Assembly: GCF_913775725.1 (NCBI RefSeq)
Contig: NZ_CAJYNG010000014.1
Source of the DNA: an uncultured Stenotrophomonas sp.
GTDB lineage: Bacteria; Pseudomonadota; Gammaproteobacteria; Xanthomonadales; Xanthomonadaceae
Strand: one strand, 5' to 3'
Length of the DNA stretch: 64,000 nt
Shown here: positions 1 through 64,000 of the stretch, piece by piece
Layout: each line of letters begins with the position of its first letter
How positions within the stretch are numbered: position 1 is the first letter of the stretch
Program-made: the position numbers and the translations under genes
Notes under the pieces: model-generated
Told to the model about the DNA's origin: nothing
The model's database searches: none
What the model saw: the letters and a program-made list of their open reading frames with translations, nothing else

Positions 1-1
1 G

Positions 2-94
2 GCCCCGGCGCCGGACGTGAAGCCCGCCCTGCCCGCCGCAGCCGCCGCCATCCTCGCCCGGGCCAAGGCCCGCGCCAGCGGCAAGGAGCAGTAA
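2..94 (+). CDS. 3' end of an unidentified upstream CDS (truncated by window edge)
   Basis: Frame 2 is open from the window edge (...APDVKPALPAAAAAILARAKARASGKEQ) to TAA at 92-94. The stop overlaps the nth ATG (TAATG), which suggests translational coupling. The fragment is too short to assign a family. Confidence 0.35.
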   Translation, partial: APAPDVKPALPAAAAAILARAKARASGKEQ

Positions 95-786
95 TGGCCA
101 CCGCGAAGAAGACCGCACGCGCTCCGGTGCGGCGTGGCGGCACGATGCCGCGCGCCGACGTGGTGGAAATGTTCACCCGCCTGCGTGAACTCAATCCGCA
201 CCCCAAGACCGAACTGGAGTACAGCTCGCCGTTCGAGCTGCTGGTGGCGGTCGCGCTGTCGGCGCAGGCCACCGACGTCGGCGTCAACAAGGCCACGCGC
301 CGTTTGTTCCCGGTCGCCAACACGCCGGCGAAGATCCTTGCGCTTGGCGAGGACGGGCTGAAGCAGTACATCGCCACCATCGGCCTGTTCAACGCCAAGG
401 CGAAGAACGTGATCGCCACCTGCGCGATCCTGCTGGAGAAGCATGGCGGTGAAGTGCCGCGTGATCGCGATGAACTGGAAGCGTTGCCGGGCGTAGGCCG
501 CAAGACCGCCAACGTGGTGCTCAACACTGCATTTGGTGAGCCGGTGATGGCGGTGGACACGCACATCTTCCGCGTATCCAACCGCACCGGTCTGGCACTG
601 GGCAAGAACGTGCGCGAAGTGGAAGACAAGCTGGTGAAGGTGATTCCGGCCGAGTTCCTGCTCGACGCGCATCACTGGCTGATCCTGCACGGGCGTTATG
701 TGTGCAAGGCGCGCAAGCCGGATTGCCCGGGCTGCGTGATCGCCGACCTGTGCCGGTTCAAGGAAAAGACCACGGCCGAGGCGTGA
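94..786 (+). CDS. nth: endonuclease III (DNA glycosylase/AP lyase)
   Basis: 230-aa ORF, colinear by hand alignment with E. coli Nth. It has FELLVAVALSAQATDV, the HhH motif LPGVGRKTANVVL, AVDTHIFRV, and the C-terminal 4Fe-4S cluster CKARKPDCPGCVIADLC. Confidence 0.95.
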   Translation: MATAKKTARAPVRRGGTMPRADVVEMFTRLRELNPHPKTELEYSSPFELLVAVALSAQATDVGVNKATRRLFPVANTPAKILALGEDGLKQYIATIGLFNAKAKNVIATCAILLEKHGGEVPRDRDELEALPGVGRKTANVVLNTAFGEPVMAVDTHIFRVSNRTGLALGKNVREVEDKLVKVIPAEFLLDAHHWLILHGRYVCKARKPDCPGCVIADLCRFKEKTTAEA

Positions 787-810
787 CCGCGCTCATGGTG
801 TGACAAAACA

Positions 811-846
811 AAGACGGCGGGCACAAGGCCCGCCGTCTTTGCTTGT
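811..846. terminator. bidirectional intrinsic terminator between convergent nth and porin genes
   Basis: Stem gacggcggg (813-821) pairs with cccgccgtc (829-837). It is flanked by an A-run upstream and T-rich sequence downstream, so it is usable on both strands. Confidence 0.7.
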
Positions 847-867
847 AGACAAGGGTGCTTCAGGAAA

Positions 868-2100
868 TCAGAACGACAGGTCGCCCCAGACGCCGAATTC
901 CTTGGTCTTGTCGTTCTTCTTGTCGCCGGCGTTGGCCAGGTGCGTGTACTTGTACACGGTCGACAGCTTGAGGTTCTTCATGACCGGGAACTCGACGCCG
1001 ACGTTCCAGTACTTGTCGCTCAGGGTCGGGTCCAGGGTCTTGCTGACGTCGGTGTCATCGTAACGACCGAACACGTTGATGCCGCCGTCGGTGACGCGCA
1101 CGCTGCCCCACACCGACCAGCCGCTGGTCTTGTCGGTGGCAACGGTCATCACGTTGTTGAGGTTCTTGGCCTGGAAGTACTCGCCACCGACGCGGAAGTT
1201 GCTGTCGGCGTAGGCCACCATCGCGTTGGCGCGGGTGTAGGTGTTCTCGGCGCTCTGGATGTCGGTTTCCTTGCCCAGCTTGCCGCTGTAGCCGCCGACG
1301 GCCACCACGAAGTTTTCGTTCGGGGTGTAGGCCACGCGGCCTTCCACGTCCATGCCCTTGCTGCGGGTCGGGTTCTTGTAGCCGGCGCCGGACACGACCG
1401 ACACGGCGTAGTTGAAGTTGTTGCCCAGGTTGCCGAAGCCATGCAGGCCCCAGTCGGACGAGTTGCCGTACTTCAGGCGGTCGGTCAGGGTGTTCTCGAC
1501 ATAGCGCATGCCGTAGAACTTCTCGACGTACGGGATCCACGGCATGTCGGCGGCACCGACGCGCATGTTGAAGGCCGGGTCGAAGCTGCCCTGCACGTAG
1601 GCCTTCTTGACGAACAGTTCGGTGTTGCCGATGGCCGAGCTGTACTGGAAGTCGGTGGTCAGGTTCGCCGACCAGATGTCGTTGAACTTGTGGTCGACGG
1701 TCAGGTAGAAGCGCTTGACGTCCAGACCGGTGCCGCTGGCGGCGGTGTCCTTGCCGTTGCTGGTCTTGTCGATGTTGGTCAGGTCGAAGAACATGCGACC
1801 GCCAATCTTGTTGTCATTGACCAGCTTGGCCAGCTTGTCGACGCTGGTCTGGGTCTTCTGCGCACCTTCCAGGGCCTGCGCCTGGGTGATGTTCACTTCG
1901 GACTGCGCGTCGGACTGCGCCTGCAGCGCCTGCGAATCGTTCTGCAACTGCTGGACCTGGGCCTGCAGCGCAGCGATCTGTGCCTGCAGCTGCTGCAGCT
2001 GTGCCTGGGATACGCCCGAGCTGGCGGGGGCTGCGAAGGCGTCGGCAGAAACCAGACCGAGGCTTGCAACGACCGCGGCGGCGAGCAAATGGGAACGCAT
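868..2100 (-). CDS. outer-membrane beta-barrel porin with N-terminal Gln/Ala coiled coil; likely Pho-regulated (OprO/OprP-type position next to pst)
   Basis: The ORF is 868..2145. I prefer the start at M16 (ATG 2100) because it has a GGAGAA RBS and the signal peptide MRSHLLAAAVVASLGLVSADAFA. The body has alternating beta-strand character and a C-terminal ...GVWGDLSF. A Pho box lies about 90 nt upstream and a pst operon is adjacent. The family assignment is an inference. Confidence 0.75.
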   Translation of the reverse strand: MRSHLLAAAVVASLGLVSADAFAAPASSGVSQAQLQQLQAQIAALQAQVQQLQNDSQALQAQSDAQSEVNITQAQALEGAQKTQTSVDKLAKLVNDNKIGGRMFFDLTNIDKTSNGKDTAASGTGLDVKRFYLTVDHKFNDIWSANLTTDFQYSSAIGNTELFVKKAYVQGSFDPAFNMRVGAADMPWIPYVEKFYGMRYVENTLTDRLKYGNSSDWGLHGFGNLGNNFNYAVSVVSGAGYKNPTRSKGMDVEGRVAYTPNENFVVAVGGYSGKLGKETDIQSAENTYTRANAMVAYADSNFRVGGEYFQAKNLNNVMTVATDKTSGWSVWGSVRVTDGGINVFGRYDDTDVSKTLDPTLSDKYWNVGVEFPVMKNLKLSTVYKYTHLANAGDKKNDKTKEFGVWGDLSF

Positions 2101-2188
2101 TTTGGATTTCTCCAGAGGGTTGGAATGGCTTGGGCAGAACGCCACGCCGGCAGGCCGGTCAAGCGTTTTGCGAACGTTCCGTTAAAAC

Positions 2189-2208
2189 CATGACAGCCGA
2201 ATGACAGA
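2189..2208 (-). promoter_or_regulatory. Pho box (PhoB binding site) upstream of the porin gene
   Basis: The minus strand reads CTGTCAT-TCGG-CTGTCAT-GG. These are two perfect 7-bp direct repeats with 11-bp phasing, matching the E. coli-type Pho box CTGTCAT-N4-CTGTCAT. Confidence 0.75.
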
Positions 2209-2547
2209 TTGAGCACCAACCACAGATTTCTTCGTGCGGTCATGCGTACGACTCATTTGTGCCCACATGCTTGTCGATCCCTTGCGGCATATGGCGTCAC
2301 GTATCAGCGTCCCGGCCCGGGCCGACCGCCGCGCAGCCCTGACCTGCATCGATGGTTTCGTGTGGATGACGCAGCATCACTGCGGAATGCCGGGCCGGGA
2401 CGGCATTGGCGACCACAGCGGACAGGTCATCAGCGACATATGGAACGTGATCGCAACCGGCGTACGTCCGTCTCCGGCGCATTGGTCATCACGTTGCCCG
2501 CAGGACTCAGAACCTTCACCCCCCTGCTGTACGGGCACCGGGCAGCG

Positions 2548-2598
2548 CTGTAACGGCTGCGTCATACAACGGTCCCTGCGTTGTCATCGAACCGTTAT
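2548..2598 (+). promoter_or_regulatory. array of Pho-box-like heptamers upstream of pstS (paralogue 1)
   Basis: Heptamers CTGTAAC (2548), GCGTCAT (2559), CGGTCCC (2570), TTGTCAT (2581) and CCGTTAT (2592) are spaced exactly 11 bp apart. The array ends about 55 nt before the GTG start. Confidence 0.6.
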
Positions 2599-2652
2599 GG
2601 AATGTGCGCCGGGCGGGTAACCCCGCATCCCAATCAACCCAGGAGCCACCCC

Positions 2653-3669
2653 GTGATCCACGCCTTCAAGTCGCGCGTTGCCGTTGCCGTCTTCGCAGCG
2701 TCGTCCGTGTTCGCCGCCAACGCCGCTGAAATCACCGGCGCGGGCGCCTCGTTCATCTACCCGGTGATGTCGAAGTGGTCGGCCGACTACAACGCCGCCA
2801 CCAGCAACAAGGTCAACTACCAGTCGATCGGTTCCGGCGGCGGCATTGCGCAGATCAAGGCCAAGACCGTTGATTTCGGCTCCTCCGACGCCCCGCTGAA
2901 GCCGGAAGAACTGGCGGCTTCGGGCCTGGCGCAGTTCCCCTCGGTGATCGGCGGCGTGGTGCCGGTGGTCAACGTGGCCGGCATCGCTCCGGGCGCGCTG
3001 AAGCTGGACGGCACCGTGCTGGCCAACATCTTCCTGGGCAAGATCAAGACCTGGAACGACCCGGCCATCGCCGCGCTGAACCCGGGCGTGACCCTGCCGA
3101 GCGCCAAGATCACCGTCGTGCACCGCTCGGATGGTTCGGGCACCACCTTCAACTTCGTCAACTACCTGTCCAAGGTCAGCCCGGAGTGGAAGAGCTCGGT
3201 CGGTGAAGGCACCTCGGTCCAGTGGCCGGCCGGCATCGGTGGCAAGGGCAATGAAGGCGTTGCCGCCTACGTGAAGCAGATCAAGGGCGGCATCGGCTAC
3301 GTCGAACTGTCCTACGCGCTGCAGAACAAGCTGTCGTACACCGCGATGAAGAATGCCGCCGGCCGCTTCGTGCAGCCGAGCGACGCGTCGTTCGCCGCCG
3401 CCGCTGCCAGCGCCGACTGGGCCAGCGCCAAGGACTTCTACCTGGTGATGACCAACGCCCCGGGCGCCGAGTCCTGGCCGATCACCGCCACCAACTTCAT
3501 CCTGGTGCACAAGAAGCCGAAGAACGCTGCCAACGGCAAGGCCACCCAGGAGTTCTTCCGCTGGGTCTACAAGAGCGGCGACGCCCAGGCCCGCCAGCTG
3601 GACTACGTGCCGCTGCCGGACAGCCTGGTCCGCCAGATCGAGACCTACTGGTCGCAGAACCTGAAGTAA
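2653..3669 (+). CDS. pstS: phosphate ABC transporter substrate-binding protein, soluble periplasmic paralogue (PstS/PhoX-type)
   Basis: The ORF track starts at 2581. I prefer GTG 2653, preceded by AGGAG at 2641-2645, which gives the signal peptide VIHAFKSRVAVAVFAASSVFAANA. PstS motifs are present: GAGASFIYP, YQSIGSGGGI, DFGSSDAP, HRSDGSGTTFNF. Confidence 0.9.
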   Translation: MIHAFKSRVAVAVFAASSVFAANAAEITGAGASFIYPVMSKWSADYNAATSNKVNYQSIGSGGGIAQIKAKTVDFGSSDAPLKPEELAASGLAQFPSVIGGVVPVVNVAGIAPGALKLDGTVLANIFLGKIKTWNDPAIAALNPGVTLPSAKITVVHRSDGSGTTFNFVNYLSKVSPEWKSSVGEGTSVQWPAGIGGKGNEGVAAYVKQIKGGIGYVELSYALQNKLSYTAMKNAAGRFVQPSDASFAAAAASADWASAKDFYLVMTNAPGAESWPITATNFILVHKKPKNAANGKATQEFFRWVYKSGDAQARQLDYVPLPDSLVRQIETYWSQNLK

Positions 3670-3734
3670 GCAAGCGCGTTCCCCCGCAGGAACGGGATCG
3701 GCGGATCCTCTCTCCCCCGCCGATCCCACCCCGG

Positions 3735-3772
3735 GCGCGAGATCCTCGAGATCTCGCGCTCTTCTTGTTTTT
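3735..3772 (+). terminator. intrinsic terminator after pstS paralogue 1
   Basis: Stem gcgcgagatc (3735-3744) pairs with gatctcgcgc (3750-3759) and is followed by tcttcttgttttt. Confidence 0.75.
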
Positions 3773-3817
3773 CGGGGTTGGTCGTGAAATGCGCTGCGCG
3801 TCCGACCTACCGAGAGC

Positions 3818-3920
3818 AGGCGACGCAGGGCCCAGCCCGGGACACGCCGTAAACCCGTCCATGGGGCTCGATCGCGCCATCCATGGCGCGAACGGTCCCG
3901 TGCTGGGCCCTGCGTCGCCT
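3818..3920. repeat. long-hairpin repeat element, copy 1 (conserved core ACGCCGTAAACCC..CATCCATGG, variable outer stem)
   Basis: A perfect 19-bp outer inverted repeat, aggcgacgcagggcccagc (3818-3836) with gctgggccctgcgtcgcct (3902-3920). It extends by cgggac/gtcccg. There is an inner palindrome cgcgccat-cc-atggcgcg (3873-3890). The second copy is at 22781-22880. Confidence 0.7.
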
Positions 3921-3969
3921 CTGGACAGTTCATCGGGGGCGCGGTGGGGGCATGAAAGGCAGGAGCGTT

Positions 3970-3998
3970 TGTAGAGCCGAGCCCATGCTCGGCTGTAC
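3970..3998 (+). repeat. SMAG-type GTAG palindromic repeat (single unit)
   Basis: Sequence tGTAGagccgagc-ccat-gctcggctgtac. The GTAG plus AGCCGAGC/GCTCGGCT stem recurs at least 12 times in this window. Confidence 0.85.
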
Positions 3999-4103
3999 CT
4001 TGCGCCTGCCGTCATACCGGTGCGCAGATCGGGGGGTTCCGGGCACCTGCCGAATCGGTGCCAACCACGTGAAACCCTTGTCAGAACGTGATCCAGGACA
4101 CCT

Positions 4104-4130
4104 CTGTCATGGTCGTAATACGGCTGTAAC
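4104..4130 (+). promoter_or_regulatory. Pho-box-like sequence upstream of pstS (paralogue 2) operon
   Basis: CTGTCAT (4104-4110) and CTGTAAC (4124-4130). The spacing is 20 bp rather than 22, so it is less canonical than the other two sites. Confidence 0.4.
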
Positions 4131-4193
4131 AAAAACATCATTTCATAGCCGCATCCGCCGACGCCGTCGGCTCTACCCCGCTATGGAGTGACC

Positions 4194-5282
4194 ATGAAAC
4201 TGCACTCGGCCGGCCTTGCCGCCCTTTCCCTGGCCATCGCCCTGGGCCTGTCGGCCTGCGGTGGCGACAAGCAGGCAGCGCAGCAGCCGGCTGCCGACGG
4301 TGCCGCCGCCCCGGCCGCTGCCGGTGCCAAGGTGACCGCCGAAGTGTCCGGTGCCGGCGCTTCCTTCATCTTCCCGCTGGTCTCCAAGTGGTCGGCTGAC
4401 TACAACGCCAGTACCGGCGCCAAGATCAACTACCAGTCGATCGGCTCGGGCGGCGGTATCGCCCAGATCAAGGCCGGCACCGTCGACTTCGGTTCCTCCG
4501 ACAAGCCGCTGAGCAGCGAGGAGCTGGCCCAGGCCGGCCTGGCGCAGTTCCCGTCCGCCATCGGCGGCGTGGTGCCGGTGGTCAACATCGAAGGCCTGGA
4601 AGCCGGCAAGCTGCGCCTGAGCGGCGCCCTGCTGGCCGACATCTTCCTGGGCAAGGTCAAGACCTGGAACGACCCGGCCATCGTCGCCGCCAACCCGGGC
4701 GTGAAGCTGCCGGAAGGCAAGATCACCCTGGTCCACCGTTCGGACGGTTCGGGCACCACCTTCAACTTCTCCAACTACCTGTCCAAGGTCAGCCCGGAGT
4801 GGAAGAGCAAGGTCGGCGAAGGCACGTCGGTGCAGTGGCCGGACGGCGTTGGTGGCAAGGGCAACGAAGGCGTTGCTTCCTACGTGAAGCAGATCAAGGG
4901 CTCCATCGGCTACGTCGAACTGGCCTACGCGCTGCAGAACGGCATGCCGTACACCGCCATGCAGAACGCGGCCGGCAACTGGGTCGAGCCGAGCGCGGAA
5001 ACCTTCGCCGCTGCAGCCGCCAGCGCCGACTGGGCCAGCGCCAAGGACTTCAACCTGGTCATCACCAACGCTCCGGGCGAGCAGGCGTGGCCGATCACCG
5101 CCACCAACTTCATGCTGATGCAGAAGCAGCCGAAGGACGCCAAGCGCAACCAGGACACCCTGGCCTTCTTCAAGTGGGCCTTCGAGAACGGCCAGACCCA
5201 GGCCAACGAGCTGCACTACGTGCCGCTGCCGGCCGAACTGGTCAAGCAGATCGAGGCCTACTGGGCGACCGACCTGAAGTGA
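4194..5282 (+). CDS. pstS: phosphate ABC transporter substrate-binding lipoprotein (PstS paralogue 2)
   Basis: The ORF track starts at GTG 4188. ATG 4194 has GGAG 5 nt upstream and gives MKLHSAGLAALSLAIALGLSAC with a lipobox (LSAC). It carries the same PstS motifs as paralogue 1 (GAGASFIFP, YQSIGSGGGI, HRSDGSGTTFNF). Confidence 0.9.
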   Translation: MKLHSAGLAALSLAIALGLSACGGDKQAAQQPAADGAAAPAAAGAKVTAEVSGAGASFIFPLVSKWSADYNASTGAKINYQSIGSGGGIAQIKAGTVDFGSSDKPLSSEELAQAGLAQFPSAIGGVVPVVNIEGLEAGKLRLSGALLADIFLGKVKTWNDPAIVAANPGVKLPEGKITLVHRSDGSGTTFNFSNYLSKVSPEWKSKVGEGTSVQWPDGVGGKGNEGVASYVKQIKGSIGYVELAYALQNGMPYTAMQNAAGNWVEPSAETFAAAAASADWASAKDFNLVITNAPGEQAWPITATNFMLMQKQPKDAKRNQDTLAFFKWAFENGQTQANELHYVPLPAELVKQIEAYWATDLK

Positions 5283-5292
5283 TGGACACGAC

Positions 5293-5315
5293 GGTGCCCG
5301 CCCCGCGCGGGCACC
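5293..5315 (+). other. intercistronic GC-rich stem-loop between pstS and pstC
   Basis: Stem ggtgcccgc (5293-5301) pairs with gcgggcacc (5307-5315). There is no U-tract, so it is probably an mRNA-stabilising or decoupling hairpin and not a full terminator. Confidence 0.5.
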
Positions 5316-5364
5316 GCCTCTTCCACGCCGTGCCGCCCCGCCCCTTCCTGGCCCTGCCGTCCCC

Positions 5365-6333
5365 ATGAATGCCATCGCCCAGCCTGTAGCAGCCCCGTCC
5401 ACGCGTGATACGCGTGATGCCCGCAACGACAAACTGTTCCGATGGGTGCTGGTCGGCACCGTCATCTTCGTCCTGATCGCCCTGGCCTGCGCCGCACTGT
5501 CGATGCTGTGGGGCGGCCGTCATGCCCTGCAGATGCAGGGCCTGAGCTTCTTCTTCTCCGCCGACTGGAATCCGGTCGAAAACAAGTTCGGCGCCCTCGC
5601 CCCGATCTACGGCACCCTGGTCACCGCGCTCATCGCGATGGTCATCGCCGTGCCGGTCAGCTTCGGTATCGCCTTCTTCCTCACCGAAGTCGCGCCGCGC
5701 TGGCTGCGTGGTCCGGTCGGCACCGCCATCGAACTGCTGGCCGGCATTCCCTCGATCATCTACGGCATGTGGGGCCTGTTCGTGCTGGTGCCGGTGATGA
5801 CCGAGTACGTCACCCCGTTCCTCAACGAAACCCTGGGCGAGATGCCGATCATCGGCCCGCTGTTCCAGGGCCCGCCGCTGGGCATCGGCATGCTCACCGC
5901 CGGTTTCGTGCTGGCCATCATGGTCATTCCGTTCATCTCCTCGGTGATGCGCGAAGTGTTCCTGACCGTGCCGACCCGACTGAAGGAATCGGCCTACGCG
6001 CTGGGCTCCACCAAGTGGGAAGTGAGCTGGGACATCGTGCTGCCCTACACCCGCTCGGCGGTGATCGGCGGCATCTTCCTCGGCCTCGGCCGCGCCCTGG
6101 GCGAGACGATGGCGGTGGCCTTCGTGATCGGCAACAGCGTGCGCCTGTCGCCGTCGCTGCTGGAACCGGGCACCACCATCGCTGCGCTGATCGCCAACGA
6201 TTTCGGCGAAGCCACTGAAACCTACCGCTCGGCCCTGCTGCTACTCGGCTTCGTCCTCTTCATCGTCACCTTCGTGGTGCTGGCCATTGCCCGCCTGATG
6301 CTGATGCGCCTGTCCCGCAAGGAGGGCAACTGA
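5365..6333 (+). CDS. pstC: phosphate ABC transporter permease PstC
   Basis: 322-aa polytopic membrane protein in the pst position. It has the EAA-type loop ...ESAYALGSTKWE... and its stop overlaps the pstA start (ATGA). Confidence 0.92.
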   Translation: MNAIAQPVAAPSTRDTRDARNDKLFRWVLVGTVIFVLIALACAALSMLWGGRHALQMQGLSFFFSADWNPVENKFGALAPIYGTLVTALIAMVIAVPVSFGIAFFLTEVAPRWLRGPVGTAIELLAGIPSIIYGMWGLFVLVPVMTEYVTPFLNETLGEMPIIGPLFQGPPLGIGMLTAGFVLAIMVIPFISSVMREVFLTVPTRLKESAYALGSTKWEVSWDIVLPYTRSAVIGGIFLGLGRALGETMAVAFVIGNSVRLSPSLLEPGTTIAALIANDFGEATETYRSALLLLGFVLFIVTFVVLAIARLMLMRLSRKEGN

Positions 6334-7196
6334 TGTCCAGCACCGCTGATTCGCTGTACCTGCGCCGCCGCATCGGCAATGTCATCGCCATCGCCGCGTC
6401 GTGCGCCACCGCCCTGTTCGGCCTGTTCTTCCTGGGCTGGATCCTGTTCACCCTGGCCTCCAAGGGCCTGGCCGGCATCAACTGGGATCTGTTCACCAAG
6501 ATGACGCCGCCGCCGATGCAGGAAGGCGGCCTCGCCAACGCCTTCTTCGGCAGTGCCGTGATGTGCGCGCTGGCGATCGGCATCGGCACGCCGCTGGGGG
6601 TGCTGGCCGGTACCTGGCTGGCCGAGTACGGCAACGCCCGCAAGGCCGGCACCGTGGTCCGCTTCGTCAACGACATCCTGCTGTCGGCCCCGTCCATCGT
6701 GCTCGGCCTGTTCGTCTACACCCTGTACGTGATGCAGACCGGCGGCAACTTCTCGGCCTTCGCCGGTGCCCTGTCGCTGGCCTTCATCGTGCTGCCGGTG
6801 GTGGTGCGTACCACCGACGAGATGCTGCGCCTGGTGCCCTCGCAGATGCGCGAAGCGGCCCTGTCGCTGGGTATCCCGCAGTGGAAGGTGATCGTGCAGG
6901 TGCTGTACCGCAGTGCCTCGGCCGGCATCATCACCGGCATCCTGCTGGCGCTGGCCCGCATCTCCGGCGAGACCGCGCCGCTGCTGTTCACTGCTTTCGG
7001 CAACCAGTACTGGAACAACAACATCTTCCAGCCGATGGCCTCGGTGCCGGTGGTGATGAACCAGTTCGCCGGCAGCCCGTATGAATCCTGGCAGGTGCTG
7101 GCCTGGGCCGGTGCCCTGGTGCTGACTGTCTTCGTGTTGCTGGTCAGCCTTGCCGCCCGCGGCATCCTGCTGCGCAACCGTATCTCCCATGACTGA
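6333..7196 (+). CDS. pstA: phosphate ABC transporter permease PstA
   Basis: 287-aa membrane protein with the motif [14 protein letters not shown]. It is translationally coupled on both sides. Confidence 0.92.
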
Positions 7197-8046
7197 CCTT
7201 TCCGTGGATAACGCCATGAATGACCTTTCCAACGCCGTGCCGATGCAGCGCATCGCCGTGCCGTCCTCGCACGAGAGCCTGCACACGCCGTCGCCGGTGA
7301 AGCTGGCTGCACGTGGACTGGACTTCTACTACGACAAGTTCCACGCCCTGAAGGGCATCAACCTGGAGATTCCGGAAAAGCGCGTGACCGCGCTGATCGG
7401 TCCCTCCGGTTGCGGCAAGTCCACGCTGCTGCGCATCTTCAACCGCATCTACGCGCTGTACCCGAAGCTGGAAGCGCGCGGTGAAGTGCTGCTGGACGGC
7501 GAGAACATCCTGTCGCCGAAATACCCGATGAACCGCCTGCGCAGCAAGGTTGGCATGGTGTTCCAGAAGCCGGTGCCGTTCCCGATGACCATCTTCGAGA
7601 ACGTGGCCTACGGCATCCGCCACCACGAGAAGCTGAGCAAGGCCGACATGGCCGACCGCGTCGAGCAGGCGCTGCGCCAGGGCGCGCTGTGGGACGAAGT
7701 GAAGGACAAGCTGGGGCAGAGCGCACTGGGCCTGTCCGGTGGCCAGCAGCAGCGTCTGTGCATCGCCCGTGCCGTGGCCCTGCGCCCGTCGGTGCTGCTG
7801 CTGGACGAGCCGACCTCGGCGCTGGATCCGATCTCGACCAGCCGCATCGAGCAGCTGGTGGAAGAACTCAAGCACGAGTACACGATCGTGATCGTCACCC
7901 ACAACATGCAGCAGGCCGCGCGCGTGTCCGACTACACCGCCTTCATGTACCTGGGCGACCTGATCGAGCACGACCGCACCGAAGTGATCTTCTCGCAGCC
8001 GTCGCAGCGGCAGACCGAGGACTACATCACCGGTCGCTTCGGCTGA
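7189..8046 (+). CDS. pstB: phosphate ABC transporter ATP-binding protein PstB
   Basis: The ORF track starts at 7150. I prefer ATG 7189, which overlaps the pstA stop. It has Walker [10 protein letters not shown], the signature [14 protein letters not shown], Walker [12 protein letters not shown], and a typical PstB C-terminus ...[10 protein letters not shown]. Confidence 0.93.
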
Positions 8047-8052
8047 AACGGC

Positions 8053-8110
8053 AGTCGAGCGTGGCTCGGCTCTACAGACAACGCCAGTCGAGCATGGCTC
8101 GACTCTACAG
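8053..8110 (-). repeat. two tandem SMAG-type repeats (CTAC-ended orientation) in the pstB-phoU intercistronic gap
   Basis: Units agtcgagcgtggctcggctCTAC (8053-8075) and agtcgagcatggctcgactCTAC (8086-8108). Confidence 0.85.
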
Positions 8111-8122
8111 AGTGGAACAACC

Positions 8123-8830
8123 ATGAATCTTCCCAACGACCACATCGTCAAGAGCTACGACGAAGAGCAGCAGCGCCTGGTGGCCGAGATCGTGCGCATG
8201 GGCGAGATGGCCGTCGCCCAGCTCGAAGCCGCGATGGACGTGATCGAGAAGCGCGACGAAAACGCCGCCCATCGCATCATCGCCAACGACGAAGCGATTG
8301 ATGCGCTTGAGCAGCAGATCAGCCACGACGTGATGCGCCTGGCACTGCGTGGCCCGATGGCGCGTGACCTGCGCGAGATCCTGGCGGGCCTGCGCATCCC
8401 GGCCGACATCGAACGCATCGGCGACTATGCAGCGAACGTGGCCAAGCGTTCGATCGCGCTGGGCAAGGTGCCGCCGCTGCCGCAGATCCAGGGCTTGCGT
8501 GCGCTGGGCCGCCTGGCCGCGCAGCAGGTGCGCCGCGCCATTGCCGCCTACCGCGACAACGACGCCGATGCCGCGCTGGAACTGCGCGAGGACGACGCCC
8601 GCCTGGACGCGCAGTACACCGCGCTGTTCCGCGAGCTGCTGACCTACATGATGGAAGACCCGCGCAACATCACCCCGTGCACGCACCTGCTGTTCATGGC
8701 CAAGAACCTGGAGCGCGTGGGTGACCACGCCACCAACATCGCCGAGAACGTGTGGTTCCTGGTGCACGGCGAGCAGCCGCTGCCGCCGCGTGAAAAGCGC
8801 GACGAGACCTCCAGCACCGGGCAGCCCTGA
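8123..8830 (+). CDS. phoU: phosphate signalling regulator PhoU
   Basis: 235-aa protein with two PhoU repeats, each carrying the E(R/N)xGD motif (ADIERIGDYAANV and AKNLERVGDHATNI). It sits in the pst operon position. Confidence 0.93.
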   Translation: MNLPNDHIVKSYDEEQQRLVAEIVRMGEMAVAQLEAAMDVIEKRDENAAHRIIANDEAIDALEQQISHDVMRLALRGPMARDLREILAGLRIPADIERIGDYAANVAKRSIALGKVPPLPQIQGLRALGRLAAQQVRRAIAAYRDNDADAALELREDDARLDAQYTALFRELLTYMMEDPRNITPCTHLLFMAKNLERVGDHATNIAENVWFLVHGEQPLPPREKRDETSSTGQP

Positions 8831-8864
8831 CGCTGCACTGCAACACCGGAGTTGACTCCAAGGT

Positions 8865-8899
8865 GGCCGCTGTCCTGGTGACAGCGGCCTTCTTTTTTT
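8865..8899 (+). terminator. intrinsic terminator of the pst-phoU operon
   Basis: Stem ggccgctgt (8865-8873) pairs with acagcggcc (8881-8889), followed by ttcttttttt. Confidence 0.85.
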
Positions 8900-9089
8900 G
8901 AGGTGTTCCACCCGCATTGTGGGCGCCGGGCTTGCCCGGCGCGAACCCGCCGGATGCTTCTGTAACAAACCTCACGAAAATTTGAGGTCTTGGCGAGGAT
9001 TCGTTGAGTAGGATCGCTGCACCATCGATTCCACCGGCACCCCTGCCGGCCACCCGGGCACCCGCCCACACCACCCAGGAGCACGACCG

Positions 9090-9446
9090 ATGAGCAGTTC
9101 CAACAAGACCCTGTCCCTGCTGACTGCTACCGCCCTGGCCGCCGGCCTGGGCATGACCGCCAGTGCCTCGGCGCTGAGCATGAGCGACCTGGCCCAGGGC
9201 TATCTGGTGGCCGGCCAGGCGGCCAAGGCCAGCACCGATGCCAAGGCAGCGGATACCAGGATGGCCGCTGACGCGACCAAGCACGCCGAAGGCAAATGTG
9301 GTGCCGATGGCAAGAGTGCCGAAGGCAAGTGCGGCGCCGACAAGGGCAAGGCTGCCGGTGCTGCGGCAGGCGCCAAGGCCAAGACCGGCGACAAGAAGTC
9401 GGCCGAGGGCAAGTGCGGCGAAGGCAAGTGCGGTGCCAAGCACTGA
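9090..9446 (+). CDS. Sec-exported RiPP precursor peptide with four EGKCG motifs (HvfA/bufferin-like metallophore precursor)
   Basis: AGGAG RBS at 9077-9081. Signal peptide [28 protein letters not shown]. The Ala/Lys/Gly-rich core carries Cys70, Cys81, Cys109 and Cys114, each inside EGKCG. A DUF692/DUF2063/DoxX gene set follows immediately. Confidence 0.8.
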
Positions 9447-10308
9447 CGTCCGCGCCAGCGCCGTCCACCTGCGGTCGCCGCTTCATGCGGCGGCCGCCGG
9501 GTTGGGGCTGCGCAGGGCGCTGCTGCAGGATCTGCGCGATGCACCGGCCGGCGACTTCGATTTCCTCGAATGCGCGCCGGAGAACTGGATTCACGTCGGC
9601 GGTCCCGCCGGTGATGCACTGGCCGAACTGGCGCAGCGCCATCCGTTGAGTTGCCACGGCCTGTCGTTGTCGCTGGGCGGCAGCACGCCACTGGATACGC
9701 AGCTGCTGGAACAGGTCGGCCAGTTCCTGGAAAAGCACCGTGTGCCGCTGTACAGCGAGCACCTGAGCTACTGCAGCGACGACGGTCACCTGTACGACCT
9801 GCTGCCGATTCCGTTCACCGACGAAGCGGTGCGCCATACCGCCGCGCGCATCGCCCGCGTGCAGGACCTGCTGGGTCGCCGCATCGCGGTGGAGAATGTG
9901 TCCTACTACCTGGCACCGGAACCGGCAATGGACGAACTGGCCTTCACCAATGCCGTGCTCGCCGAGGCCGACTGCGACCTGTTGCTGGACGTCAACAACG
10001 TCTACGTCAACGCCTGCAACCATGGCTACGACGCCGACACCTTCATTGCCGGGCTGCCCGCAGAGCGCATCGTCTGCCTGCACGTGGCCGGGCACCTGGA
10101 CGAGGCACCGGACCTGAAGATCGATACCCATGGCAGCGCGGTGATCGATCCCGTCTGGGACCTGCTGGCGCGTACCTACGCGCGCATCGGCCCGCGCCCC
10201 ACCCTGCTCGAACGCGATTTCAATTTCCCGCCCTATGCAGAACTGCAGGGCGAACTGCAGACCATCCGCCGCCTGCAGGCCGCGCACGCCGGGGCTGCAC
10301 ATGGCTGA
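9433..10308 (+). CDS. DUF692 / MNIO-family (multinuclear non-haem iron oxidative) peptide-modifying enzyme, MbnB/HvfB/BufB-like
   Basis: The frame-1 ORF (track 9238..10308) has no ATG after the precursor gene. GTG 9433 (overlapping the precursor by 14 nt, with aagg upstream) or TTG 9502 are the candidate starts. DUF692-like blocks are present: [73 protein letters not shown]. The 5' end is uncertain. Confidence 0.8.
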
Positions 10309-11056
10309 CGCCACCGACACCCTGCGTGCGCAGCAGCACGCGTTCACTGCCCATCTGCGCGATCCGGAGGGCGTGCCGCCACCGGCCGGCCTGGAGCCAC
10401 GCCGGGTGGCGGTGTACCAACGGCTGCTGTTCAACAATCTGCTCGGCCTGTTGAGCAACGGCTTCCCGGTCTGCGTGCGCCTGCTTGGCGAACCGGCCTG
10501 GAGCATGCTGGTACGCCACTACTTCGCCACCCATCGCTGCCAGACACCGCTGTTCACCGAACTGGCCGCCGAGTTCGTGCAGTGGCTGCAGGTGCAGCCG
10601 CAGCTGCCGCATCCGGCGCTGGCCGAACTGGCCCACTACGAGTGGGTGGAAACCGCGCTGTACCAGCTTCCTGCCGAGCAGCTGCCGGTGCCAGGTGACA
10701 TCGACCCGCTGCGGGTGCCGCTGCAGCGCTCGCCGCTGGCGTGGCCTCTGCTGTACCAGTGGCCGGTGCACCGGCTCGGCGCCGAGGACGCACCGTCACA
10801 ACCGCCGGCCGAACCCACCGGCCTGCTGGTCCGCCGCGAGGCCGATGGCGAGGTGCGCTTTGCCGTACTCAGCCCGCTGGCGGTGTACCTGCTGTCCAGC
10901 ATCGGGGAACACCCCGGCCTTGATGGTCATGCCTACCTGCAGCGCCTGGCCGCCGCGCACGGCCTGGCCGAGGACGCGCTGGCCGTACCCGGTGCTGCGC
11001 TGCTGCAGCAGTTCCTGCAGGCCGGCGTGATCGGCCCGCTCGCAGTCCCCAGCTGA
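10301..11056 (+). CDS. DUF2063-family partner protein (MbnC/HvfC/BufC-like substrate-recognition subunit)
   Basis: ATG 10301 overlaps the upstream stop (ATGGCTGA). The N-terminus ...[15 protein letters not shown]...[16 protein letters not shown] is typical of DUF2063 as I remember it. This family is almost always encoded directly after DUF692. Confidence 0.8.
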
Positions 11057-11081
11057 CGCCCCTTTCCCCGGAGAACCGCCG

Positions 11082-11618
11082 ATGAACCTCCCGACCCTGG
11101 CCACCGCGCGCGGCCAGCTGGACCGTCTCGCCCCCTGGTTGGCCCCGCTCGGGCTTCGCCTGCTGCTGGCCTGGGAGTACTTCGAATCCGGCCGCGAGAA
11201 ACTGCACGGCCAGAACTGGTTCGCCGACCTGCAGGACGCCTTTCCGTTCCCGTTCGACCAGCTGCCGGCCACCCTGAACTGGCAGCTCGCCACGTGGTTC
11301 GAACTGATCGGCGCGGCCTGCCTGCTGGTTGGCTTCGGCACCCGGTTTGCCGCGGCCAGCCTGCTGGTACTGACTATTGTGGCCACCTATGCGGTGCATT
11401 GGCCGATGGAGTGGAACTCGCTGTCTGACCTCGCCATGGGCTACGCGATCACTGACCAGGGCTTCGGCAACTTCAAGCTGCCGGTGCTGTTCATGGCGAT
11501 GTTGCTGCCACTGATCTTCACCGGCGCCGGCAAGCTGAGTGTGGATGCGTGGTTGGCGCGCGCCGTGCCAACCAAGGTTGGCACCTACCGGAATCCTGAA
11601 CGTGCGGTGCTCCGGTAG
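11082..11618 (+). CDS. DoxX-family integral membrane protein (fourth gene of the operon)
   Basis: GGAGAA RBS. It has four hydrophobic segments in a DoxX-like layout ([13 protein letters not shown]..., [50 protein letters not shown]). The last ~17 codons and the TAG stop lie inside repeat elements. Confidence 0.75.
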
Positions 11619-11638
11619 GTGTCGACCTTGGTCGACAC
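11565..11638. repeat. inverted pair of GTAG-type palindromic repeats (GTGCCAACC/GGTTGGCAC and GTGTCGACC/GGTCGACAC stems)
   Basis: Units gtgccaaccaaggttggcacCTACcgg (11565-11591) and ccgGTAGgtgtcgaccttggtcgacac (11612-11638). The same family occurs at 22927, 22977, 24479, 24515, 24552, 38443, 38471 and 44770. Confidence 0.85.
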
Positions 11639-11699
11639 ACGCCCGCGCAGGGAACCCGTGCACCGCAGGCTGGCCGGGCGCTCAGGGTCGCTCTGCTAG

Positions 11700-12359
<660 letters not shown>

Positions 12360-12371
12360 GCCATCGCATTC

Positions 12372-12445
12372 TGTAGAGCCGAGCCATGCTCGGCTGCGCC
12401 TTTTGCCGTGCTGTCGCGCGGTAGTCGAGCATGGCTCGACTCTAC
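12372..12445. repeat. two SMAG-type repeats downstream of rnt
   Basis: Units tGTAGagccgagccatgctcggct (12372-12395) and GTAGtcgagcatggctcgactCTAC (12421-12445). Confidence 0.85.
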
Positions 12446-12521
12446 AGGCCGGCGTCGTTCCATCGATGCATGGCGGCGAATCAAGCGTGCACGAGTAAAT
12501 CCACGCCACGCGTGGATGCGA

Positions 12522-15500
12522 TCAACCAATACTCGTGCGGTCGCGGCCGTCGCTCTTGGCGCGGTACAGCGCGCGGTCTGCGCGCTGGTACAGCAGCGCC
12601 GGGGTGCGGTCGTCGGCATCCAGCTCCACCAGGCCCGCGCTGAAGGTCACGCGCAGGCCGTCCACATCGGCCCAGTCGGGGTGGTCATGGAACAGGCCGC
12701 GCAGGCGCGCGCACAGCTGTGCGGCTTCCTCCAGGCGGGTGTCGTTGAGCAGCAGCGCGAACTCTTCGCCACCGGTCCGCGCCGGCAGGTCCGAATCGCG
12801 GCTGGCGGCGGCGATCAGCCTCGCCACCTGCACCAGCACGGCATCACCGATGCTGTGGCTGTGGCGGTCGTTGACGTCCTTGAAGTGGTCGATATCCAGC
12901 ACCACCAGGCACAGCGGATGGCCACTGCGCTGCGAACGCGCAAAGTCGCGGGCCAGCGTTTCATCGAAGGCACGGCGGTTGGCCAGGCCGGTCAGCGCAT
13001 CCTCGCGGGCCTGCCGTTCGAAGGCCTCGGCCTGGCGTGCCAGGCGCTCGGCCAGTTCGGTCTTTTCCTGGTTCAGCGCCTGCAGGTGCACGGTCTTGGC
13101 CTGCAGGTCGAACGTGGCCTCGTCCACCCGCCGCGCCAGGCGCAGGTTGCTGGCCTTCAGCTGCTGCAGCAGCAGGCGGTACAGCGCCACCAGCCCGGCC
13201 AGCAGCAACAGTCCACCCAGCATCTGCACACTGCGTCGCTGCCACCAGAACGGCTCCACGGTGAAGCTCCATACCGCTTCCTGCTGGCCCCAGCTGCCAC
13301 TCGGATGGGCAGCGGCCACGTGCAGGGTGTAGTCGCCCGGCGGCAGGCCGACGAACTCCACGCTGCGCTGCGGGCCGCGTTCGACCCACCCTGCATCCAG
13401 GCCGTCCAGCCGCGTGCGGTAGCGGATCCGGTCAGACATCAGGTAGCTCAGGCCGACATAGCTCACCGTCAACCGGCGGCCGCCGGGAATGTAGTTGCGG
13501 TCCGGGCCTTCCCAATGCACCGGCGCGCCATCCACCTGCACGCTTTCAATCGCTGCCGGCGGTGAAAGGCGCTCGCGGAAGCGCTGCAGGCGTTGCGGGT
13601 CGACGGTGCTCAGTCCTCCGGCGGTGACCACCCAGAACGTGCCGTCCTGGCGCAGGATCGCCGATGGCCCAGAGCTGCCGTTGGCCTGCGCGTTGGCCAT
13701 GCCGTCGATCTCGTTGTAGCGCTCCACCGCCACCCGCGGCGCGCGGCCATCGGCCACGGCGTTGAGGGTGGCCATGTCGGTGCGGAGCACACCGCGGTTG
13801 CTGCTGATCCACACATTGCCAAGGCGGTCCGGCACCAGCTGGAACACCGCATCCACCGGCATGCCCTGCTCCAGGCCCACCCGCGCCAGCGTGCCGTTCC
13901 GCCAGCGGTACAGGCCACGGTCGCTGCTGATCCACATCGCGTCGCCCAACTGGTGGAAACCGAACACACTGCGGCCGCCGCCCAGCGGCGCCAGGTCGAT
14001 CGACTGCACGTGGTCGCCGCGCAGCACGCGGATTCCCTCGATGGTGCCGATCCACAGGTTGCCCTGATGATCGTGCTCTAGCGCGGTGATCAGGCCGCCG
14101 GGCATGCCCGGGACGTTCGACACCTGCACGCGGTCGCCGTCGATGCGGACCACGCCCTTCTGCGTGCCGGCCCAGACCACGCCCTGCGGGTCCACGCTGA
14201 TCGCGCGGATGTTGCCACCCGGCATGCCATCGGCGGCGGCATAGTTGTGCCGCAGCCGGCCATCGCGGCCAAGACGGTAGACGCCATCGCCGAACGTTCC
14301 AACCCACAGGTCACCGTCCGGGCCCTGCGCCAGGCTGAGCACCGAAGGTGCCTTGCCGCCGCGGTTGTGCAGCGGCATCGCGCGGAAGCGGCCATCGGCG
14401 GTCTGCAGGTCGAGGCCGCTGGCGCTGCCGACCCACAGCTGGCGGTCGCGGTCCTCGAACACGGTGCGCACATAGTCGCCACTGAGGCCATCGCGCTCGG
14501 TGTAGCTGCTGAACAGTGTTTCGCGCAGGCGGTACAGGCCGCCGTTGGCGCCCACCCAGATGCTGCCCTCGGCGTCCTCGCGCAGGCTGACCACGCGGCC
14601 ACCCGGCAGGTTCAGGCCCGCCGGCAGCCGCTCCAGGCCATGTGCGGAGATGCGCAGCAGGCCCTGGTTCTCGGTGCCCAGCCACAGGTCACCGTGGCGG
14701 TCCTGCAGCATCGAGGTCATGTGCAGCTGCCCCGGCAGGCGGTGCATCAACACCAGCTGGTCATCTTCCACCCGGTACAGGCGCTCGCCGGCGATGATCC
14801 ACAGCGCGCCATCCGGCGCACGGTACGGCCACGACAGGCCACTGCCGGCGCCCAGCCCCCACGCCGCCGGCGCCCGCTTGAGCACGCCGTCGTTGTCGCG
14901 CAGCACCAGTCCATCGAGGGTGCCGGCCCAGACCCGGTCCTGCGCATCGACCACCAGCTTGGTGAAGCTCATCGCCATCGGCAGATCGGCGGCCGGAGCC
15001 TGGTAGACGATGCCGGTGTCCGGCGTCAGATAACCGATGCCCTTGCCTTCATACAGCAGCCACAGGCGGCCCTGGCTGTCCATCTGCATGGACTGGATCA
15101 GTACCTGCGGGGTATCGGCCTGGTGTTCCCAGACACGCCACTGGCCATCATTGCCACGGTGGCTGACGTTGCCGCGCGAATCACTGATCCACAGCCCGCC
15201 CTGGCGGTCGACGAACAGCGCACCGATGCCGTTGTCGCGCAGGCCCGGGCGGGTGCTGCGGTCGAACACGGTGAAATCGAGGCCGTTGTAACGCACCAGG
15301 CCTTCCCAGGTGGCGAACCAGAGGTGGCCTTCGGGGGTCTGCGCGATATCGCGCAGCGAGTTGTGTGGCAGGCCGTTGCGCGACGTCCATACATCGATGG
15401 CGTAGTCGCGCAGCGGCGGAGCCCCCTCCTGCGCTGCCACCGGCAGTGCAAGGGCCAGCAGCAGCCACAGCAGCCCCTGCCGCAGCGCCCGCCTGAATCC

Positions 15501-15548
15501 CGATACGTGGCACTCCACCCAGCGCCCGTTGCCCCCCTGTCCGCGCAT
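12522..15548 (-). CDS. sensor diguanylate cyclase: periplasmic two-component-regulator-propeller/Y_Y_Y-type sensor, TM helix, coiled coil, GGDEF domain
   Basis: 1008 aa with a signal/TM at the N-terminus. It has many W-x-G-T/LW-I-G propeller repeats (DLWLGT, SIWVGA, QLWVGS, DLWVGT, VVWAGT, NLWIGT), one TM (MLGGLLLLAGLVALY), and then a GGDEF domain with GGEEF and an RDSD I-site 5 residues upstream. Confidence 0.88.
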   Translation of the reverse strand: MRGQGGNGRWVECHVSGFRRALRQGLLWLLLALALPVAAQEGAPPLRDYAIDVWTSRNGLPHNSLRDIAQTPEGHLWFATWEGLVRYNGLDFTVFDRSTRPGLRDNGIGALFVDRQGGLWISDSRGNVSHRGNDGQWRVWEHQADTPQVLIQSMQMDSQGRLWLLYEGKGIGYLTPDTGIVYQAPAADLPMAMSFTKLVVDAQDRVWAGTLDGLVLRDNDGVLKRAPAAWGLGAGSGLSWPYRAPDGALWIIAGERLYRVEDDQLVLMHRLPGQLHMTSMLQDRHGDLWLGTENQGLLRISAHGLERLPAGLNLPGGRVVSLREDAEGSIWVGANGGLYRLRETLFSSYTERDGLSGDYVRTVFEDRDRQLWVGSASGLDLQTADGRFRAMPLHNRGGKAPSVLSLAQGPDGDLWVGTFGDGVYRLGRDGRLRHNYAAADGMPGGNIRAISVDPQGVVWAGTQKGVVRIDGDRVQVSNVPGMPGGLITALEHDHQGNLWIGTIEGIRVLRGDHVQSIDLAPLGGGRSVFGFHQLGDAMWISSDRGLYRWRNGTLARVGLEQGMPVDAVFQLVPDRLGNVWISSNRGVLRTDMATLNAVADGRAPRVAVERYNEIDGMANAQANGSSGPSAILRQDGTFWVVTAGGLSTVDPQRLQRFRERLSPPAAIESVQVDGAPVHWEGPDRNYIPGGRRLTVSYVGLSYLMSDRIRYRTRLDGLDAGWVERGPQRSVEFVGLPPGDYTLHVAAAHPSGSWGQQEAVWSFTVEPFWWQRRSVQMLGGLLLLAGLVALYRLLLQQLKASNLRLARRVDEATFDLQAKTVHLQALNQEKTELAERLARQAEAFERQAREDALTGLANRRAFDETLARDFARSQRSGHPLCLVVLDIDHFKDVNDRHSHSIGDAVLVQVARLIAAASRDSDLPARTGGEEFALLLNDTRLEEAAQLCARLRGLFHDHPDWADVDGLRVTFSAGLVELDADDRTPALLYQRADRALYRAKSDGRDRTSIG

Positions 15549-15725
15549 CAGTGCAGCGGCGGTGGCCAGATGCAGCCGCCGGACCAGGCAGCATGCGGGA
15601 ACGGCCGGGCAGCGCGGAACGGCATGCCGGCGGGAACAGGCTGGCTCATCGACGGAAAACTGGGGAGTTGCGCAGATGATAGGCCAAACCCCGGCCCTGG
15701 CGTCACCGTTGGCTGGCGGGCGGAC

Positions 15726-17135
15726 TCAGCCAGCCCGGCCCGGGGGCACCACCTGCGCGCTGGCCGGCCACTGCACTACCGCCTCCAGCCCGCCTTCGGC
15801 GCGGTTGCGCAGCCACAGGCGAGCGCCGTCCTTCTCGGCCAGTGCGCGGGCGATGGTCAGGCCCAGCCCGGCGCCGCCGGTTTCGCGCGAACGCGAGGTC
15901 TCCACCCGCACGAACGGGTCGAACACGGCTTCCAGCTGATCCTCGGCCAGGCCGGGGCCGTCGTCGGCCACCACCACGGTGATCGCGCCGCCACTGCGCT
16001 CGACCCGTACCCGCACCCGGTAGGCATACATCACCGCGTTGTCCACCAGGTTGGAAAACAGGCGGTGCATGGCCAGCGGACGCAACATCAACACCGCTCC
16101 GCTGCCCCCTTCGAAGACGACATCACCGCCGCCCTCGGCGGTGTCTTCAACGATGCTCTCCAGCAGCGAATCCAGGTCCAGTGCGGCACGCTGCTCGGCG
16201 CTCTCAGCACTGCGCGCCAGCTCCAGGCCTTCGCGCACCAACGCCTGCATCGCGGCCAGATCGCCGATCAGGCGCTCGCGCAGTACCTCGTCGCTGACGT
16301 TTTCCAGGCGCAGGCGCAGGCGGGTCAGCGGCGTCTGCAGGTCATGGGTGATCGCCGCCAGCATCTGCGTGCGCTCGGCCAGATGCCGCTGCAGGCGGTG
16401 CTGCATGGCGTTGAAGGCTTCGGCGGCACGCTGCACCTCGCGCGGCCCGCGCAGGGGCAAGGGATCGCGCTGCAGGTCGTCGCCAAGGTCCTCGGCGGCA
16501 GCGGCCAGTTCCTGCAGCGGCGCGCTGGCCATGCGCGCGACGATGTACGCCAGCACCGCAATCGCCAGCACCAGCAGGGTCAGGAACCATGGATCCACGG
16601 CAAGAATGCCGTTGTGCGCCACGGCCGGTGAATCCAGTGCCAGCTTGAGCAGCGTGCCGTCGTTGAGGGTCACGTCGACCGCACGGCACTTGGGCGGGAT
16701 GAACGCCGGATCACGTTCGCGCGGATGCCGGCGGTGCCCGGGCGGCGGTGGCGGCAGCAGATCCTGCAGCTTGGGAATGCACGAGCGGAACGAAGCAAAG
16801 TGCACGTGGGCGCGGGATACCGGCCCCGGACGGTCTTCCAGTACTTCCATCAGCGCGGTGTCGGCACGTCCCAGCCGAGCACCCGGCTGCAGCGCACGCA
16901 CGCTCGGCCCGCCGATCTCGAGCAGGCGCTCGCGCAGCTCCGGATTGCCATCGAGCAGGTTGACGTAGCCCTGCAGGCGATCGGCGATGCGGTTCAGGTT
17001 CTGCCGTTCGAACTCCTGCTGGCGCTTGGAGGTGGCCAGCATGGTCGCGCCGATCGCGGCCACGCTCATGCCCAGCAGCAGGATCACGAACAACCGCCCG
17101 ACCATCGAGGACAGGAAATGGCGCAGGCGCTTCAT
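15726..17135 (-). CDS. sensor histidine kinase (EnvZ/OmpR-class: 2 TM, HAMP, HisKA, HATPase_c)
   Basis: H-box ITHDLQTPLTRL, N-box LFSNLVDNAVMYA, G-boxes DDGPGL and GGAGLGLTIA. It lies directly downstream of an OmpR-type response regulator. Confidence 0.9.
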   Translation of the reverse strand: MKRLRHFLSSMVGRLFVILLLGMSVAAIGATMLATSKRQQEFERQNLNRIADRLQGYVNLLDGNPELRERLLEIGGPSVRALQPGARLGRADTALMEVLEDRPGPVSRAHVHFASFRSCIPKLQDLLPPPPPGHRRHPRERDPAFIPPKCRAVDVTLNDGTLLKLALDSPAVAHNGILAVDPWFLTLLVLAIAVLAYIVARMASAPLQELAAAAEDLGDDLQRDPLPLRGPREVQRAAEAFNAMQHRLQRHLAERTQMLAAITHDLQTPLTRLRLRLENVSDEVLRERLIGDLAAMQALVREGLELARSAESAEQRAALDLDSLLESIVEDTAEGGGDVVFEGGSGAVLMLRPLAMHRLFSNLVDNAVMYAYRVRVRVERSGGAITVVVADDGPGLAEDQLEAVFDPFVRVETSRSRETGGAGLGLTIARALAEKDGARLWLRNRAEGGLEAVVQWPASAQVVPPGRAG

Positions 17136-17141
17136 CGAGGC

Positions 17142-17870
17142 TTATTCCAGGTTCACCGACGAGGCCAGTACGTAGCCTTCGTTGCGCACGGTCTTGATCA
17201 GGCCGTCCGGGCCACCGTCGTCGCCCAGCTTGTTGCGCAGCCGGCTGACCTGCAGGTCGATGGCGCGGTCCTGCGCCTCGTAGTTGCGGCCACTGCTGAG
17301 CGCCACCAGCTGTTCGCGCGACAGCACCTTGTTGGCATGGGCGATGAACACCCGCAGCAGCCGGAACTCGGCACCGGACAGCACCACCACGCGGTCATCC
17401 GGATCCACCAGGTGGCGATGTTCCAGGTCGAACACCCAGCGCGAGAAGCGCGCACGGCGCACCGCCAGCGGCTCCAGGTTGGCCGGCAGCGCCTCAGTCC
17501 GGCGCAGCACGTTGCGGATGCGCGCCAGCAGCTCGCGCGGTTCGAACGGCTTGGCCAGGTAGTCGTCGGCACCCATTTCCAGGCCCAGCACGCGGTCGAT
17601 CGGCTCGGCGCGTGCGGTCAGCATGATCACCGGGGTGTTCGAGCGCGCGCGCAGGTCGCGGCACAGGGTCAGACCATCCTCGCGCGGCAGGTTGAGGTCG
17701 AGCACGATCAGGTCCACATGCTCACGGTCCAGCAGCTGGCGCATGGCGGTGCCATCGGCGGCCGTGCTCACCTGGTAGCCGGCACGGCCGAGCTGTTCGG
17801 CCAGCAGAGTCCGGATGTCGTTGTCGTCGTCGACGATCAGCAGTCGATGCATCGTGTTTTCAGTCTCCAT
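17142..17870 (-). CDS. OmpR-family response regulator (receiver plus winged-helix)
   Basis: LLIVDDD, DLIVLDLNLP and the PVIMLTA...K receiver motifs, with a C-terminal winged helix ...IKTVRNEGYVL. The start could also be M7 (17852). Confidence 0.9.
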   Translation of the reverse strand: METENTMHRLLIVDDDNDIRTLLAEQLGRAGYQVSTAADGTAMRQLLDREHVDLIVLDLNLPREDGLTLCRDLRARSNTPVIMLTARAEPIDRVLGLEMGADDYLAKPFEPRELLARIRNVLRRTEALPANLEPLAVRRARFSRWVFDLEHRHLVDPDDRVVVLSGAEFRLLRVFIAHANKVLSREQLVALSSGRNYEAQDRAIDLQVSRLRNKLGDDGGPDGLIKTVRNEGYVLASSVNLE

Positions 17871-18073
17871 GTCGCGATCATCCCGTGTCGGCAGCTGAAC
17901 CGCATCCGGGGCAATGCGTACCAGTGTATCCAGCCATGGGTGGGATACCTGTGGTTACGCGTATTCACCGACAGTGTTACATACAGACATACCCCGAGGA
18001 TTGGCCCCCCGTCGGTCGATCTTCACAATGCCCACCAACGCCGCCACCGCGGCCCCGAGAGTGAAGCCACGAC

Positions 18074-19315
18074 GTGACGTTCCGCCTGCTGCCTGCGACC
18101 CGCCGAGGTCGCCTGATACTGATCGCCCTGCTTGCCCTTGCCGTCGCCGCAGCCGCCTGGTGGCTGCTGCGCAAGCCCGCCGCCCCGGCCGTAGCGACCA
18201 CCCCGGTCAGCCGCGGCGACATCGAGCAGACGGTGGAGGCCACCGGCGTGATCGACGCCTACAAGCTGGTCAGCGTCGGCGCGCAGGCCTCGGGCCAGAT
18301 CAAGTCACTGAAGGTGCAGCTGGGCGACACCGTGAAGGAAGGCGACCTGATCGCCGAGATCGATGCCACCACCCAGCAGAACCAGGTGCTCAACGCGCAG
18401 GCCTCGCTGGACCAGGTCACCGCCCAGCGCGCCGTGCAGCAGGCCACCCTGCGCCAGGCCGAACTGGAATTCGCACGCCAGCAGCAGATGCTGGCCGCCG
18501 AGGCCACCTCGCGCCAGGAATACGATGCCGCCGAGGCCCAGCTGAAGACGGCCCGTGCCCAGCTGCAGTCCTACGAGGCGCAGATCAAGGGCCGCGAAAC
18601 CGAGCTGGGCACCGCCCGCGCCAACCTGGCCTACACCCGCATCACCGCGCCGATGGATGGCACCGTGGTGGCAGTGGTGGCCGAGGAAGGCCGCACCGTG
18701 AACGCCAACCAGACCGCACCGACCATCGTCATGCTGGCGCGGTTGGATGTGGTCACCGTCAATGCCGAGATCTCCGAGGCCGATGTGGTCAAGATCAAGG
18801 CCGGCATGCCGGTGTACTTCACCACGCTGGGCGAGCCGGACCGCAAGTACCACGCCACCCTGCGCCAGATCAATCCGGCGCCGGCCTCGATCGCCAATGA
18901 AAACTCGTCCAGTTCCAGCAGCTCCTCCAGTTCCAGCTCCAGCAGCGCGGTGTACTACAACGCGCTGTTCGATGTGGAGAACCCGGACGGCACGCTGCGC
19001 ATCGACATGACCGCGCAGGTCTCGGTGCTGCTCAAGCAGGCCAAGGGCGTGCTGATGGTGCCGGCGGTAGCTCTGGGACCGAAGCGCCGTGGCGACGAGC
19101 GCATGGTGCGGGTGCTGGACGACAAGGGCCAGCCGCAGCCGCGCAAGGTCACCGTGGGCATCAACAACGGCGCCTCGGCCGAGATCCTGTCCGGGCTGAA
19201 GGAAGGCGAGCGCGTGGTGGTCGGCGAAGCCGGTGCGGCCGGTGCCAGCGCCGGCGGCGGCAACCGCGGCGGCATGCAGATGCGGGTTGGCGGCCCGGGC
19301 ATGGGGCGCCGATGA
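18074..19315 (+). CDS. macA: MacA-type periplasmic adaptor (HlyD/RND-MFP family) of an ABC tripartite efflux pump
   Basis: GTG start and an N-terminal TM. Blocks resemble E. coli MacA ([45 protein letters not shown]). Its stop overlaps the macB ATG. It carries an unusual 14-Ser run. Confidence 0.88.
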
Positions 19316-21270
19316 GCACGACGGCGCCGCTGCTGCGCCTGCGCGACCTGCGACGCGAATTCCCGGCCGGCGACGATGTGATCGCCGTGCTGCGTGACGT
19401 CAATCTCGACATCCACGCCGGTGAGATGGTGGCCATCGTCGGCCAGTCCGGCTCGGGCAAGTCGACGCTGATGAACATCCTCGGCTGCCTCGATCGTCCC
19501 ACCCGTGGCAGCTACCAGGTGGCCGGCCGCGAAACCGGGAAGATGGAGCCGGACGAGCTGGCCGAACTGCGTCGCGAGCATTTCGGCTTCATCTTCCAGC
19601 GCTACCACCTGCTGGGCGACCTGGATGCGCGCGGCAACGTGGAAGTACCGGCGGTGTATGCCGGCAGCCCGGGCGCAGTGCGCAACGCGCGTGCCGAGCA
19701 GCTGCTGCAGCGGCTTGGCCTGAGCGACCGCATGCACCACAAGCCAGGCCAACTGTCCGGTGGCCAGCAGCAGCGCGTGTCGATCGCACGTGCCCTGATG
19801 AACGGCGGCGAGGTGATCCTGGCCGACGAACCGACCGGCGCGCTCGACACGAAATCCGGCGAGGAAGTGATGGCGATCCTCGGCGAGCTGCACGCCGAAG
19901 GCCACACCATCATCATCGTCACCCACGACATGAGCGTTGCCGAGCATGCGCAGCGCATCATCGAGATCCGCGATGGCGAGATCATCGCCGACCGCGCCAA
20001 CCCGAACGCACCTTCCTACCGCGCGCAGCGCGAGGCCAGTACCGGCGTTGCCCACGGCAACAGCTGGCGGGCCGCGCGCGACCGCTTCACCGAAGCGTTC
20101 CGCATGGCGCTGCTGGCGATGAACGCACATCGGCTGCGCACCTTCCTGACCATGCTCGGCATCATCATCGGCATTGCCTCGGTGGTCTCGGTGGTGGCGC
20201 TGGGCAATGGCTCGCAGCAGCAGATCCTGCAGAACATCAGCGCGCTCGGCACCAACACCATCGACGTCTATCCGGGCCGTGGTTTCGGCGACATGCGCTC
20301 GGCGCGGGTACAGACGCTCAAGGCCAGCGATGCCGATGCACTGGCAAAGCAGAGCTACGTGGACAGCGCCACCCCCAGCGTGTCGACCTCGGTCACGGCC
20401 CGCTACCGCAACCAGTCCTCCACCGCCCAGGTCAGCGGCGTTGGCGAGCAGTTCTTCCGGGTCAAGGGCGTGACCCTGCTCAGCGGCAGCTTCTTCGATA
20501 GCGATGCGGTGAAGGGCCTGGGCCAGGTGGCGGTGATCGACGAGAACACCCAGACCCAGTTCTTCCCCGATGTCGATCCGGTCGGCCAGGTGATCCTGCT
20601 CGGCAACGTGCCGGCGCGCGTGGTCGGCGTGGCCAAGCGCCAGAGTTTCGGCTTCGGCGGCAGCACCAGCCTCAGCGTGTGGGTGCCGTACACCACGGTG
20701 ATGTCGCGCATGCTCGGCCAGAGCCACGTCTCCAGCATCACCGTGCGCGTGGACGACGACACGCCGATGGATGCCGCACAGGAAGCGATCACCCGACTGT
20801 TGACGATGCGCCATGGCACCGAGGACTTCTTCCTCAGCAACAGCGCCGAGATCCGCGAGACCATCGAGCAGACCACGCGCACGATGACCCTGCTGATCGG
20901 GGCCATCGCCGCGATCGCGCTGCTGGTCGGTGGCATCGGTGTGATGAACATCATGCTGGTGTCGGTGACCGAGCGCACCCGCGAGATCGGCGTGCGCATG
21001 GCCGTGGGTGCACGGCAAAGTGATATCCGCCAGCAGTTCCTGATCGAAGCGGTGCTGGTGTGCCTGCTCGGTGGCCTGCTCGGCATCGGCCTGGCCCTGC
21101 TGCTGGGCTCGATGATCGGCCGCCTCGCCAGCGACTTCCAGGTGCTGTTCTCCACCGCCTCGATCGTTGCCGCCTTCGCCTGCTCCACCCTGATCGGCGT
21201 GGCGTTCGGCTTCCTGCCCGCGCGCAACGCCGCGCAGCTCGACCCGGTGGAGGCCCTGGCCCGCGAATGA
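19312..21270 (+). CDS. macB: MacB-type ABC transporter (N-terminal ATPase fused to 4-TM FtsX-like permease with periplasmic domain)
   Basis: Walker [10 protein letters not shown], signature [14 protein letters not shown], Walker [12 protein letters not shown], and a C-terminal FtsX-type permease ...[14 protein letters not shown]... Confidence 0.92.
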
Positions 21271-22709
21271 AGATGATGATGACCCGACTGCCCTTCCCCG
21301 CTCCCTCGCGCCTGCTGCTGGCGGGCGCCGTTCTGCTCGCCCTGTCCGGCTGCGCATCGGTGGGCCGCTACCCGGTGCAGGATCCCAGCGTGGCGGCCAG
21401 CTACGGGCGTGGCGACGCCACCCTCAATGCACCCTCCGACGACCCGCGCAGCAGCCTGGATACTCCGGGCCGCGACATCCGCCAGGACACCTGGTGGACC
21501 GGTTTCGGCGATGAGCGTCTCGACCGCCTGGTGGCGCAGGCGCTGGCCGCCAACAGCGATCTGGCCGCCGCCGGCCTGGCCGTGCAGCGTTCGCGCCTGC
21601 AGGCCGGCCTGGCCAGCAATGCGCTGTGGCCGCAGCCCTCGTCTTCGGGCGTGAGCGGCAGCGCCAGCCGCGCCACCGACCAGTCTGATGATTGGCGTCG
21701 CAGCTATTCCACAGGCGTGTCGCTGGGTTGGGAGGTCGATCTGTGGGGCCGCCTGCGCACCCAGCGCGACATCGCCCGCTGGGAAGCCGAGGCCAGCGAA
21801 GAAGACCGGCAGAACACCGCGTTGCTGGTGATCGGCGACACCATCACCCAGTACTGGAACCTGGCCTATCTCAACCAGTCGATCGCCACCGGCCAGGCCA
21901 ACCTGGAGCGGCTGGAGCGCACCCGCGAACTGGTGCAGGCCCGCTTCGACGCCGGTGCGGTATCGCGCCTGGAAGTCCGCCAGGCACTGCAGAACCTGCA
22001 ATCGCAGCGTTCCTCGCAGAGCGCACTGGAACAGCAGCGGGTGGAGGTGCGCAATGCACTGGCCGTGCTGCTGGACGGCACGCCCTGGCCGCAGCAGGAC
22101 GAACCGCAGGACCTGCTGGCCGCACGCAGCCCCGGCATCAACGAAGGGCTGCCGACCGACCTGCTCGGCCGCCGTCCCGACCTGCGCGCGGCCGAACTGC
22201 GCCTGCGCAACAGCCTGAAGACGATCAAGGTCACCGCCACCCAGTACTACCCGGCGTTGAGCCTGACCGGCAGCCTCGGCTCCAGTGCAACCTCGCTGGG
22301 CGATGTGCTGCGCAACCCGGTGACCACGCTGGGCGCCGGCCTGTCATTGCCGTTCCTCAACCTGCAGCGCGCGCAGCTGGATACCGACATCGCCGGTACG
22401 GCGTACCAGATTGCTGCAACCAACTTCCGCAAGACGCTGTACACCGCGCTCTCGGAAGTGGACAACGCGCTGTCGGCACGTGAGCAGCTGGCGCGCCAGG
22501 TGGCGGCCTCGCAGGCTTCGTATGACGAAGCGGTGGAAGTGGAGCGCGCGCAGGAAGTGCGTTACCGCGTGGGTGCCACCGACCTGCGCACCTGGCTGGA
22601 AGCGCAGCAGACCCGGCATGATGCCGAGCTGTCGCTGGCACGCGTGCGCCAGGGCCAGCTGAACAACGACGTGACCCTGTTCAAGGCACTGGGCGGCAGC
22701 GCGGGCTGA
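21267..22709 (+). CDS. outer-membrane efflux lipoprotein, NodT/OprM family (third gene of the mac operon)
   Basis: ATG 21267 overlaps the macB stop (ATGA). Lipobox LALSGC. Two OEP repeats are present. From memory, this three-gene layout corresponds to the macABC operon described in S. maltophilia. Confidence 0.88.
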
Positions 22710-22780
22710 GGCGATGCGGGGCTGCGCCCCGCACCCGCCGAAACAACGTCAACGTCAACAACGGGGCATTCCGCTGAATG

Positions 22781-22880
22781 GCGGGGTGGGTCCGGTGGCA
22801 GGGGACGCCGTGAACCCATCCCTGGGGGCTTGGTCGCCGCATCCATGCGGCTCACACCCCTGCCACCGGCCCCTCCCCGC
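22781..22880. repeat. long-hairpin repeat element, copy 2
   Basis: Outer stem ccggtggcagggg (22792-22804) pairs with cccctgccaccgg (22857-22869), extended by gcgggg/ccccgc. Inner palindrome gccgcat-cc-atgcggc (22836-22851). The core ACGCCGTGAACCCATCCCTGGGGGCT..CATCCATG is shared with copy 1 at 3818-3920. Confidence 0.7.
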
Positions 22881-22926
22881 CCTCGACAGACTTCCGCAAT
22901 CTGCCGGAATCTGCTGCTGATGGTGG

Positions 22927-22996
22927 GTGCCGACCGTTGGTCGGCATGGGCCCTGCCCCCGGTTCTGCTCTGGCAGGTGTCGACCTTGGTCGACAC
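22927..22996. repeat. two palindromic repeats of the GTGCCGACC / GTGTCGACC family
   Basis: Units gtgccgaccgttggtcggca (22927-22946) and gtgtcgaccttggtcgacac (22977-22996). Confidence 0.8.
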
Positions 22997-23017
22997 GATC
23001 CTTCCGATCACAAAAAA

Positions 23018-23055
23018 GGGTCAGATCTCTTTCCCGTGGGAGAGGAATCTGACCC
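23018..23055. repeat. GGGTCAGATC...GATCTGACCC-family long palindrome (third repeat family)
   Basis: Sequence gggtcagatctctttcccgtgggagaggaatctgaccc. Related copies lie at 27305, 27356, 38511 and 41724. Confidence 0.8.
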
Positions 23056-23075
23056 GATCACATCGCGCTTGCCGA

Positions 23076-23819
23076 TCAACCGCGCTGGCGCACGGCCTCG
23101 AACAGGCTGACGCCGGCGGCGACGGAGACGTTCAGGCTCTCGATCTCGCCCGGCATCGGGATCTTGACCAGGCCATCGCAGTTCTCGCGGGTCAGGCGGC
23201 GCAGGCCATCGGCCTCGCCACCCAGCACCAGGGCGATGTTGCCCTTCAGGTCCAGCTGGTACAGCGAGGCGGTGGCTTCGCCGGCCAGGCCATAGATCCA
23301 CACGCCCTGCTTCTGCAGGTCCTTCAGGCAGCGCGACAGGTTGGTCACCGCCACCACCGGAATCAGATCGGCGGCACCGGCCGAGGTCTTGCGCACGGTC
23401 GCGTTCACCGTGGCCGACTTGTCCTTGGGGATGATCACTGCAGTCGCGCCGGCCGCGGCGGCCGAGCGCAGGCAGGCGCCCAGGTTGTGCGGGTCCTGCA
23501 CCTCGTCCAGCACCAGCAGCAGGGCCTTGCCCTCGGCCGCAGTGACCAGGCCTTCCAGCTCGTTCTCACTGTAGGTGCGGGCGGCGGCATAGCGCGCGGC
23601 CACGCCCTGGTGGCGCACCGAACCGCCAACACCGTCCAGCGCCTGGCTGTTCACCTTGCGCACGTCGATGCCCTTGCGGCGGGCGTTTTCCTCGATCTCG
23701 GTCAGGCGCGGGTTCTTCGCACTGGCCTCGACCAGCACTTCGCGGACGTTCTCGGCGTCGTTCTCGATGGAGGAGGCGACGGCGTTGACGCCGACAATCC
23801 ACTGGCTGTTCTTGCTCAT
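23076..23819 (-). CDS. rlmB: 23S rRNA (guanosine2251-2'-O)-methyltransferase RlmB (SpoU/TrmH family)
   Basis: SpoU motifs are present: LVLDEVQDPHNLGACLRSA, IALVLGGEADGL and IPMPGEIESLNVSVAAGV. The genomic context is downstream of rnr. Confidence 0.9.
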   Translation of the reverse strand: MSKNSQWIVGVNAVASSIENDAENVREVLVEASAKNPRLTEIEENARRKGIDVRKVNSQALDGVGGSVRHQGVAARYAAARTYSENELEGLVTAAEGKALLLVLDEVQDPHNLGACLRSAAAAGATAVIIPKDKSATVNATVRKTSAGAADLIPVVAVTNLSRCLKDLQKQGVWIYGLAGEATASLYQLDLKGNIALVLGGEADGLRRLTRENCDGLVKIPMPGEIESLNVSVAAGVSLFEAVRQRG

Positions 23820-23889
23820 GCGGGCGGGGACCGGAAAGGGGGTGGCTATGGTAGAGCATCGGCGCGCCGGGCGCTGGGGCGGGCCCGCC

Positions 23890-23969
23890 TGTAGAGCCGA
23901 GCCTGCGCCCGGCTGCCCTGGGTTCAGGCTGCGGCGACCCGCCAGCCGAGCGTGGGCTCGGCTCTACAG
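23890..23969. repeat. inverted pair of SMAG-type repeats
   Basis: Units tGTAGagccgagcctgcgcccggct (23890-23914, degenerate stem) and agccgagcgtgggctcggctCTACag (23944-23969). Confidence 0.8.
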
Positions 23970-23974
23970 GTGCG

Positions 23975-24457
23975 TTACCGGCTGCGCGGCGGCCAGTGCG
24001 GGGTGTCGTGGTCGGGATGCTGGTGGGACACGATCGTAGCCAGGAAGTCCAGGGCCGCGATGTCCTCCTCGGTACGTCGGGCCGGCAGGCTGGCCAACGA
24101 ATCGACGAACGGCAGCTTGCGCTCGACCCCGTATTGAATCGTCGGCGGCAGGCGTTCGGGCTCGTCAAACGTGCCGGCAGCCACCGCCACGCCATCGGGC
24201 GCCTCGTAGGTCAATGGCGTACCACAGTCGGCGCAGAAGCCACGCCGCACCACGTTGGACGACTGAAAATAACGCGGCTGGCCGCGGGTCCAGCTGAACT
24301 GCACGCCACGCACCGACACCAGCGGCGCGTAGTAGGCACCGAAGGCCTTCTGGCACATCCGGCAATGGCAGATCGAGCTGTCGGTGAGCGCGCCACGCGC
24401 CTGGAAGCGGATCGCGCCGCACTGGCAGCCGCCAGTGTATTCGGGTTGGCCCTGCAT
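23975..24457 (-). CDS. GFA-family (CENP-V / glutathione-dependent formaldehyde-activating-like) zinc protein
   Basis: Start at M40 of the tracked ORF (ATG 24457, GGAGGA RBS). Cys motifs CQCGAIRF, CHCRMCQK and CADCGTPL are typical of the GFA fold. Confidence 0.8.
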   Translation of the reverse strand: MQGQPEYTGGCQCGAIRFQARGALTDSSICHCRMCQKAFGAYYAPLVSVRGVQFSWTRGQPRYFQSSNVVRRGFCADCGTPLTYEAPDGVAVAAGTFDEPERLPPTIQYGVERKLPFVDSLASLPARRTEEDIAALDFLATIVSHQHPDHDTPHWPPRSR

Positions 24458-24478
24458 GGTGGGTTCCTCCGTAACGTC

Positions 24479-24572
24479 GTGCCAACCAAGGTTGGCACCT
24501 ACCGGGTGAGGGATGTGCCAACCAACGGTTGGCACCCACCAGCTGAAGTAGGTGCCGACCGTTGGTCGGCAC
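24479..24572. repeat. three palindromic repeats (GTGCCAACC / GTGCCGACC family) between the GFA gene and rnr
   Basis: Units gtgccaaccaaggttggcacCTACcgg (24479-24505), gtgccaaccaacggttggcac (24515-24535) and GTAGgtgccgaccgttggtcggcac (24548-24572). Confidence 0.85.
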
Positions 24573-24577
24573 ACCTT

Positions 24578-27037
24578 TCAATACTGCTTCTTCGTCCGCT
24601 TGGTCGGCTTGCCACGCTCCGGCAGCGGCGGCAGGCCATCACCCTCGTCCTCGCCCTTGTGCTCGACCAGCCGGAAGTCGATCTTGCGCTCTTCCATGCT
24701 GGCCTTCAGCACCAGGATCCGCACGCGATCACCCAGCCGGTAGCTGCTGCCGCGGCGCTCGCCGGTCAGCGTCTTGCGGGTCGCGTCGAACTTGTAATAG
24801 TCCTGCGGCAGCTGGGTGACGTGGACCAGGCCCTGCACCTTCGACTCATCCAGCTCCACGAACAGACCGAAGCTGGTCACGCCGCTGATCACGCCATCGA
24901 ACTGGCCACCCACGTGCTTTTCCATCCACGCCGCGCGGTAACGCTCGTCGACCTCGCGCTCGGCCTCATCGGCACGGCGCTCGCGCTCGGAACACTGCAG
25001 CGCCAGCGCAGCCATTTCGCGCGCGTTGTAGGTGAACTTGTCCAGCGGCTTGCCGGACAGCGCGTGCTTGATCGCGCGGTGCACCAGCAGATCGGGATAA
25101 CGACGGATCGGCGAGGTGAAGTGCGCGTACGCCTCGAGCGCCAGGCCGAAGTGGCCGTGATTCTCCGGGCTGTAGATGGCCAGGCTCTGGCTGCGCAGCA
25201 GCACCGATTCCAGCAGCGTGGCATCGGGGCGGTCGCGGATCTTCTTCAGCAGCTTGGTGTAGTCACCCGGGCGCACCTTCGACCACGGCGGCAGGCTCAG
25301 CTTGAACTCCTTGAGGAATTCCAGCAGGTCGGCGTACTTGGTTTCCGGCGGCTTCTCGTGGATACGGTACGGGGCCGGCACGTGGCGCGACAGCAGGTAC
25401 TTGGCCGCCTCGACGTTGGCCGCGATCATGCATTCCTCGATCAGCTTGTGCGCGTCGTTGCGCACCAGCATGCCGGCCTGGGTCACTTCACCGCGATTGT
25501 CCAGCACGAAGCGCACTTCACTGCTTTCGAACTCGATGGAACCGCGCTTGGTGCGTGCCTTGGACAGCACCTTGTACAGCTGGTGCAGACGCTGCACCTG
25601 CGGCAACAGATCGCCCATCCAGGCCTTGGTATCAGCATCGTCCTCGCCCACCGCCTTCCACACCTGGGTGTAGGTCAGGCGCGCGTGCGAGTTCATCACC
25701 GCCTCGTAGAAGCGCGAATGCGTGACCAAGCCGTCGCGGTCGATCTGCATGTCGCAGACGAAGCACATGCGGTCGACCTTCGGCATCAGCGAGCAGATGC
25801 CGTTGGACAGTGTCTCCGGCAGCATCGGCACCACGAAGCCCGGGAAATACACCGACGTGGCGCGCTTCTGCGCTTCCTCATCCAGCGGCGTACCAGGGCG
25901 AACGTAATTCGAGACATCGGCAATCGCCACCACCAGGCGGAAGCCATCGGCGTTCGGTTCGCAGTACACCGCGTCGTCGAAGTCCTTGGCGTCTTCACCG
26001 TCAATGGTGACCAGCGGCGTGCTGCGCAGGTCGACGCGGTCGCCGATCATCGCCGGTTCGACCACCAGCGGTACCGAGGCCGCTTCGTCCAGCACTTCCT
26101 GCGGGAACTCGAACGGCAGTTCATGGCCGTGGATGGCGGTTTCCACCACCAGCGAGGCGGTCAGCTTGTCACCGAGCACGGCGATGATGCGGCCGATCGG
26201 CGGGCGGCGGCTGTCCGGCGCCTGGGTCAGCTCGCAGACCACCAGCTGGCCGTCGCGCGCGCCACCGGTCTGGTCCGGCGGCACCTGCACGTTGCGCTGC
26301 ACGCGCTTGTCGTCAGGCACCACGTAGTTGATGCCCATCTCGATGCTGAAGCGACCAATCAGACGGGTCATGCCGCGCTCGAGCACGCGGGCGATGCTGC
26401 CTTCGCGGCGGCCACGGTGATCGATGCCGGTCACGCGGGCCAGCACCTTGTCGCCGTGCATGACCTTGCGCATTTCATACGGCGGCAGGAACAGGTCGTC
26501 GCCACCCTCGACCGGGCGCAGGAAGCCAAATCCTTCCGGGTTGGCGATCACCACGCCGGTGACCAGGTTCAGAGTCTGGATCGGGGCGAAACCACCACGA
26601 CGGTTCTGCACCAGCTGGCCATCACGGACCATGGCGCCGAGCCGGCGCGACAGCGCCTCGGCCCGGTCAGGTGCGGTCAGGCCCAAGCGCGCGCCCAGTT
26701 CTTCGGCGGTCTGCGGCCCGTCGCAGCGCTCCAGCAGGGCCAGGATGGCCTCGCGGCTGGCGATGGGCTGTTCGTATTTCTCGGCTTCGCGGGCGGCATA
26801 GGGATCGTCGATCACCTTGCCGGTCGGCGGCAGCTTGCGGCCCGGGGCCGGGCCCGGTGCGTCGGCACTGCGCACCTTGCGGCCACGCGGTGGTGCGCCG
26901 CCTTCATTCAATTCAGGGAACCAGCCCGGCAACGGCTTGCCCGGCTTGGTGGTGCGGGCTGTGCCCGCCTTGGCGCCCTTCTTCGGGGCCTGGCTGCGGG
27001 AGGTGCTCCCGCCCTTGCTTGGTTTTTTGGTAGTCAT
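24578..27037 (-). CDS. rnr: ribonuclease R
   Basis: Start at M53 of the tracked ORF (ATG 27037). From ...DDPYAAREAEKYEQPIASREAIL it is colinear with E. coli RNase R. It has the RNB motifs VTIDGEDAKDFDDAV and HFGLALEAYAHFTSPIRRYPDL and a C-terminal S1 domain. A ~78-aa Lys/Pro/Gly-rich N-terminal extension is present. Confidence 0.92.
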   Translation of the reverse strand: MTTKKPSKGGSTSRSQAPKKGAKAGTARTTKPGKPLPGWFPELNEGGAPPRGRKVRSADAPGPAPGRKLPPTGKVIDDPYAAREAEKYEQPIASREAILALLERCDGPQTAEELGARLGLTAPDRAEALSRRLGAMVRDGQLVQNRRGGFAPIQTLNLVTGVVIANPEGFGFLRPVEGGDDLFLPPYEMRKVMHGDKVLARVTGIDHRGRREGSIARVLERGMTRLIGRFSIEMGINYVVPDDKRVQRNVQVPPDQTGGARDGQLVVCELTQAPDSRRPPIGRIIAVLGDKLTASLVVETAIHGHELPFEFPQEVLDEAASVPLVVEPAMIGDRVDLRSTPLVTIDGEDAKDFDDAVYCEPNADGFRLVVAIADVSNYVRPGTPLDEEAQKRATSVYFPGFVVPMLPETLSNGICSLMPKVDRMCFVCDMQIDRDGLVTHSRFYEAVMNSHARLTYTQVWKAVGEDDADTKAWMGDLLPQVQRLHQLYKVLSKARTKRGSIEFESSEVRFVLDNRGEVTQAGMLVRNDAHKLIEECMIAANVEAAKYLLSRHVPAPYRIHEKPPETKYADLLEFLKEFKLSLPPWSKVRPGDYTKLLKKIRDRPDATLLESVLLRSQSLAIYSPENHGHFGLALEAYAHFTSPIRRYPDLLVHRAIKHALSGKPLDKFTYNAREMAALALQCSERERRADEAEREVDERYRAAWMEKHVGGQFDGVISGVTSFGLFVELDESKVQGLVHVTQLPQDYYKFDATRKTLTGERRGSSYRLGDRVRILVLKASMEERKIDFRLVEHKGEDEGDGLPPLPERGKPTKRTKKQY

Positions 27038-27122
27038 CGCCCCACATGGTAGCCGTTGACGGCGTGCAGAACGGGTCAGTGGCGGCTCTGGAAGCGCCGC
27101 GTGAAATATTTGTTGGAAATCG

Positions 27123-27151
27123 TTGACAGCCTGCGGATTCATCTTCACAAT
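27123..27151 (+). promoter_or_regulatory. sigma70-type promoter of tRNA-Leu copy 1
   Basis: TTGACA (27123-27128), 17-nt spacer, CACAAT (27146-27151). The tRNA begins 15 nt downstream. Confidence 0.65.
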
Positions 27152-27165
27152 TGCGCCTCTGGAAC

Positions 27166-27250
<85 letters not shown>

Positions 27251-27261
27251 ACGAAAAAACT

Positions 27262-27286
27262 CCTCGCTTCGGCGGGGATTTTTTTT
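27262..27286 (+). terminator. intrinsic terminator after tRNA-Leu copy 1
   Basis: cctcgc-ttcg-gcgggg (one G-U pair), followed by atttttttt. Confidence 0.7.
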
Positions 27287-27304
27287 GCCTGTAATCCGAT
27301 GGCA

Positions 27305-27396
27305 GGGTCGGATCCCTTTCCAAAGTAAAGGGCCCTGACCCAAAGCGAGTGAGATGGGGTCAGAGCCCGTTTCCGCACGCGAAACGGGATCCGGCC
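27305..27396. repeat. two copies of the GGGTCRGATCC...GACCC long-palindrome family
   Basis: Units gggtcggatccctttccaaagtaaagggccctgaccc (27305-27341) and ggggtcagagcccgtttccgcacgcgaaacgggatccggcc (27356-27396). Confidence 0.8.
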
Positions 27397-27414
27397 ACGG
27401 ATCCAGAAAAGGTG

Positions 27415-27443
27415 TTGACACCCCGGTAACAACACCCCATAAT
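27415..27443 (+). promoter_or_regulatory. sigma70-type promoter of tRNA-Leu copy 2
   Basis: TTGACA (27415-27420), 17-nt spacer, CATAAT (27438-27443). Confidence 0.7.
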
Positions 27444-27456
27444 CTCGCTCCTCGAC

Positions 27457-27543
27457 GCCCAGGTGGCGGAATTGGTAGACGCACTAGCTTCAGGTGCTAG
27501 CGGGGGCAACTTCGTGGAGGTTCGAGTCCTCTCCTGGGCACCA
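27457..27543 (+). tRNA. tRNA-Leu (anticodon CAG)
   Basis: Same fold as copy 1. It differs in the anticodon stem (ctagc/gctag) and the variable arm, and is 100% identical to copy 3 by eye. Confidence 0.92.
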
Positions 27544-27559
27544 TGTCGAGAAAGAAAAC

Positions 27560-27583
27560 AACCCGCGCAAGCGGGTTTTTTCT
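27560..27583 (+). terminator. intrinsic terminator after tRNA-Leu copy 2
   Basis: acccgc-gcaa-gcgggt followed by tttttct. Confidence 0.75.
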
Positions 27584-27602
27584 TGCCTGTGATTCGGGCC
27601 TT

Positions 27603-27631
27603 TGTAGTGTCGAGCCATGCTCGACACTACA
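27603..27631. repeat. SMAG-type repeat, perfect 12-bp palindrome with GTAG and CTAC at both ends
   Basis: Sequence tGTAGtgtcgag-ccatg-ctcgacaCTACa. Confidence 0.85.
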
Positions 27632-27651
27632 AAGGCCGGCCGCGGACGCCC

Positions 27652-28398
27652 TCAGAACAACGGCCGCAGCACCAGCTCCAGCCCGAGCAGCAGCAGGAAC
27701 CCGAGGAAACAGGCGCGGAACACCCGGGCACTGATGCGCTGCCGGATCACCTGCCCCAGCCACATGCCCAGCAATGCCGGCAGCACCGCCAACGCACTCA
27801 GCCCCAGCTGCTGGATACCGAATGCGCCATGCAGCACCAGGCCGATGGTCAGCGAAATCGTCGACACGGTGAACGCCAACCCGAGCGCCTGCACCAGCTC
27901 CTCGCGCTGCAACCCCAGCGACTGCAGGTACGGCACCGCCGGCATCACGAACACGCCGGTGGCGCCGGTCACCATGCCCGACAACGCGCCCACCAGCGGC
28001 CCCAGCCAACGCTCGCGCCGCTGCGGCACGCGGAACACCGGCGCAAGCAGGGCATAGGCCGCATAGACCACCAGCGCTACGCCCAGTGCAACGCGCGACC
28101 AGGTGCGATCGACCCTCACCAGCAGCGCTGCCGAACCCAGCGTCACCACCACCACCGCCAGCATCATCGGCCACAGCCGCCGCACGATGTGGCCCAGCGC
28201 TGGCCCGGACAACAGCTGCCACGCATTGGTGACAAAGGTGGGGATGAACAGCATCGACGCTGCGGCCACCGGCGACAGCGTGCCACCGAGCAGACCCATC
28301 GCCACGGTCGGCAACCCCATGCCGGTCACGCCCTTGACCACACCGGCGAGCACGAACACGACCACCAGCAGCACGTAGAAGTACATCGATTCATTCAT
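27652..28398 (-). CDS. TSUP-family (TauE/SafE) anion exporter membrane protein
   Basis: Start at MNESMYFYVLLVVVF... (ATG 28398). It is a 248-aa polytopic protein with the VKGVTGMGLP and GATGVFVMP motifs typical of TauE/SafE. Confidence 0.8.
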   Translation of the reverse strand: MNESMYFYVLLVVVFVLAGVVKGVTGMGLPTVAMGLLGGTLSPVAAASMLFIPTFVTNAWQLLSGPALGHIVRRLWPMMLAVVVVTLGSAALLVRVDRTWSRVALGVALVVYAAYALLAPVFRVPQRRERWLGPLVGALSGMVTGATGVFVMPAVPYLQSLGLQREELVQALGLAFTVSTISLTIGLVLHGAFGIQQLGLSALAVLPALLGMWLGQVIRQRISARVFRACFLGFLLLLGLELVLRPLF

Positions 28399-28497
28399 GC
28401 CTTCATTGGATCGGCCGGCCGCTCGGCGCACAATGCGGTCTTCCCGGCCTCGCCTTCGGTTGACCCGAAGGCACAGGCATTGCGATGAGGGCATCAC

Positions 28498-29397
28498 ATG
28501 CGGATGGATATCGCCGACCTGCGCCTGTTCCTGGCGATTGCCGAGGCGGGCAGCATCACGGCCGGCGCAGCGCAGGCAAACCTGGCACTGGCTTCGGCCA
28601 GCGAACGCCTGCGCACGATCGAAGCCGATGCCGGCACCGTGCTGCTGAAGCGGCATCCACGTGGCGTCAGCCTGACCGAAGCCGGCGCCGCCCTCGCCCA
28701 CCATGCACGCCTGATCCTGCAGCAGCAGGCGCAGTTGCGCGGCGAACTGCAGGCATTCGCGCATGGCGCGCGCGGCACCCTGCATCTGTATGCCAACACC
28801 GCAGCGCTGACCAACTACCTACCCTCGCGGCTGGCACCGTGGCTGGCCGAACGCCCACGCCTGCACGTGGAACTGATGGAACGCACCAGCCCCGAAGTCG
28901 TTCGTGCGATCAGCGCTGGCCAGGCCGAAGCCGGCATCATCAGTGATGCGGTCGACGCAGCCGGCCTGCAGCAGTATGTGGTGGCCGAAGATCCGCTGGT
29001 GATGCTGCTGCCGGCCAACCACCGCTTTGCATCGAAGCGCAGCCTGGCCTTCGCCGATGTTGCCGGCGAGACCTTCGTCGCCCTCGCCGATGGCAATGCA
29101 CTGCAGACCTACATCGAGGACCGGGCGCGCGACATCGGGCGACGCCTGGACGCGCGCATCCGCATGAAGACCTTCGAAGGCGTGTGCATCATGGTCGGCC
29201 ACGGCATTGGTGTCGGCATCGTGCCGCGGACCATCGCCCGTCAGCACCGACGCAGTACGCATACGGTTGGCATAGCGCTCTCCGATGCGTGGGCACAACG
29301 TCGACTGTGTGCGTGTTTTGCAGAGTGGGCGCAGCTGTCACCGGCGATGCGCAGCCTGCTGCATCACCTGGGCGTGCAGCCGCAGAAAAAAGTGTGA
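28498..29397 (+). CDS. LysR-family transcriptional regulator (divergent from the TauE-like gene)
   Basis: The N-terminal HTH MDIADLRLFLAIAEAGSITAGAAQANLALASASERLRTIE is canonical LysR. It is 299 aa. Confidence 0.9.
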   Translation: MRMDIADLRLFLAIAEAGSITAGAAQANLALASASERLRTIEADAGTVLLKRHPRGVSLTEAGAALAHHARLILQQQAQLRGELQAFAHGARGTLHLYANTAALTNYLPSRLAPWLAERPRLHVELMERTSPEVVRAISAGQAEAGIISDAVDAAGLQQYVVAEDPLVMLLPANHRFASKRSLAFADVAGETFVALADGNALQTYIEDRARDIGRRLDARIRMKTFEGVCIMVGHGIGVGIVPRTIARQHRRSTHTVGIALSDAWAQRRLCACFAEWAQLSPAMRSLLHHLGVQPQKKV

Positions 29398-29404
29398 AAT
29401 GTTG

Positions 29405-29433
29405 TTGACACATCTTCTGTCGTTCCCCATAAT
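29405..29433 (+). promoter_or_regulatory. sigma70-type promoter of tRNA-Leu copy 3
   Basis: TTGACA (29405-29410), 17-nt spacer, CATAAT (29428-29433). The architecture matches copy 2. Confidence 0.7.
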
Positions 29434-29447
29434 TCGTCTCCTGAGTC

Positions 29448-29534
29448 GCCCAGGTGGCGGAATTGGTAGACGCACTAGCTTCAGGTGCTAGCGGGGGCAA
29501 CTTCGTGGAGGTTCGAGTCCTCTCCTGGGCACCA
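29448..29534 (+). tRNA. tRNA-Leu (anticodon CAG)
   Basis: Identical 87-nt sequence to copy 2. Confidence 0.92.
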
Positions 29535-29552
29535 TGACTCAGCAAATGATCA

Positions 29553-29575
29553 AACCCGCGAAAGCGGGTTTTTTC
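29553..29575 (+). terminator. intrinsic terminator after tRNA-Leu copy 3
   Basis: acccgc-gaaa-gcgggt followed by tttttc. Confidence 0.75.
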
Positions 29576-29861
29576 ATGTCCGGGATTTGGGTGCACGTTG
29601 CATTGCGATTGCCGCTCAATGTGTCGTATCCGGCACATCCTTGGCAGCTACCTGCTCGCGCGATCTCCCACCGGCGCGTCGCTATCAGGCCCTGAACGAC
29701 AACCTTTTCGGGATCCATTCCACGTTTCGTTCGAACACGTACTTCTCCTGGATGGAATCCACTCGCGATTCCTCGCCCCCGGCAGGCAGATTCTCGGATG
29801 CCGGGGGCAGTACTCCATCATGCCCTGCCCCTGCGCGCCTTCCTCCAATAAAGGACGCTCC

Positions 29862-30140
29862 ATGCAGCGCAGCATCATCTGTCCTCACTGCCACACCGCG
29901 TCCAACCACGGCGTAAGCGTCTGCGTGGGATGCCAGGCCGAAGTACACTATGGCGCATCCCGGGAAGCGTACGCGGTTGTCTTTGTTGCCGCCCTTGTCT
30001 GCGGCGCATTCGTTGGCAGCCACCTGCAGGCCACTGCCGGCTGGATCAGCGGCGGCGTCGTACTTGTGGCAGGAATGTGGGCGATGGCCCAGCTGTTCCG
30101 CGATCGCGTGGTGTTCAAGCGCGTGTATCGCACCCGCTAG
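29862..30140 (+). CDS. small hypothetical membrane protein with N-terminal zinc ribbon (CPHC...CVGC) and two predicted TM helices
   Basis: AAGGA RBS 7 nt upstream of ATG 29862. The 92-aa product is MQRSIICPHCHTASNHGVSVCVGCQAEVHYG... followed by two hydrophobic stretches. It sits in a visibly lower-GC segment just 3' of a tRNA gene. No family was recognised. Confidence 0.5.
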   Translation: MQRSIICPHCHTASNHGVSVCVGCQAEVHYGASREAYAVVFVAALVCGAFVGSHLQATAGWISGGVVLVAGMWAMAQLFRDRVVFKRVYRTR

Positions 30141-30216
30141 ACGTTGGCCAATGCTCTTGGCCTGGATGTACTTCGGTACGCCACCTGACAGGCAGGGCGC
30201 GACGTTGCCAGCAACG

Positions 30217-30250
30217 CACAAACAAGAACCCCGCCTTCCGGCGGGGTTTC
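30217..30250 (-). terminator. intrinsic terminator downstream of emrB (minus strand; weakly bidirectional)
   Basis: Stem ccccgcc (30229-30235) pairs with ggcgggg (30240-30246). On the minus strand it is followed by ttcttgtttgt. Confidence 0.65.
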
Positions 30251-30336
30251 TGCATCCAGTAGTTCCGCGTCATGCGTGGATGCATTCTGCAGGAAATCCG
30301 CCGGGCGTGGCCCGGCGCTACCGAGTGGCAGATCGA

Positions 30337-31926
30337 TCAGTGCCCACCACCCGCAGAGGCCGCACCCGCGCCCGCGCCGAATGGCGGCTTGGCCAGCCAC
30401 AGGAAAGTGATGATCGCCAGGAAGATCCAGCCCAGCAGGAAGAAGATGTCGTTGAAGCCCATCTGCGATGCCTGGTGGTTGATCATGTTGTTCAGTACCG
30501 CTGCACCGTGTTGCAGGTCACCCTGCCCCATCGCGGTGACCTGGTCCTGCATGCCCGGCTGATAGGCCGAGATGTGTTCGGTCAGGTCGGCATGGTGCAC
30601 CTGGGTACGCCGCGCCCACAGCCACGTCGTCAGCGAGGCCGCGAAGCTGCCGCCCAGCGTACGCAGGAACGTAGCCAGGCCCGAGCCCGCCGCGATCTCG
30701 CGCCCATCCAGGTCCGACAGCAGGATCTGCAGCACCGGCATGAAGAACAGCGCAACGCCGATGCCCATGATCAGCTGCACGCCGGCCACATGCTGGAAGT
30801 CCACCTGCAGGTTGAAGCCGGAACGCAGGAAGCTGGTCATCGACAGGAACACGAAGGCGATGGTCGCCAGCATGCGCATGTCGAAACGCGACGCGTACTT
30901 ACCCACGAACGGGGTCATGATCACCGGCAGGATGCCGATCGGCGCCGTCGCCAGGCCCGCCCAGATCGCGGTGTAGCCCATGTCACGCTGCAACCACTGC
31001 GGAATCAGCAGGGCCACGCTGAAGAACGCCGCGTAGGCCACCACCATCGCCAGCGTACCGGCGCGGAAGTTGCGATGGCGGAAGAGCTTCAGGTCGACGA
31101 TCGGGTCCTTGTCGGTCAGTTCCCAGATCAGGAACACCGTCAGCGTCACCACCGCCACACACGCCAGCACCACGATCTTCATCGACGAGAACCAGTCCTC
31201 GTCGTTGCCAAGATCAAGCACCAGCTGCAGCGCACCGACACCAATCACCAGGGTGATCAGGCCGACGTAGTCCATCTTCGGCTTCTCGATCTGCTCCGGG
31301 CGCCCCTTCAACTGGTTGCCCACCACGAGGGCAGCGAAGATGCCCAGCGGCACATTGATCAGGAAGATCCATTCCCAGCTGTAGTTGTCGGTGATCCAGC
31401 CACCGAGGATCGGGCCACAGATCGGCGCCACCACCGTGATCATCGCCAGCAGCGCCAGCGCCTGCCCGCGTTTCTCGCGTGGATAGATCGACACCAGCAG
31501 CGACTGCGTGATCGGGTACATCGGCCCGGCCACGAAGCCCTGCAGCGCACGCGACACCACCAGCATGCCCATGCTCTGCGCCAGGCCGCACAGCAGCGAG
31601 GTGATGACGAAGGCCAGCGTGGCCCAGACGAAGAGCTTGCGTTCGCCGAAGCGGCGGCTGAGCCAGCCGGTCAGCGGCAGCGCGATGGCCGTGCTGACCG
31701 CGAACGAGGTGATGACCCAGGTCGCCTGCTGCGAACTGGCGCCGAGATTACCGGCGATGGTCGGCAGCGAAACGTTGGCGATGGTGGTGTCGAGCACCTG
31801 CATGAACGACGCCATCGCCAGGCCCACGGTGCACAGGGCGACGCTGGGCGGCAGGAACCCGGAGGCCGCACCCGGCGCCGCCGGTGCGCCCGGAGCGCCG
31901 GGCGCGGCTGGAGCTTGTGCGGACAT
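30337..31926 (-). CDS. emrB: EmrB/QacA-type 14-TM MFS (DHA2) drug efflux transporter
   Basis: 529 aa. The N-terminal part matches EmrB blocks (QVLDTTIANVSLPTIAGNLGAS, WVITSFAVSTAIALPLTGWLSRRFGERKLF). It follows an emrA-like gene. Confidence 0.9.
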   Translation of the reverse strand: MSAQAPAAPGAPGAPAAPGAASGFLPPSVALCTVGLAMASFMQVLDTTIANVSLPTIAGNLGASSQQATWVITSFAVSTAIALPLTGWLSRRFGERKLFVWATLAFVITSLLCGLAQSMGMLVVSRALQGFVAGPMYPITQSLLVSIYPREKRGQALALLAMITVVAPICGPILGGWITDNYSWEWIFLINVPLGIFAALVVGNQLKGRPEQIEKPKMDYVGLITLVIGVGALQLVLDLGNDEDWFSSMKIVVLACVAVVTLTVFLIWELTDKDPIVDLKLFRHRNFRAGTLAMVVAYAAFFSVALLIPQWLQRDMGYTAIWAGLATAPIGILPVIMTPFVGKYASRFDMRMLATIAFVFLSMTSFLRSGFNLQVDFQHVAGVQLIMGIGVALFFMPVLQILLSDLDGREIAAGSGLATFLRTLGGSFAASLTTWLWARRTQVHHADLTEHISAYQPGMQDQVTAMGQGDLQHGAAVLNNMINHQASQMGFNDIFFLLGWIFLAIITFLWLAKPPFGAGAGAASAGGGH

Positions 31927-31933
31927 GGCGACC

Positions 31934-33115
31934 TCAGCCCACCTTTGCCTGCTGCTGCGGCAGGTTGCCCTGGATGATCGTGTGGATCACCTCGTCGGCA
32001 TCATGCAGCTGCTTGGCGTACACGTCGGTGTCGAACACGGTGCCCTTGGCGGCAGCGGTCGGCAGTACTTCGCCCTTCTGGTCACGTAGGCTCACTTCGG
32101 CCTTCATCGACAGGCCGATGCGCAGCGGGTGGTCGGCCAGCTGCTTGGCATCGATGGCGATGCGCACCGGCACGCGCTGCACGATCTTGATCCAGTTGCC
32201 GCTGGCGTTCTGCGCCGGCAGCAGGGAGAACGCCGAGCCGGTGCCCAGGCCCAGGCTCTGGATGCGGCCCTTGTACTTCACGTCACCGGCGTACAGGTCC
32301 GACTTCAGCTCCACTTCCTGGCCCAGGCGCATGTGGCGCAGCTGGGTTTCCTTGAAGTTGGCTTCCACCCACATCTGCTCGGTCGGCACCACGGCCATCA
32401 GGGCGTTGCCCGGCTGCACGCGCTGGCCCACCTGCACCGAACGACGGGCGACATAGCCTGTGACCGGCGCGACGATGCCGGCGCGGGCATTGTTGAGGAA
32501 GGCCTGGCGCAGCTGCGCGGCGGCCGCCTGCACGTCCGGCTGGGTGGCGATCACGGTGTCGTCGACCAGTGCGCGGTTGCGCTCGACGGTCTCGCGCGAA
32601 CCGGCCACGGCCGCTTCGGCAGCGGCCAGCTCATCGCGGGCGTGGGCCAGTTCTTCATTGGAGATGGCGCCGGTGGCGGCCAGGTCCTTGCGGCGCGCGA
32701 AGTCGTCGCGCACGCGCTTCAGAGTCACCTGGCGGGCGTTCAAGTCCGCCTGTGCGCCTTCCACGCTGCGGTACAGGCCACGGGTCTGGCGCACGGTCTT
32801 GGCCAGATTGGCTTCGGCCTGCTGCAGTGCCACCGAGGTATCGGACGGGTCCAGCTGCACCAGCAGCTGGCCGCGCTCCACGCGCATGCCGTCATCGGCG
32901 TTGATGGCGACCACGGTACCGGCCACCAGCGGGGTGATCTGCACCTGGTTGCCCTGCACGTAGGCGTCGTCGGTCTCTTCGAACCAACGGCCGAACATGA
33001 AGTACCACAGCGCGAGTGCGGCAAGCAGCAGCACGACGATCACGAACAGGCCGCGCAGCAGGTTGCCGCGGCGGTTGGAGGCGGCCGGGGCCGCGGTGTC
33101 TTGGGTCTGGCTCAT
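31934..33115 (-). CDS. emrA: EmrA-type (HlyD family) membrane fusion protein
   Basis: 393 aa with an N-terminal TM, ETDDAYVQGNQVQITP, long coiled coils and a beta-barrel. Confidence 0.9.
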   Translation of the reverse strand: MSQTQDTAAPAASNRRGNLLRGLFVIVVLLLAALALWYFMFGRWFEETDDAYVQGNQVQITPLVAGTVVAINADDGMRVERGQLLVQLDPSDTSVALQQAEANLAKTVRQTRGLYRSVEGAQADLNARQVTLKRVRDDFARRKDLAATGAISNEELAHARDELAAAEAAVAGSRETVERNRALVDDTVIATQPDVQAAAAQLRQAFLNNARAGIVAPVTGYVARRSVQVGQRVQPGNALMAVVPTEQMWVEANFKETQLRHMRLGQEVELKSDLYAGDVKYKGRIQSLGLGTGSAFSLLPAQNASGNWIKIVQRVPVRIAIDAKQLADHPLRIGLSMKAEVSLRDQKGEVLPTAAAKGTVFDTDVYAKQLHDADEVIHTIIQGNLPQQQAKVG

Positions 33116-33126
33116 GGCGGAGGTCT

Positions 33127-34620
33127 TCAGGAATGCGAGGAATCGGAATGGGAGGCGATCGGTGCGCGGTCGGCGTCAGCGGGCTGGAAACCACCACCCA
33201 GCGCCTTGCTCAGGCGCACCGAGGTCTGCACCTGCTGCGACTGCAGGCCGGCCAGCTGCTGCTGCGACTGCAGCAGGGTGGACTGCGCGGTCAGCACGTC
33301 CAGGTAGCTGCCGATGCCGGCGCGGTAGCGCTGCTGGGCCAGGTCGAAGGCCGAGCGTGCAGTGTCCACCGCCTGCTGCTGCGAGTGCGCCTGCTGCGCG
33401 AGCGAACGCACCGCGTTGACCTGGTCGGCAACGTCGCGCAGTGCGTCTAGCACGGCCTGGTTGTAGTTGGCCACCGCCAGGTCGTACTGCGCATCGGTGT
33501 TGGCCAGGTTGGCGCGCAGCTTGCCGCCCTCGAAGATCGGCAGGCTCAGCGCCGGGCCGATGTAGGCGAAGGTGGAGCTGCTCTTCAGCAGGTCGCCCAC
33601 GTTCGGGGCGACCACGCCGGCCAGCGCGGTCAGGTTGAAGCTCGGATAGAACTTGGTCTTGGCGACCTTGATCTGCTTGTCGGCCGCTTCCACGCGCCAG
33701 CGGGCGGCGACGATGTCGGGGCGACGGCCGAGCAGTTCGCTGGGCAGCACGCCCGGCAGCTGCAGCGCCATCGGGTTCAACGGCTGCGGGCGCTGGATCG
33801 ACAGGCCACGGTCCGGGCCTTTGCCAACCAGTGCGGCCAGCGCTGTGCGGGCGGCATCGATGCGCTGCTGCGCGGCCAGCACCTGCTGCTGCGCGGCTGG
33901 CACGCGGGCCTCGGCCTGGCGCACCTGCAGATCGCTGTCGATCCCGGCGCCGCGACGCTGGCGGGTCAGCTGCAGCGACTTCTGCGAGCGGTTCAGTTCT
34001 TCCTCGGCCACGTCGTTGAGCTGCCATGCGTAAGCCAGATCGGCATAGGCCTGGGCAATGCCGGTGGACAGGTTCAGGCGTGCGGCCTGGGCATCGACGG
34101 TGGCGGCATGCGCGCCATCCACCGCAGCTTCCCAGGCAGCGCGCTTGCCGCCCCATAGATCGACGCCGTAGCTGAAATCGAAGGCGACCTGACTGCTGCC
34201 GCCATAGCGACCGCCCATTTCACTGCCGACCATCGACTCGGGCAGGCGCAGGCCGGTGTAGCCACCGGACACCGACAGGCTGGGCAGCTCATCGGCGCGT
34301 GCGGTGCCGACCTGGGCCTGGGCCTGGCGCAGGCGCGCGTCGGCGGCGTCCAGGCTCGGGTGGCCAGCCAGGCCCTCGGCAATCAGCGCATCCAGCTGCG
34401 CATCGCCCAATGCCTTCCACCAATCCTGCGCCGGGAAACCGGTGGCGCTCAGATCGGTATCGGCCAGGGTGCGTTCGCTGTGCAGGCTGTCCACATCAAG
34501 CACGTGGCCCTGCGGGTTGAGACCACGACTGCTTGCGCAGGCGGCCAGGGCCAGGGCCAGCGCTGATACCAGCAGCGCGCGCCCGGACCGGCGGAGAGTG
34601 GAATGCGGGATCGGGTTCAT
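33127..34620 (-). CDS. emrC: outer-membrane efflux lipoprotein, NodT family (emrC-like)
   Basis: Lipobox LALAAC and OEP repeats. Its start overlaps the emrR stop (ATGA). From memory, this layout corresponds to the emrRCAB operon described in S. maltophilia. Confidence 0.85.
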   Translation of the reverse strand: MNPIPHSTLRRSGRALLVSALALALAACASSRGLNPQGHVLDVDSLHSERTLADTDLSATGFPAQDWWKALGDAQLDALIAEGLAGHPSLDAADARLRQAQAQVGTARADELPSLSVSGGYTGLRLPESMVGSEMGGRYGGSSQVAFDFSYGVDLWGGKRAAWEAAVDGAHAATVDAQAARLNLSTGIAQAYADLAYAWQLNDVAEEELNRSQKSLQLTRQRRGAGIDSDLQVRQAEARVPAAQQQVLAAQQRIDAARTALAALVGKGPDRGLSIQRPQPLNPMALQLPGVLPSELLGRRPDIVAARWRVEAADKQIKVAKTKFYPSFNLTALAGVVAPNVGDLLKSSSTFAYIGPALSLPIFEGGKLRANLANTDAQYDLAVANYNQAVLDALRDVADQVNAVRSLAQQAHSQQQAVDTARSAFDLAQQRYRAGIGSYLDVLTAQSTLLQSQQQLAGLQSQQVQTSVRLSKALGGGFQPADADRAPIASHSDSSHS

Positions 34621-35060
34621 GGGGTCGTCAGTGAATCGCGGATTCGGGTAAGGAGGGACAGCAGCAGCGTGCGCTCATCGGCGGAAAGATCACGTAGTGC
34701 GTAATCCATCACCGCATCGCCGCGCAGCTTCAGCCGCGCCCACAGCGCGCGACCTTCATCGGTCAGCACGATCTGCAGCGCACGCCGGTCCAGGGCATGT
34801 GGCTCGCGGCGCACGCAGCCCAGCGCTTCCAGCTTGTCCAGCAGGCGGGTCACCGCGCTGGGCACCTGGTCGATGGCCTGGGCCAGTTCGTTGGCGGTAC
34901 ACGGGGCCATGTTCGAAAGCACCTTCAGCCCGATGTAATGGGTGAAGCCGATACCCAGATCTTCTTCGGCCATGGACGCATCGAGCTGGCGGACCAGGCC
35001 GTCGCGCACCTGGCGCAGCAGCAGGCCGAAGCTGGGGGGAGTGGTTGCAGGACAGATCAT
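34617..35060 (-). CDS. emrR: MarR-family repressor (emrR-like), first gene of the efflux operon
   Basis: Start at M20 of the tracked ORF (ATG 35060). It has the winged-helix MarR core ...TANELAQAIDQVPSAVTRLLDKLEALGCVRREPHALDRRA. Confidence 0.85.
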   Translation of the reverse strand: MICPATTPPSFGLLLRQVRDGLVRQLDASMAEEDLGIGFTHYIGLKVLSNMAPCTANELAQAIDQVPSAVTRLLDKLEALGCVRREPHALDRRALQIVLTDEGRALWARLKLRGDAVMDYALRDLSADERTLLLSLLTRIRDSLTTP

Positions 35061-35084
35061 GGGGGAGCATTCTCTTCCAAAAAA

Positions 35085-35122
35085 AATATTTCTCAATGGA
35101 AATATTCGATCTGGCATCGAAT
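35085..35122. promoter_or_regulatory. two overlapping perfect palindromes in the AT-rich emrR / araC-type divergent region (candidate operators)
   Basis: AATATTTC-N6-GAAATATT (35085-35106) and ATTCGAT-N5-ATCGAAT (35104-35122). They lie 25-62 nt upstream of the emrR ATG. Confidence 0.55.
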
Positions 35123-35205
35123 GCTGTGTTGCAGCAGCGGGCTGGATCAGTGAAGGCGCCTACCTTAATGATCTGGTCAGGTGGCCCGGTAGTACAATTC
35201 AGCCA

Positions 35206-36114
35206 ATGGATGTCACATTTCAGCCAGCGGATATGATGAACAAGGCAGAAATTCCCCCTTCCAAGCGCCTGCTCAGGGATGACGCACTGGACTGGTTCGA
35301 GCGCAATGACGGGCCACCGGTTGTCGCCTTCCGCTTCGACAGCCCGCAGGGATTGGTTCGAGAGGTGGACTGGCATCATCACCAGCGCGCGCAGCTGATC
35401 TGCGTGGAGCGCGGCCTGTTGACCACCCGTACCTCGCACGGCACCTGGTCACTGGCACCGGGCTCGGCCGGCTGGATGCCGCCACTGGAGCCACATACGG
35501 TCACCCTCGACGGCCCACTGCGCGGCTGGGGCATGGCATTGGCTGCGCCGGACTGCGCCACCCTGCCCTCCGACCCCTGCGTGCTGGGCCTGTCCAAGCT
35601 GGCGCAGGCGTTGGCCGACCGCGTCTGCGAGTGGCCCCTGGGCTACGACACCACGCCCGAGCGCCAGCACATCATCAGCGTGCTGCTGGACGAGATCCGC
35701 ACCGCGCCGCGCCAGCGCATGCATCTGCCGATGCCGCACGACCGGCGCCTGCTGAAGATCGCCTCGCAGCTGCTGGCCGACCCGTCCGACGAACGCAGCC
35801 TGGCCGAATGGGCCCATTGGGCCGGCCTGTCGCCGCGCAGCCTGACCCGTCACTTCCGCGACGAGACCACCCTCAGCTTCGCCCAGTGGCGGCAGCAGGC
35901 CCGACTGTCCGAGGCCCTGCGCCAGCTGACCGAAGGCCGCAGCGTGGCCGATATCGCCCATGCACTGGGTTTCAGCAGCGCCAGCGCCTTCGTCACCGTG
36001 TTCCGCCGCCACTTCGGGCTGCCGCCGGGGCGCTACCTGGCACGGGCCGGGCATGGCCTGGAAACCGGGCTGGACCCTGCACGTGGCTTGGCATCCCCCG
36101 CCGCATCCGGATAA
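35206..36114 (+). CDS. AraC-family transcriptional regulator with N-terminal cupin-type sensor domain
   Basis: The C-terminal double HTH ...SLAEWAHWAGLSPRSLTRHFRDETTLSFAQWRQQARLSEALRQL...IAHALGFSSASAFVTVFRRHFGLPPGRY is canonical AraC. The start could also be ATG 35233. Confidence 0.85.
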   Translation: MDVTFQPADMMNKAEIPPSKRLLRDDALDWFERNDGPPVVAFRFDSPQGLVREVDWHHHQRAQLICVERGLLTTRTSHGTWSLAPGSAGWMPPLEPHTVTLDGPLRGWGMALAAPDCATLPSDPCVLGLSKLAQALADRVCEWPLGYDTTPERQHIISVLLDEIRTAPRQRMHLPMPHDRRLLKIASQLLADPSDERSLAEWAHWAGLSPRSLTRHFRDETTLSFAQWRQQARLSEALRQLTEGRSVADIAHALGFSSASAFVTVFRRHFGLPPGRYLARAGHGLETGLDPARGLASPAASG

Positions 36115-36174
36115 TCACAGGATTGCGAGCGGCGACCGCCGTCGCCGCCTCCCGACAACAGGTAACAACGCCGC

Positions 36175-38418
<2,244 letters not shown>

Positions 38419-38442
38419 GGGCTGGGGCCCTGCCCCTGGTGG

Positions 38443-38497
38443 GTGTCAACCTTGGTTGACACGCCTTGCCCCGGTAGACGCCAACCTCGGTTGGCGT
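38443..38497. repeat. two palindromic repeats (GTGTCAACC and GTAG-ACGCCAACC variants)
   Basis: Units gtgtcaaccttggttgacac (38443-38462) and ccgGTAGacgccaacctcggttggcgt (38471-38497). Confidence 0.8.
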
Positions 38498-38510
38498 TTT
38501 CCATCCCAAT

Positions 38511-38549
38511 GGGGTCAGAGCCGTTTTCGTTGAAAACGGATCCGACCCC
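38511..38549. repeat. GGGGTCAGAGCC...GGATCCGACCCC long palindrome (third family)
   Basis: Sequence ggggtcagagccgttttcgttgaaaacggatccgacccc. Confidence 0.8.
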
Positions 38550-38556
38550 GGACACG

Positions 38557-38585
38557 AAAAAGCCGGGGCATTCCCCGGCTTTTTC
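38557..38585. terminator. bidirectional intrinsic terminator between convergent parC and bfr
   Basis: aaaa-agccgggg-catt-ccccggct-tttt. Confidence 0.8.
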
Positions 38586-38667
38586 GTTGTCGGCTGGCGG
38601 GCGGTGGAGCGGCTGGCTGGCGAAGGCTGGCTGGCGATGCTCCGGTGCTGGCGGGCGACAGAACCTT

Positions 38668-38763
38668 TGTAGCGTCGAGCGGTGCTCGACTCGGATCCAA
38701 CAGCAGCCGAGCATGGCTCGGCTCTACATGAAGCGAGGCAGCCGAGCATGGCTCGGCTCTACA
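38668..38763. repeat. three SMAG-type repeats
   Basis: Units tGTAGcgtcgagcggtgctcgac (38668-38690), agccgagcatggctcggctCTACa (38705-38728), and an identical copy at 38740-38763. Confidence 0.85.
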
Positions 38764-38778
38764 GAGAGCGGTGCCGGC

Positions 38779-39267
38779 TCAGTGCGCCGGGGCGCCGTTG
38801 CCGTCGATCTTGCTCAGCTGGTACAGCTCCAGGCCGATGCGCTTGATCAGGCCCAGCTGCTGCTCCAGCCACCAGGCATGGTCTTCCTCGGTGTCCTTCA
38901 ACTGCGCCAGCAGGATGTCGCGGCTCACGTAGTCGCCGTTCTCTTCGCACAGCTTCATGCCGGCGGCGAGATTGTTCCGAACCGCGTATTCAGTGTCGAG
39001 ATCCTTCTGCAGCATCTCTTCCACGGTCTTGCCCGGCTCGGTGGCATGCGGGCGCATGTCCGGGTCGCCGCCGAGGAACAGGATCCGGCGCAGAAGCGCA
39101 TCGGCATGCTGGGTTTCCTCTTCCATCTCGTGGTTCAGGCGTTCGTACAGCGCGAACAGGCCCTGGTCCTCGTAGCGGCGGGAATGGATGAAGTACTGGT
39201 CGCGGGCAGCAAGCTCGCCGCGCAGCAGTTCCTTCAGGCAGGCGATGACGTCCGGGTTGCCTTTCAT
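38779..39267 (-). CDS. bacterioferritin-family ferritin (Bfr-like; canonical haem-ligand Met52 position is Thr)
   Basis: Start at M16 of the tracked ORF (ATG 39267). It is colinear with E. coli Bfr (MKG...ELxAxxQYFxH...HAD...ILFL). Ferroxidase ligands E18, E51, H54, E94, E127 and H130 are present by hand alignment, but residue 52 is T. Confidence 0.85.
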
Positions 39268-39390
39268 GGGGGGCTCCTGTGAATCGATGTGACATAGGGT
39301 GCCGCATTTCAAAATACGGTGATCTAATCGGAATCAGTCGCAGTTGCGCCTGCGGCTACAATCGGCCTACGAGTTCGGAAAGGACGTGCG

Positions 39391-41718
39391 ATGCGACGTA
39401 CATGGCGTTGGGTGCTGGGCGTGTTGATCGCCATCGTGCTGGTCACCGCACTGGTCCTGTGGCTGCTGCTGCGCGGCAGCCTGGCCGACCTGGACGGCAA
39501 GCATGCGCTGCCGGGGCTGGCCAAGCCGGTCACCATCGAGCGCGATGCGCTGGGCGTGGTCACCATCACTGCCGGCAGTCAGGCCGACGCGATGCGCGCA
39601 CTCGGCCGCGTGCATGCGCAGGAACGCTATTTCGAAATGGATCTGATGCGCCGCAGTGCCGCCGGTGAGCTGTCGGCGCTGTTCGGACCCAAGGCCATCG
39701 ATGCCGACAAACGCATGCGCGTGCATCGCCTGCGCGCACGCACCGAGGCGAATCTGCAGGCCGCGCTGGGCGACAACGGCGCGGCCGTTCGTGCCTACGT
39801 CGACGGTGTCAACGAAGGGCTGGCCAGCCTTTCCGTGCGGCCGTGGGCGTACCTGCTGCTTCGGCAATCGCCGCAGCCCTGGCAGGCCAGCGACAGCGTG
39901 CTGACCGGTCTGGCCATGTACGCCGACCTGCAGGACCCGAACAACCAGACCGAGCTTGCGCTCAGCCGCATCCGCGCGGTGGTGCCGGCAGCGCTGTACG
40001 CGCTGATCGCCCACGACGGCACCGAATGGGATGCGCCACTGTTCGGCGAACCGACCGGCAACGCCGCCCTGCCCGATGCCAGCCAGCTCGATCTGCGCAC
40101 ATTGAAGGGAAAACCGGGCACCGAGCAGGAAGAGGCCGACGTCATCGGCAGCAACAACTTCGCGGTGGCCGGTGCACTCACCGCCGACGGCCGGGCCATC
40201 GTCGCCGACGACATGCACCTGGGCCTGCGTGCGCCGGGGCTGTGGTTCCGGGTGCGCCTGCGTTATCCGGACCCGCAGGCCGCCGGCGGCCAAGTCGACG
40301 TCACCGGCTTCTCGCTGCCCGGCCTGCCGGCGGTGATCGTTGGCAGCAACGGGCACGTGGCCTGGGGCTTCACCAACAGTTACATCGACACCGCCGACTA
40401 CCGCACTGAACCGGCCAACGCCGCGGTCACGGTGCATGAAGAGCGCATCGCCGTGGCCGGCCAGGCCGACGTGCTGTTCCCGGTGCGCGAAACCGACTGG
40501 GGTCCGATCCTGCATGCCCATGCAGATGGCAGCGGCGATGCTCTGCGCTGGGTGGCACACCTGCCCGGCGCGGTGCGCCTGGATTTCGGCGATCTGGCCC
40601 GCGCTGGCGACCTCGACAGCGCCCTGCGCTTCGCCGACCGTGCTGGTATTCCCGCACAGAACCTGGTGGTCGGCGACCGCAGCGGACGCATCGCCTGGCG
40701 CCTGATAGGCGCCCGCCCCGACCGAGGCCCCGGCTGCGCACCGGCCGGCTTCACGGCCGCCAACAACCAACACTGCGCACCCTGGCCGATCCGCAGCGAC
40801 GCGTCACCCGCGCTGATCGATCCCTCCAACCATCGCCTGTGGACCGCCAACGGTCGCGTCCTCGACGGCGAGGCACTGGCCACCGTCGGCAATGGCGGTT
40901 ACGACCTCGGTGCCCGTGCGCGGCAGATTCGTGATCTGCTGGCGGTCCAGGAACGCTTCGACGAACACGATCTGCTGGCGATCCAGCTCGATGATCGCGC
41001 CGTGTTCCTGCAGCGCTGGTGGGCCCTGCTGCACGACGTCATCGAACGCAGTGACGACCCCGCCCTGAAGCGTTTGAAGGCGGTCAGCCATCAATGGGGC
41101 GGCCGCGCTTCGGCCAGTTCGGTCAGCTACCGGGTGGTGCGTGAATTCCGTACGCAGGTGATGGAGACGTTGTCCGATGCACTGCTGGCACCGGCCAACG
41201 CGGCACTGGGCGATGACTATCTGGACCCGCGTCTGGCGCAGCTGGAAGGCGTGGCCTGGCCGATGCTGCAAGAGCGTCCGGCCAATCTGCTGCCGCCCGC
41301 CTTCGTCAGCTGGGACGCGCTGCTGATCGATGCCGCCCGCCGTACCGAGAGCGAGCTGTCCAAGCAGGGGCCGCTGGCCAAGCGCAGCTGGGGCGAACGC
41401 AATACTGCGGCGATCTGCCATCCCATCGCCCGGGCGTTGCCGGACATCGCCAAGCGCTGGCTGTGCATGCCCGCCGACCGCCTGCCCGGCGACCGCGACA
41501 TGCCGCGCGTGCAGACCCCCAACTTCGGTGCCTCCGAGCGCATGGTGGTTTCGCCGGGCCACGAAAGCGACGGCATCGTGCATATGCCCGGTGGGCAGAG
41601 CGGGCATCCGCTCTCGCCGTACTGGGGTGCCGGCCACGAGGACTGGGTACATGGGCGCCCGACGCCGTTCCTGCCCGGCGCGGCGCAGCACACGATGACG
41701 CTGGTGCCTGCACGTTGA
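39391..41718 (+). CDS. penicillin-acylase-family Ntn-hydrolase (possible acyl-homoserine-lactone/penicillin acylase), N-terminal membrane anchor
   Basis: 775 aa. N-terminal TM RWVLGVLIAIVLVTALVLWLLL. The GSNNFAV block is typical of the autoproteolytic Ser nucleophile site of this family. The substrate is not predictable from sequence. Confidence 0.8.
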   Translation: MRRTWRWVLGVLIAIVLVTALVLWLLLRGSLADLDGKHALPGLAKPVTIERDALGVVTITAGSQADAMRALGRVHAQERYFEMDLMRRSAAGELSALFGPKAIDADKRMRVHRLRARTEANLQAALGDNGAAVRAYVDGVNEGLASLSVRPWAYLLLRQSPQPWQASDSVLTGLAMYADLQDPNNQTELALSRIRAVVPAALYALIAHDGTEWDAPLFGEPTGNAALPDASQLDLRTLKGKPGTEQEEADVIGSNNFAVAGALTADGRAIVADDMHLGLRAPGLWFRVRLRYPDPQAAGGQVDVTGFSLPGLPAVIVGSNGHVAWGFTNSYIDTADYRTEPANAAVTVHEERIAVAGQADVLFPVRETDWGPILHAHADGSGDALRWVAHLPGAVRLDFGDLARAGDLDSALRFADRAGIPAQNLVVGDRSGRIAWRLIGARPDRGPGCAPAGFTAANNQHCAPWPIRSDASPALIDPSNHRLWTANGRVLDGEALATVGNGGYDLGARARQIRDLLAVQERFDEHDLLAIQLDDRAVFLQRWWALLHDVIERSDDPALKRLKAVSHQWGGRASASSVSYRVVREFRTQVMETLSDALLAPANAALGDDYLDPRLAQLEGVAWPMLQERPANLLPPAFVSWDALLIDAARRTESELSKQGPLAKRSWGERNTAAICHPIARALPDIAKRWLCMPADRLPGDRDMPRVQTPNFGASERMVVSPGHESDGIVHMPGGQSGHPLSPYWGAGHEDWVHGRPTPFLPGAAQHTMTLVPAR

Positions 41719-41723
41719 CGATC

Positions 41724-41764
41724 GGAGTCAGATCCCTTTCCCAAGGGAAAGGGATCTGACCCCA
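41724..41764. repeat. GTCAGATCCCTTTCC...GGAAAGGGATCTGAC long palindrome (third family) between convergent acylase and asnB
   Basis: Sequence ggagtcagatccctttcccaagggaaagggatctgacccc, a 15-bp perfect stem. Confidence 0.85.
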
Positions 41765-41776
41765 TCCTCTCCTGTT

Positions 41777-43468
41777 CTACGCCAACGCCTGCTCATGCAC
41801 GCCGGCAATCGCACGGCCGGACGGATCGGCCGCAGCGGCGAAACTGGCATCCCACGCGATCGCCGCTGGCGACGAACAGGCGATCGACTTGCCGCCCGGC
41901 ACGGTCTCGGCCGCCGCGCGGCTCGGGAAGAACTGTTCGAACAGATGGCGGTAGTAGTACGCCTCCTTGGTCTGCGGCGGGTTGTGCGGGAAGCGCTTGT
42001 CGGCGGCCGCCAGCACGCGATCACTGACCTGCGCCTCGGCGTGCGCCTTCAGCCCGTCGATCCAGCCATAGCCGACGCCGTCGCTGAACTGCTCCTTCTG
42101 CCGCCACAGGATGCTGTCCGGCAGGTAGCCATCGAACGCCTCGCGCAGCACCGCCTTCTCGATGCGGCGACCACCAAAGCCGGCGCCGACCATCTTGTGC
42201 GCGGCATCGAAGCGCATCGCCACATCGAGGAATTCACGGTCCAGGAACGGTACGCGCGGCTCCACGCCCCAGGCCATCATCGACTTGTTGGCACGCAGGC
42301 AGTCGTAGTTGTGCAGGGCGTCGAGCTTGCGCACCAGCTCGTCGTGGAATTCACGCGCATCCGGCGCCTTGTGGAAGTACAGGTAGCCACCGAAGATCTC
42401 GTCGCTGCCCTCGCCGGACAGCACCATCTTCACGCCCATCGCCTTGATCCGCCTTGCCAGCAGGAACATCGGCGTCGATGCGCGGATGGTGGTGACGTCG
42501 TAGGTCTCGATGTGGCGGATCACTTCCGGCAACGCGTCGAGGCCTTCCTCGAAGGTGTATTCGAAGCCGTGATGCACGGTGCCGAGCGCCTCGGCAGCGA
42601 CCGCCGCGGCCGCCAGATCGGGCGAGCCCTTCAGGCCGATCGCGAACGAGTGCAGACGCGGCCACCAGGCTTCGGTCTGCCCACCATCCTCGATGCGGCG
42701 ACGCGCGTAGCGTGCGGCAACTGCCGCCACCAGCGATGAATCGAGGCCACCGGACAGCAGCACGCCATACGGCACATCGCTCATCAGCTGGCGTTCCACC
42801 GCGTGCTCGAACGCCTGGCGCAGCTCGGCCAGATCGGCCTGGCGGCCCTGTACGTCGGCATAGTCGCGCCACGGTTGCTGGTAGTAGCGCACCAGCTCAC
42901 CGCTGGCACTGTCGAAGTAGTGGCCCGGCGGAAACTGCGCGACGTCGGCACAGGTATCGACCAGTGCTTTCATTTCCGAGGCCACGCGCAGGCGCCCCTG
43001 GGCATCGTGGCCCCAGTACAGCGGCACCACACCGACCGGGTCGCGCGCCACCAGCACGCGTCCACTCTCACGGTCCCACAACGCGAAGGCGAAGATGCCG
43101 TTGAGCTGTTCCAGCCACTGCGCCGGCGAGCCGCCCTGGCGGTACAGCGCGTTGATCACCTCGCAGTCCGAGCCGGTCTGGAAGTCATAGGCGGTGGTCA
43201 GCGCCGCCTTCAATGCCTGATGGTTGTAGATCTCGCCGTTCACTGCCAGCGCCAGCTGGCCATCGGCCGACAGCAGCGGCTGCGAACCACCGGCCGGGTC
43301 GACGATGGCCAGCCGCTCGTGGACCAGCAGCGCACCTTCGTCGAGGTACACGCCGCTCCAGTCCGGGCCACGGTGGCGCTGGCGCTGCGACAGTTCCAGC
43401 GCATGGCGGCGCAGGGCCGGAAGATCGTCACCGGCCTGCAGGCCGAAGATTCCGAAGATCGAACACAT
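41777..43468 (-). CDS. asnB: asparagine synthetase B (glutamine-hydrolysing)
   Basis: Start at M33 of the tracked ORF (ATG 43468, AGGAG RBS). It has the N-terminal nucleophile MCSIFGIFG and the SGGLDSS PP-loop. The length is 563 aa. Confidence 0.93.
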   Translation of the reverse strand: MCSIFGIFGLQAGDDLPALRRHALELSQRQRHRGPDWSGVYLDEGALLVHERLAIVDPAGGSQPLLSADGQLALAVNGEIYNHQALKAALTTAYDFQTGSDCEVINALYRQGGSPAQWLEQLNGIFAFALWDRESGRVLVARDPVGVVPLYWGHDAQGRLRVASEMKALVDTCADVAQFPPGHYFDSASGELVRYYQQPWRDYADVQGRQADLAELRQAFEHAVERQLMSDVPYGVLLSGGLDSSLVAAVAARYARRRIEDGGQTEAWWPRLHSFAIGLKGSPDLAAAAVAAEALGTVHHGFEYTFEEGLDALPEVIRHIETYDVTTIRASTPMFLLARRIKAMGVKMVLSGEGSDEIFGGYLYFHKAPDAREFHDELVRKLDALHNYDCLRANKSMMAWGVEPRVPFLDREFLDVAMRFDAAHKMVGAGFGGRRIEKAVLREAFDGYLPDSILWRQKEQFSDGVGYGWIDGLKAHAEAQVSDRVLAAADKRFPHNPPQTKEAYYYRHLFEQFFPSRAAAETVPGGKSIACSSPAAIAWDASFAAAADPSGRAIAGVHEQALA

Positions 43469-43550
43469 GGGGGAGCTCCTGTTGGGGAATTTCACGGGTG
43501 GGAAGGTGTTCGACCGGCCATCCAGGCCCGGGTGGGCTGCGCCCGGGCAC

Positions 43551-43578
43551 AAAAAAACCCGCATCGGCTGATGCGGGT
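43551..43578 (-). terminator. intrinsic terminator in the asnB 5' leader (attenuator terminator)
   Basis: The minus strand reads ACCCGCAUC-AGCC-GAUGCGGGU followed by U7. It lies 82 nt upstream of the asnB ATG, and no upstream minus-strand gene exists for it to terminate. Confidence 0.8.
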
Positions 43579-43606
43579 TTTCTGGTGTCCGGGCGTGTGT
43601 TGCTGT

Positions 43607-43708
43607 CTATCTACCCAGGGCGCAGTCCCGCATCGGCCGCGCACGATTATTCGCGCGCAGATTATTGCGGTTGTTGTTATTGACGGCGGTGGCCAGGCGG
43701 ATCGACAT
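43607..43708 (-). CDS. candidate asnB leader peptide, 33 codons, 8 Asn codons (MSIRLATAVNNNNRNNLRANNRARPMRDCALGR)
   Basis: ATG 43708 to TAG 43607-43609. Eight of codons 10-21 are AAU/AAC. The ORF ends 28 nt before the terminator and contains the antiterminator arm. The SD is weak (tagggtcgatgccATG). Confidence 0.6.
   Translation of the reverse strand: MSIRLATAVNNNNRNNLRANNRARPMRDCALGR
43626..43638 (-). promoter_or_regulatory. candidate antiterminator arm (direct repeat of terminator 3' arm)
   Basis: The minus strand GGCCGAUGCGGGA repeats the terminator loop plus 3' arm (GCCGAUGCGGG). It can therefore pair with the terminator 5' arm CCCGCAUC-A-GCC (8+3 bp). Confidence 0.6.
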
Positions 43709-43805
43709 GGCATCGACCCTACCCCGGTTTCCGGCGCGGTGCAACAGTTGCGTCAGCAACCACGCCTGGGGCGCATAATGGCGCGCCCTGAACCGTGTAA
43801 CAGGA

Positions 43806-44684
43806 ATGCAACACCGCAATGGACGCACCGGGGCACTGGCCGCCCTGCTCTGCCTGGGCCTGGTGGCCTGCCAGACCCTGCCCCCGCCTTCTACGCTGCC
43901 GCAGTCCCAGCAGCAGGCATTGGAACAACGCGGAACCGACGGCAGCTTCGAAGGTGCCTTTGATACTGCGGAGACCTTCGAACGCTTCAACGATCCGCGC
44001 GCCATCGCCTACTACGAGCGTGCCGCAGCGGTCACCCCCTGGACCTTCCACAACACCAAGGCGGAAGAAGCACTGGGCAGGATCTGGATCTCCGGCGCGC
44101 TGCGCCATGCCGACAGCCCCCACATCAACCCGGCACCGGTGCTGCGCGCATCCTGGCGACGTGGCGAACGCGCCTATCTGGCAGCTGCCAACCAGGGCAA
44201 TCCCTATGCGTTCTTCGGGCTCGCCAAGGCCTATCGTCAGCGTGGCGACGCGCAACAGGCGCTGCGCTGGGACCTGCGCGGAATGATCTACGAGCGCTAC
44301 CCGAGTTCATCGTCACGGCTACCGGATGCGGTGGCCGCACAGGGTGACACCGTGCATCCGCTGGTTGCGCAGATCCAGCGTCGCGCCGAACGTGGCGATG
44401 CCGAAGCGCAGGTGGACCTGGGCGCACTGCTGGAGAAAGGCATGGGACTGCCGCGCGATCCGGCGCGTGCGCTGCAGCTGTACCAGCGCGCCGGTGAGAA
44501 GGGCAATGTGTTCGGCCAGTACTTCGCCGGGCTGCTGCTGGGCCGCAGTGCGCCAGGGGTGGAGAAGGACACCGAGGCCGCGGCACGCTGGTTTGCCAAG
44601 GCCGAGGCGCAGCACTTCTACATGGCCGCGCCGAGTTACTGGAAGAAGGCGGTCGAGCCGCCGTTCTTCATTTTTTCAGAGTAG
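43806..44684 (+). CDS. Sel1-repeat (TPR-like) lipoprotein
   Basis: Lipobox LGLVAC. It carries Sel1 repeats (e.g. AEAQVDLGALLEKGMGLPRDPARALQLYQRAGEKGNVFGQYFAGLLL). The TAG stop lies inside a SMAG repeat. Confidence 0.8.
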   Translation: MQHRNGRTGALAALLCLGLVACQTLPPPSTLPQSQQQALEQRGTDGSFEGAFDTAETFERFNDPRAIAYYERAAAVTPWTFHNTKAEEALGRIWISGALRHADSPHINPAPVLRASWRRGERAYLAAANQGNPYAFFGLAKAYRQRGDAQQALRWDLRGMIYERYPSSSSRLPDAVAAQGDTVHPLVAQIQRRAERGDAEAQVDLGALLEKGMGLPRDPARALQLYQRAGEKGNVFGQYFAGLLLGRSAPGVEKDTEAAARWFAKAEAQHFYMAAPSYWKKAVEPPFFIFSE

Positions 44685-44747
44685 AGCCGAGCCATGCTCG
44701 GCTGCTCCTGCCGGGATAACCCAGCCGAGCATGGCTCGGCTCTACAG
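44681..44747. repeat. inverted pair of SMAG-type repeats
   Basis: Units GTAGagccgagccatgctcggct (44681-44704) and agccgagcatggctcggctCTACag (44723-44747). Confidence 0.85.
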
Positions 44748-44769
44748 GAAAGCAGTGCCGGCGAAAGGC

Positions 44770-44795
44770 ATGCCGACCAACGGTCGGCACCCACC
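44770..44795. repeat. palindromic repeat of the GCCGACC family
   Basis: Sequence atgccgaccaacggtcggcacccacc. Confidence 0.75.
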
Positions 44796-44804
44796 GTCGC
44801 AGCG

Positions 44805-45932
44805 TCACGCCAGCAGCCGTTCCACCAGGCGCTGGTACAGCCCCGGCAACGCGTCCAGATCGTCCACGCGCACGTTCTCGTCCACCTGATGGATGCTGGC
44901 GTTGACCGGCCCCACTTCGATGCACTGCGCACCCAGCGGCGCGATGAAGCGTGCATCGGACGTGCCGCCGCCGGTGCTTTCTTCCGGGGCACGGCCGATG
45001 TGCTCGGCCAGCACCGCACGCGCGGTGGCGCGCAGCGTGCCTTCCGGGGTGTAGAACGGCTCGCCGCTGCGGTGCCACTTCAGCGTGTACTGCAGGTCAT
45101 GCCGGTCCAGCAGTGCGGCGATCTCCGCCTCCAGCTTCGGCGCGTCCCAGTGCGGGTTGTAGCGGATGTTGAAATCCACTTCGAGCTCGCCGGGAATCAC
45201 GTTGTTGGCACCGGTGCCGGCGTGGATGTTGGAGACCTGCAGGCTGGTCGGCGGGAAACTCTCGTAGCCTTCGTCCCAGCGCCGCGCGCTCAGTTCGGCC
45301 AGGGCCGGAGCGGCCTGGTGAATCGGGTTGCGTGCTTTCTCCGGATACGCCACGTGGCCCTGCACGCCCTGCACGCGCAGCTTGGCCGACAGGCTGCCAC
45401 GACGTCCCACGCGCAGCAGGTCGCCCAGGATCGCGGTCGATGACGGCTCGCCGGTGATGCACCAGTCGATGCGCTGGCCGCGCTCGGCGAACAGGCGCGC
45501 GACGTGGCGCACGCCATCGATGGCGTCGCCTTCCTCGTCGCTGGTCAGCAGCACCGCCAGCGTACCGGGGTGATCGGGATGCGCGGCGACGAACTGCTCG
45601 GCGGCGACCACGAACGCGGCCACGCTGCCCTTCATGTCGGCGGCGCCACGCCCATACAGCACGCCATCGCGGATCTGCGGCGTGAACGGGTCGCTGGTCC
45701 AGGCCTCGCGCGGACCCGTCGGCACCACGTCGGTATGGCCCAGCAGTACCAGTACCGGCGCGCCATGGCCGTGGGTCGCCCACAGGTTGTCGACGTCGCC
45801 CAGGCGAAGGTGATCGCACTGGAACCCGGCCTGCTTCAGGCGTGCCGCCAGCAGTGCCTGGCAGCCGGCATCATCCGGCGTCACCGAGCGTCGTGCGATC
45901 AGTTCGCAGGTCAGGTCGAGGACTGCGCTCAT
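44805..45932 (-). CDS. dapE: succinyl-diaminopimelate desuccinylase
   Basis: 375-aa M20 peptidase. It has [18 protein letters not shown] and SDEEG. Its start overlaps the stop of the arsC-family gene (ATGA). Confidence 0.92.
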
Positions 45933-46294
45933 GCGTCACCCACACCGAAGCGGGCCTTGAAGCCGTTGTCACTGAAGCCCTGGCTGACCGTGCCATCGGC
46001 GGTGACCACCAGCGGGCGCTTGATCAGCTGCGGGTACTCGCGCAGCAGCAGCTTCCATTCGGCATCGGACTCGGCCGCCTTGCGGTTGTCCGGCAGCTGC
46101 CGCCAGGTGGTGGAGGACTTGTTGACCATCGCGGCCAGGCCACCCAGCTGCTCAGCCCACGCCAGCAGCGTTTCCGGGCTGGGTTTGTTGTCGCGGTAGT
46201 CGACGAAGGTGTACGGCACGCCGAAGCGGTCCAGCCACTTGGTCGCCTTCTTGCAGGTATCGCAGTTCTTCAAACCGTAGACAGTGGTGCTCAT
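45929..46294 (-). CDS. ArsC/Spx-family (YffB-like) small thioredoxin-fold protein
   Basis: Start [21 protein letters not shown] (ATG 46294). It has a single CxxC-like N-terminal motif and KRPL near the C-terminus. It is 121 aa. Confidence 0.85.
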
Positions 46295-46331
46295 GGCCAT
46301 CTGTGATGCTGGAAAACAGAGGGCCAGAATC

Positions 46332-47198
46332 TCACAACAGGCGCTCGGACACGACCCGAAACGGCACCCGCGGCAGCCGGAAGGCCAGCCCCTCGTGCAA
46401 CGCCACGCCCATCGCCTGCAGGCGCGGGCACTGCAGTTCGTCTTCCAGCTGCAGCGGCTGCAGGCGGTCGATCTCCACCGGCAACGCGATGCGGGTGCTG
46501 GCCCAATGCCCGTCGCAGGTACGGGCAATGGCCTCGTCCTGGCAGGTCAGGAAGCGCAGCAGGGCCTGATGGCCACCGAAGGCAGCCGTCCACGCCGCAT
46601 CTTCCCAGTCCGCAGCGGCCTGCCACTTCAGGTGCAGCCCAGGTGCACTGCCCTGCCCGCCTTCGATCCGGGTGTGCCCACCGCCATCGGCGCCCACCAC
46701 ATGCTCGAAGCGTGTGGACAGATGCGGCTGCATGGCATCGCTGAAAGCGCGCGCGCCCGCCACGAAGGCCAGCTGGTCCATCACGTTGCGGTCGAACAAC
46801 ACCACCGGTGTCCCGCCCGGATCGTCGTCACGGCGCAGGTACCAGCGCCAGTTGCTCTGCCTTGGGGACGGCATCAAAGAACGCAGCGGCCCGGCCAGCG
46901 CTGGCCCGAAATGGCCGTGACGGTAGCTGAGGATGGTGTAAGGCGTACGTCCGGCATGGACCACGTAATGATGGCCCGGCGGTGGCGATGGTGCGTGGCG
47001 CACGTCGACCCACCAGCTCACGTAGACCACGTCGCGCACATCACTGACCAGCGCCGGCATCGGCCAGCGCCGCGACAGTGCGCGGCGCAGCCGGGTCCAG
47101 CGCGGGGCGTGCAGCAGGCGCGGCAGCATCCGCCCGAACAGGGTGTCGGACGGATGCTGGTAGATCGCGGACTGCGCCAGATCTTCCGGCGCAGCCAC
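46332..47198 (-). CDS. conserved hypothetical protein (possibly DUF2071-like); embedded in the dapD-dapE string
   Basis: 288-aa ORF with a GTG start 3 nt after the dapD stop. GC3-rich codon usage and tight packing support that it is coding. The family assignment is only a weak recollection. Confidence 0.55.
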   Translation of the reverse strand: MAAPEDLAQSAIYQHPSDTLFGRMLPRLLHAPRWTRLRRALSRRWPMPALVSDVRDVVYVSWWVDVRHAPSPPPGHHYVVHAGRTPYTILSYRHGHFGPALAGPLRSLMPSPRQSNWRWYLRRDDDPGGTPVVLFDRNVMDQLAFVAGARAFSDAMQPHLSTRFEHVVGADGGGHTRIEGGQGSAPGLHLKWQAAADWEDAAWTAAFGGHQALLRFLTCQDEAIARTCDGHWASTRIALPVEIDRLQPLQLEDELQCPRLQAMGVALHEGLAFRLPRVPFRVVSERLL

Positions 47199-47200
47199 CT

Positions 47201-48280
47201 TCAGTCGGCCAGGCCGCGCAGCAGGTCGTTGACGCTGGTCTTGCTGCGGGTCTTGGCATCAACCTGCTTGACGATCACCGCGCAGTACAGCGAATGGGTA
47301 CCGTCCTTGCTCGGCAGCGAGCCGGACACCACCACGCTGTACGGCGGGATGTAGCCGTAGGTGATTTCGCCGGTGGCACGGTTGTAGATGCGGGTGCTCT
47401 GGCTGAGGAACACGCCCATGCCGATCACGCTGTGGTGGCCGACGACCACGCCTTCCACCACTTCCGAACGCGCACCGATGAAGCAGTGGTCCTCGATGAT
47501 GGTCGGGCTGGCCTGCAGCGGCTCCAGTACGCCGCCGATGCCAGCGCCGCCGGACAGGTGGCAGTGCTGACCGATCTGCGCACAGGAACCGACGGTGGCC
47601 CAGGTATCGACCATGGTGCCTTCGCCGACGTAGGCGCCGATGTTGGTGAAGCTCGGCATCAGCACCACGTCCTTGCCGAAGTAGGTGCCGCGGCGGGCAA
47701 TCGCGCCCGGCACCACGCGCACGCCGCCACGGCGGAACTTCGCCTCGTCATAGCCGGCGAAGCGCGATTCGACCTTGTCCCAGAACGGCGCCGGGCGGGC
47801 ATCGACCACGGCCATGTCGTTGACGCGGAAGTACAGCAGCACGGCCTTCTTCAACCATTCGTTGACCTTCCAGCCGCCCTGGCCGTCCGGCTCGGCGACG
47901 CGGAATTCACCGCTTTCCAGGCCATCGATCACGCGGTTGACCAGCGGCTTGGTCGAACCTTCCAGTTCGTGCAGGGTCAGCGTGGCCCGGCGCTCGAACG
48001 CACTCTCGATGCCGAACTTCAGTTCTTCCACGCCCGGTGTCGACGGCTTGCGCAGCGACTTGCGGGCGATGGTTTCGGCGCGGACGGCTTCGGCGCTCTT
48101 GGCCGGCGCCGGCTTCTTCACAGCACGCTTCACCGCAGCCGCTTTCTTCGCCGGGGCCTTCACCGCAGCGGCCTTCTTCAGCGCGGTGGTCTTCTTCGCG
48201 GCCGGTGCGGCGGCAGCAGGTTTCCGGGCCGCTGCGCTCTTGGGGGTCGCGGCGGTCTTCTTGGCGGGCTTGGTGGCCAT
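47201..48280 (-). CDS. dapD: 2,3,4,5-tetrahydropyridine-2,6-dicarboxylate N-succinyltransferase with ~83-aa Lys/Ala/Pro-rich N-terminal extension
   Basis: From [12 protein letters not shown] onward it is colinear with E. coli DapD ([53 protein letters not shown]). ATG 48280 overlaps the glnD stop (TGATG). An in-frame GTG at 48031 would give the canonical length. Confidence 0.9.
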
Positions 48281-50907
48281 CAGGCGGGGTCTCCGGCGTT
48301 TCGATCAGGGTCCAGGCAGGCCAGCATCGCGTCATGCAGCTGCTGCCGGGCAGGTTCAGTCAGGGGGAGGTCGTGTTCGTCACTGATCACGAAGGTGTCT
48401 TCGGCGCGTTCGCCGAACGTGGCAATGCGCGCATCATGCACGCGCAGGCCCTGGTTGCGCAGCACGAACGCCACATCGGCCAGCAGGCCGGGGCGGTCGG
48501 GGGCGACCAGGGCAAAACGGGTTGCGCCCGGCTCATCGCGGAACTCGATGCGCGGGGCGAAGCGGAAGTGCCGCAGCTGCCGTGGCACCACCCGGCGTGA
48601 CGGCCGCAGGCGCGACAGGTCACCGCTGAGTGCCTCGCGCAGCGCCGCTTCCAGGTTGGCACTGCTGCCATCGGCGAAGGTATCGGCCGGGTTCACTTCG
48701 AAGGTATCGAAGATGGTATCGCCCGGACCGTCCAGCACGCGTGCGCGGTGGATGCCGTAGCCCTTGCGGTCCAGCGTCATCACGATCGCTGCGAACAGGC
48801 CGTCGCGGTCCGGCGAATGCACGAATACTTCCAGCGCGGGGTCGTCGACACTGATCCGGCGTACCTTCACCAGCGCCTGGCCCTGCTTCACCGGCACCAG
48901 CGCGGCGGCCTGCCAGGCCAGCTGTTCCGGGCGCAGGCGGATGAAGCCCTCATCAGGCATCACCGCGAACTGGCGGTCGATGGTGGCATCGTCGTAACCC
49001 CGTTCGCGCACCAGCGCGCGCACGCTGTCGCGCGCCTCGGCCACGCGCTCGGCCGCCGGCACCGGGTGCTCCAGCCCCTCGCGCAACGCGCGCCGGGTGG
49101 CGAAGTACAGGTCGGCCAGCAGGCGGTCCTTCCATGCATTCCACAGCTTGGGGCTGGTGCCGGCGATGTCGGCGCAGGTCAGCAGGTACAGATAGTCGAG
49201 GCGGTCGCGGCTGCCGACCAGGGTGGCGAAGCGATGGATCACCACCGGGTCGGCGATGTCCTGCTTCTGCGCGGTCACCGACATGCGTAGGTGCTGTTCG
49301 ACCAGCCATGCCACCAGCTCGGTATCGGTGCCACTCAGCGCATGCGCCTGACAGAACGCACGCGCGTCCACCGCCCCCAGTTCCGAGTGGTCGCCACCAC
49401 GGCCCTTGGCGATGTCATGGAACAGGCCGGCCAGCAGCAGCAGTTCCGGCTTGCGCAGGCGCGGCCACACTTCGTGCGCGATCGAGAAGCGCTCGTCGGC
49501 ACGGCTGCTGGCAAACAGGCCGATGTTGCGCAGGACCATCAGCGTGTGCTGGTCGACGGTGTAGACATGGAACAGGTCGAACTGCATGCGCCCGCTGACC
49601 TGGGCGAAAGCGGGAATCCACTGGCCAAGCACGCCCAGCCGCGCCATGCGCGACAGCGTATCGACCGGACGCTGACCGCGCAGCAGCGCCAGGAACTGCT
49701 CGCGTGCATCGGCATCGGCCTGGTCGTAGGCCGGCAGCAGCGGCAGCGCTTCGGCCAGCGCGCGCGCGGTCAGCGAATGCAGGCCGCGCACCTGCGGATT
49801 GTTGGCCCAGCTGGCAAACAGCGCGAACACCTGGCCGATATCGCCGCGCGGCCAGTCGGCCTCGTTGGCCGCCAGGTAGCCACGGCGCAGGGAAAAGCCC
49901 ACAGTCAGCGGCTCCGGCTGCGCCTCGCCATCGAATTGTTCCTCGAAGCGCTGCAGCAGGCGGTCGCTGATCCGGCGCACCACCAGCGCGGCGCGGTAGA
50001 AGCCCTGCATCATCTTCTCGACACCGAGGTTCTCGGCATCGTCTTCAAAACCCAGGCGTGCGGCCAGGGTCTTCTGGTAATCGAAACGCAGGCGCTCTTC
50101 CGGGCGACGCGCGACCAGGTGCAGGCCAAAGCGCAACCGCGCCAGCACCGCACGTTCGCGCTTCAGTGCTGCCGCTTCGTCGGCGCCCAGATGGCCGAGC
50201 CCGACCAGCGCCTCCAGGTCGCGCACGCCGAAGGCACGCAGTGCCATCCAGCCCAGCGTGTTCAGATCGCGCAGGCCACCCGGGCCATCCTTCAGGTCCG
50301 GCTCCAGGTTGTCGGCGGTGTCGCCGAAACGCTGGTGGCGGTTGCGCAGTTCTTCCAGCTTGGCCAGGAAGAACGCACGTGCCGGCCACAGTTCCCGATC
50401 GTCGATGGCCTCGCGCAGCGCGCGGCGCGCCGCATCGTCGGCCAGGATCGGGCGCGCCTCGATCAGCGCGGTCAGTACGGTCTGGTCCGCCGCCGCCTCA
50501 CGGCACTGCGGCGCCGAACGCACCGCATGGCTGACTGCAAGCCCGCAATCCCACAGCAGAGCGAACAAACGCGCCAGTTCCGCCTCGTGGGCAAGCTGCG
50601 CAGCAGGATCGCCGAACACCAGCAGGTCGATATCCGATCGCGGGAACAGTTCACCGCGGCCGTAGCCACCCACCGCGAACAACGACAGCCCGCTATCGGC
50701 TGGCAGGCAACGCTGCCACGCCAGGCGGATCAGATGGTCGGCGGCACGCGCGCGCAGCGCCAGCAGGCGCTCGATGTTGTCGCCCTGGTCGAAGCGGCGG
50801 TACAGGCGTGCATCAGCCTGCTGCAGCGCCTGGCGCGCGGCAGCAGCCCAGTCCGGGTCGTTGAGCGACGCGGCCGGCGTGTCCAGCAGCGAACTCGCCG
50901 GCAGCAT
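48280..50907 (-). CDS. glnD: bifunctional [protein-PII] uridylyltransferase / uridylyl-removing enzyme
   Basis: Start at M28 of the tracked ORF (ATG 50907), 2 nt after the map stop. It has a nucleotidyltransferase domain ([17 protein letters not shown]), an HD domain ([15 protein letters not shown]) and two C-terminal ACT domains. Confidence 0.92.
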
Positions 50908-50909
50908 CT

Positions 50910-51686
50910 TCAGGAGACCTGCGACTCGCCCGGCGACAGGGTCAGCACGTCCACGCCGGTCTCGGTGACCGCGATCATGTGCTCCCACTGCGCCGACAGC
51001 TTGCGGTCCTTGGTCACCACGGTCCAGCCATCCGGCAGCACCTTGTTGTAGCGGGTGCCCTCGTTGATCATCGGCTCGATGGTGAAGGTCATGCCGGGCT
51101 GCAGCACCAGGCCCTGGCCCGGGCGGCCGTAATGCACCACCTGCGGCTCATCGTGGTAGACCTTGCCGATGCCGTGGCCGCAGTACTCGCGCACCACGCT
51201 GAAACGCTCGCCTTCGGCATAGCTCTGGATGGCATGGCCGATGTCGCCCAGGGTGGCGCCCGGTCGTACCGCGCGGATGCCGCGCCACATGGCTTCGTAG
51301 GTGGTTTCCACCAGGCGGCGGGCCATCACTGACGGGGTGCCGACGAAGTACATGCGGCTGGTGTCGCCGTGCCAGCCATCCTTGATGACGGTGACGTCGA
51401 TGTTGATGATGTCGCCATCCTTGAGCACCTTCCCTTCGCTGGGGATGCCATGGCAGATGACGTTGTTGACCGAGGTGCACACGGTCTTCGGGAAGCCGCG
51501 GTAGCCGACGTTGGCCGGAATGGCGCCCTGCACGTTCACGATGTGGTCGTGGCAGATGCGGTCCAGTTCCTCGGTGGTGACACCGGGCTTGACGTGGGGG
51601 GTGACGATGTCGAGCACTTCGCTGGCCAGGCGGCCGGCGATTCGCATCATCTCGATTTCCTGCGGGGTTTTCAGATTCACGCTCAT
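50910..51686 (-). CDS. map: type I methionine aminopeptidase
   Basis: Start at M49 of the tracked ORF (MSVNLKTPQEIEMMR aligns with E. coli MAISIKTPEDIEKMR). Metal-ligand blocks are present: DGDIINIDVTV, GHGIG, FTIEP, AQWEHM. Confidence 0.93.
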   Translation of the reverse strand: MSVNLKTPQEIEMMRIAGRLASEVLDIVTPHVKPGVTTEELDRICHDHIVNVQGAIPANVGYRGFPKTVCTSVNNVICHGIPSEGKVLKDGDIINIDVTVIKDGWHGDTSRMYFVGTPSVMARRLVETTYEAMWRGIRAVRPGATLGDIGHAIQSYAEGERFSVVREYCGHGIGKVYHDEPQVVHYGRPGQGLVLQPGMTFTIEPMINEGTRYNKVLPDGWTVVTKDRKLSAQWEHMIAVTETGVDVLTLSPGESQVS

Positions 51687-51925
51687 GGCCCCCATTATCG
51701 CCGATCCGGCCGCAATCTGAACGAACGCCACCCAACTGGCGATCCGGGCGATGCACGCTTCCGGCAAGGAAAGTGAAAGCGTGATGGCCGCCACCCTTTC
51801 GCCTCCCTGTTTATCACGGAATACAGACACTTACGCCACCTAAGCTGGGGTCACCGTCGCCGAAGCGGTGCCGAACGTGCCGCCTTCGCCTTGTTCAACG
51901 GACCTTCGGGTCAGGGAGGTTGTCC

Positions 51926-52456
51926 ATGCGATCCGCGCTTCGTTCCCCGCTTGCCTGGGCCTTGGCAGGGGTCCTGCTGTCCAGCCCGGCCCTGGCCGCC
52001 GACACCACCACGTTCAACGTCACCCTGGTGGTCACCAAGGCCTGCACCATCACCGCCGCTGCGGCGACCAACGTCGACTTCGGCACCGCCGCCTCGACCA
52101 CCGCTACCCCTACCCTGGGCCAGGGCACGGTGACCGCGCAATGCTCGGCCCTGACCCCGTACACGATTTCACTGAATGCGGGAGCCAACGCCAGCACCGC
52201 CAATGACGTCACCACCCGCCGGATGAAAAACACCAACGCCGCGGTGACCGCCAACAACTTCGTGGGCTACCAGCTGTACCAGGATGCCGCGCACACCCTG
52301 GTCTGGGGTTCCACCTCCGGCACCAACACCCAGGCCGGCATCGGCACCGGCCTGGCCGTGCCTTACATCGTCTACGGCCAGATCCTCAACCTGAGCACCA
52401 ACAACCCGGCCACCGGTAACTACCTGGATACGGTCACCGCCACGATCACCTATTGA
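51926..52456 (+). CDS. SCPU (spore-coat-protein-U) domain major pilin of a Csu-type (archaic) chaperone-usher pilus
   Basis: ATG 51926 has GGGAGG 6 nt upstream. Signal peptide MRSALRSPLAWALAGVLLSSPALA. SCPU hallmarks are present: a Cys pair (TKACTIT...TAQC), RRM, YQLYQD and the C-terminal TATITY. Confidence 0.85.
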   Translation: MRSALRSPLAWALAGVLLSSPALAADTTTFNVTLVVTKACTITAAAATNVDFGTAASTTATPTLGQGTVTAQCSALTPYTISLNAGANASTANDVTTRRMKNTNAAVTANNFVGYQLYQDAAHTLVWGSTSGTNTQAGIGTGLAVPYIVYGQILNLSTNNPATGNYLDTVTATITY

Positions 52457-53205
52457 TGGAGCACGCCCGCATGGCCGGACCCCGCCCGTGGCGCGCCACC
52501 GGCGTGGCGCTGCTCGCCCTGTGTCTGCTGGTGACCTCTACCGCAGGTGCCACCAGCCTGCAGGTCGCCCCCACCATTCTGCAGCTGGAAGCCCGCCAGC
52601 GTGCCGGCGAGCTGTGGCTGACCAACAGCGGCACCTCGCCGGTGAAGCTGCAGGTACGCGTCTTCCGCTGGGTGCAGCAGGGCGGCCAGGAGCAACTGCT
52701 GCCCACCGATGAATTGATGGCCTCCCCGCCGATGCAGGAGCTGGCCGCCGGCCAGCAGCAGCTGGTGCGGGTGATGCGCCCGACCCGGGAGCCCCCCTCG
52801 GCGCAGCGGTATTACCGCCTGATCGTGGACGAGGTGCCGGACCTGGCCACCCGTGCCGAGGGCATGCAGTTCGTCCTTCGCTACTCGATCCCAGTGTTCG
52901 TACAACCCGCGTCCGGCAAGCTCGCCCCGCAGCTGCAGGCGCGCCTGGTAACACTGGACGATGGCCGCAACGGCGTCGAGGTGGCCAATTCGGGCAACAG
53001 CTACGCACAGATTGCCGATCTCGCACTCGGCAGCGTCAAGCGCCCGCGCATCGTGCACCCCGGCCTGCTGGGCTATGTCCTCCCCGGCCAGGTGATGCGC
53101 TGGCCGATCGAGCGCATGGCGATCGACCGCGACAACGACCAGATCACGGCCAAGCTCAATGGCGAGTCGGAACAGACGCCGCTGTCGCCCCCATCGGCTC
53201 GCTGA
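52456..53205 (+). CDS. PapD-like periplasmic pilus chaperone (CsuC-like)
   Basis: ATG 52456 overlaps the pilin stop (TGATG). It has a signal peptide, then LQVAPTILQL...ELWLTNSGTSPVKLQVRVF. The position between pilin and usher fits a chaperone. Confidence 0.8.
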   Translation: MEHARMAGPRPWRATGVALLALCLLVTSTAGATSLQVAPTILQLEARQRAGELWLTNSGTSPVKLQVRVFRWVQQGGQEQLLPTDELMASPPMQELAAGQQQLVRVMRPTREPPSAQRYYRLIVDEVPDLATRAEGMQFVLRYSIPVFVQPASGKLAPQLQARLVTLDDGRNGVEVANSGNSYAQIADLALGSVKRPRIVHPGLLGYVLPGQVMRWPIERMAIDRDNDQITAKLNGESEQTPLSPPSAR

Positions 53206-55591
53206 GGCGTTGATGGGCGCGCTGCTTGCTGCCCTGGCTCCTGCGGCGACCGAAGCCGCCGATGTGTCCGGCGCAACGGCCACCGGGGCCGCCGACGTCT
53301 CAGGCATCTCCGCCGATGCGATCCTGCAGCCCCCCACCCCGTTGACCGCCAACCAGACGCTGTACCTGGACGTGTCGCTCAACAGCACGCCGCGCGGGCT
53401 GCTTCCCTTCATCGAGAACCGCGGCCGCCTGCAGGCCAGCCCCGAGGTCCTGCGCCAGCTCGGCTTCAATGCCAGTGGCGATGCACCGGTGTACCTGGAC
53501 CAGATCAGCGGCGCGGTGGTGCGCTATGACGCCCACCTGCAGACCCTGGCGCTGGACGTACCGCTGGACCAGCTGACCCTGCCGACCACCGTGCTCAGCC
53601 GCCCGCAGACGCGTGCACCCGCCGGCAGCGCCTCGCCCGGCGTGCTGCTCAACTACGACATCTACGGCAGCCGGGTGGACACGCTCGGCAACCTCAGCCT
53701 GAGCTCGGAGCTGCGCCTGTTCGGCATCGGCGACGGCACCTTCGAGAACACCGCGATCAGCCGTCGCTACCAGCAGCCCGGCGACCGCCGCTGGCGCGGC
53801 GAAAGCGTGCGCCTGGATACGCGCTGGCGCCTGGATTTCCCCGACCAGGCGATGACCCTGGAGGTCGGCGACTTCTACAGCGGCTTCGTCGACTGGACCC
53901 GCCCGGTGCGCCTGGGCGGCCTGCAGATCGGCCGCAACTACGGGCTGCAGCCCTATCGCGTCCTGACCCCCACGCCCAGCTTCCTCGGCCAGGCGGTGGT
54001 GCCGTCCACGGTCGAGCTGTACGTCGATGGCCTGCGTCAGTACAGCGGCCAGGTGCCGGTTGGCCCGTTCCAGCTGGCCGCGCAACCGGGCATCAGTGGC
54101 ACCGGCAGCGCGCAGGTGGTGGTCACCGATGCATTCGGCCGCATGCAGACGCTGGACTTCAGTTTCTACGGTACCCAGCAACTGCTGGCCAAGGGCCTGT
54201 CGGACTGGTCGGTCGGCGTCGGCCGCCTGCGCGAGGACTTCGGCCAGCGCTCCTTCGCCTACGATGATCGCACTGTGGCCAACGCCAGCTGGCGCGGCGG
54301 CATCAGCGACGCGTTCACCGGCGAGGCCCATGCCGAAGGCGGCGGCGGCCTGACCCAGGCCGGCATCGGCGGCTGGTGGCTGCTCGGCGGTGCCGGCGTG
54401 TTCAACGCAGCCTACGCGCACAGCAATTACCACGGCCTGCAGGGCGGGCAATGGGCGCTGGGTTACAGCTGGAACAACCGTCGCCTCAATTTCAATCTGC
54501 GCAGCGTGCGCAGCCATGGTGACTACCGCGACCTGGGCGCATTGCAGGGCAACCTGCCCCCCAACATCAGCGAGCAGGCCACGGTCGGCATGGATCTGCT
54601 GCGGCTCGGCACGCTCAGCGCCAGCTACCTGCGCCTGCGCTACCCGGATGGCGAGGACAACCGCTACGCCAGCCTGTTCTGGTCGCGCACCTGGAGCGAG
54701 CGCTGGTCGGCCTACCTGTCGGTGAACCAGAACCTGGACCAGAGCGAGGACCGCAGCATCTATCTGTCGGTGACCGCCAGCTTGGGCAACAACCGCCAGG
54801 CCAGTCTGTCCAGCCAGCGCAACGGCGACAGCCAGAGCTGGGTGGCCGACGTCACCCAGCCGGTGCCCGGTGACGGCAGCGCTGGCGGTGTCGGTTGGCG
54901 TGCACAGGTACGCCATGGCGAGGACGGCAATGGTGGCCTGGCCGAGGTCGGCATTCTCAATGACATCGGCCGCTATTCGTTCGGCGCCTCGCGCCAGGGC
55001 GGGCTCAACTATGCCTACGGCAGCGCCAGTGGCAGCCTGGTCTGGATGGGCGGGCACGCGTTCGCCACCCGCGAGGTCTCGGACGCGTTCGCGGTGATCA
55101 GCACCAATGGCGTCGGCGGCGTGCCGGTGCGGCTGGAGAACCGCCTGATCGGCGTCACCGATGATCGCGGCCTGCTGCTGGTCAGTCCGTTGCTGTCCTG
55201 GCAGCGCAACCGGGTCTCGATCGACACGCTGGACCTGCCCGAAGACATGCGCGCCGACCGCATCGAGGACTGGGTGACGCCGCGCCAGCGCGCAGGTGCG
55301 CGCGTGACCTTCCAGCTGCGCTCGCGGCCCTCGCTGAGCCTGACGCTTCAGAACATGGACGGGCAGCCACTGGAAGTGGGCAGCGAAGTGCAGCTGCCCG
55401 ATGGACGCCAGGCCACGGTGGGCTATGACGGCCTGCTGTATCTGGAAGACGTTGCCGCCGGCAGCGTGCTGTACATCACCACCAGCCGCGGACAGTGCCG
55501 GGTGAAGGTGCCCGATCTGCCCAAGGTGGTGGCAGCCGGCGCGCGGCCGAAGCCGGCACCGCTGCAGTGCATCCCGGAGGTGGCGTCGTGA
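53159..55591 (+). CDS. outer-membrane pilus usher (CsuD-like)
   Basis: An ~800-aa beta-rich protein in the usher position. ATG 53159 gives a plausible signal peptide (MASRNRRRCRPHRLAEALMGALLAALAPAATEA) but overlaps the chaperone gene by 47 nt. ATG 53213 is the alternative. Confidence 0.8.
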   Translation: MASRNRRRCRPHRLAEALMGALLAALAPAATEAADVSGATATGAADVSGISADAILQPPTPLTANQTLYLDVSLNSTPRGLLPFIENRGRLQASPEVLRQLGFNASGDAPVYLDQISGAVVRYDAHLQTLALDVPLDQLTLPTTVLSRPQTRAPAGSASPGVLLNYDIYGSRVDTLGNLSLSSELRLFGIGDGTFENTAISRRYQQPGDRRWRGESVRLDTRWRLDFPDQAMTLEVGDFYSGFVDWTRPVRLGGLQIGRNYGLQPYRVLTPTPSFLGQAVVPSTVELYVDGLRQYSGQVPVGPFQLAAQPGISGTGSAQVVVTDAFGRMQTLDFSFYGTQQLLAKGLSDWSVGVGRLREDFGQRSFAYDDRTVANASWRGGISDAFTGEAHAEGGGGLTQAGIGGWWLLGGAGVFNAAYAHSNYHGLQGGQWALGYSWNNRRLNFNLRSVRSHGDYRDLGALQGNLPPNISEQATVGMDLLRLGTLSASYLRLRYPDGEDNRYASLFWSRTWSERWSAYLSVNQNLDQSEDRSIYLSVTASLGNNRQASLSSQRNGDSQSWVADVTQPVPGDGSAGGVGWRAQVRHGEDGNGGLAEVGILNDIGRYSFGASRQGGLNYAYGSASGSLVWMGGHAFATREVSDAFAVISTNGVGGVPVRLENRLIGVTDDRGLLLVSPLLSWQRNRVSIDTLDLPEDMRADRIEDWVTPRQRAGARVTFQLRSRPSLSLTLQNMDGQPLEVGSEVQLPDGRQATVGYDGLLYLEDVAAGSVLYITTSRGQCRVKVPDLPKVVAAGARPKPAPLQCIPEVAS

Positions 55592-56625
55592 GGGTGCTGC
55601 TGCTCGGCCTGTTGCTGTTGGCTGGCCTGCTGGCGAGCGCACCGGCGGGCGCCACCGCGGTCTGCGCGGCCGTCGCCAACCCCACCCTGCCGTTCGGCAA
55701 CATCAACAGCAATGCCCCCGGCCCCACTACAGCCACGTTGAACATCACGGTCACCTGCACCACCGCCGCGCTCAGCCTGCTGGCCACTACCGGCGTGCGC
55801 GTCTGCGTGGGCATCGGTGCCGGCAGTGGCGGCGGTAGTGCCACTACGTCACGGACGATGGCCACCGGCAGTGGCGACACCATGAATTTCCAGCTGTACA
55901 ACAACGCCAGCTTCGGCCAGGTCACCGGCCTGCTTCCACACGGCACGCCACCGGCGCAGGAACTGGCCATGTCCTACAACGTACCGCTGCTGACAGGCGG
56001 CAGCGGCGCGCAGACCACGCAATTGTTCGCGCAGATCCCGGCCAACCAGGTGCTGGCTTCCGGCGCGTACAGCAGCTCGTTCAATGGTGCCAACGTGGTA
56101 TTGACCTGGGCCTGGAATGAAGTCCTGCTCGGCACCGCTACCGTGCCGGCCACCTGCAATGGCGGCGCCACCGGTACCAACAGCGCAAGCGCCGCCTTCA
56201 GCTTCACCGCCACCGCCAACGTGCTGCCGCAATGCGGCAGCTACGTCACCACCAACATGAACTTCGGCAATGTCACCGGCGGCATTCCGGCCAATATCGA
56301 CCAGACGGCCACACTGACGCTGACCTGCCTGAAGAACACCGCCTTCCAGGTCGGCCTCAACAACGGCCAGAACAACCCTGCTGCCACCACCACCCGGCGC
56401 ATGGCCACCACCATCGGCACCGGTACCTACTACCTGCCGTATGAGCTGTACCGCGATGCCGCGCGCAGCCTGCGCTGGGGCAATACGTTGACCGTTGATA
56501 CCGCCAGCGGAACCGGGACCGGCAGTGCGCAGCAGCTGACCATCTACGGCCGGGTGCCACCGGTGACCGGCCAGCCCGCGGCCGGTACCTACAACGACCT
56601 GGTGCAGGTGACGATCACCTATTGA
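55588..56625 (+). CDS. two-domain SCPU protein (CsuE-like tip subunit/adhesin candidate)
   Basis: GTG 55588 overlaps the usher stop (GTGA). It has a signal peptide and two SCPU-like halves, each with FGN(I/V), a Cys pair, R(T/R)M and (Q/E)LY, ending VQVTITY. Confidence 0.8.
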   Translation: MRVLLLGLLLLAGLLASAPAGATAVCAAVANPTLPFGNINSNAPGPTTATLNITVTCTTAALSLLATTGVRVCVGIGAGSGGGSATTSRTMATGSGDTMNFQLYNNASFGQVTGLLPHGTPPAQELAMSYNVPLLTGGSGAQTTQLFAQIPANQVLASGAYSSSFNGANVVLTWAWNEVLLGTATVPATCNGGATGTNSASAAFSFTATANVLPQCGSYVTTNMNFGNVTGGIPANIDQTATLTLTCLKNTAFQVGLNNGQNNPAATTTRRMATTIGTGTYYLPYELYRDAARSLRWGNTLTVDTASGTGTGSAQQLTIYGRVPPVTGQPAAGTYNDLVQVTITY

Positions 56626-56631
56626 GTCCCC

Positions 56632-56702
56632 TGTAGAGCCGAGCCCATGCTCGGCTTCATTTTCTGGCATCCGGCAAGCCGAGCATGGGCTCGGCTCTAC
56701 AG
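56632..56702. repeat. inverted pair of SMAG-type repeats after the tip-subunit gene
   Basis: Units tGTAGagccgagcccatgctcggct (56632-56656) and agccgagcatgggctcggctCTACag (56677-56702). Confidence 0.85.
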
Positions 56703-56758
56703 TTCCGGCGCATCCGGCCGATACCGCGCAACGGGTCCTACAGCACGGTGGATGGCAG

Positions 56759-57004
56759 GTGGTTCGCGCAATTCTGATCGGGGCGATGCTGGTCGCCAGT
56801 ACCCCCGCGTGGGCCGATCCCGGCAGCAGTGCCCTGCAGATCCGGCTGACCGTGGTCGAGGACTGCAGCAGTGATGCCCGCAACGCCCGATGCGTGGCCC
56901 CGCACCAGCGCAGCGATGCACCCGGGCTTCCGCAACAGATCCGCGACCTGGCGCCGCCAGCCGACAGCGACGACGCGGCACCCGCCGTGACCGTCATCTA
57001 CTGA
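56759..57004 (+). CDS. small secreted protein (81 aa), possible degenerate mini pilin subunit
   Basis: GTG start. Signal peptide MVRAILIGAMLVASTPAWA. The mature 62 aa have an N-terminal beta-like strand ALQIRLTVVEDC, a Cys pair, and the C-terminal VTVIY (compare TITY in the SCPU proteins). Its stop overlaps the next ATG (TGATG). The RBS is weak, so the call is uncertain. Confidence 0.45.
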   Translation: MVRAILIGAMLVASTPAWADPGSSALQIRLTVVEDCSSDARNARCVAPHQRSDAPGLPQQIRDLAPPADSDDAAPAVTVIY

Positions 57005-57702
57005 TGCGCGCCCTGCTGAGCGTTCTGGCACTGCTGCTGGCACTGCCCGCAGCGGCGCTGGACCTGCTGCCGACCACCCTGCAGCTGCCGGCTGAAGGGG
57101 GGCGTAGCGAGCTGTGGCTGTACAACCCCGGCCCCGGCAACTGGCAGGGCGAAGTACGGATCCTGGCCTGGGAACAGCAGGCCGACGCGGAGACACTGCG
57201 GCCCAGCGACCAGATCCTGGCCAGCCCCACCCGGCTCGATATCGCGCCCGGCACCCGCCAGCGCATCTGGTTGCTGCCGCGCCAGCCCGCCCCCGTTGCT
57301 GCCGAACAGGCCTACCGGGTCGTGCTCGCCCCCAGCGCACCAGGCTTGGCGCGCTACTCGCTGCCACTGTTCCGGGGGAATTCCGGGCCACTGGCACAGC
57401 CACGACTGCATGCCGGAATCGAGCCCCATCCGTCGCATCCGTCGTTGCGACTGGGAAATGCCGGTACCCTGCACGCCCGCCTGCATGAGCTCACCTTCGT
57501 CGCCAACGATGGTCGCCTCACCGTGCTGCTGCCAGGATTGGCCGGTTATGTCCTGGCCGGGCGGGAACGCCACTGGGTCCTGCCCGCCCGTGGCGATGGC
57601 TACGCCGGCGGCCATTTCCACGCCCGGCTGCAGGACGGTCGCGCGGTCGATCTGACCGCACCGGACCCGGCAATTGCAGCCAGCGCTCCCAGCGGGCTAT
57701 AA
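57004..57702 (+). CDS. second PapD-like pilus chaperone (paralogue of 52456..53205)
   Basis: Signal peptide MRALLSVLALLLALPAAA. It is colinear by eye with chaperone 1 (LLPTTLQL..ELWLYNPG..V.I.AW.QQ...L.P.D..LASP...IAPG..Q.I.L...EQAYR.V...YSLP.F...L.LGN.G...A.L..L...LLPGLAGYVLAG..R.W.LP). Confidence 0.7.
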   Translation: MRALLSVLALLLALPAAALDLLPTTLQLPAEGGRSELWLYNPGPGNWQGEVRILAWEQQADAETLRPSDQILASPTRLDIAPGTRQRIWLLPRQPAPVAAEQAYRVVLAPSAPGLARYSLPLFRGNSGPLAQPRLHAGIEPHPSHPSLRLGNAGTLHARLHELTFVANDGRLTVLLPGLAGYVLAGRERHWVLPARGDGYAGGHFHARLQDGRAVDLTAPDPAIAASAPSGL

Positions 57703-57703
57703 T
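57674..57703 (+). promoter_or_regulatory. candidate sigma70 promoter of rpsB (inside the 3' end of the chaperone-2 gene)
   Basis: TTGCAG (57674-57679), 18-nt spacer, TATAAT (57698-57703). It would give a ~215-nt rpsB 5' UTR. Confidence 0.5.
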
Positions 57704-57922
57704 CGACCGGATTCCTGCCGCCTGCGTGCGCGGGAGACCGTCCACACCGGACGTCACCGGTGAATCCACACCTGCTGCCCCCATCCGTGCCGGGGTGCTC
57801 CGCAAGGAGTTCGGCCACGGAGGCAACAGGGAAGCCCAACCCCGGAACCGATCGCGCTTCCACGCGTCCCGCATACCTATCCCCGCGGGCGGAATCGCTG
57901 GTTCCATATCAGGAGTATTGCA

Positions 57923-58729
57923 ATGCCCCAGGTCACCATGCGTCAGATGCTGGAAGCCGGCGTCCACTTCGGCCACCAGACCCGCTACTGGAACCCGAAG
58001 ATGGCTCCGTACATCTTCGGCGCCCGCGGCAAGATCCACATCATCAACCTGGAAAAGACCGTCCCGCTGTTCAACGACGCGATGAACTTCATCTCGTCGG
58101 TTGCCCAGAAGCGCGGCACCGTCCTGTTCCTGGGCACCAAGCGCAGCGCCCGCGAAACCATCAAGGAAGAAGCCGAGCGTTGCGGCATGCCGTTCATGAA
58201 CCAGCGCTGGCTGGGCGGCACCCTGACCAACTTCCGTACCGTCAAGCAGTCGGTTGCCCGCCTGAAGGAACTGGAAGCCGGTGAAACCGACGGCACCTTC
58301 GAGAAGCTGGTCAAGCACGAAGTGCTGGGCCTGCGTCGCGAGCGCGACAAGCTGGAAGCCTCGCTGGGCGGCATCAAGGACATGAACCGTCTGCCGGACG
58401 CCATCTTCGTGATCGACATCGGCCACGAAGACATCGCGATCAAGGAAGCCAAGAAGCTGGGCATCCCGGTCATCGCCGTGGTCGACACCAACTACAACCC
58501 GGAACTGGTGGACTACGCCATCCCGGGCAACGACGACGCCATCCGCGCTGTGCAGCTGTACGCCCGCGCCGCTGCCGACGCCGTGCTGGAAGGCAAGGCT
58601 GCTGCTCCGCACGCCGCTTCGGTGCGTGAGGAAGAGTTCGCTGAAGCCGCTGCTGAAGGCGAAGAGAAGCCGGCCCGCCGCGCTCCGGCCAAGAAGGCTG
58701 CCAAGAAGGGCGACGACGCCCAGGCCTGA
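57923..58729 (+). CDS. rpsB: 30S ribosomal protein S2
   Basis: [27 protein letters not shown] is canonical S2. RBS is AGGAG. Confidence 0.97.
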
Positions 58730-58855
58730 TCCAGGCCCCGGGGTGGACGCCCGGCGTCCACCCTCCCTGCACGCAGCCTTTGGCGCGTGACAGGACCGTG
58801 TCACACGGGCCGGCCACCATGCCGGCCCAACCCCTTTCTTTCGTGAGGTAATCCC

Positions 58856-59731
58856 GTGGAAATCACTGCTTCCCTGGTCAAGGAACTGCGCGAGCGCACC
58901 GGCGCCGGCATGATGGAATGCAAGAAGGCTCTCACCGAAGCCAACGGCGACATCGACGCTGCTGCTGAAGCCATGCGCAAGTCCGGCGCTGCCAAGGCCG
59001 ACAAGAAGGCTGACCGCGTGGCCGCCGAAGGCCGTCTGGGCCTGGCCCAGGATGGCGGCAAGGCCGTGCTGGTCGAAGTCAACTCGGAAACCGACTTCGT
59101 CGCCAACGATGACAACTTCAAGTCCTTCGTCAATGCCGTTGCCGCTGCCGCCCTGGCATCGGGCGCCACCGACGTCGAAGCCGTGAAGGCTGCCAAGCTG
59201 GCCGATGGCCGCACCGTTGAAGAAGCCCGCGCCACCGCCGTGCAGACCCTGGGTGAGAACATCCAGATCCGTCGCATGGTGAAGGTTGATGGCAACAACA
59301 CCGTCGGCGCCTACGTCCACACCAACGGCAAGGTTGGCGTGCTGGTCGATCTGGTCGGCGGCGACGTCGAGCTGGCCCGCGGCCTGGCCATGCACGTGGC
59401 TGCCCTGAAGCCGCCGCACAACAAGGCTGCGGACGTTCCGGCCGACTTCGTCGAGAAGGAAAAGGAAATCGAGCTAGCCAAGATGTCCGAAAAGGACAAG
59501 GCCAAGCCGGCCGAGATCCTGGAAAAGATCATCAGCGGCAAGATCAACAAGATCGTCAGCGACGTGACCCTGTACGGCCAGACCTATGTGCTGGGCGACA
59601 CCACCGTCGAGCAGGTGGTCAAGGCCGCTGGCGCCGACGTGGCAGGCTTCAAGCTGCTGATCGTCGGCGAAGGCATCGAGAAGGTGGTGGAAGACTACGC
59701 CGCTGAAGTTGCCAAGGCGATGCAGGTCTGA
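58856..59731 (+). CDS. tsf: translation elongation factor Ts
   Basis: GTG start with GAGG 7 nt upstream. [25 protein letters not shown] is canonical EF-Ts. Confidence 0.96.
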
Positions 59732-59763
59732 TTCCAGCCCTCCGGCTGTGAAGCGACCAGAAG

Positions 59764-59793
59764 GAGCCGCGGGAAACCGCGGCTCTTTTTTTT
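59764..59793 (+). terminator. intrinsic terminator of rpsB-tsf
   Basis: gagccgcgg-gaaa-ccgcggctc followed by T8. Confidence 0.9.
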
Positions 59794-59989
59794 ATGCATG
59801 GTCCAAGGGATGAACCCATGCCCGACCGGTGGGCGCGCACCGTTGGTGCGCACAGCGGCACCTTTGCGTTGCGCGCGAATCAAGCCGATACTCGGCGCAG
59901 GGAATCCACAGTCACATAGCAGGAACGAAAATCGCGGACTGTGATGCATTCCTAGGTATTCTTGTCCCAATGGAATTGAACGACCCGAC

Positions 59990-61528
59990 ATGCCTCCCGA
60001 GCTGACAGCCGCCCTGGCGCTCTGCCGCAACCTGCCCTCGCCGCCCGGTATTGCCCTGCGCATCATCGAACTGGCCCAGGACCCGGAAGCGGATATCGCC
60101 ACCGCCGCCGACATCATCGCCATCGACATGGCGCTGAGCGCTCGCATGCTGCGCATCGCCAATTCGCCGCTGTACGCCAGCCGCCGCCGCATCGAGAACC
60201 TCGGCCAGGCGCTGACCATGCTGGGCCTGAATGCCACGATCAGCCTTGCCCTCGGCTTCACCGTCACCCAGGGCCTGACCGGCGGTGCCGGTGCCGACCA
60301 CGACCTGCGCCAGCGCGCGTGGAAACGCAGCATCCTCAGCGCCCTGGCCGCCAGCCAGCTGGGCCAGGCCCGCGGCCTGCGCCGGCTGGAGGAACTGATG
60401 CTGGCCGGGCTGCTGCAGGACCTGGGCGTGCTGTGCCTGGCCCAGGCCGAGTCGGAGCGCTACCTGCCGCTGCTGCGCGAAGCCCGTGACAACACGGATC
60501 TGGTTGCGCGCGAGCGCGAGGAACTGGGCTGCAGCCATGCCGATGTCGGCGCCTGGGTAGCCGAGCAGTGGGGCCTGCCGCGCTATCTGGTGGAAAGCAT
60601 CAGCCACAGCGAGGACGAGGACGCTGCCGAATCGCCGTTCCAGGCCTGCGTGCAGCTGTCCGGCGCGGTCGCCGACATCTGGCTGGACGACGACGCCGAT
60701 GCCGCCCGCGAGCGCGCCCTGCACCAGGTGCACGACCGCCTGGAACTCGACAGCGCCCGATTCGACCAGGTGCTGACCCGCATCAGCGAGGCCCTGCCGG
60801 ACATCGCCAGCCTGTTCGAGGCCGGCCTGAACTCACCATTGCGGGTGCGCGAACTGATCGACCACGCGCAGGAGCTGGCCACCCTGCGCAACCTGCGCGA
60901 GCTGCAGGATGCCGACCAGGCGCGCCGCCGCGCCGACGAATTCGAGGCGCGGGCCAAGCGCCTGGCCGACCAGGCCCACCGCGATGCCCTGACCGGCGTG
61001 CTCAACCGCCGCCAGCTGGAGGCGGTACTGGAGCAGGAATTCCTGCGCGCCGGGCGCCAGGGCTGGCCGCTGTCGGTGGCCTTCATCGACCTGGACGACT
61101 TCAAGAAGATCAACGATGCCCACGGCCACCTGACCGGCGACGAAGTGCTGCGCGCCTTTGCCGGCAAGCTGCAGGGCCAGCTGCGCAACAGCGACACCGT
61201 GGCCCGCTTCGGCGGCGAGGAGTTCGTCGCACTGCTGCCCAACACCAGTGAATCGGTGGCGCTGGACGTAATCCGCCGGGTGTTGGCCAACATCGTCGCC
61301 ACGCCGATGGCAGAGCTGGAGGGAGGGCCGCTGTTCGTCACCTTCTCCGCCGGCGTGGCCACCCAGGGCGGCTACGAACGCTTTGCCGACGTGCAGGACC
61401 TGCTGCGCGCCGCCGACGATGTGCTGTACCGCTCGAAGAATCTGGGCCGCAACCGGGTGATCGCCCGCTCCCCCGGCGCCCTGGGCCACGACGAGCTTTC
61501 GGCCACCGCCAGCGCCGAGCTGGGCTGA
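59990..61528 (+). CDS. HDOD-domain plus GGDEF-domain diguanylate cyclase
   Basis: N-terminal HDOD ([18 protein letters not shown]...[30 protein letters not shown]), a coiled coil, then a GGDEF domain with GGEEF and an RNSD I-site 5 residues upstream. Confidence 0.88.
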
Positions 61529-61531
61529 ACC

Positions 61532-61554
61532 AAAAAGCCCCGTATGACCGGGGC
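61532..61554 (-). terminator. orientation-specific hairpin plus U-tract on the minus strand between two plus-strand genes (orphan terminator)
   Basis: The plus strand reads aaaaa-gccccg-tatgac-cggggc-gaacg. Only the minus-strand transcript would carry the U5 tract. Confidence 0.4.
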
Positions 61555-61650
61555 GAACGTCAGGATTTTGCGCCGCAGTGCACAAAACACTTTGGCCCGA
61601 CGCCGCATGCGCGTAGAATCGCCCGCGATTTCCACGCACCCGAGGTCCCT

Positions 61651-62379
61651 ATGTCCAAGCTCGCCTATCGCCGCATCCTTCTGAAACTGTCCGGGGAGGC
61701 GCTGATGGGAGATGAGGACTACGGCATCGACCCGAAGATCATCAACCGCCTGGCCCGTGAGGTCATCGAAGCCCAGCAGGCCGGTGCCGAAGTAGCCCTG
61801 GTGATCGGCGGCGGCAACATCTTCCGCGGCGCCGGCCTGGCCGCTGGCGGCATGGACCGGGTCACCGGCGACCAGATGGGCATGCTGGCCACGGTCATCA
61901 ACGCCCTGGCCATGCAGGACGCCCTGGAAAAGCTGGGCGCCAAGGCCCGCGTGATGAGCGCGATCAAGATCAACGACGTGTGCGAGGACTACATCCGCCG
62001 CCGCGCCATCCGCCACCTGGAAAAGGGCCGTCTGGTGATCTTCGCCGCCGGCGTCGGCAGCCCGTTCTTCACCACCGACTCCGGCGCTGCCCTGCGCGCG
62101 ATCGAGATCGGCGCCGACCTGCTGCTGAAGGCGACCAAGGTTGACGGCGTATACGACAAGGACCCGAACAAGCACAGCGATGCGGTCCGCTTCGACAGCC
62201 TGAGCTACGACGAAGTGATCCGCCGTGGCCTGGAAGTGATGGATACCGCCGCCTTCGCACTGGCCCGCGACAGCGACCTGCCGATGCGCGTGTTCGACAT
62301 GGGCCAGCCGGGCGAGCTGCTGAAGATCCTCAGCGGCGAGAACATCGGCACCCTGGTCCAGGGCCGCGACCCGGCCTGA
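61651..62379 (+). CDS. pyrH: UMP kinase
   Basis: [25 protein letters not shown] and [11 protein letters not shown] are canonical PyrH blocks. Confidence 0.96.
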
Positions 62380-62475
62380 GCCTGAGTGCCAGGCGAGCTC
62401 CGGGCCGATTCAGGCCCGGCAGCGTCCCGTATTCGCCTATAATCGCCCGATTCCAGTTACACCCAGGACCGGGCG

Positions 62476-63030
62476 ATGCTCAACGACATCAAGAACAACG
62501 CGCAGACGCGCATGGCCAAGAGCATCGACGCTCTTAAGCACACCCTCACCTCGATCCGCACCGGCCGCGCCACGCCGGCCCTGCTGGACCGGGTCACGGT
62601 CAATGCCTACGGCAACGCCAGCACCCCGCTGAACCAGGTCGCGTCGATCTCCAACGCCGACGCCCACTCGCTGCTGGTCACGCCGTTCGACAAGAGCATG
62701 ATCAAGGAGATCGAGAAGGGTCTCTACAACGCCGAGTTCACCCCGAACACGCTGGGCACCGCGATCCGCATCAACATGCCGCCGCCGACCGAAGAGCGCC
62801 GCAAGGAGCTGGCCAAGCAGGTGCAGAAGGAAGGTGAAGGCGCCAAGATCGCGATCCGCAACATCCGTCAGGACGCGAACAAGGAAATCGCCAAGCTGGA
62901 CAAGGACAAGGCGATCAGCGAAGACGAGAAGAAGCGCGGCGAAGACGACATCCAGAAACTGACCGACGCCAATATCAAGGACGTCGACAAGGTCGTCGCC
63001 GACAAGGAAAAAGAACTGCTGTCGGTCTGA
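62476..63030 (+). CDS. frr: ribosome recycling factor
   Basis: 184 aa. LKHTLTSIRTGRATPALLD, ITPFD and IAIRNIRQDANK are canonical RRF blocks. Confidence 0.96.
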   Translation: MLNDIKNNAQTRMAKSIDALKHTLTSIRTGRATPALLDRVTVNAYGNASTPLNQVASISNADAHSLLVTPFDKSMIKEIEKGLYNAEFTPNTLGTAIRINMPPPTEERRKELAKQVQKEGEGAKIAIRNIRQDANKEIAKLDKDKAISEDEKKRGEDDIQKLTDANIKDVDKVVADKEKELLSV

Positions 63031-63035
63031 AGTCG

Positions 63036-63803
63036 ATGCCTTCAGTCCCGCCTCCGTTGCCGGCCGCCCTGCCCCGCCACATTGCCATCATCATGGATGG
63101 CAATGGGCGCTGGGCACAGCAGCGCCGTCGTCCGCGCGTAATCGGCCATCGTGCCGGCGCGCGTGCGGTCAACCGCACCATCGAGCGCTGCCTTGAGCTG
63201 GGCATTCCGGCGCTGACCCTGTTCGCGTTCTCAAGCGAGAACTGGGGTCGGCCGCAGGAAGAAGTCGACGCCCTGATGAAGCTGTTCCTCGGCGCGCTCG
63301 ACCGCGAAGTGGATGAGCTGCATCGACGTGGCGTGCGCGTGCGCTTCATCGGCGAACGCGAACGCTTCGGCGCCGGTCTGGTCAGCCGCATGCAGCTGGC
63401 CGAACAGCGCACCGCCGACAACACCACCCTGACCCTGTCGATTGCCGCCAGCTACGGTGGCCGCCAGGACATCGCCCGCGCCGCGCGCGCCCTGGCAGCT
63501 GAAGTCGCCGCCGGCCGCCTGCTGCCCGAACAGATCGACGAATCGCTGCTGGGCCGCCAGGTTGCCCTGGCTGACCTGCCGCCACCGGACCTGTTCATCC
63601 GCACCGGTGGCGATACCCGCATCAGCAACTTCCTGCTGTGGCAGCTGGCGTACACCGAGCTGTGGTTCACCGAGGCCCTGTGGCCGGACTTCGATACCGC
63701 GCTGCTGCAGCAGGCGCTGGACGCCTATGGCGGCCGTGAACGTCGTTTCGGTCTGACCAGCGCCCAGATTGCCGCACTGGCCACCGAGACCTCCAGCCCA
63801 TGA
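63036..63803 (+). CDS. uppS: ditrans,polycis-undecaprenyl-diphosphate synthase
   Basis: HIAIIMDGNGRWA, TLFAFSSENWGRP and IRTGGDTRISNFLLWQLAYTELWF are canonical UppS blocks. Confidence 0.95.
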   Translation: MPSVPPPLPAALPRHIAIIMDGNGRWAQQRRRPRVIGHRAGARAVNRTIERCLELGIPALTLFAFSSENWGRPQEEVDALMKLFLGALDREVDELHRRGVRVRFIGERERFGAGLVSRMQLAEQRTADNTTLTLSIAASYGGRQDIARAARALAAEVAAGRLLPEQIDESLLGRQVALADLPPPDLFIRTGGDTRISNFLLWQLAYTELWFTEALWPDFDTALLQQALDAYGGRERRFGLTSAQIAALATETSSP

Positions 63804-64000
63804 CCAAGACCCGAGTCCTCGCCGCGCTGATCATGGCGCCGGTCGCCATTGCCGCGATCCTGCTGCTGCCGACCCAATGGCTGGCAGCGGCGGCCGCTGC
63901 CGTGCTGCTGATCGGCCTGTGGGAGTGGCTGAAGCTGGCCGGCATCGAAGACACACTGGCGCGCACCGTGCTGCTGGTGCTGAACCTGCTGCTGATGGTG
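63800..64000 (+). CDS. cdsA: phosphatidate cytidylyltransferase, 5' part (truncated by window end)
   Basis: ATG 63800 overlaps the uppS stop (ATGA). The N-terminus is hydrophobic (MTKTRVLAALIMAPVAIAAILLL...WEWLKL). The uppS-cdsA order is conserved. Confidence 0.75.
   Translation, partial: MTKTRVLAALIMAPVAIAAILLLPTQWLAAAAAAVLLIGLWEWLKLAGIEDTLARTVLLVLNLLLMV

Follow-up and report, generated by a model that had tools for sequence, protein, structure and literature searches.

The closest described systems include the hvf operon of Haemophilus influenzae, which gives rise to oxazolin (Manley et al. 2024, PMC11252979). Its HvfBC pair modifies all six HvfA cysteines to give a copper-binding product (PMC11252979), and the operon answers hypochlorite via RpoE2 (PMC7907618). 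EGKCG repeats are shared by the fon and ngo systems (fontiphorin and gonophorin; the "captophorin" Lys-Cys group; Gadgil et al. 2026, PMC13097082). The modification of fontiphorin, oxazolin and gonophorin is a 5-thiooxazole (PMC13097082; bioRxiv 10.64898/2026.06.05.730506), and in these homologues, each Cys converted to a thiooxazole becomes 4 Da lighter and a chromophore at 302 nm appears (PMC11252979, PMC13097082). In vitro, a peptide with two repeats was a substrate of FonBC, whereas one with a single repeat was left unmodified (PMC13097082). The bufferins of Caulobacter vibrioides, encoded by BufABCD (Leprevost et al. 2024, PMC11626156), are exported via Sec and protect against copper, with DoxX being dispensable (PMC11626156). 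In the literature, systems of the Hvf type go by several alternative names (oxazolin, Buf_EGKCG, "captophorin"); a 2025 survey describes the Buf_EGKCG/oxazolin class as ~2,000 proteins with a RiPP-MNIO-DUF2063-DoxX gene core (PMC12452194).

Here, we analysed a stretch of Stenotrophomonas DNA of 64,000 nt, referred to as the window. It carries what is very probably an intact Hvf-type operon, hvfA-hvfB-hvfC-hvfX, of a S. maltophilia-complex chromosome, working as proposed below. The operon combines the same four protein families as H. influenzae hvf, each above its NCBIfam Hvf cut-off, and the precursors have a Sec signal peptide (predicted in Stenotrophomonas), EGKCG motifs and a C-terminal tandem EGKCG end in common. 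They differ in gene order (A-B-C-X in Stenotrophomonas versus X-A-B-C in H. influenzae), in cysteines (four versus six modified plus two in a disulfide) and in motif arrangement, with two isolated motifs at 11-residue spacing instead of three repeat units. The fon and ngo systems likewise possess an MNIO and DUF2063 (PME1) pair with conserved Arg-Arg/Asp-Phe residues, and a 5-thiooxazole is expected; the fon cluster, however, is without a DoxX gene, and FonA has seven modified cysteines.

With BufABCD, the order A-B-C-DoxX is shared; to judge from the homologues, Sec export, thiooxazole chemistry and periplasmic copper buffering would be further common traits. In contrast, the Stenotrophomonas precursor is an EGKCG repeat peptide and neither a DUF2282 (Buf1) nor a Buf_6/12Cys (Buf2) protein, and its enzyme stays below the BufB cut-off. 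Buf_EGKCG type 1 proteins (Leprevost et al. 2025) consist of 17-residue double-motif repeats forming a β-helix, whereas the Stenotrophomonas precursor has one tandem and no predicted strands; it also lacks the fusion to an EF-hand known from Buf_EGKCG proteins. MbnABC shares the MNIO superfamily and the iron ligands with the Stenotrophomonas system, and in both, Cys would be converted to a copper-binding heterocycle. Methanobactin, however, involves MbnC, a leader peptide and an oxazolone/thioamide, as opposed to a DUF2063 protein, a signal peptide and a putative thiooxazole, and it serves copper acquisition, whereas the Stenotrophomonas product would rather serve detoxification.

Organisation of the operon and its neighbourhood

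As the sequence-only reading had claimed, four co-directional ORFs are located between the phoU terminator and rnt, and the ORFs, both flanking genes and the terminator were confirmed (Table 1). In a terminator scan of positions 8700-11900, the site directly after phoU was the sole terminator-like one; its hairpin is kept in S. maltophilia-group loci in the alignment, and it is the upstream boundary of the operon. The same scan revealed no internal terminator within the operon and made no call on the hairpin that follows the hvfX stop codon. Folding of positions 11605-11665, which contain this hairpin, gave −29.6 kcal/mol (z = −2.5), and the structure may mark the 3′ end of the transcript or stabilise it.

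Table 1. Features of the hvf locus; positions refer to the window unless given as amino acids
Feature	Position	Strand	Description
PhoU	8123-8830		Upstream flank
Intrinsic terminator after phoU	8865-8899	+	10-bp stem (8 GC pairs) preceding a T run
Conserved upstream block	8970-9016	+	CCTCACGAAAATTTGAGG...GGCGAGGATTCGTTGAGTAGGATCG; candidate promoter or operator
Shine-Dalgarno AGGAG	9077-9081	+	8 nt upstream of the hvfA ATG; conserved in alignment
hvfA	9090-9446	+	Precursor, 118 aa; NF050137, 30.3 bits (cut-off 19.5)
SMSDLAQGY motif of HvfA	aa 30-38		Conserved
EGKCG motif 1 (E67-G71)	9288-9302	+	Isolated
EGKCG motif 2 (E78-G82)	9321-9335	+	Isolated, 11 residues past motif 1
Tandem EGKCG pair (E106-G115)	9405-9434	+	C-terminal; canonical HvfA/FonA modification site
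hvfB	9433-10308	+	MNIO (DUF692), 291 aa, GTG start; PF05114, 338.9 bits
hvfC	10301-11056	+	DUF2063 (PF09836)/NGO1945_C (PF22106) partner, 251 aa
hvfX	11082-11618	+	DoxX-family membrane protein, 178 aa; PF07681, 72.5 bits
Hairpin GTGTCGAC-CTTG-GTCGACAC	11619-11638	+	Immediately 3′ of the hvfX stop, without U run; read from the sequence
RNase T (rnt)	11709-12359		Downstream flank

The operon is compact. hvfA and hvfB overlap by 14 nt, with the GTG start of hvfB at 9433, and hvfC and hvfX are separated by 25 nt. The ATG of the third gene, thought earlier to overlap the upstream stop codon, is actually placed 2 nt before it (ATG 10301-10303, hvfB TGA 10306-10308), resulting in an 8-nt overlap (ATGGCTGA). 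Codon-position GC of the hvf genes is typical for expressed genes; by the same measure, minus-strand ORFs over the locus, among them a 459-aa frame at 9127-10506, do not pass and were dismissed as high-GC shadow ORFs.

In a comparison set of 80 related loci, the precursor was recovered in 78, and hvf is found between phoU and rnt in 74. Across 47 Stenotrophomonas loci, HvfB is 85-98% conserved, with the overlaps preserved. A literature search for the hvf operon in Stenotrophomonas returned nothing.

The precursor and its partner proteins

The match to Hvf that had been proposed was borne out by a profile check: all four products exceed curated NCBIfam Hvf cut-offs (HvfB, NF003818, 419 bits, cut-off 360; HvfC, NF050145, 259.8 bits, cut-off 142; HvfX, NF050144, 153.7 bits, cut-off 80), with family membership of HvfA being based on NF050137, the "KCGExKCG_twice" domain model, only. 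Against the HvfA equivalog model NF050188, HvfA reaches 24 bits and falls far below the cut-off of 95; it is not an equivalog of H. influenzae HvfA, whose N-terminal Cys pair it lacks. Pfam searches at E ≤ 0.01 gave no match for HvfA, DUF2282 included.

Translation confirmed that the first gene encodes 118 residues containing four cysteines in all (C70, C81, C109, C114), each within an EGKCG. When all six frames of the 64-kb window were searched for GKCG or EGxCG, the only matches were these four and one chance EGRCG (48176, minus strand). The Sec-type signal peptide, likewise claimed before, appears to be present by inspection (residues 1-28), with an n-region MSSSNK, a 16-residue hydrophobic h-region (residues 7-22, mean Kyte-Doolittle 1.52) and a c-region TASASA, in which A-S-A precedes L29; a lipobox Cys was not seen in this region by inspection. 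In the AlphaFold2 prediction, residues 7-21 form a helix. The core following the signal peptide is rich in Ala, Lys and Gly. In the AlphaFold2 model, which was based on a 33-sequence alignment, the mean pLDDT is 52 and no strands are predicted; residues 67-110 and 115-118, i.e., most of the core, stay below 50. With the model being disordered and of low confidence, a β-helix fold was rejected. The motif DLxQGY is invariant in 33 precursor homologues, and Stenotrophomonas strains carry 4, 5 or 6 cysteines per precursor.

The precursor is easily missed, as had been anticipated: its exact 118-aa sequence is missing from a collection of 15 billion proteins, and an identical ORF was found in two public genomes. 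hvfA appears to be uncalled in the public annotations of its clade; therefore, surveys of protein databases will undercount the precursor.

Pfam matches agree with the former assignment of the second gene to DUF692/MNIO, of the third to DUF2063 and of the fourth to DoxX. In alignment with MbnB (7TCR), HvfB keeps eight positions—the His of SEH, the Glu of VEN, D..N in DVNN, the His of LHV, D.H in DTH and the Glu of ERD—which we take, by comparison with MbnB structures, to be metal ligands. A ninth, the first His of HGLSLSLGG, is conserved in the alignment with 3BWW; the MbnB alignment stops short of it. 3BWW, the nearest solved structure (272.6 bits, full-length alignment), is a di-iron structure that is 72% identical to H. 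influenzae HvfB. The essential site-3 residues N175, D242 and H244 of HvfB (bioRxiv 10.64898/2026.07.17.739211) are present in the Stenotrophomonas protein as the N of DVNN and the D and H of DTH. FonB contacts its EGKCG substrate via Arg-Arg and Asp-Phe pairs (PMC13097082); pairs of this type occur in HvfB in GLGLRR and ERDF, respectively. The alignments, hence, point to conservation of both the iron-ligand and the substrate-contact residues. Scores of HvfB against the BufB, MbnB, ApyH and ChrH models are below the cut-offs. The exact 291-aa protein is on record at NCBI, where its cluster mates are named HvfB family.

HvfC, whose exact sequence is also on record, contains a C-terminal domain of the RRE type (HvfC/PME type 1) and matches structure 3DEE. 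HvfX is 90% identical to 173-aa RefSeq HvfX proteins, with the C-terminal tail being the only difference; in 20 of the 80 related loci an hvfX match went undetected, and HvfX is a frequent, not universal, component of Hvf operons.

Upstream region and regulation

In the alignment, the block upstream of hvfA is kept in loci of the S. maltophilia and S. rhizophila groups, and it is missing from loci that have an ECF sigma factor gene at the same place. It contains the dyad CCTCA-N8-TGAGG, which is replaced by TTCA-N8-TGAA in the S. rhizophila group. No match resulted from a sigma-70 consensus scan of 8700-11900, and −35/−10 elements placed by hand on the block were discarded for wrong spacer length or non-conserved hexamers. 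Rfam gave no riboswitch or small RNA match in the region at E ≤ 1.

In 17 of the 80 related (Lysobacteraceae) loci, phoU and hvfA are separated by a Cys-containing ECF sigma gene; at this position in the present lineage, it is absent. Among the best 120 homologues listed, mostly unnamed, no orphan ECF copy from S. maltophilia was named, which hints at its lack in this species. Inspection of the region before the relatives' ECF genes by eye led to the motif G(A/C)A(T/A)CC-N~17-CTCTT, of which a regular expression matched just four of the 17 ECF loci and none upstream of hvfA. The earlier claim that no regulator is encoded in cis agrees with the search of about 8 kb on either side of the operon, where none was found; within 10 kb, the regulators are limited to one GGDEF protein plus a two-component pair adjoining a MacAB-type pump. 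More distant small ORFs considered as local regulators turned out to be frr and uppS. H. influenzae has its RpoE2-type regulator, whereas none is known for the Stenotrophomonas organism.

The window also contains a perfect Pho box (CTGTCATTCGGCTGTCAT; 2190-2207, minus strand) that precedes an ORF of 425 aa, and CTGTAAC-type boxes upstream of both pstS genes. Upstream of hvfA, CTGTAAC-AAAC-CTCACGA agrees with the Pho consensus at only 8 of 14 positions, and strains differ in its first half-site; Pho regulation of hvfA was rated weak. It may be speculated—though we regard this as improbable—that hvf of the S. maltophilia complex has been uncoupled from an ancestral in-cis, Cys-containing ECF sigma factor, with a different regulator, perhaps linked to the neighbouring pst-phoU phosphate system, acting via block 8970-9016, and with the lineage-typical precursor (two isolated motifs at 11-residue spacing and one tandem pair) forming a metal site unlike that of oxazolin.

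Proposed mechanism, alternatives and significance

The chemistry, export route, copper binding and physiological role that we propose are inferred from characterised homologues. HvfA would be synthesised with a Sec signal peptide and, prior to export, be bound by the RRE-type domain of HvfC, which would also activate the iron cofactor of HvfB. Using O2, HvfB would subject the Cys of each (E)GKCG to a four-electron oxidation, converting it to a 5-thiooxazole at a loss of 4 Da per Cys. The modified HvfA would be exported via Sec and cleaved after Ala28, releasing a ~90-residue, mostly disordered, Ala/Lys/Gly-rich peptide into the periplasm, where two to four thiooxazoles would chelate Cu(I) and, in this way, buffer excess copper under metal or oxidative stress. 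HvfX, as a DoxX protein, would be an accessory membrane component, dispensable for modification.

Modification of C70 and C81 is uncertain, since both motifs are isolated and FonBC skipped the one-repeat peptide. It is possible, if on balance doubtful, that only the C-terminal tandem is modified, with two thiooxazoles forming one copper site and C70 and C81 persisting as free thiols or as a disulfide made after export. Such a product would be in line with the preference of FonBC for adjacent repeats (PMC13097082) and with the 33 homologues from which residue conservation was taken, where E106-G110 is invariant and E111-G115 at least 90% conserved, whereas the upstream motifs vary among relatives (EGSCG, EMKCG or EAKCG). 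However, C81 and G82 are invariant as well in these homologues, E67, C70 and G71 reach 90% conservation or more, the 11-residue spacing followed by the tandem pair recurs in 26 of 48 Stenotrophomonas loci, and FonBC tolerates many motif variants within longer peptides, all of which argues against restriction to the tandem. A main role other than copper, be it envelope defence against hypochlorite and oxidative stress or sequestration of Au, Ag, Hg or Cd, is rather unlikely. HOCl induces the H. influenzae operon through the ECF sigma factor RpoE2 (PMC7907618), related gig/buf operons respond to gold (PMC5413113, PMC11626156), DoxX proteins have been linked with thiol and oxidative stress (PMC12452194), and in relatives, the Cys-containing ECF sigma gene is directly upstream; on the other hand, all characterised members bind copper (PMC11626156, PMC11252979, PMC13097082), and the growth benefit conferred by bufferins is copper-specific (PMC11626156). 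A copper role of the Stenotrophomonas operon is proposed by analogy.

The sequence-only reading had also likened the locus to BufABCD. This stands for gene order, enzyme superfamily and the expected thiooxazole chemistry, which agree (PMC11626156), and the match of HvfB to the BufB model (NF050167) is strong though sub-threshold (266.5 bits, cut-off 310). It fails for the family, which is denied because BufB is below cut-off, as opposed to the HvfB model, and the precursor matches neither DUF2282 nor another Pfam family; moreover, the low-complexity EGKCG peptide is predicted to be disordered, whereas Buf1 is folded. We can hardly credit, then, a strict bufferin (Buf1/DUF2282 or Buf2) as in Caulobacter. 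Similarly remote is a methanobactin-like chalkophore, i.e., a small secreted oxazolone/thioamide peptide for copper acquisition: the MNIO superfamily is shared and oxazolin was first assigned an oxazolone/thioamide in 2024 (PMC11252979), but the MbnB model (TIGR04159) yields 47.9 bits at a cut-off of 325, the partner is a DUF2063 protein and not MbnC, and the precursor carries a predicted Sec signal peptide instead of a leader peptide. Oxazolin, furthermore, was reassigned to 5-thiooxazole in 2026 (PMC13097082; bioRxiv 10.64898/2026.06.05.730506), which also renders outdated the contrast drawn before between Hvf oxazolone/thioamide and bufferin thiooxazole. Loss of the relatives' ECF sigma gene, finally, might have left the operon silent or a decaying remnant, as could be read from the lack of a promoter match, the absence here of the ECF gene seen in 17 of 80 relatives and the lack of a S. 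maltophilia protein among the best 120 ECF homologues listed. This is very unlikely given four intact frames, the conservation of HvfB in 47 Stenotrophomonas loci, the preserved overlaps, Shine-Dalgarno sequence and upstream block, and the codon-position GC.

The operon is an ordinary member of the catalogued Hvf family and, as such, already known, since near-identical HvfB, HvfC and HvfX proteins are so named in RefSeq and published surveys list about 2,000-3,000 EGKCG precursors. Published work already covers the family as well as its chemistry, its role in copper binding and its broad distribution in Pseudomonadota. Minor new points are the unlisted 118-aa precursor, the phoU-hvf-rnt synteny, the presence or absence of the ECF gene and the variation between 4, 5 and 6 cysteines.

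As an opportunistic pathogen, S. maltophilia encounters copper and hypochlorite both inside hosts and in the water systems of hospitals. Together with the role of the H. influenzae homologue as a virulence factor, this makes the operon a reasonable knock-out target. The comparison of the 80 loci, in turn, constitutes a natural experiment in regulation—with and without the ECF sigma factor—and in repeat number, with four, five or six cysteines.

Operon layout and family assignment

The four plus-strand open reading frames (ORFs) of the hvf operon are all present as the sequence-only reading had placed them, and so are the flanks it had named, PstSCAB-PhoU upstream and RNase T downstream. While an ATG is missing near the conserved domain of hvfB, the gene for the MNIO/DUF692 enzyme, GTG 9433, which is preceded by GAAGG, is the only canonical start just upstream of the GLGLR strand. 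Since the exact 291-aa protein resulting from this start is on record at NCBI, the precursor gene hvfA and hvfB overlap by 14 nt. Starting at ATG 10301, hvfC, encoding the DUF2063 partner, overlaps hvfB by 8 nt (ATGGCTGA), and 25 nt that include GGAGAA separate it from hvfX, encoding the DoxX membrane protein. In a scan of positions 8700-11900, the phoU terminator was the only terminator-like site. Directly 3' of the hvfX stop codon, there is an 8-bp GC-rich hairpin without a run of U, and a TAGAAT motif lies just 5' of rnt, as counted from its first ATG. The RNase T model alignment begins only at residue 23 of the rnt product, so that translation of rnt may really begin at the second Met (11775).

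Features of the hvf region and its surroundings, with best family models
Feature	Coordinates	Strand	Product	Pfam match	NCBIfam family model, bits (cut-off)
ORF with upstream Pho box	868-2145	minus	425 aa	none	none
Pho box	2190-2207	minus			
Pho-like box	2548-2565				
pstS paralogue	2581-3669				
Pho-like box	~4110-4150				
pstS paralogue	4188-5282				
Interval of ECF sigma gene in other loci	8831-9089				
phoU terminator	8865-8899				
Conserved upstream block	8970-9016				
hvfA (gene 1)	9090-9446	plus	118 aa	none	HvfA-family domain NF050137, 30.3 (19.5)
Tandem repeats	9301-9329; 9404-9433				
hvfB (gene 2)	9433-10308	plus		MbnB_TglH_ChrH, 338.9 bits	HvfB, 419 (360)
hvfC (gene 3)	10301-11056	plus		DUF2063 + NGO1945_C	HvfC, 259.8 (142)
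hvfX (gene 4)	11082-11618	plus		DoxX	HvfX, 153.7 (80)
GC-rich hairpin	11619-11638				
TAGAAT	11696-11701				
rnt	11709-12359		RNase T		
Histidine kinase	15726-17135	minus			
Response regulator	17142-17870	minus			
MacA/MacB/outer-membrane-factor operon	18074-22709	plus			

Profile searches against Pfam and NCBIfam bear out the domains proposed for genes 2-4, and all four products pass Hvf-family cut-offs. The architecture had also been likened to that of the bufferin (Buf) operons, and the enzyme had been placed in the MNIO family that includes MbnB of methanobactin biosynthesis. HvfB scores below the cut-offs of the BufB (266.5 vs. 310 bits) and MbnB models (47.9 vs. 325 bits), and the operon is neither a Buf1 or Buf2 bufferin system nor a methanobactin system. 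Scores against the ApyH (93.5 vs. 400 bits) and ChrH models (44 vs. 600 bits) are likewise below cut-off. The operon fits squarely into the family of Hvf/oxazolin, the latter being the Hvf product of Haemophilus influenzae.

Eight metal-ligand positions are kept by HvfB in an alignment to MbnB; the ninth, the first His, which this alignment does not reach, is kept in the one to 3BWW. This is the nearest solved structure for HvfB, as is 3DEE (NGO1945) for HvfC; it represents a Histophilus somni MNIO with 72% identity to H. influenzae HvfB (bioRxiv 10.64898/2026.07.17.739211). Sequence comparison finds conservation, as well, of the three site-3 residues that mutagenesis showed to be essential in HvfB (bioRxiv 10.64898/2026.07.17.739211). 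The enzyme also has the Arg-Arg and Asp-Phe pairs with which FonB, from the fontiphorin (Fon) cluster, touches its EGKCG substrate in a model (PMC13097082).

Compared to the type Hvf system, the operon is distinguished by the gene order A-B-C-X and a precursor with four Cys and two isolated motifs, which, unlike that of the type system, is devoid of an N-terminal disulfide pair and falls below the HvfA equivalog cut-off. These differences are a matter of degree.

The precursor peptide and its expected maturation

HvfA contains, as claimed, exactly four Cys (C70, C81, C109, and C114), every one within EGKCG. A six-frame search of the 64-kb window for GKCG/EGxCG retrieved these four, one chance EGRCG and no others; hence, the pattern is not a by-product of composition. 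The Sec signal peptide, judged by inspection, also stands, with a three-part N-terminus and A-S-A before residue 29. Among 48 Stenotrophomonas precursors (L001-L046 and L057 of the related loci, plus the window), four Cys occur in 26, five in two, and six in 20, and the spacing found here (11, 28, 5) is the commonest pattern. The linkers of these precursors are Ala/Lys/Gly-rich and variable in length, and 15-nt short tandem repeats detected by TRF underlie the EGKCG motifs.

In an alignment of 33 homologues, C81/G82, the C-terminal EGKCG, and L34, G37, and Y38 are invariant, the last three belonging to a DLxQGY motif that closely follows the site of signal-peptide cleavage. We infer that this motif is plausibly a docking element for HvfC; in Ala scanning of FonA, none of the residues preceding the core proved essential on its own (PMC13097082). 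AlphaFold2, run on the same alignment, yielded a low-confidence model (mean pLDDT 52) with a helical N-terminal part, a disordered core, and no beta-helix. In precursors of Lysobacter, Pseudomonas, and other relatives (L047, L053, L055, L061-L064, L067-L069, L073, L074, L076-L080), EF-hand calcium-binding domains are found between or after the EGKCG motifs, a fusion type that has already been described (PMC12452194).

In the proposed route, HvfC would bind the precursor; it is required for HvfB to reach its active mixed-valent di-iron state (bioRxiv 10.64898/2026.07.17.739211). In the characterised system, HvfB performs a four-electron oxidation of each target Cys with the loss of 4 Da, resulting in a copper-binding product (PMC11252979); for fontiphorin, oxazolin, and gonophorin, the current assignment of the heterocycle is 5-thiooxazole (PMC13097082; bioRxiv 10.64898/2026.06.05.730506). 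Such precursors undergo Sec export after modification and subsequently buffer periplasmic copper, while in Caulobacter, DoxX is dispensable both for modification and for function (PMC11626156). The sequence-only interpretation is supported overall, except for its oxazolone/thioamide chemistry, which is updated to 5-thiooxazole. Given the mechanism of the characterised homologues, we would expect a 90-residue periplasmic peptide carrying two to four thiooxazoles. Modification of C70 and C81 is uncertain, considering that their motifs are isolated and that FonBC failed to modify a single-repeat minimal peptide (PMC13097082); however, the strong conservation of both positions in the 33 homologues counts against non-modification.

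Conservation and regulation of the locus

HvfB of the window is 98% identical to its counterparts in Stenotrophomonas sp. S11A1a and S. geniculata ATCC 19374, with 85-97% identity across the genus, placing the window in the S. maltophilia complex. An hvfA-like ORF is located immediately 5' of hvfB in 78 of 80 related loci, and the order phoU-hvf-rnt is kept in 74 of the 80 (Stenotrophomonas, Lysobacter, Luteimonas, Arenimonas, Vulcaniibacterium, and others), the exceptions including the five Pseudomonas loci. An hvfX match was undetected in 20/80. HvfX of the window comprises 178 aa versus 173 aa in most Stenotrophomonas, the difference being limited to a divergent C-terminal tail past ...SVDAWLAR, and its overall identity (90%) is lower than that of HvfB and of the flanking PhoU and Rnt (100%).

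In other loci (L049:4453-4875; between hvfX and rnt in L022-L024, L029, L034, L035, and L038), the operon is adjoined by a small gene whose secreted product is rich in His, Arg, and Asp and weakly matches the CigR family; it lies on the 5' side in some lineages and the 3' side in others, and the window does not have it. At this locus, some public records under the names Nocardiopsis yanglingensis, Bacillus subtilis, and Rhizopus arrhizus (loci L003, L039; proteins P0002, P0009) carry Stenotrophomonas DNA, with 86-98% identical HvfB and the same synteny; contamination of the assemblies or mislabelling is the probable cause.

That no regulator is encoded in cis holds within ~10 kb, where only a GGDEF protein and a two-component pair by a MacAB-type pump were found. 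This pair, divergent from the adjoining efflux operon, appears unrelated to hvf, as does the latter. Of the 80 loci, 17 have an ECF sigma gene, lacking in the window, in the phoU-hvfA interval (L047, L048, L049 (5047-5586), L050, L051, L059, L060, L062, L064-L066, L069-L072, L075, L079), covering several Lysobacter, an Arenimonas, and a minority Stenotrophomonas clade (e.g., L049, L066). Three Cys are conserved in the sigma factor (..YHC.., ..LEC.., ..REC..), and an anti-sigma gene does not adjoin it. Among its best 120 database homologues, where the list was cut, Lysobacter is a named source and S. maltophilia is not, an absence that is suggestive only, given this scope. ECF control, with a response to hypochlorite, also applies to the homologous operon of H. 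influenzae and Neisseria (PMC7907618).

Both the S. maltophilia group and the S. rhizophila group, which are without the sigma gene at this position, have a common conserved block upstream of hvfA, with the dyad CCTCA-CGAAAATT-TGAGG (N8 spacer), which in the S. rhizophila group reads TTCA-CGAAACGT-TGAA, both arms being changed. The block has no sigma-70, sigma-54, or Rfam match, and the hvfA promoter could not be placed. Support for a link between hvf and the Pho regulon is weak at best. Elsewhere in the window, the 425-aa ORF has a perfect Pho box (CTGTCATTCGGCTGTCAT) 45 nt to its 5' side, and CTGTAAC-type Pho-like boxes precede both tandem pstS paralogues.

Known family and apparently uncalled precursor

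The Hvf-type system is already known, named Buf_EGKCG in a 2025 survey (~2,000 precursors; core RiPP-MNIO-DUF2063-DoxX; PMC12452194) and the Lys-Cys group of captophorins in a 2026 paper (PMC13097082). Likewise, RefSeq/UniProt 90%-identity cluster mates of the window proteins are named "HvfB family MNIO-type RiPP peptide maturase", "HvfC family RiPP maturation protein", and "HvfX family Cu-binding RiPP maturation protein". A literature search retrieved no paper on the hvf operon in Stenotrophomonas.

ORFs identical to the precursor are present in two public genomes (L002, L003), and the database entries closest to it are calls with a frameshift or a wrong start (P0001, P0004, P0006, P0010); it appears to be routinely uncalled in the window's clade. 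The remark that the system is easy to miss finds one point in its favour, namely, that the exact 118-aa precursor is absent from a collection of ~15 billion predicted proteins.

Follow-up and report, generated by a model that had tools for sequence, protein, structure and literature searches.

A candidate asparagine-keyed leader-peptide attenuator upstream of asnB in Stenotrophomonas and related Lysobacterales

The window analysed here, a stretch of 64,000 nucleotides from an uncultured Stenotrophomonas sp., carries on its minus strand the asnB gene, which encodes a glutamine-hydrolysing asparagine synthetase B (Table 1). The encoded protein scores 867.7 bits against the NCBIfam equivalog model NF006949 (cut-off 499) but only 132.7 bits (cut-off 525) against the lasso-cyclase model NF033535, scores that identify it as a true, housekeeping asparagine synthetase B. 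In the neighbourhood are genes for a Sel1-repeat protein, an M20 peptidase (DapE-like) and a penicillin amidase. The first of these (PF08238) is the gene next upstream of asnB and lies on the plus strand, as an earlier note on this DNA had pointed out, so that no minus-strand gene of the window ends at the hairpin described below.

Two elements in the region upstream of asnB had attracted attention in that note: an open reading frame (ORF) of 33 codons, eight of which (among codons 10–21) specify asparagine, and an intrinsic terminator. Both are present on the minus strand, with all of their parts. The ORF encodes the peptide MSIRLATAVNNNNRNNLRANNRARPMRDCALGR, with asparagine at codons 10–13, 15–16 and 20–21, and its stop codon is separated by 28 nt from the terminator stem. 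The seven-residue U-run (U7) that follows the stem lies 82 nt before the asnB ATG (43468). The terminator has a predicted dG of -19.7 kcal/mol in the window, and the leader region as a whole folds with a z-score of -6.3 relative to shuffled sequences. A simple terminator scan of the window missed the hairpin because A-U pairs extend its stem into the U-run. In vivo, termination would be expected at U7. The hairpin is present in a single copy in the window, which does not fit the idea that it belongs to a dispersed repeat.

Table 1. Features of the asnB leader and its surroundings (positions in the window; for minus-strand elements, descending positions read 5′ to 3′)
Feature	Position	Strand	Remarks
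asnB, glutamine-hydrolysing asparagine synthetase B, 563 aa	41777..43468	-	NCBIfam NF006949 equivalog
Shine-Dalgarno AGGAG of asnB	43476..43480	-	
Terminator loop AGCC (43569-43566), region 4 = 3′ arm GAUGCGGGU (43565-43557), U7 (43557-43551)	43551..43569	-	
Region 3, terminator 5′ arm ACCCGCAUC	43570..43578	-	A-U pairs can extend stem to 43583
Antiterminator stem-loop, lower part	43582..43625	-	MFE of nascent transcript; helices CUG 43625-43623:CAG 43584-43582 and CUGGGU 43618-43613:GCCCGG 43594-43589
Leader ORF, 33 codons + TAG	43607..43708	-	ATG 43708-43706, TAG 43609-43607; no Shine-Dalgarno; probably starts at transcript 5′ end
Region 2, antiterminator arm GGCCGAUGCGGG, codons 24-28	43627..43638	-	pairs with terminator 5′ arm + loop
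Inner hairpin of 1:2, CUGCGCGCGA-AUAA-UCGUGCGCGG	43637..43660	-	dG -16.1; tip = Asn codons 20-21
Control region, 8 Asn among 12 codons (5 AAT, 3 AAC)	43646..43681	-	Asn density + conservation
Region 1, CCGCA in Asn13-Arg14-Asn15	43666..43670	-	pairs with UGCGG 43632-43628
-10-like box TAGGGT	43716..43721	-	17 nt after -35 box, 7 nt before leader ATG
-35-like box TTGCAC, leader promoter (putative)	43739..43744	-	TTGC invariant in alignment A1
Inverted repeats GTTGC-TGAC-GCAAC-T-GTTGC over -35 box (candidate operator)	43741..43760	-	kept in Stenotrophomonas, Xanthomonas and Luteimonas rows of A1
Sel1-repeat gene (PF08238), upstream neighbour	43806-44684	+	

For comparison we took the best 80 asnB loci from the order Lysobacterales, 79 of which could be evaluated. 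The same layout is found in 75 of these (73 complete, two truncated), in the genera Stenotrophomonas, Xanthomonas, Pseudoxanthomonas, Luteimonas, Thermomonas, Lysobacter, Rhodanobacter, Dyella, Frateuria and Fulvimonas. The element is absent from the remaining four evaluable loci (L045, L049, L057 and L076), and no Asn-rich leader ORF is seen upstream of the E. coli asnB gene, which served as an outgroup. What lies upstream of the element varies: some loci have dapE on the same strand, some the Sel1 gene on the opposite one, and some have neither. In Pseudoxanthomonas and in some Stenotrophomonas and Xanthomonas, dapE is directly upstream on the same strand and ends 40–130 nt before the leader ATG.

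At loci of this last type the hairpin could also end dapE transcripts, and one might suppose it to be nothing other than a dapE terminator, or an insulator between divergent genes, with the Asn-rich ORF a frame that is open by chance. The comparative data already contradict this explanation, whose probability we regard as close to negligible. In the window and at many other loci there is no co-directional upstream gene, whilst the ORF, its Asn run, the restriction of indels to multiples of three and the fixed spacings from promoter to ATG and from antiterminator arm 2 to stop codon are kept in every context. Eight asparagines in 12 codons are also beyond what chance would offer: no other 12 codons in any of the six frames of the 64-kb window are as dense in Asn as the leader run, and the next unrelated stretch reaches a maximum of five. 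A second Asn-rich stretch, at about 22739 on the plus strand, closely follows a terminator-like hairpin that belongs to an efflux-protein gene; it has no start codon and was rejected as a leader.

Conservation of the ORF and of its Asn run in relatives, on which the earlier note had made its proposal depend, extends to the same 75 of 79 evaluable loci. The N-terminal parts of the leader peptides are free to diverge between loci and it is the Asn cluster that is retained, with asparagine making up 19.6% of leader-peptide residues compared with 1.2% in AsnB. Codon 20 specifies asparagine in 27 of 27 rows and codon 21 in 26 of 27, the changes being switches between AAT and AAC; AAT accounts for 47% of Asn codons in the leaders and for 15% in asnB (p = 9e-31). 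All 31 gap runs within the ORF are multiples of three, compared with 15 of 102 after the stop codon. These 3n-only indels, the synonymous turnover of AAT and AAC and the invariant ATG at its set distance from the putative promoter make a strong, if indirect, case that the leader ORF is translated and under coding constraint.

A translated ORF might of course encode a peptide with a function of its own, either a small regulatory protein or the precursor of a RiPP or lasso peptide acted upon by an AsnB-like enzyme, with the hairpin merely ending its transcript. Lasso-peptide cyclases are described in the literature as AsnB homologues with adjacent precursor ORFs, and the leader ORF is sometimes annotated by gene callers (55 clusters, with the 33-aa peptide extended in frame to 44 aa as the query). 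We nevertheless judge a functional peptide to be highly improbable. The N-terminus, length and C-terminus of the peptide differ freely between clades, and such C-terminal 'residues' as are conserved follow the sequence of the terminator RNA. Neither Pfam nor NCBIfam contains a protein family that matches the leader peptide. AsnB is the housekeeping enzyme (868 bits), far under the lasso-cyclase cut-off, and in the window no B-protease or transporter gene adjoins asnB; we reject a lasso-peptide precursor on these scores.

In 70 of 73 loci the sequence TTGC is located 35–37 nt 5′ of the in-frame leader ATG; only 4.7% of control ATGs have it in the same relative position. This distance test superseded an earlier one based on the -10 pattern, as the strict TAnnnT form matches in only 33 of 73 loci; it is conserved in the Xanthomonas-type clade, and other clades have hexamers such as CAGGAT, TCTAGT and TCAAGT at the same position. 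A simple promoter scan returned no sigma-70 consensus promoter at the leader. A Shine-Dalgarno-like motif precedes eight of 70 leaders, compared with 62 of 70 asnB genes. Because TTGC stands at a fixed distance from the ATG and there is no Shine-Dalgarno sequence, we infer that a promoter at this position directs a transcript starting at the ATG or 1–2 nt from it, and the leader ORF appears to be translated from this leaderless transcript. Leaderless mRNAs make up 14% in Xanthomonas, according to the figure given in PMC3300014. The inverted repeats that overlap the -35-like box could be an operator, and their membership in the element is uncertain.

Within the ORF, codons 24–28 form the antiterminator arm (region 2), which repeats the terminator loop and 3′ arm and can pair with the 5′ arm (8 bp, a mismatch, then 3 bp) in a manner mutually exclusive with the terminator. 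This pairing had been proposed in the earlier note; it is present as described, and its two arms co-vary across clades. In close relatives with a GGCC loop it becomes a perfect 12 bp. Further predicted helices lengthen the antiterminator stem-loop below this pairing, placing the leader stop codon inside its apical loop and giving the whole 2:3 structure a dG of -28.1; in Rhodanobacteraceae a comparable second helix takes in the stop codon. The arm ends 6–8 nt before the leader stop in most lineages, and, Stenotrophomonas apart, nearly all lineages have exactly 8 nt between the end of its GCGGG core and the stop. In the window strain, the ORF is three codons longer than most and the stop codon lies 17 nt past the core.

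In all 73 complete loci a terminator stem (G+C-rich, 9–14 bp, then a U-run) starts 20–36 nt past the leader stop. The best partner of its 5′ arm is found at the 3′ end of the ORF, with p <= 0.05 against shuffles in 45 of 73 loci; the other 28 have a short antiterminator helix (5–7 bp) that is individually non-significant. Covariation was assessed in blocks anchored on the core only. In register, 67.6% of antiterminator cells can pair, compared with 27–41% when the arms are slid, and of 14 pairs, 10 have changed on both sides. Compensatory cells number 59 where shuffles give 38 +/- 4; the covariation score is 0.188 in register, 0.109 for shuffles and at most 0.087 for slid versions, and none of 500 shuffles reaches the observed figure in either measure; these changes reflect a few clade-level events, and the sequences are therefore not independent. 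The replacement of GCGGG:CCCGC, seen in other loci, by GCAGG:CCUGC in L034 and L040 is one example. RNAalifold also recovers the antiterminator on truncated Rhodanobacteraceae RNAs.

The antiterminator arm has a second possible partner, region 1, in the midst of the Asn run. The CCGCA:UGCGG pairing is an RNAalifold consensus helix kept in 25–27 of 27 sequences, and the whole 1:2 structure has a dG of -23.6 kcal/mol in the window. It encloses an inner hairpin, a candidate pause hairpin, in which one pair (columns 58/69) varies between GU, AU, GC and CG. The earlier note had placed a hairpin around the last two Asn codons; this is indeed present, but it is longer than was thought. The suggestion in the same note that codons 3–6 act as an anti-antiterminator did not survive comparison with relatives, in which neither the pairing nor that part of the ORF is conserved, and CCGCA:UGCGG takes its place. 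The strength of the 1:2 structure differs between lineages. It is strong in the Xanthomonas-type and Thermomonas clades (dG -17 to -31 kcal/mol, with z from -2 to -6 in most), and in Lysobacter, Rhodanobacter, Dyella and Frateuria it amounts to a small hairpin without significance relative to shuffled sequences.

To model the effect of translation, ribosome footprint masks were applied to nascent RNA cut before arm 4. The full-length leader at equilibrium always adopts the terminator, whatever the ribosome mask, and the switch must therefore be purely kinetic and is unprovable by folding. On the truncated window RNA, placing the ribosomal A-site on any of the eight Asn codons leaves arm 3 paired to arm 2 (8 of 9 nt). 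With the ribosome at codon 24 or beyond, arm 3 is mostly unpaired (2–3 of 9 nt paired), and when the ribosome is at the stop codon the 1:2 helix re-forms. In L016, L047 and L062 the antiterminator is lost when a ribosome occupies the stop codon; in L079 it persists in this simple mask model. Because of the 17-nt distance between core and stop, a terminating ribosome in the window would separate arms 2 and 3 rather than cover arm 2, and it is presumably by standing between them that it would block the 2:3 pairing. With no ribosome at all, the window RNA cut before arm 4 favours the antiterminator (P = 0.86), so that the 'no translation' state may lack the super-attenuation seen in trp.

An Asn-rich ORF, a terminator, a mutually exclusive and covarying antiterminator, and a geometry that suits control by a ribosome are thus found together in the window and in 75 of 79 loci. 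For this reason we consider it very likely that the element is a ribosome-mediated transcription attenuator through which asnB expression follows the supply of charged tRNA-Asn, and the trp/his-type logic keyed to asparagine that the earlier note had put forward is supported by these four computational results. The scheme would operate as follows. Transcription would start at or within 1–2 nt of the leader AUG, so that a 70S ribosome could load on the 5′-terminal AUG once this had emerged. If Asn-tRNA were scarce, the ribosome would stall on one of the eight Asn codons, keeping region 1 and the inner hairpin open and arm 2 free. Arm 2 would then pair with arm 3 as soon as this was synthesised, the terminator would be blocked and RNA polymerase would continue into asnB. 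If Asn-tRNA were plentiful, the ribosome would pass arm 2 and reach the stop codon. While terminating, it would in most lineages sit directly over arm 2; in the Stenotrophomonas of the window it would come to rest between arms 2 and 3 and arm 2 would re-pair with region 1 behind it. Either way, arm 3 would be free to pair with arm 4, and transcription would stop at U7 to yield a leader RNA of ~155 nt. The scheme presupposes that tRNA-Asn is charged by AsnRS, as is needed for charging to report on free asparagine. Read-through into asnB would thus be expected to respond to asparagine, with the gene most likely switched on only under asparagine shortage.

The same architecture could, in principle, serve a translation-coupled attenuator that is not specific for asparagine, in which any slowing of translation (through general starvation, antibiotics or ppGpp-linked effects) raises read-through, the Asn codons having no role beyond that of incidental AT-rich spacers by which the control region stays unstructured. 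Antibiotic-sensing leader ORFs of this architecture are known, and in the predicted folds of the window and of most Xanthomonas-type leaders the AT-rich Asn run is for the most part free of structure. Lysine (AAA/AAG), isoleucine, phenylalanine or tyrosine codons would make equally good spacers, however, and yet it is asparagine, at almost a fifth of leader residues in every clade, that is kept in up to 27 of 27 rows with only synonymous AAT/AAC changes. That the regulated gene encodes the enzyme that makes asparagine also argues against a non-specific response, which we hold to be improbable.

How does this candidate asparagine attenuator relate to known systems? The Rfam search that the earlier note had recommended was run and no model covers the element. 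Thr_leader (RF00506) scores 22.8 bits against a gathering threshold of 55 and Leu_leader (RF00512) 20.0 bits against 50; in each case the match is to the terminator hairpin only, with no sequence homology beyond it. No other Rfam family comes near its threshold, and the leader has no T-box match even at E <= 10. This last result distinguishes it from the Asn-specific T-box leaders of Firmicutes, which sense tRNA-Asn charging by binding uncharged tRNA directly, with no need for translation. The signal would be the same in both cases, as would the decision between antiterminator and terminator ahead of Asn-related genes. In E. coli, asnA is controlled by the DNA-binding protein AsnC; the enzyme family and the physiological goal are shared with the system described here, but E. 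coli asnB is without an Asn-rich leader.

Classical leader-peptide attenuators are those of the enterobacterial amino-acid operons trp, his, leu, thr, ilvGMEDA, ilvBN as well as pheA (PMC1183508). The asnB element resembles them in having a short leader ORF with many codons for the end-product amino acid, mutually exclusive 1:2, 2:3 and 3:4 pairings, an intrinsic terminator before the first structural gene, an outcome set by ribosome position and a biased choice of regulatory codons. With eight regulatory codons in 12, it stands nearer to his, leu and pheA, which have many such codons, than to trp, which has two. It differs in its regulatory amino acid, asparagine, which falls outside the described classes, and in its target, the single gene asnB. 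The ORF also lacks a Shine-Dalgarno sequence and apparently starts at the transcript 5′ end, arm 2 lies within the ORF and 5′ of its stop codon, and several clades have a weak 1:2 structure. Leaderless transcripts that carry leader peptides also occur in Corynebacterium. In Deinococcus deserti, leaderless leader peptides for which the transcription start site (TSS) is at, or 1 nt before, the leader AUG lie upstream of genes for amino-acid biosynthesis or tRNA synthetases, the amino acids named in the main text of the report being Cys and Trp (PMC4007540). The Lysobacterales belong to another phylum, and whereas TSSs were mapped in D. deserti, here they are deduced from promoter geometry.

An Asn leader-peptide attenuator was not found in the searchable literature, which for D. 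deserti means the main text of the report. We think it fairly probable that the asnB element represents a leader-peptide attenuator of an amino-acid class not described before, the first to be keyed to asparagine, that acts on a leaderless transcript and constitutes the ancestral form of asnB control across the Lysobacterales. More speculatively, read-through might also depend on the queuosine modification of tRNA-Asn, an idea prompted by the excess of the rare AAU codon in the leaders over asnB.

To our knowledge, hardly any amino acids have been added for decades to those served by ribosome-mediated attenuators (trp, his, leu, thr, ilv, phe). If the interpretation offered here is true, it would bring an amide amino acid, and a single gene as target, within the reach of this classic mechanism. 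The leader ORF is at present either missed or labelled 'hypothetical protein', and could found an Rfam or NCBIfam family. The ~75 loci, with their differing arm sequences, stop positions and 1:2 strengths, make up a natural series in which attenuator geometry might be related to basal level and sensitivity, and the apparent leaderless start offers a way into the synchrony of transcription and translation where initiation is not led by a Shine-Dalgarno sequence. In Xanthomonas oryzae pv. oryzicola a link of AsnB with virulence and with resistance to oxidative stress has been reported (Qian et al. 2013, cited in PMC13054055). For bacteria of clinical and agricultural importance, among them Stenotrophomonas maltophilia and the Xanthomonas plant pathogens, the attenuator would provide a concrete mechanism for the regulation of asnB.

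Re-reading of the window bears out every sequence statement of the earlier note, which had proposed an Asn-sensing attenuator of asnB; a ribosome-mediated leader-peptide attenuator keyed to tRNA-Asn charging is a reading that we consider highly probable. All parts of the leader are on the minus strand, flanked by the plus-strand Sel1-repeat gene and asnB. No frame of the 64 kb has a denser Asn run (eight of 12 codons), the predicted terminator hairpin is single-copy in the window and the leader region folds far better than shuffled versions of itself (z = -6.3). The next unrelated Asn-rich stretch (RNNVNVNNGAFR*, five of 12 codons) was rejected as a leader peptide, being without an in-frame start codon; it directly follows a terminator-like hairpin that ends an efflux outer-membrane protein gene. 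Judging by its scores (868 bits on NF006949, cut-off 499; 133 bits on a lasso-cyclase model, cut-off 525), AsnB is a genuine asparagine synthetase B, and because it is 99% identical to AsnB of strain AOUS-28640, the source of the window can be assigned to the Stenotrophomonas maltophilia complex.

Features of the asnB leader locus, and of the second Asn-rich stretch, in the window
Feature	Coordinates	Strand	Remark
Leader ORF	43708-43607	-	33 codons, peptide MSIRLATAVNNNNRNNLRANNRARPMRDCALGR
Eight Asn codons	43681-43646	-	within codons 10-21
Hairpin CUGCGCGCGA-AUAA-UCGUGCGCGG	43660-43637	-	
Segment GGCCGAUGCGGG	43638-43627	-	arm 2 (antiterminator arm)
CCGCA	43670-43666	-	region 1, inside Asn13-Arg14-Asn15
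UGCGG	43632-43628	-	arm 2 core
Terminator ACCCGCAUC-AGCC-GAUGCGGGU-U7	43578-43551	-	arms 3 and 4; 28 nt past leader stop codon
Outer helix of terminator	43551-43594	-	
asnB	41777-43468	-	ATG 82 nt beyond terminator; AGGAG ahead of ATG
-35-like box TTGCAC	43744-43739	-	
-10-like box TAGGGT	43721-43716	-	
Three half-sites	43741-43760	-	
132-aa ORF	43607-44005	-	spurious
Sel1-repeat gene	43806-44684	+	PF08238; far side of leader from asnB
dapE	44805-45932	-	beyond Sel1-repeat gene
Efflux outer-membrane protein gene	21060-22709		
Second Asn-rich stretch	22739-22777	+	

An outer helix (CGCCCGG..CAC..AGAAAA with UUUUUU..GUG..CCCGGGCG) extends the terminator hairpin, and since the U-tract can pair with the A-rich run upstream, a simple terminator scan missed the hairpin. 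Read upstream, the leader frame meets no stop before an ATG at 44005, and the spurious ORF that results runs antisense to the Sel1 gene. Over-extended calls of this kind on the leader ORF are probably the origin of several 'hypothetical proteins' (47-77 aa) in databases.

Alignment of 27 Xanthomonas-type leaders strongly suggests that the ORF is read as codons. All 31 gap runs within it are multiples of three, against 15 of 102 past the stop codon, and AAT and AAC replace one another at Asn positions with the residue staying Asn. Codon 20 is Asn in 27/27 (18 AAT, 9 AAC), codon 21 in 26/27 and codon 15 in 24/27. In the leaders as a whole, 19.6% of residues are Asn, compared with 1.2% in AsnB, and the rare AAT accounts for 47% of leader Asn codons but 15% of those in the neighbouring asnB genes (p = 9e-31). 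Attenuator leaders are known to be biased in the regulatory codons they use (PMC1183508).

The 80 best asnB loci from a scan with one genome for each GTDB species are all from or near Lysobacterales, and in 73 of them a short Asn-rich ORF is present in full, with a terminator after it. Two loci on cut-off contigs (L009, L037) retain the 3' part of the leader and the terminator, one lies on a contig too short to judge and four (L045, L049, L057, L076) lack the element. The N-terminal part and the length of the peptide vary freely; the Asn cluster is kept in clade-specific forms: NNNNRNNLRANNRARPMR in Stenotrophomonas, Xanthomonas, Pseudoxanthomonas and Luteimonas, NRNRNNRG..RARLRARA in Thermomonas, NNNNRNNASLPRAGD in Lysobacter, NNNNRANNNANRWRARA in Rhodanobacter and LNNNANNNNRNRGRAGV in Dyella. 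The hairpin might be thought a mere terminator of the upstream gene, but the element is kept whether its neighbour is a same-strand dapE, an opposite-strand Sel1 gene or some other gene, and this independence of context rules that explanation out.

The Sel1-repeat gene is a presence/absence polymorphism: it lies between dapE and the leader in the window, L001 (AOUS-28640) and L024, and is missing from the other S. maltophilia-complex genomes compared (L002-L004), where dapE is directly upstream of the leader. Among the loci without a leader, asnB starts 50 nt after dapE in L076 (a Luteimonas MAG) and ~20 nt after another gene in L049, and in L045 (Dokdonella) three ~50-nt tandem repeats take the place of the leader. 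The labels of L049 and L057 (Holophagales, Rhodococcus) are odd beside AsnB proteins 75-80% identical to that of Stenotrophomonas.

One alignment of upstream regions revealed an invariant TTGC and a TAnnnT box ahead of an invariant CCATG. The TTGC lies exactly 35-37 nt upstream of the in-frame leader ATG in 70 of 73 loci (control ATGs, 4.7%), and a -10-like hexamer ends 6-7 nt before this ATG across clades. An SD-like motif precedes only 8/70 leaders, compared with 62/70 asnB genes. From the positions of the putative promoter boxes in the window, the transcript should start at or beside the leader AUG, that is, be leaderless. In Xanthomonas, 14% of mRNAs are reported as leaderless, 82% of these with an AUG start (PMC3300014), and leader peptides have been mapped on leaderless transcripts in Deinococcus deserti (PMC4007540); by analogy, a leaderless leader start is plausible. 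In the rows of the alignment from Stenotrophomonas, Xanthomonas and Luteimonas, three alternating half-sites are conserved (GTTGC-TGAC-GCAAC-T-GTTGC, the last being the -35 box), of which the first overlaps the dapE stop codon where dapE is directly upstream. One possibility is that they serve as an operator, with a DNA-binding regulator adding a layer of control to attenuation; another is that they are left over from the 3' end of dapE.

The terminator stem starts 20-36 nt past the leader stop in 73/73 loci, with a clade-specific sequence. Its 5' arm is ACCCGCAUC in Xanthomonas-type loci, GCCCGC(G/C)(C/U)C in Thermomonas, GCCCGCGC or GCCCGCACU in most Lysobacter loci, GGCCUGCACU in L034 and L040 and GGCCCGC in Rhodanobacteraceae. 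The best partner of this arm in the leader sits at the 3' end of the ORF; it follows the clade changes as GAUGCGGG, GCGGGC and GGCGGGCC and beats shuffles individually in 45/73 loci (p <= 0.05). Strikingly, the distance from the end of the antiterminator core to the leader stop is exactly 8 nt in nearly all lineages except Stenotrophomonas.

For an unbiased covariation test, blocks were anchored on the GCGGG and CCCGC cores alone and the flanks then examined. Same-locus flanks form 3.09 pairs compared with 2.00 +/- 0.21 when permuted (0/5000 permutations reach the observed value). Among 47 distinct blocks, 67.6% of cells are paired (27-41% in slid registers), ten of 14 antiterminator pairs show both-sided changes, and both compensatory cells (59 vs 38 +/- 4.3) and covariation score (0.188 vs 0.109) exceed shuffles, none of 500 reaching either value. 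Clean pair switches occur at columns 5/28 (GC 16, UA 16), 11/22 (CG 25, UA 8) and 8/25 (GC 45, AU 2, the latter in L034 and L040 as GCAGG:CCUGC). Because it reflects a few clade-level events, this covariation should be regarded as supportive, not overwhelming. When Rhodanobacteraceae RNAs were truncated ahead of arm 4, RNAalifold recovered the antiterminator unaided, together with part of a second helix that takes in the stop codon.

The earlier note had also suggested an anti-antiterminator formed by codons 3-6 and arm 2. This was rejected, that part of the ORF being non-conserved. In the Xanthomonas-type clade, RNAalifold instead pairs region 1 with the core of arm 2 (helix 1:2; 25-27 of 27 sequences), enclosing an inner hairpin in which the pair at columns 58/69 is seen as GU, AU, GC and CG. 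Predicted energies in the window are -23.6 kcal/mol for the 1:2 structure, -28.1 for the antiterminator stem-loop and -19.7 for the terminator. Lysobacter, Rhodanobacter, Dyella and Frateuria have only a small, non-significant hairpin (-5 to -12 kcal/mol) joining the 5' half of arm 2 to the region of the last Asn codon.

Equilibrium folding of the full-length leader gave the terminator every time, as expected of a kinetic switch. Nascent RNA reaching as far as the terminator loop was therefore folded instead, with a 28-nt ribosome footprint masked. An A-site on Asn codons favoured the antiterminator fold in all clades tested. When the ribosome was placed at the stop codon, this fold was lost in L016, L047 and L062, less clearly so in L033, L021, L042 and L060, and was kept in L079. 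The window ORF is three codons longer than that of Xanthomonas (…DCALGR* vs …VCD*), so that a terminating ribosome would sit between arms 2 and 3. In a second model of the window, the ribosome is a barrier around which no helix may close, itself an inferred assumption. Here, arm 3 is paired with arm 2 (8/9 nt) whichever of the eight Asn codons is in the A-site; from codon 24 onward it is mostly unpaired (2-3 of 9 nt), and helix 1:2 re-forms behind a ribosome at the stop codon. Since truncated leader RNA is predicted to prefer the antiterminator, behaviour without translation may differ from that of trp. That tRNA-Asn charging reports free Asn presupposes AsnRS.

This logic is common to the trp, his, leu, thr, ilv and pheA attenuators (model: PMC1183508). 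The Rfam covariance-model scan suggested in the earlier note found no family covering the element, resemblance to Thr_leader and Leu_leader being confined to the terminator part (20-23 bits vs gathering scores of 50-55). The leader peptides match no Pfam or NCBIfam model and, where called in databases, are 'hypothetical protein'. No leader-peptide attenuator for Asn and no attenuator of asnB was found in openly searchable full text. E. coli asnB differs from the window gene in having no Asn leader ORF upstream; a weak hairpin (GCUGC-UUU-GCGGC, then AT7) lies in its ~50-90 nt upstream region, ~50 nt before the ATG. Given the lack of a match in these databases and texts, the Asn specificity and asnB as target would be what is new relative to described attenuators, with apparently leaderless translation and an arm 2 that lies inside the ORF as further distinctive traits.
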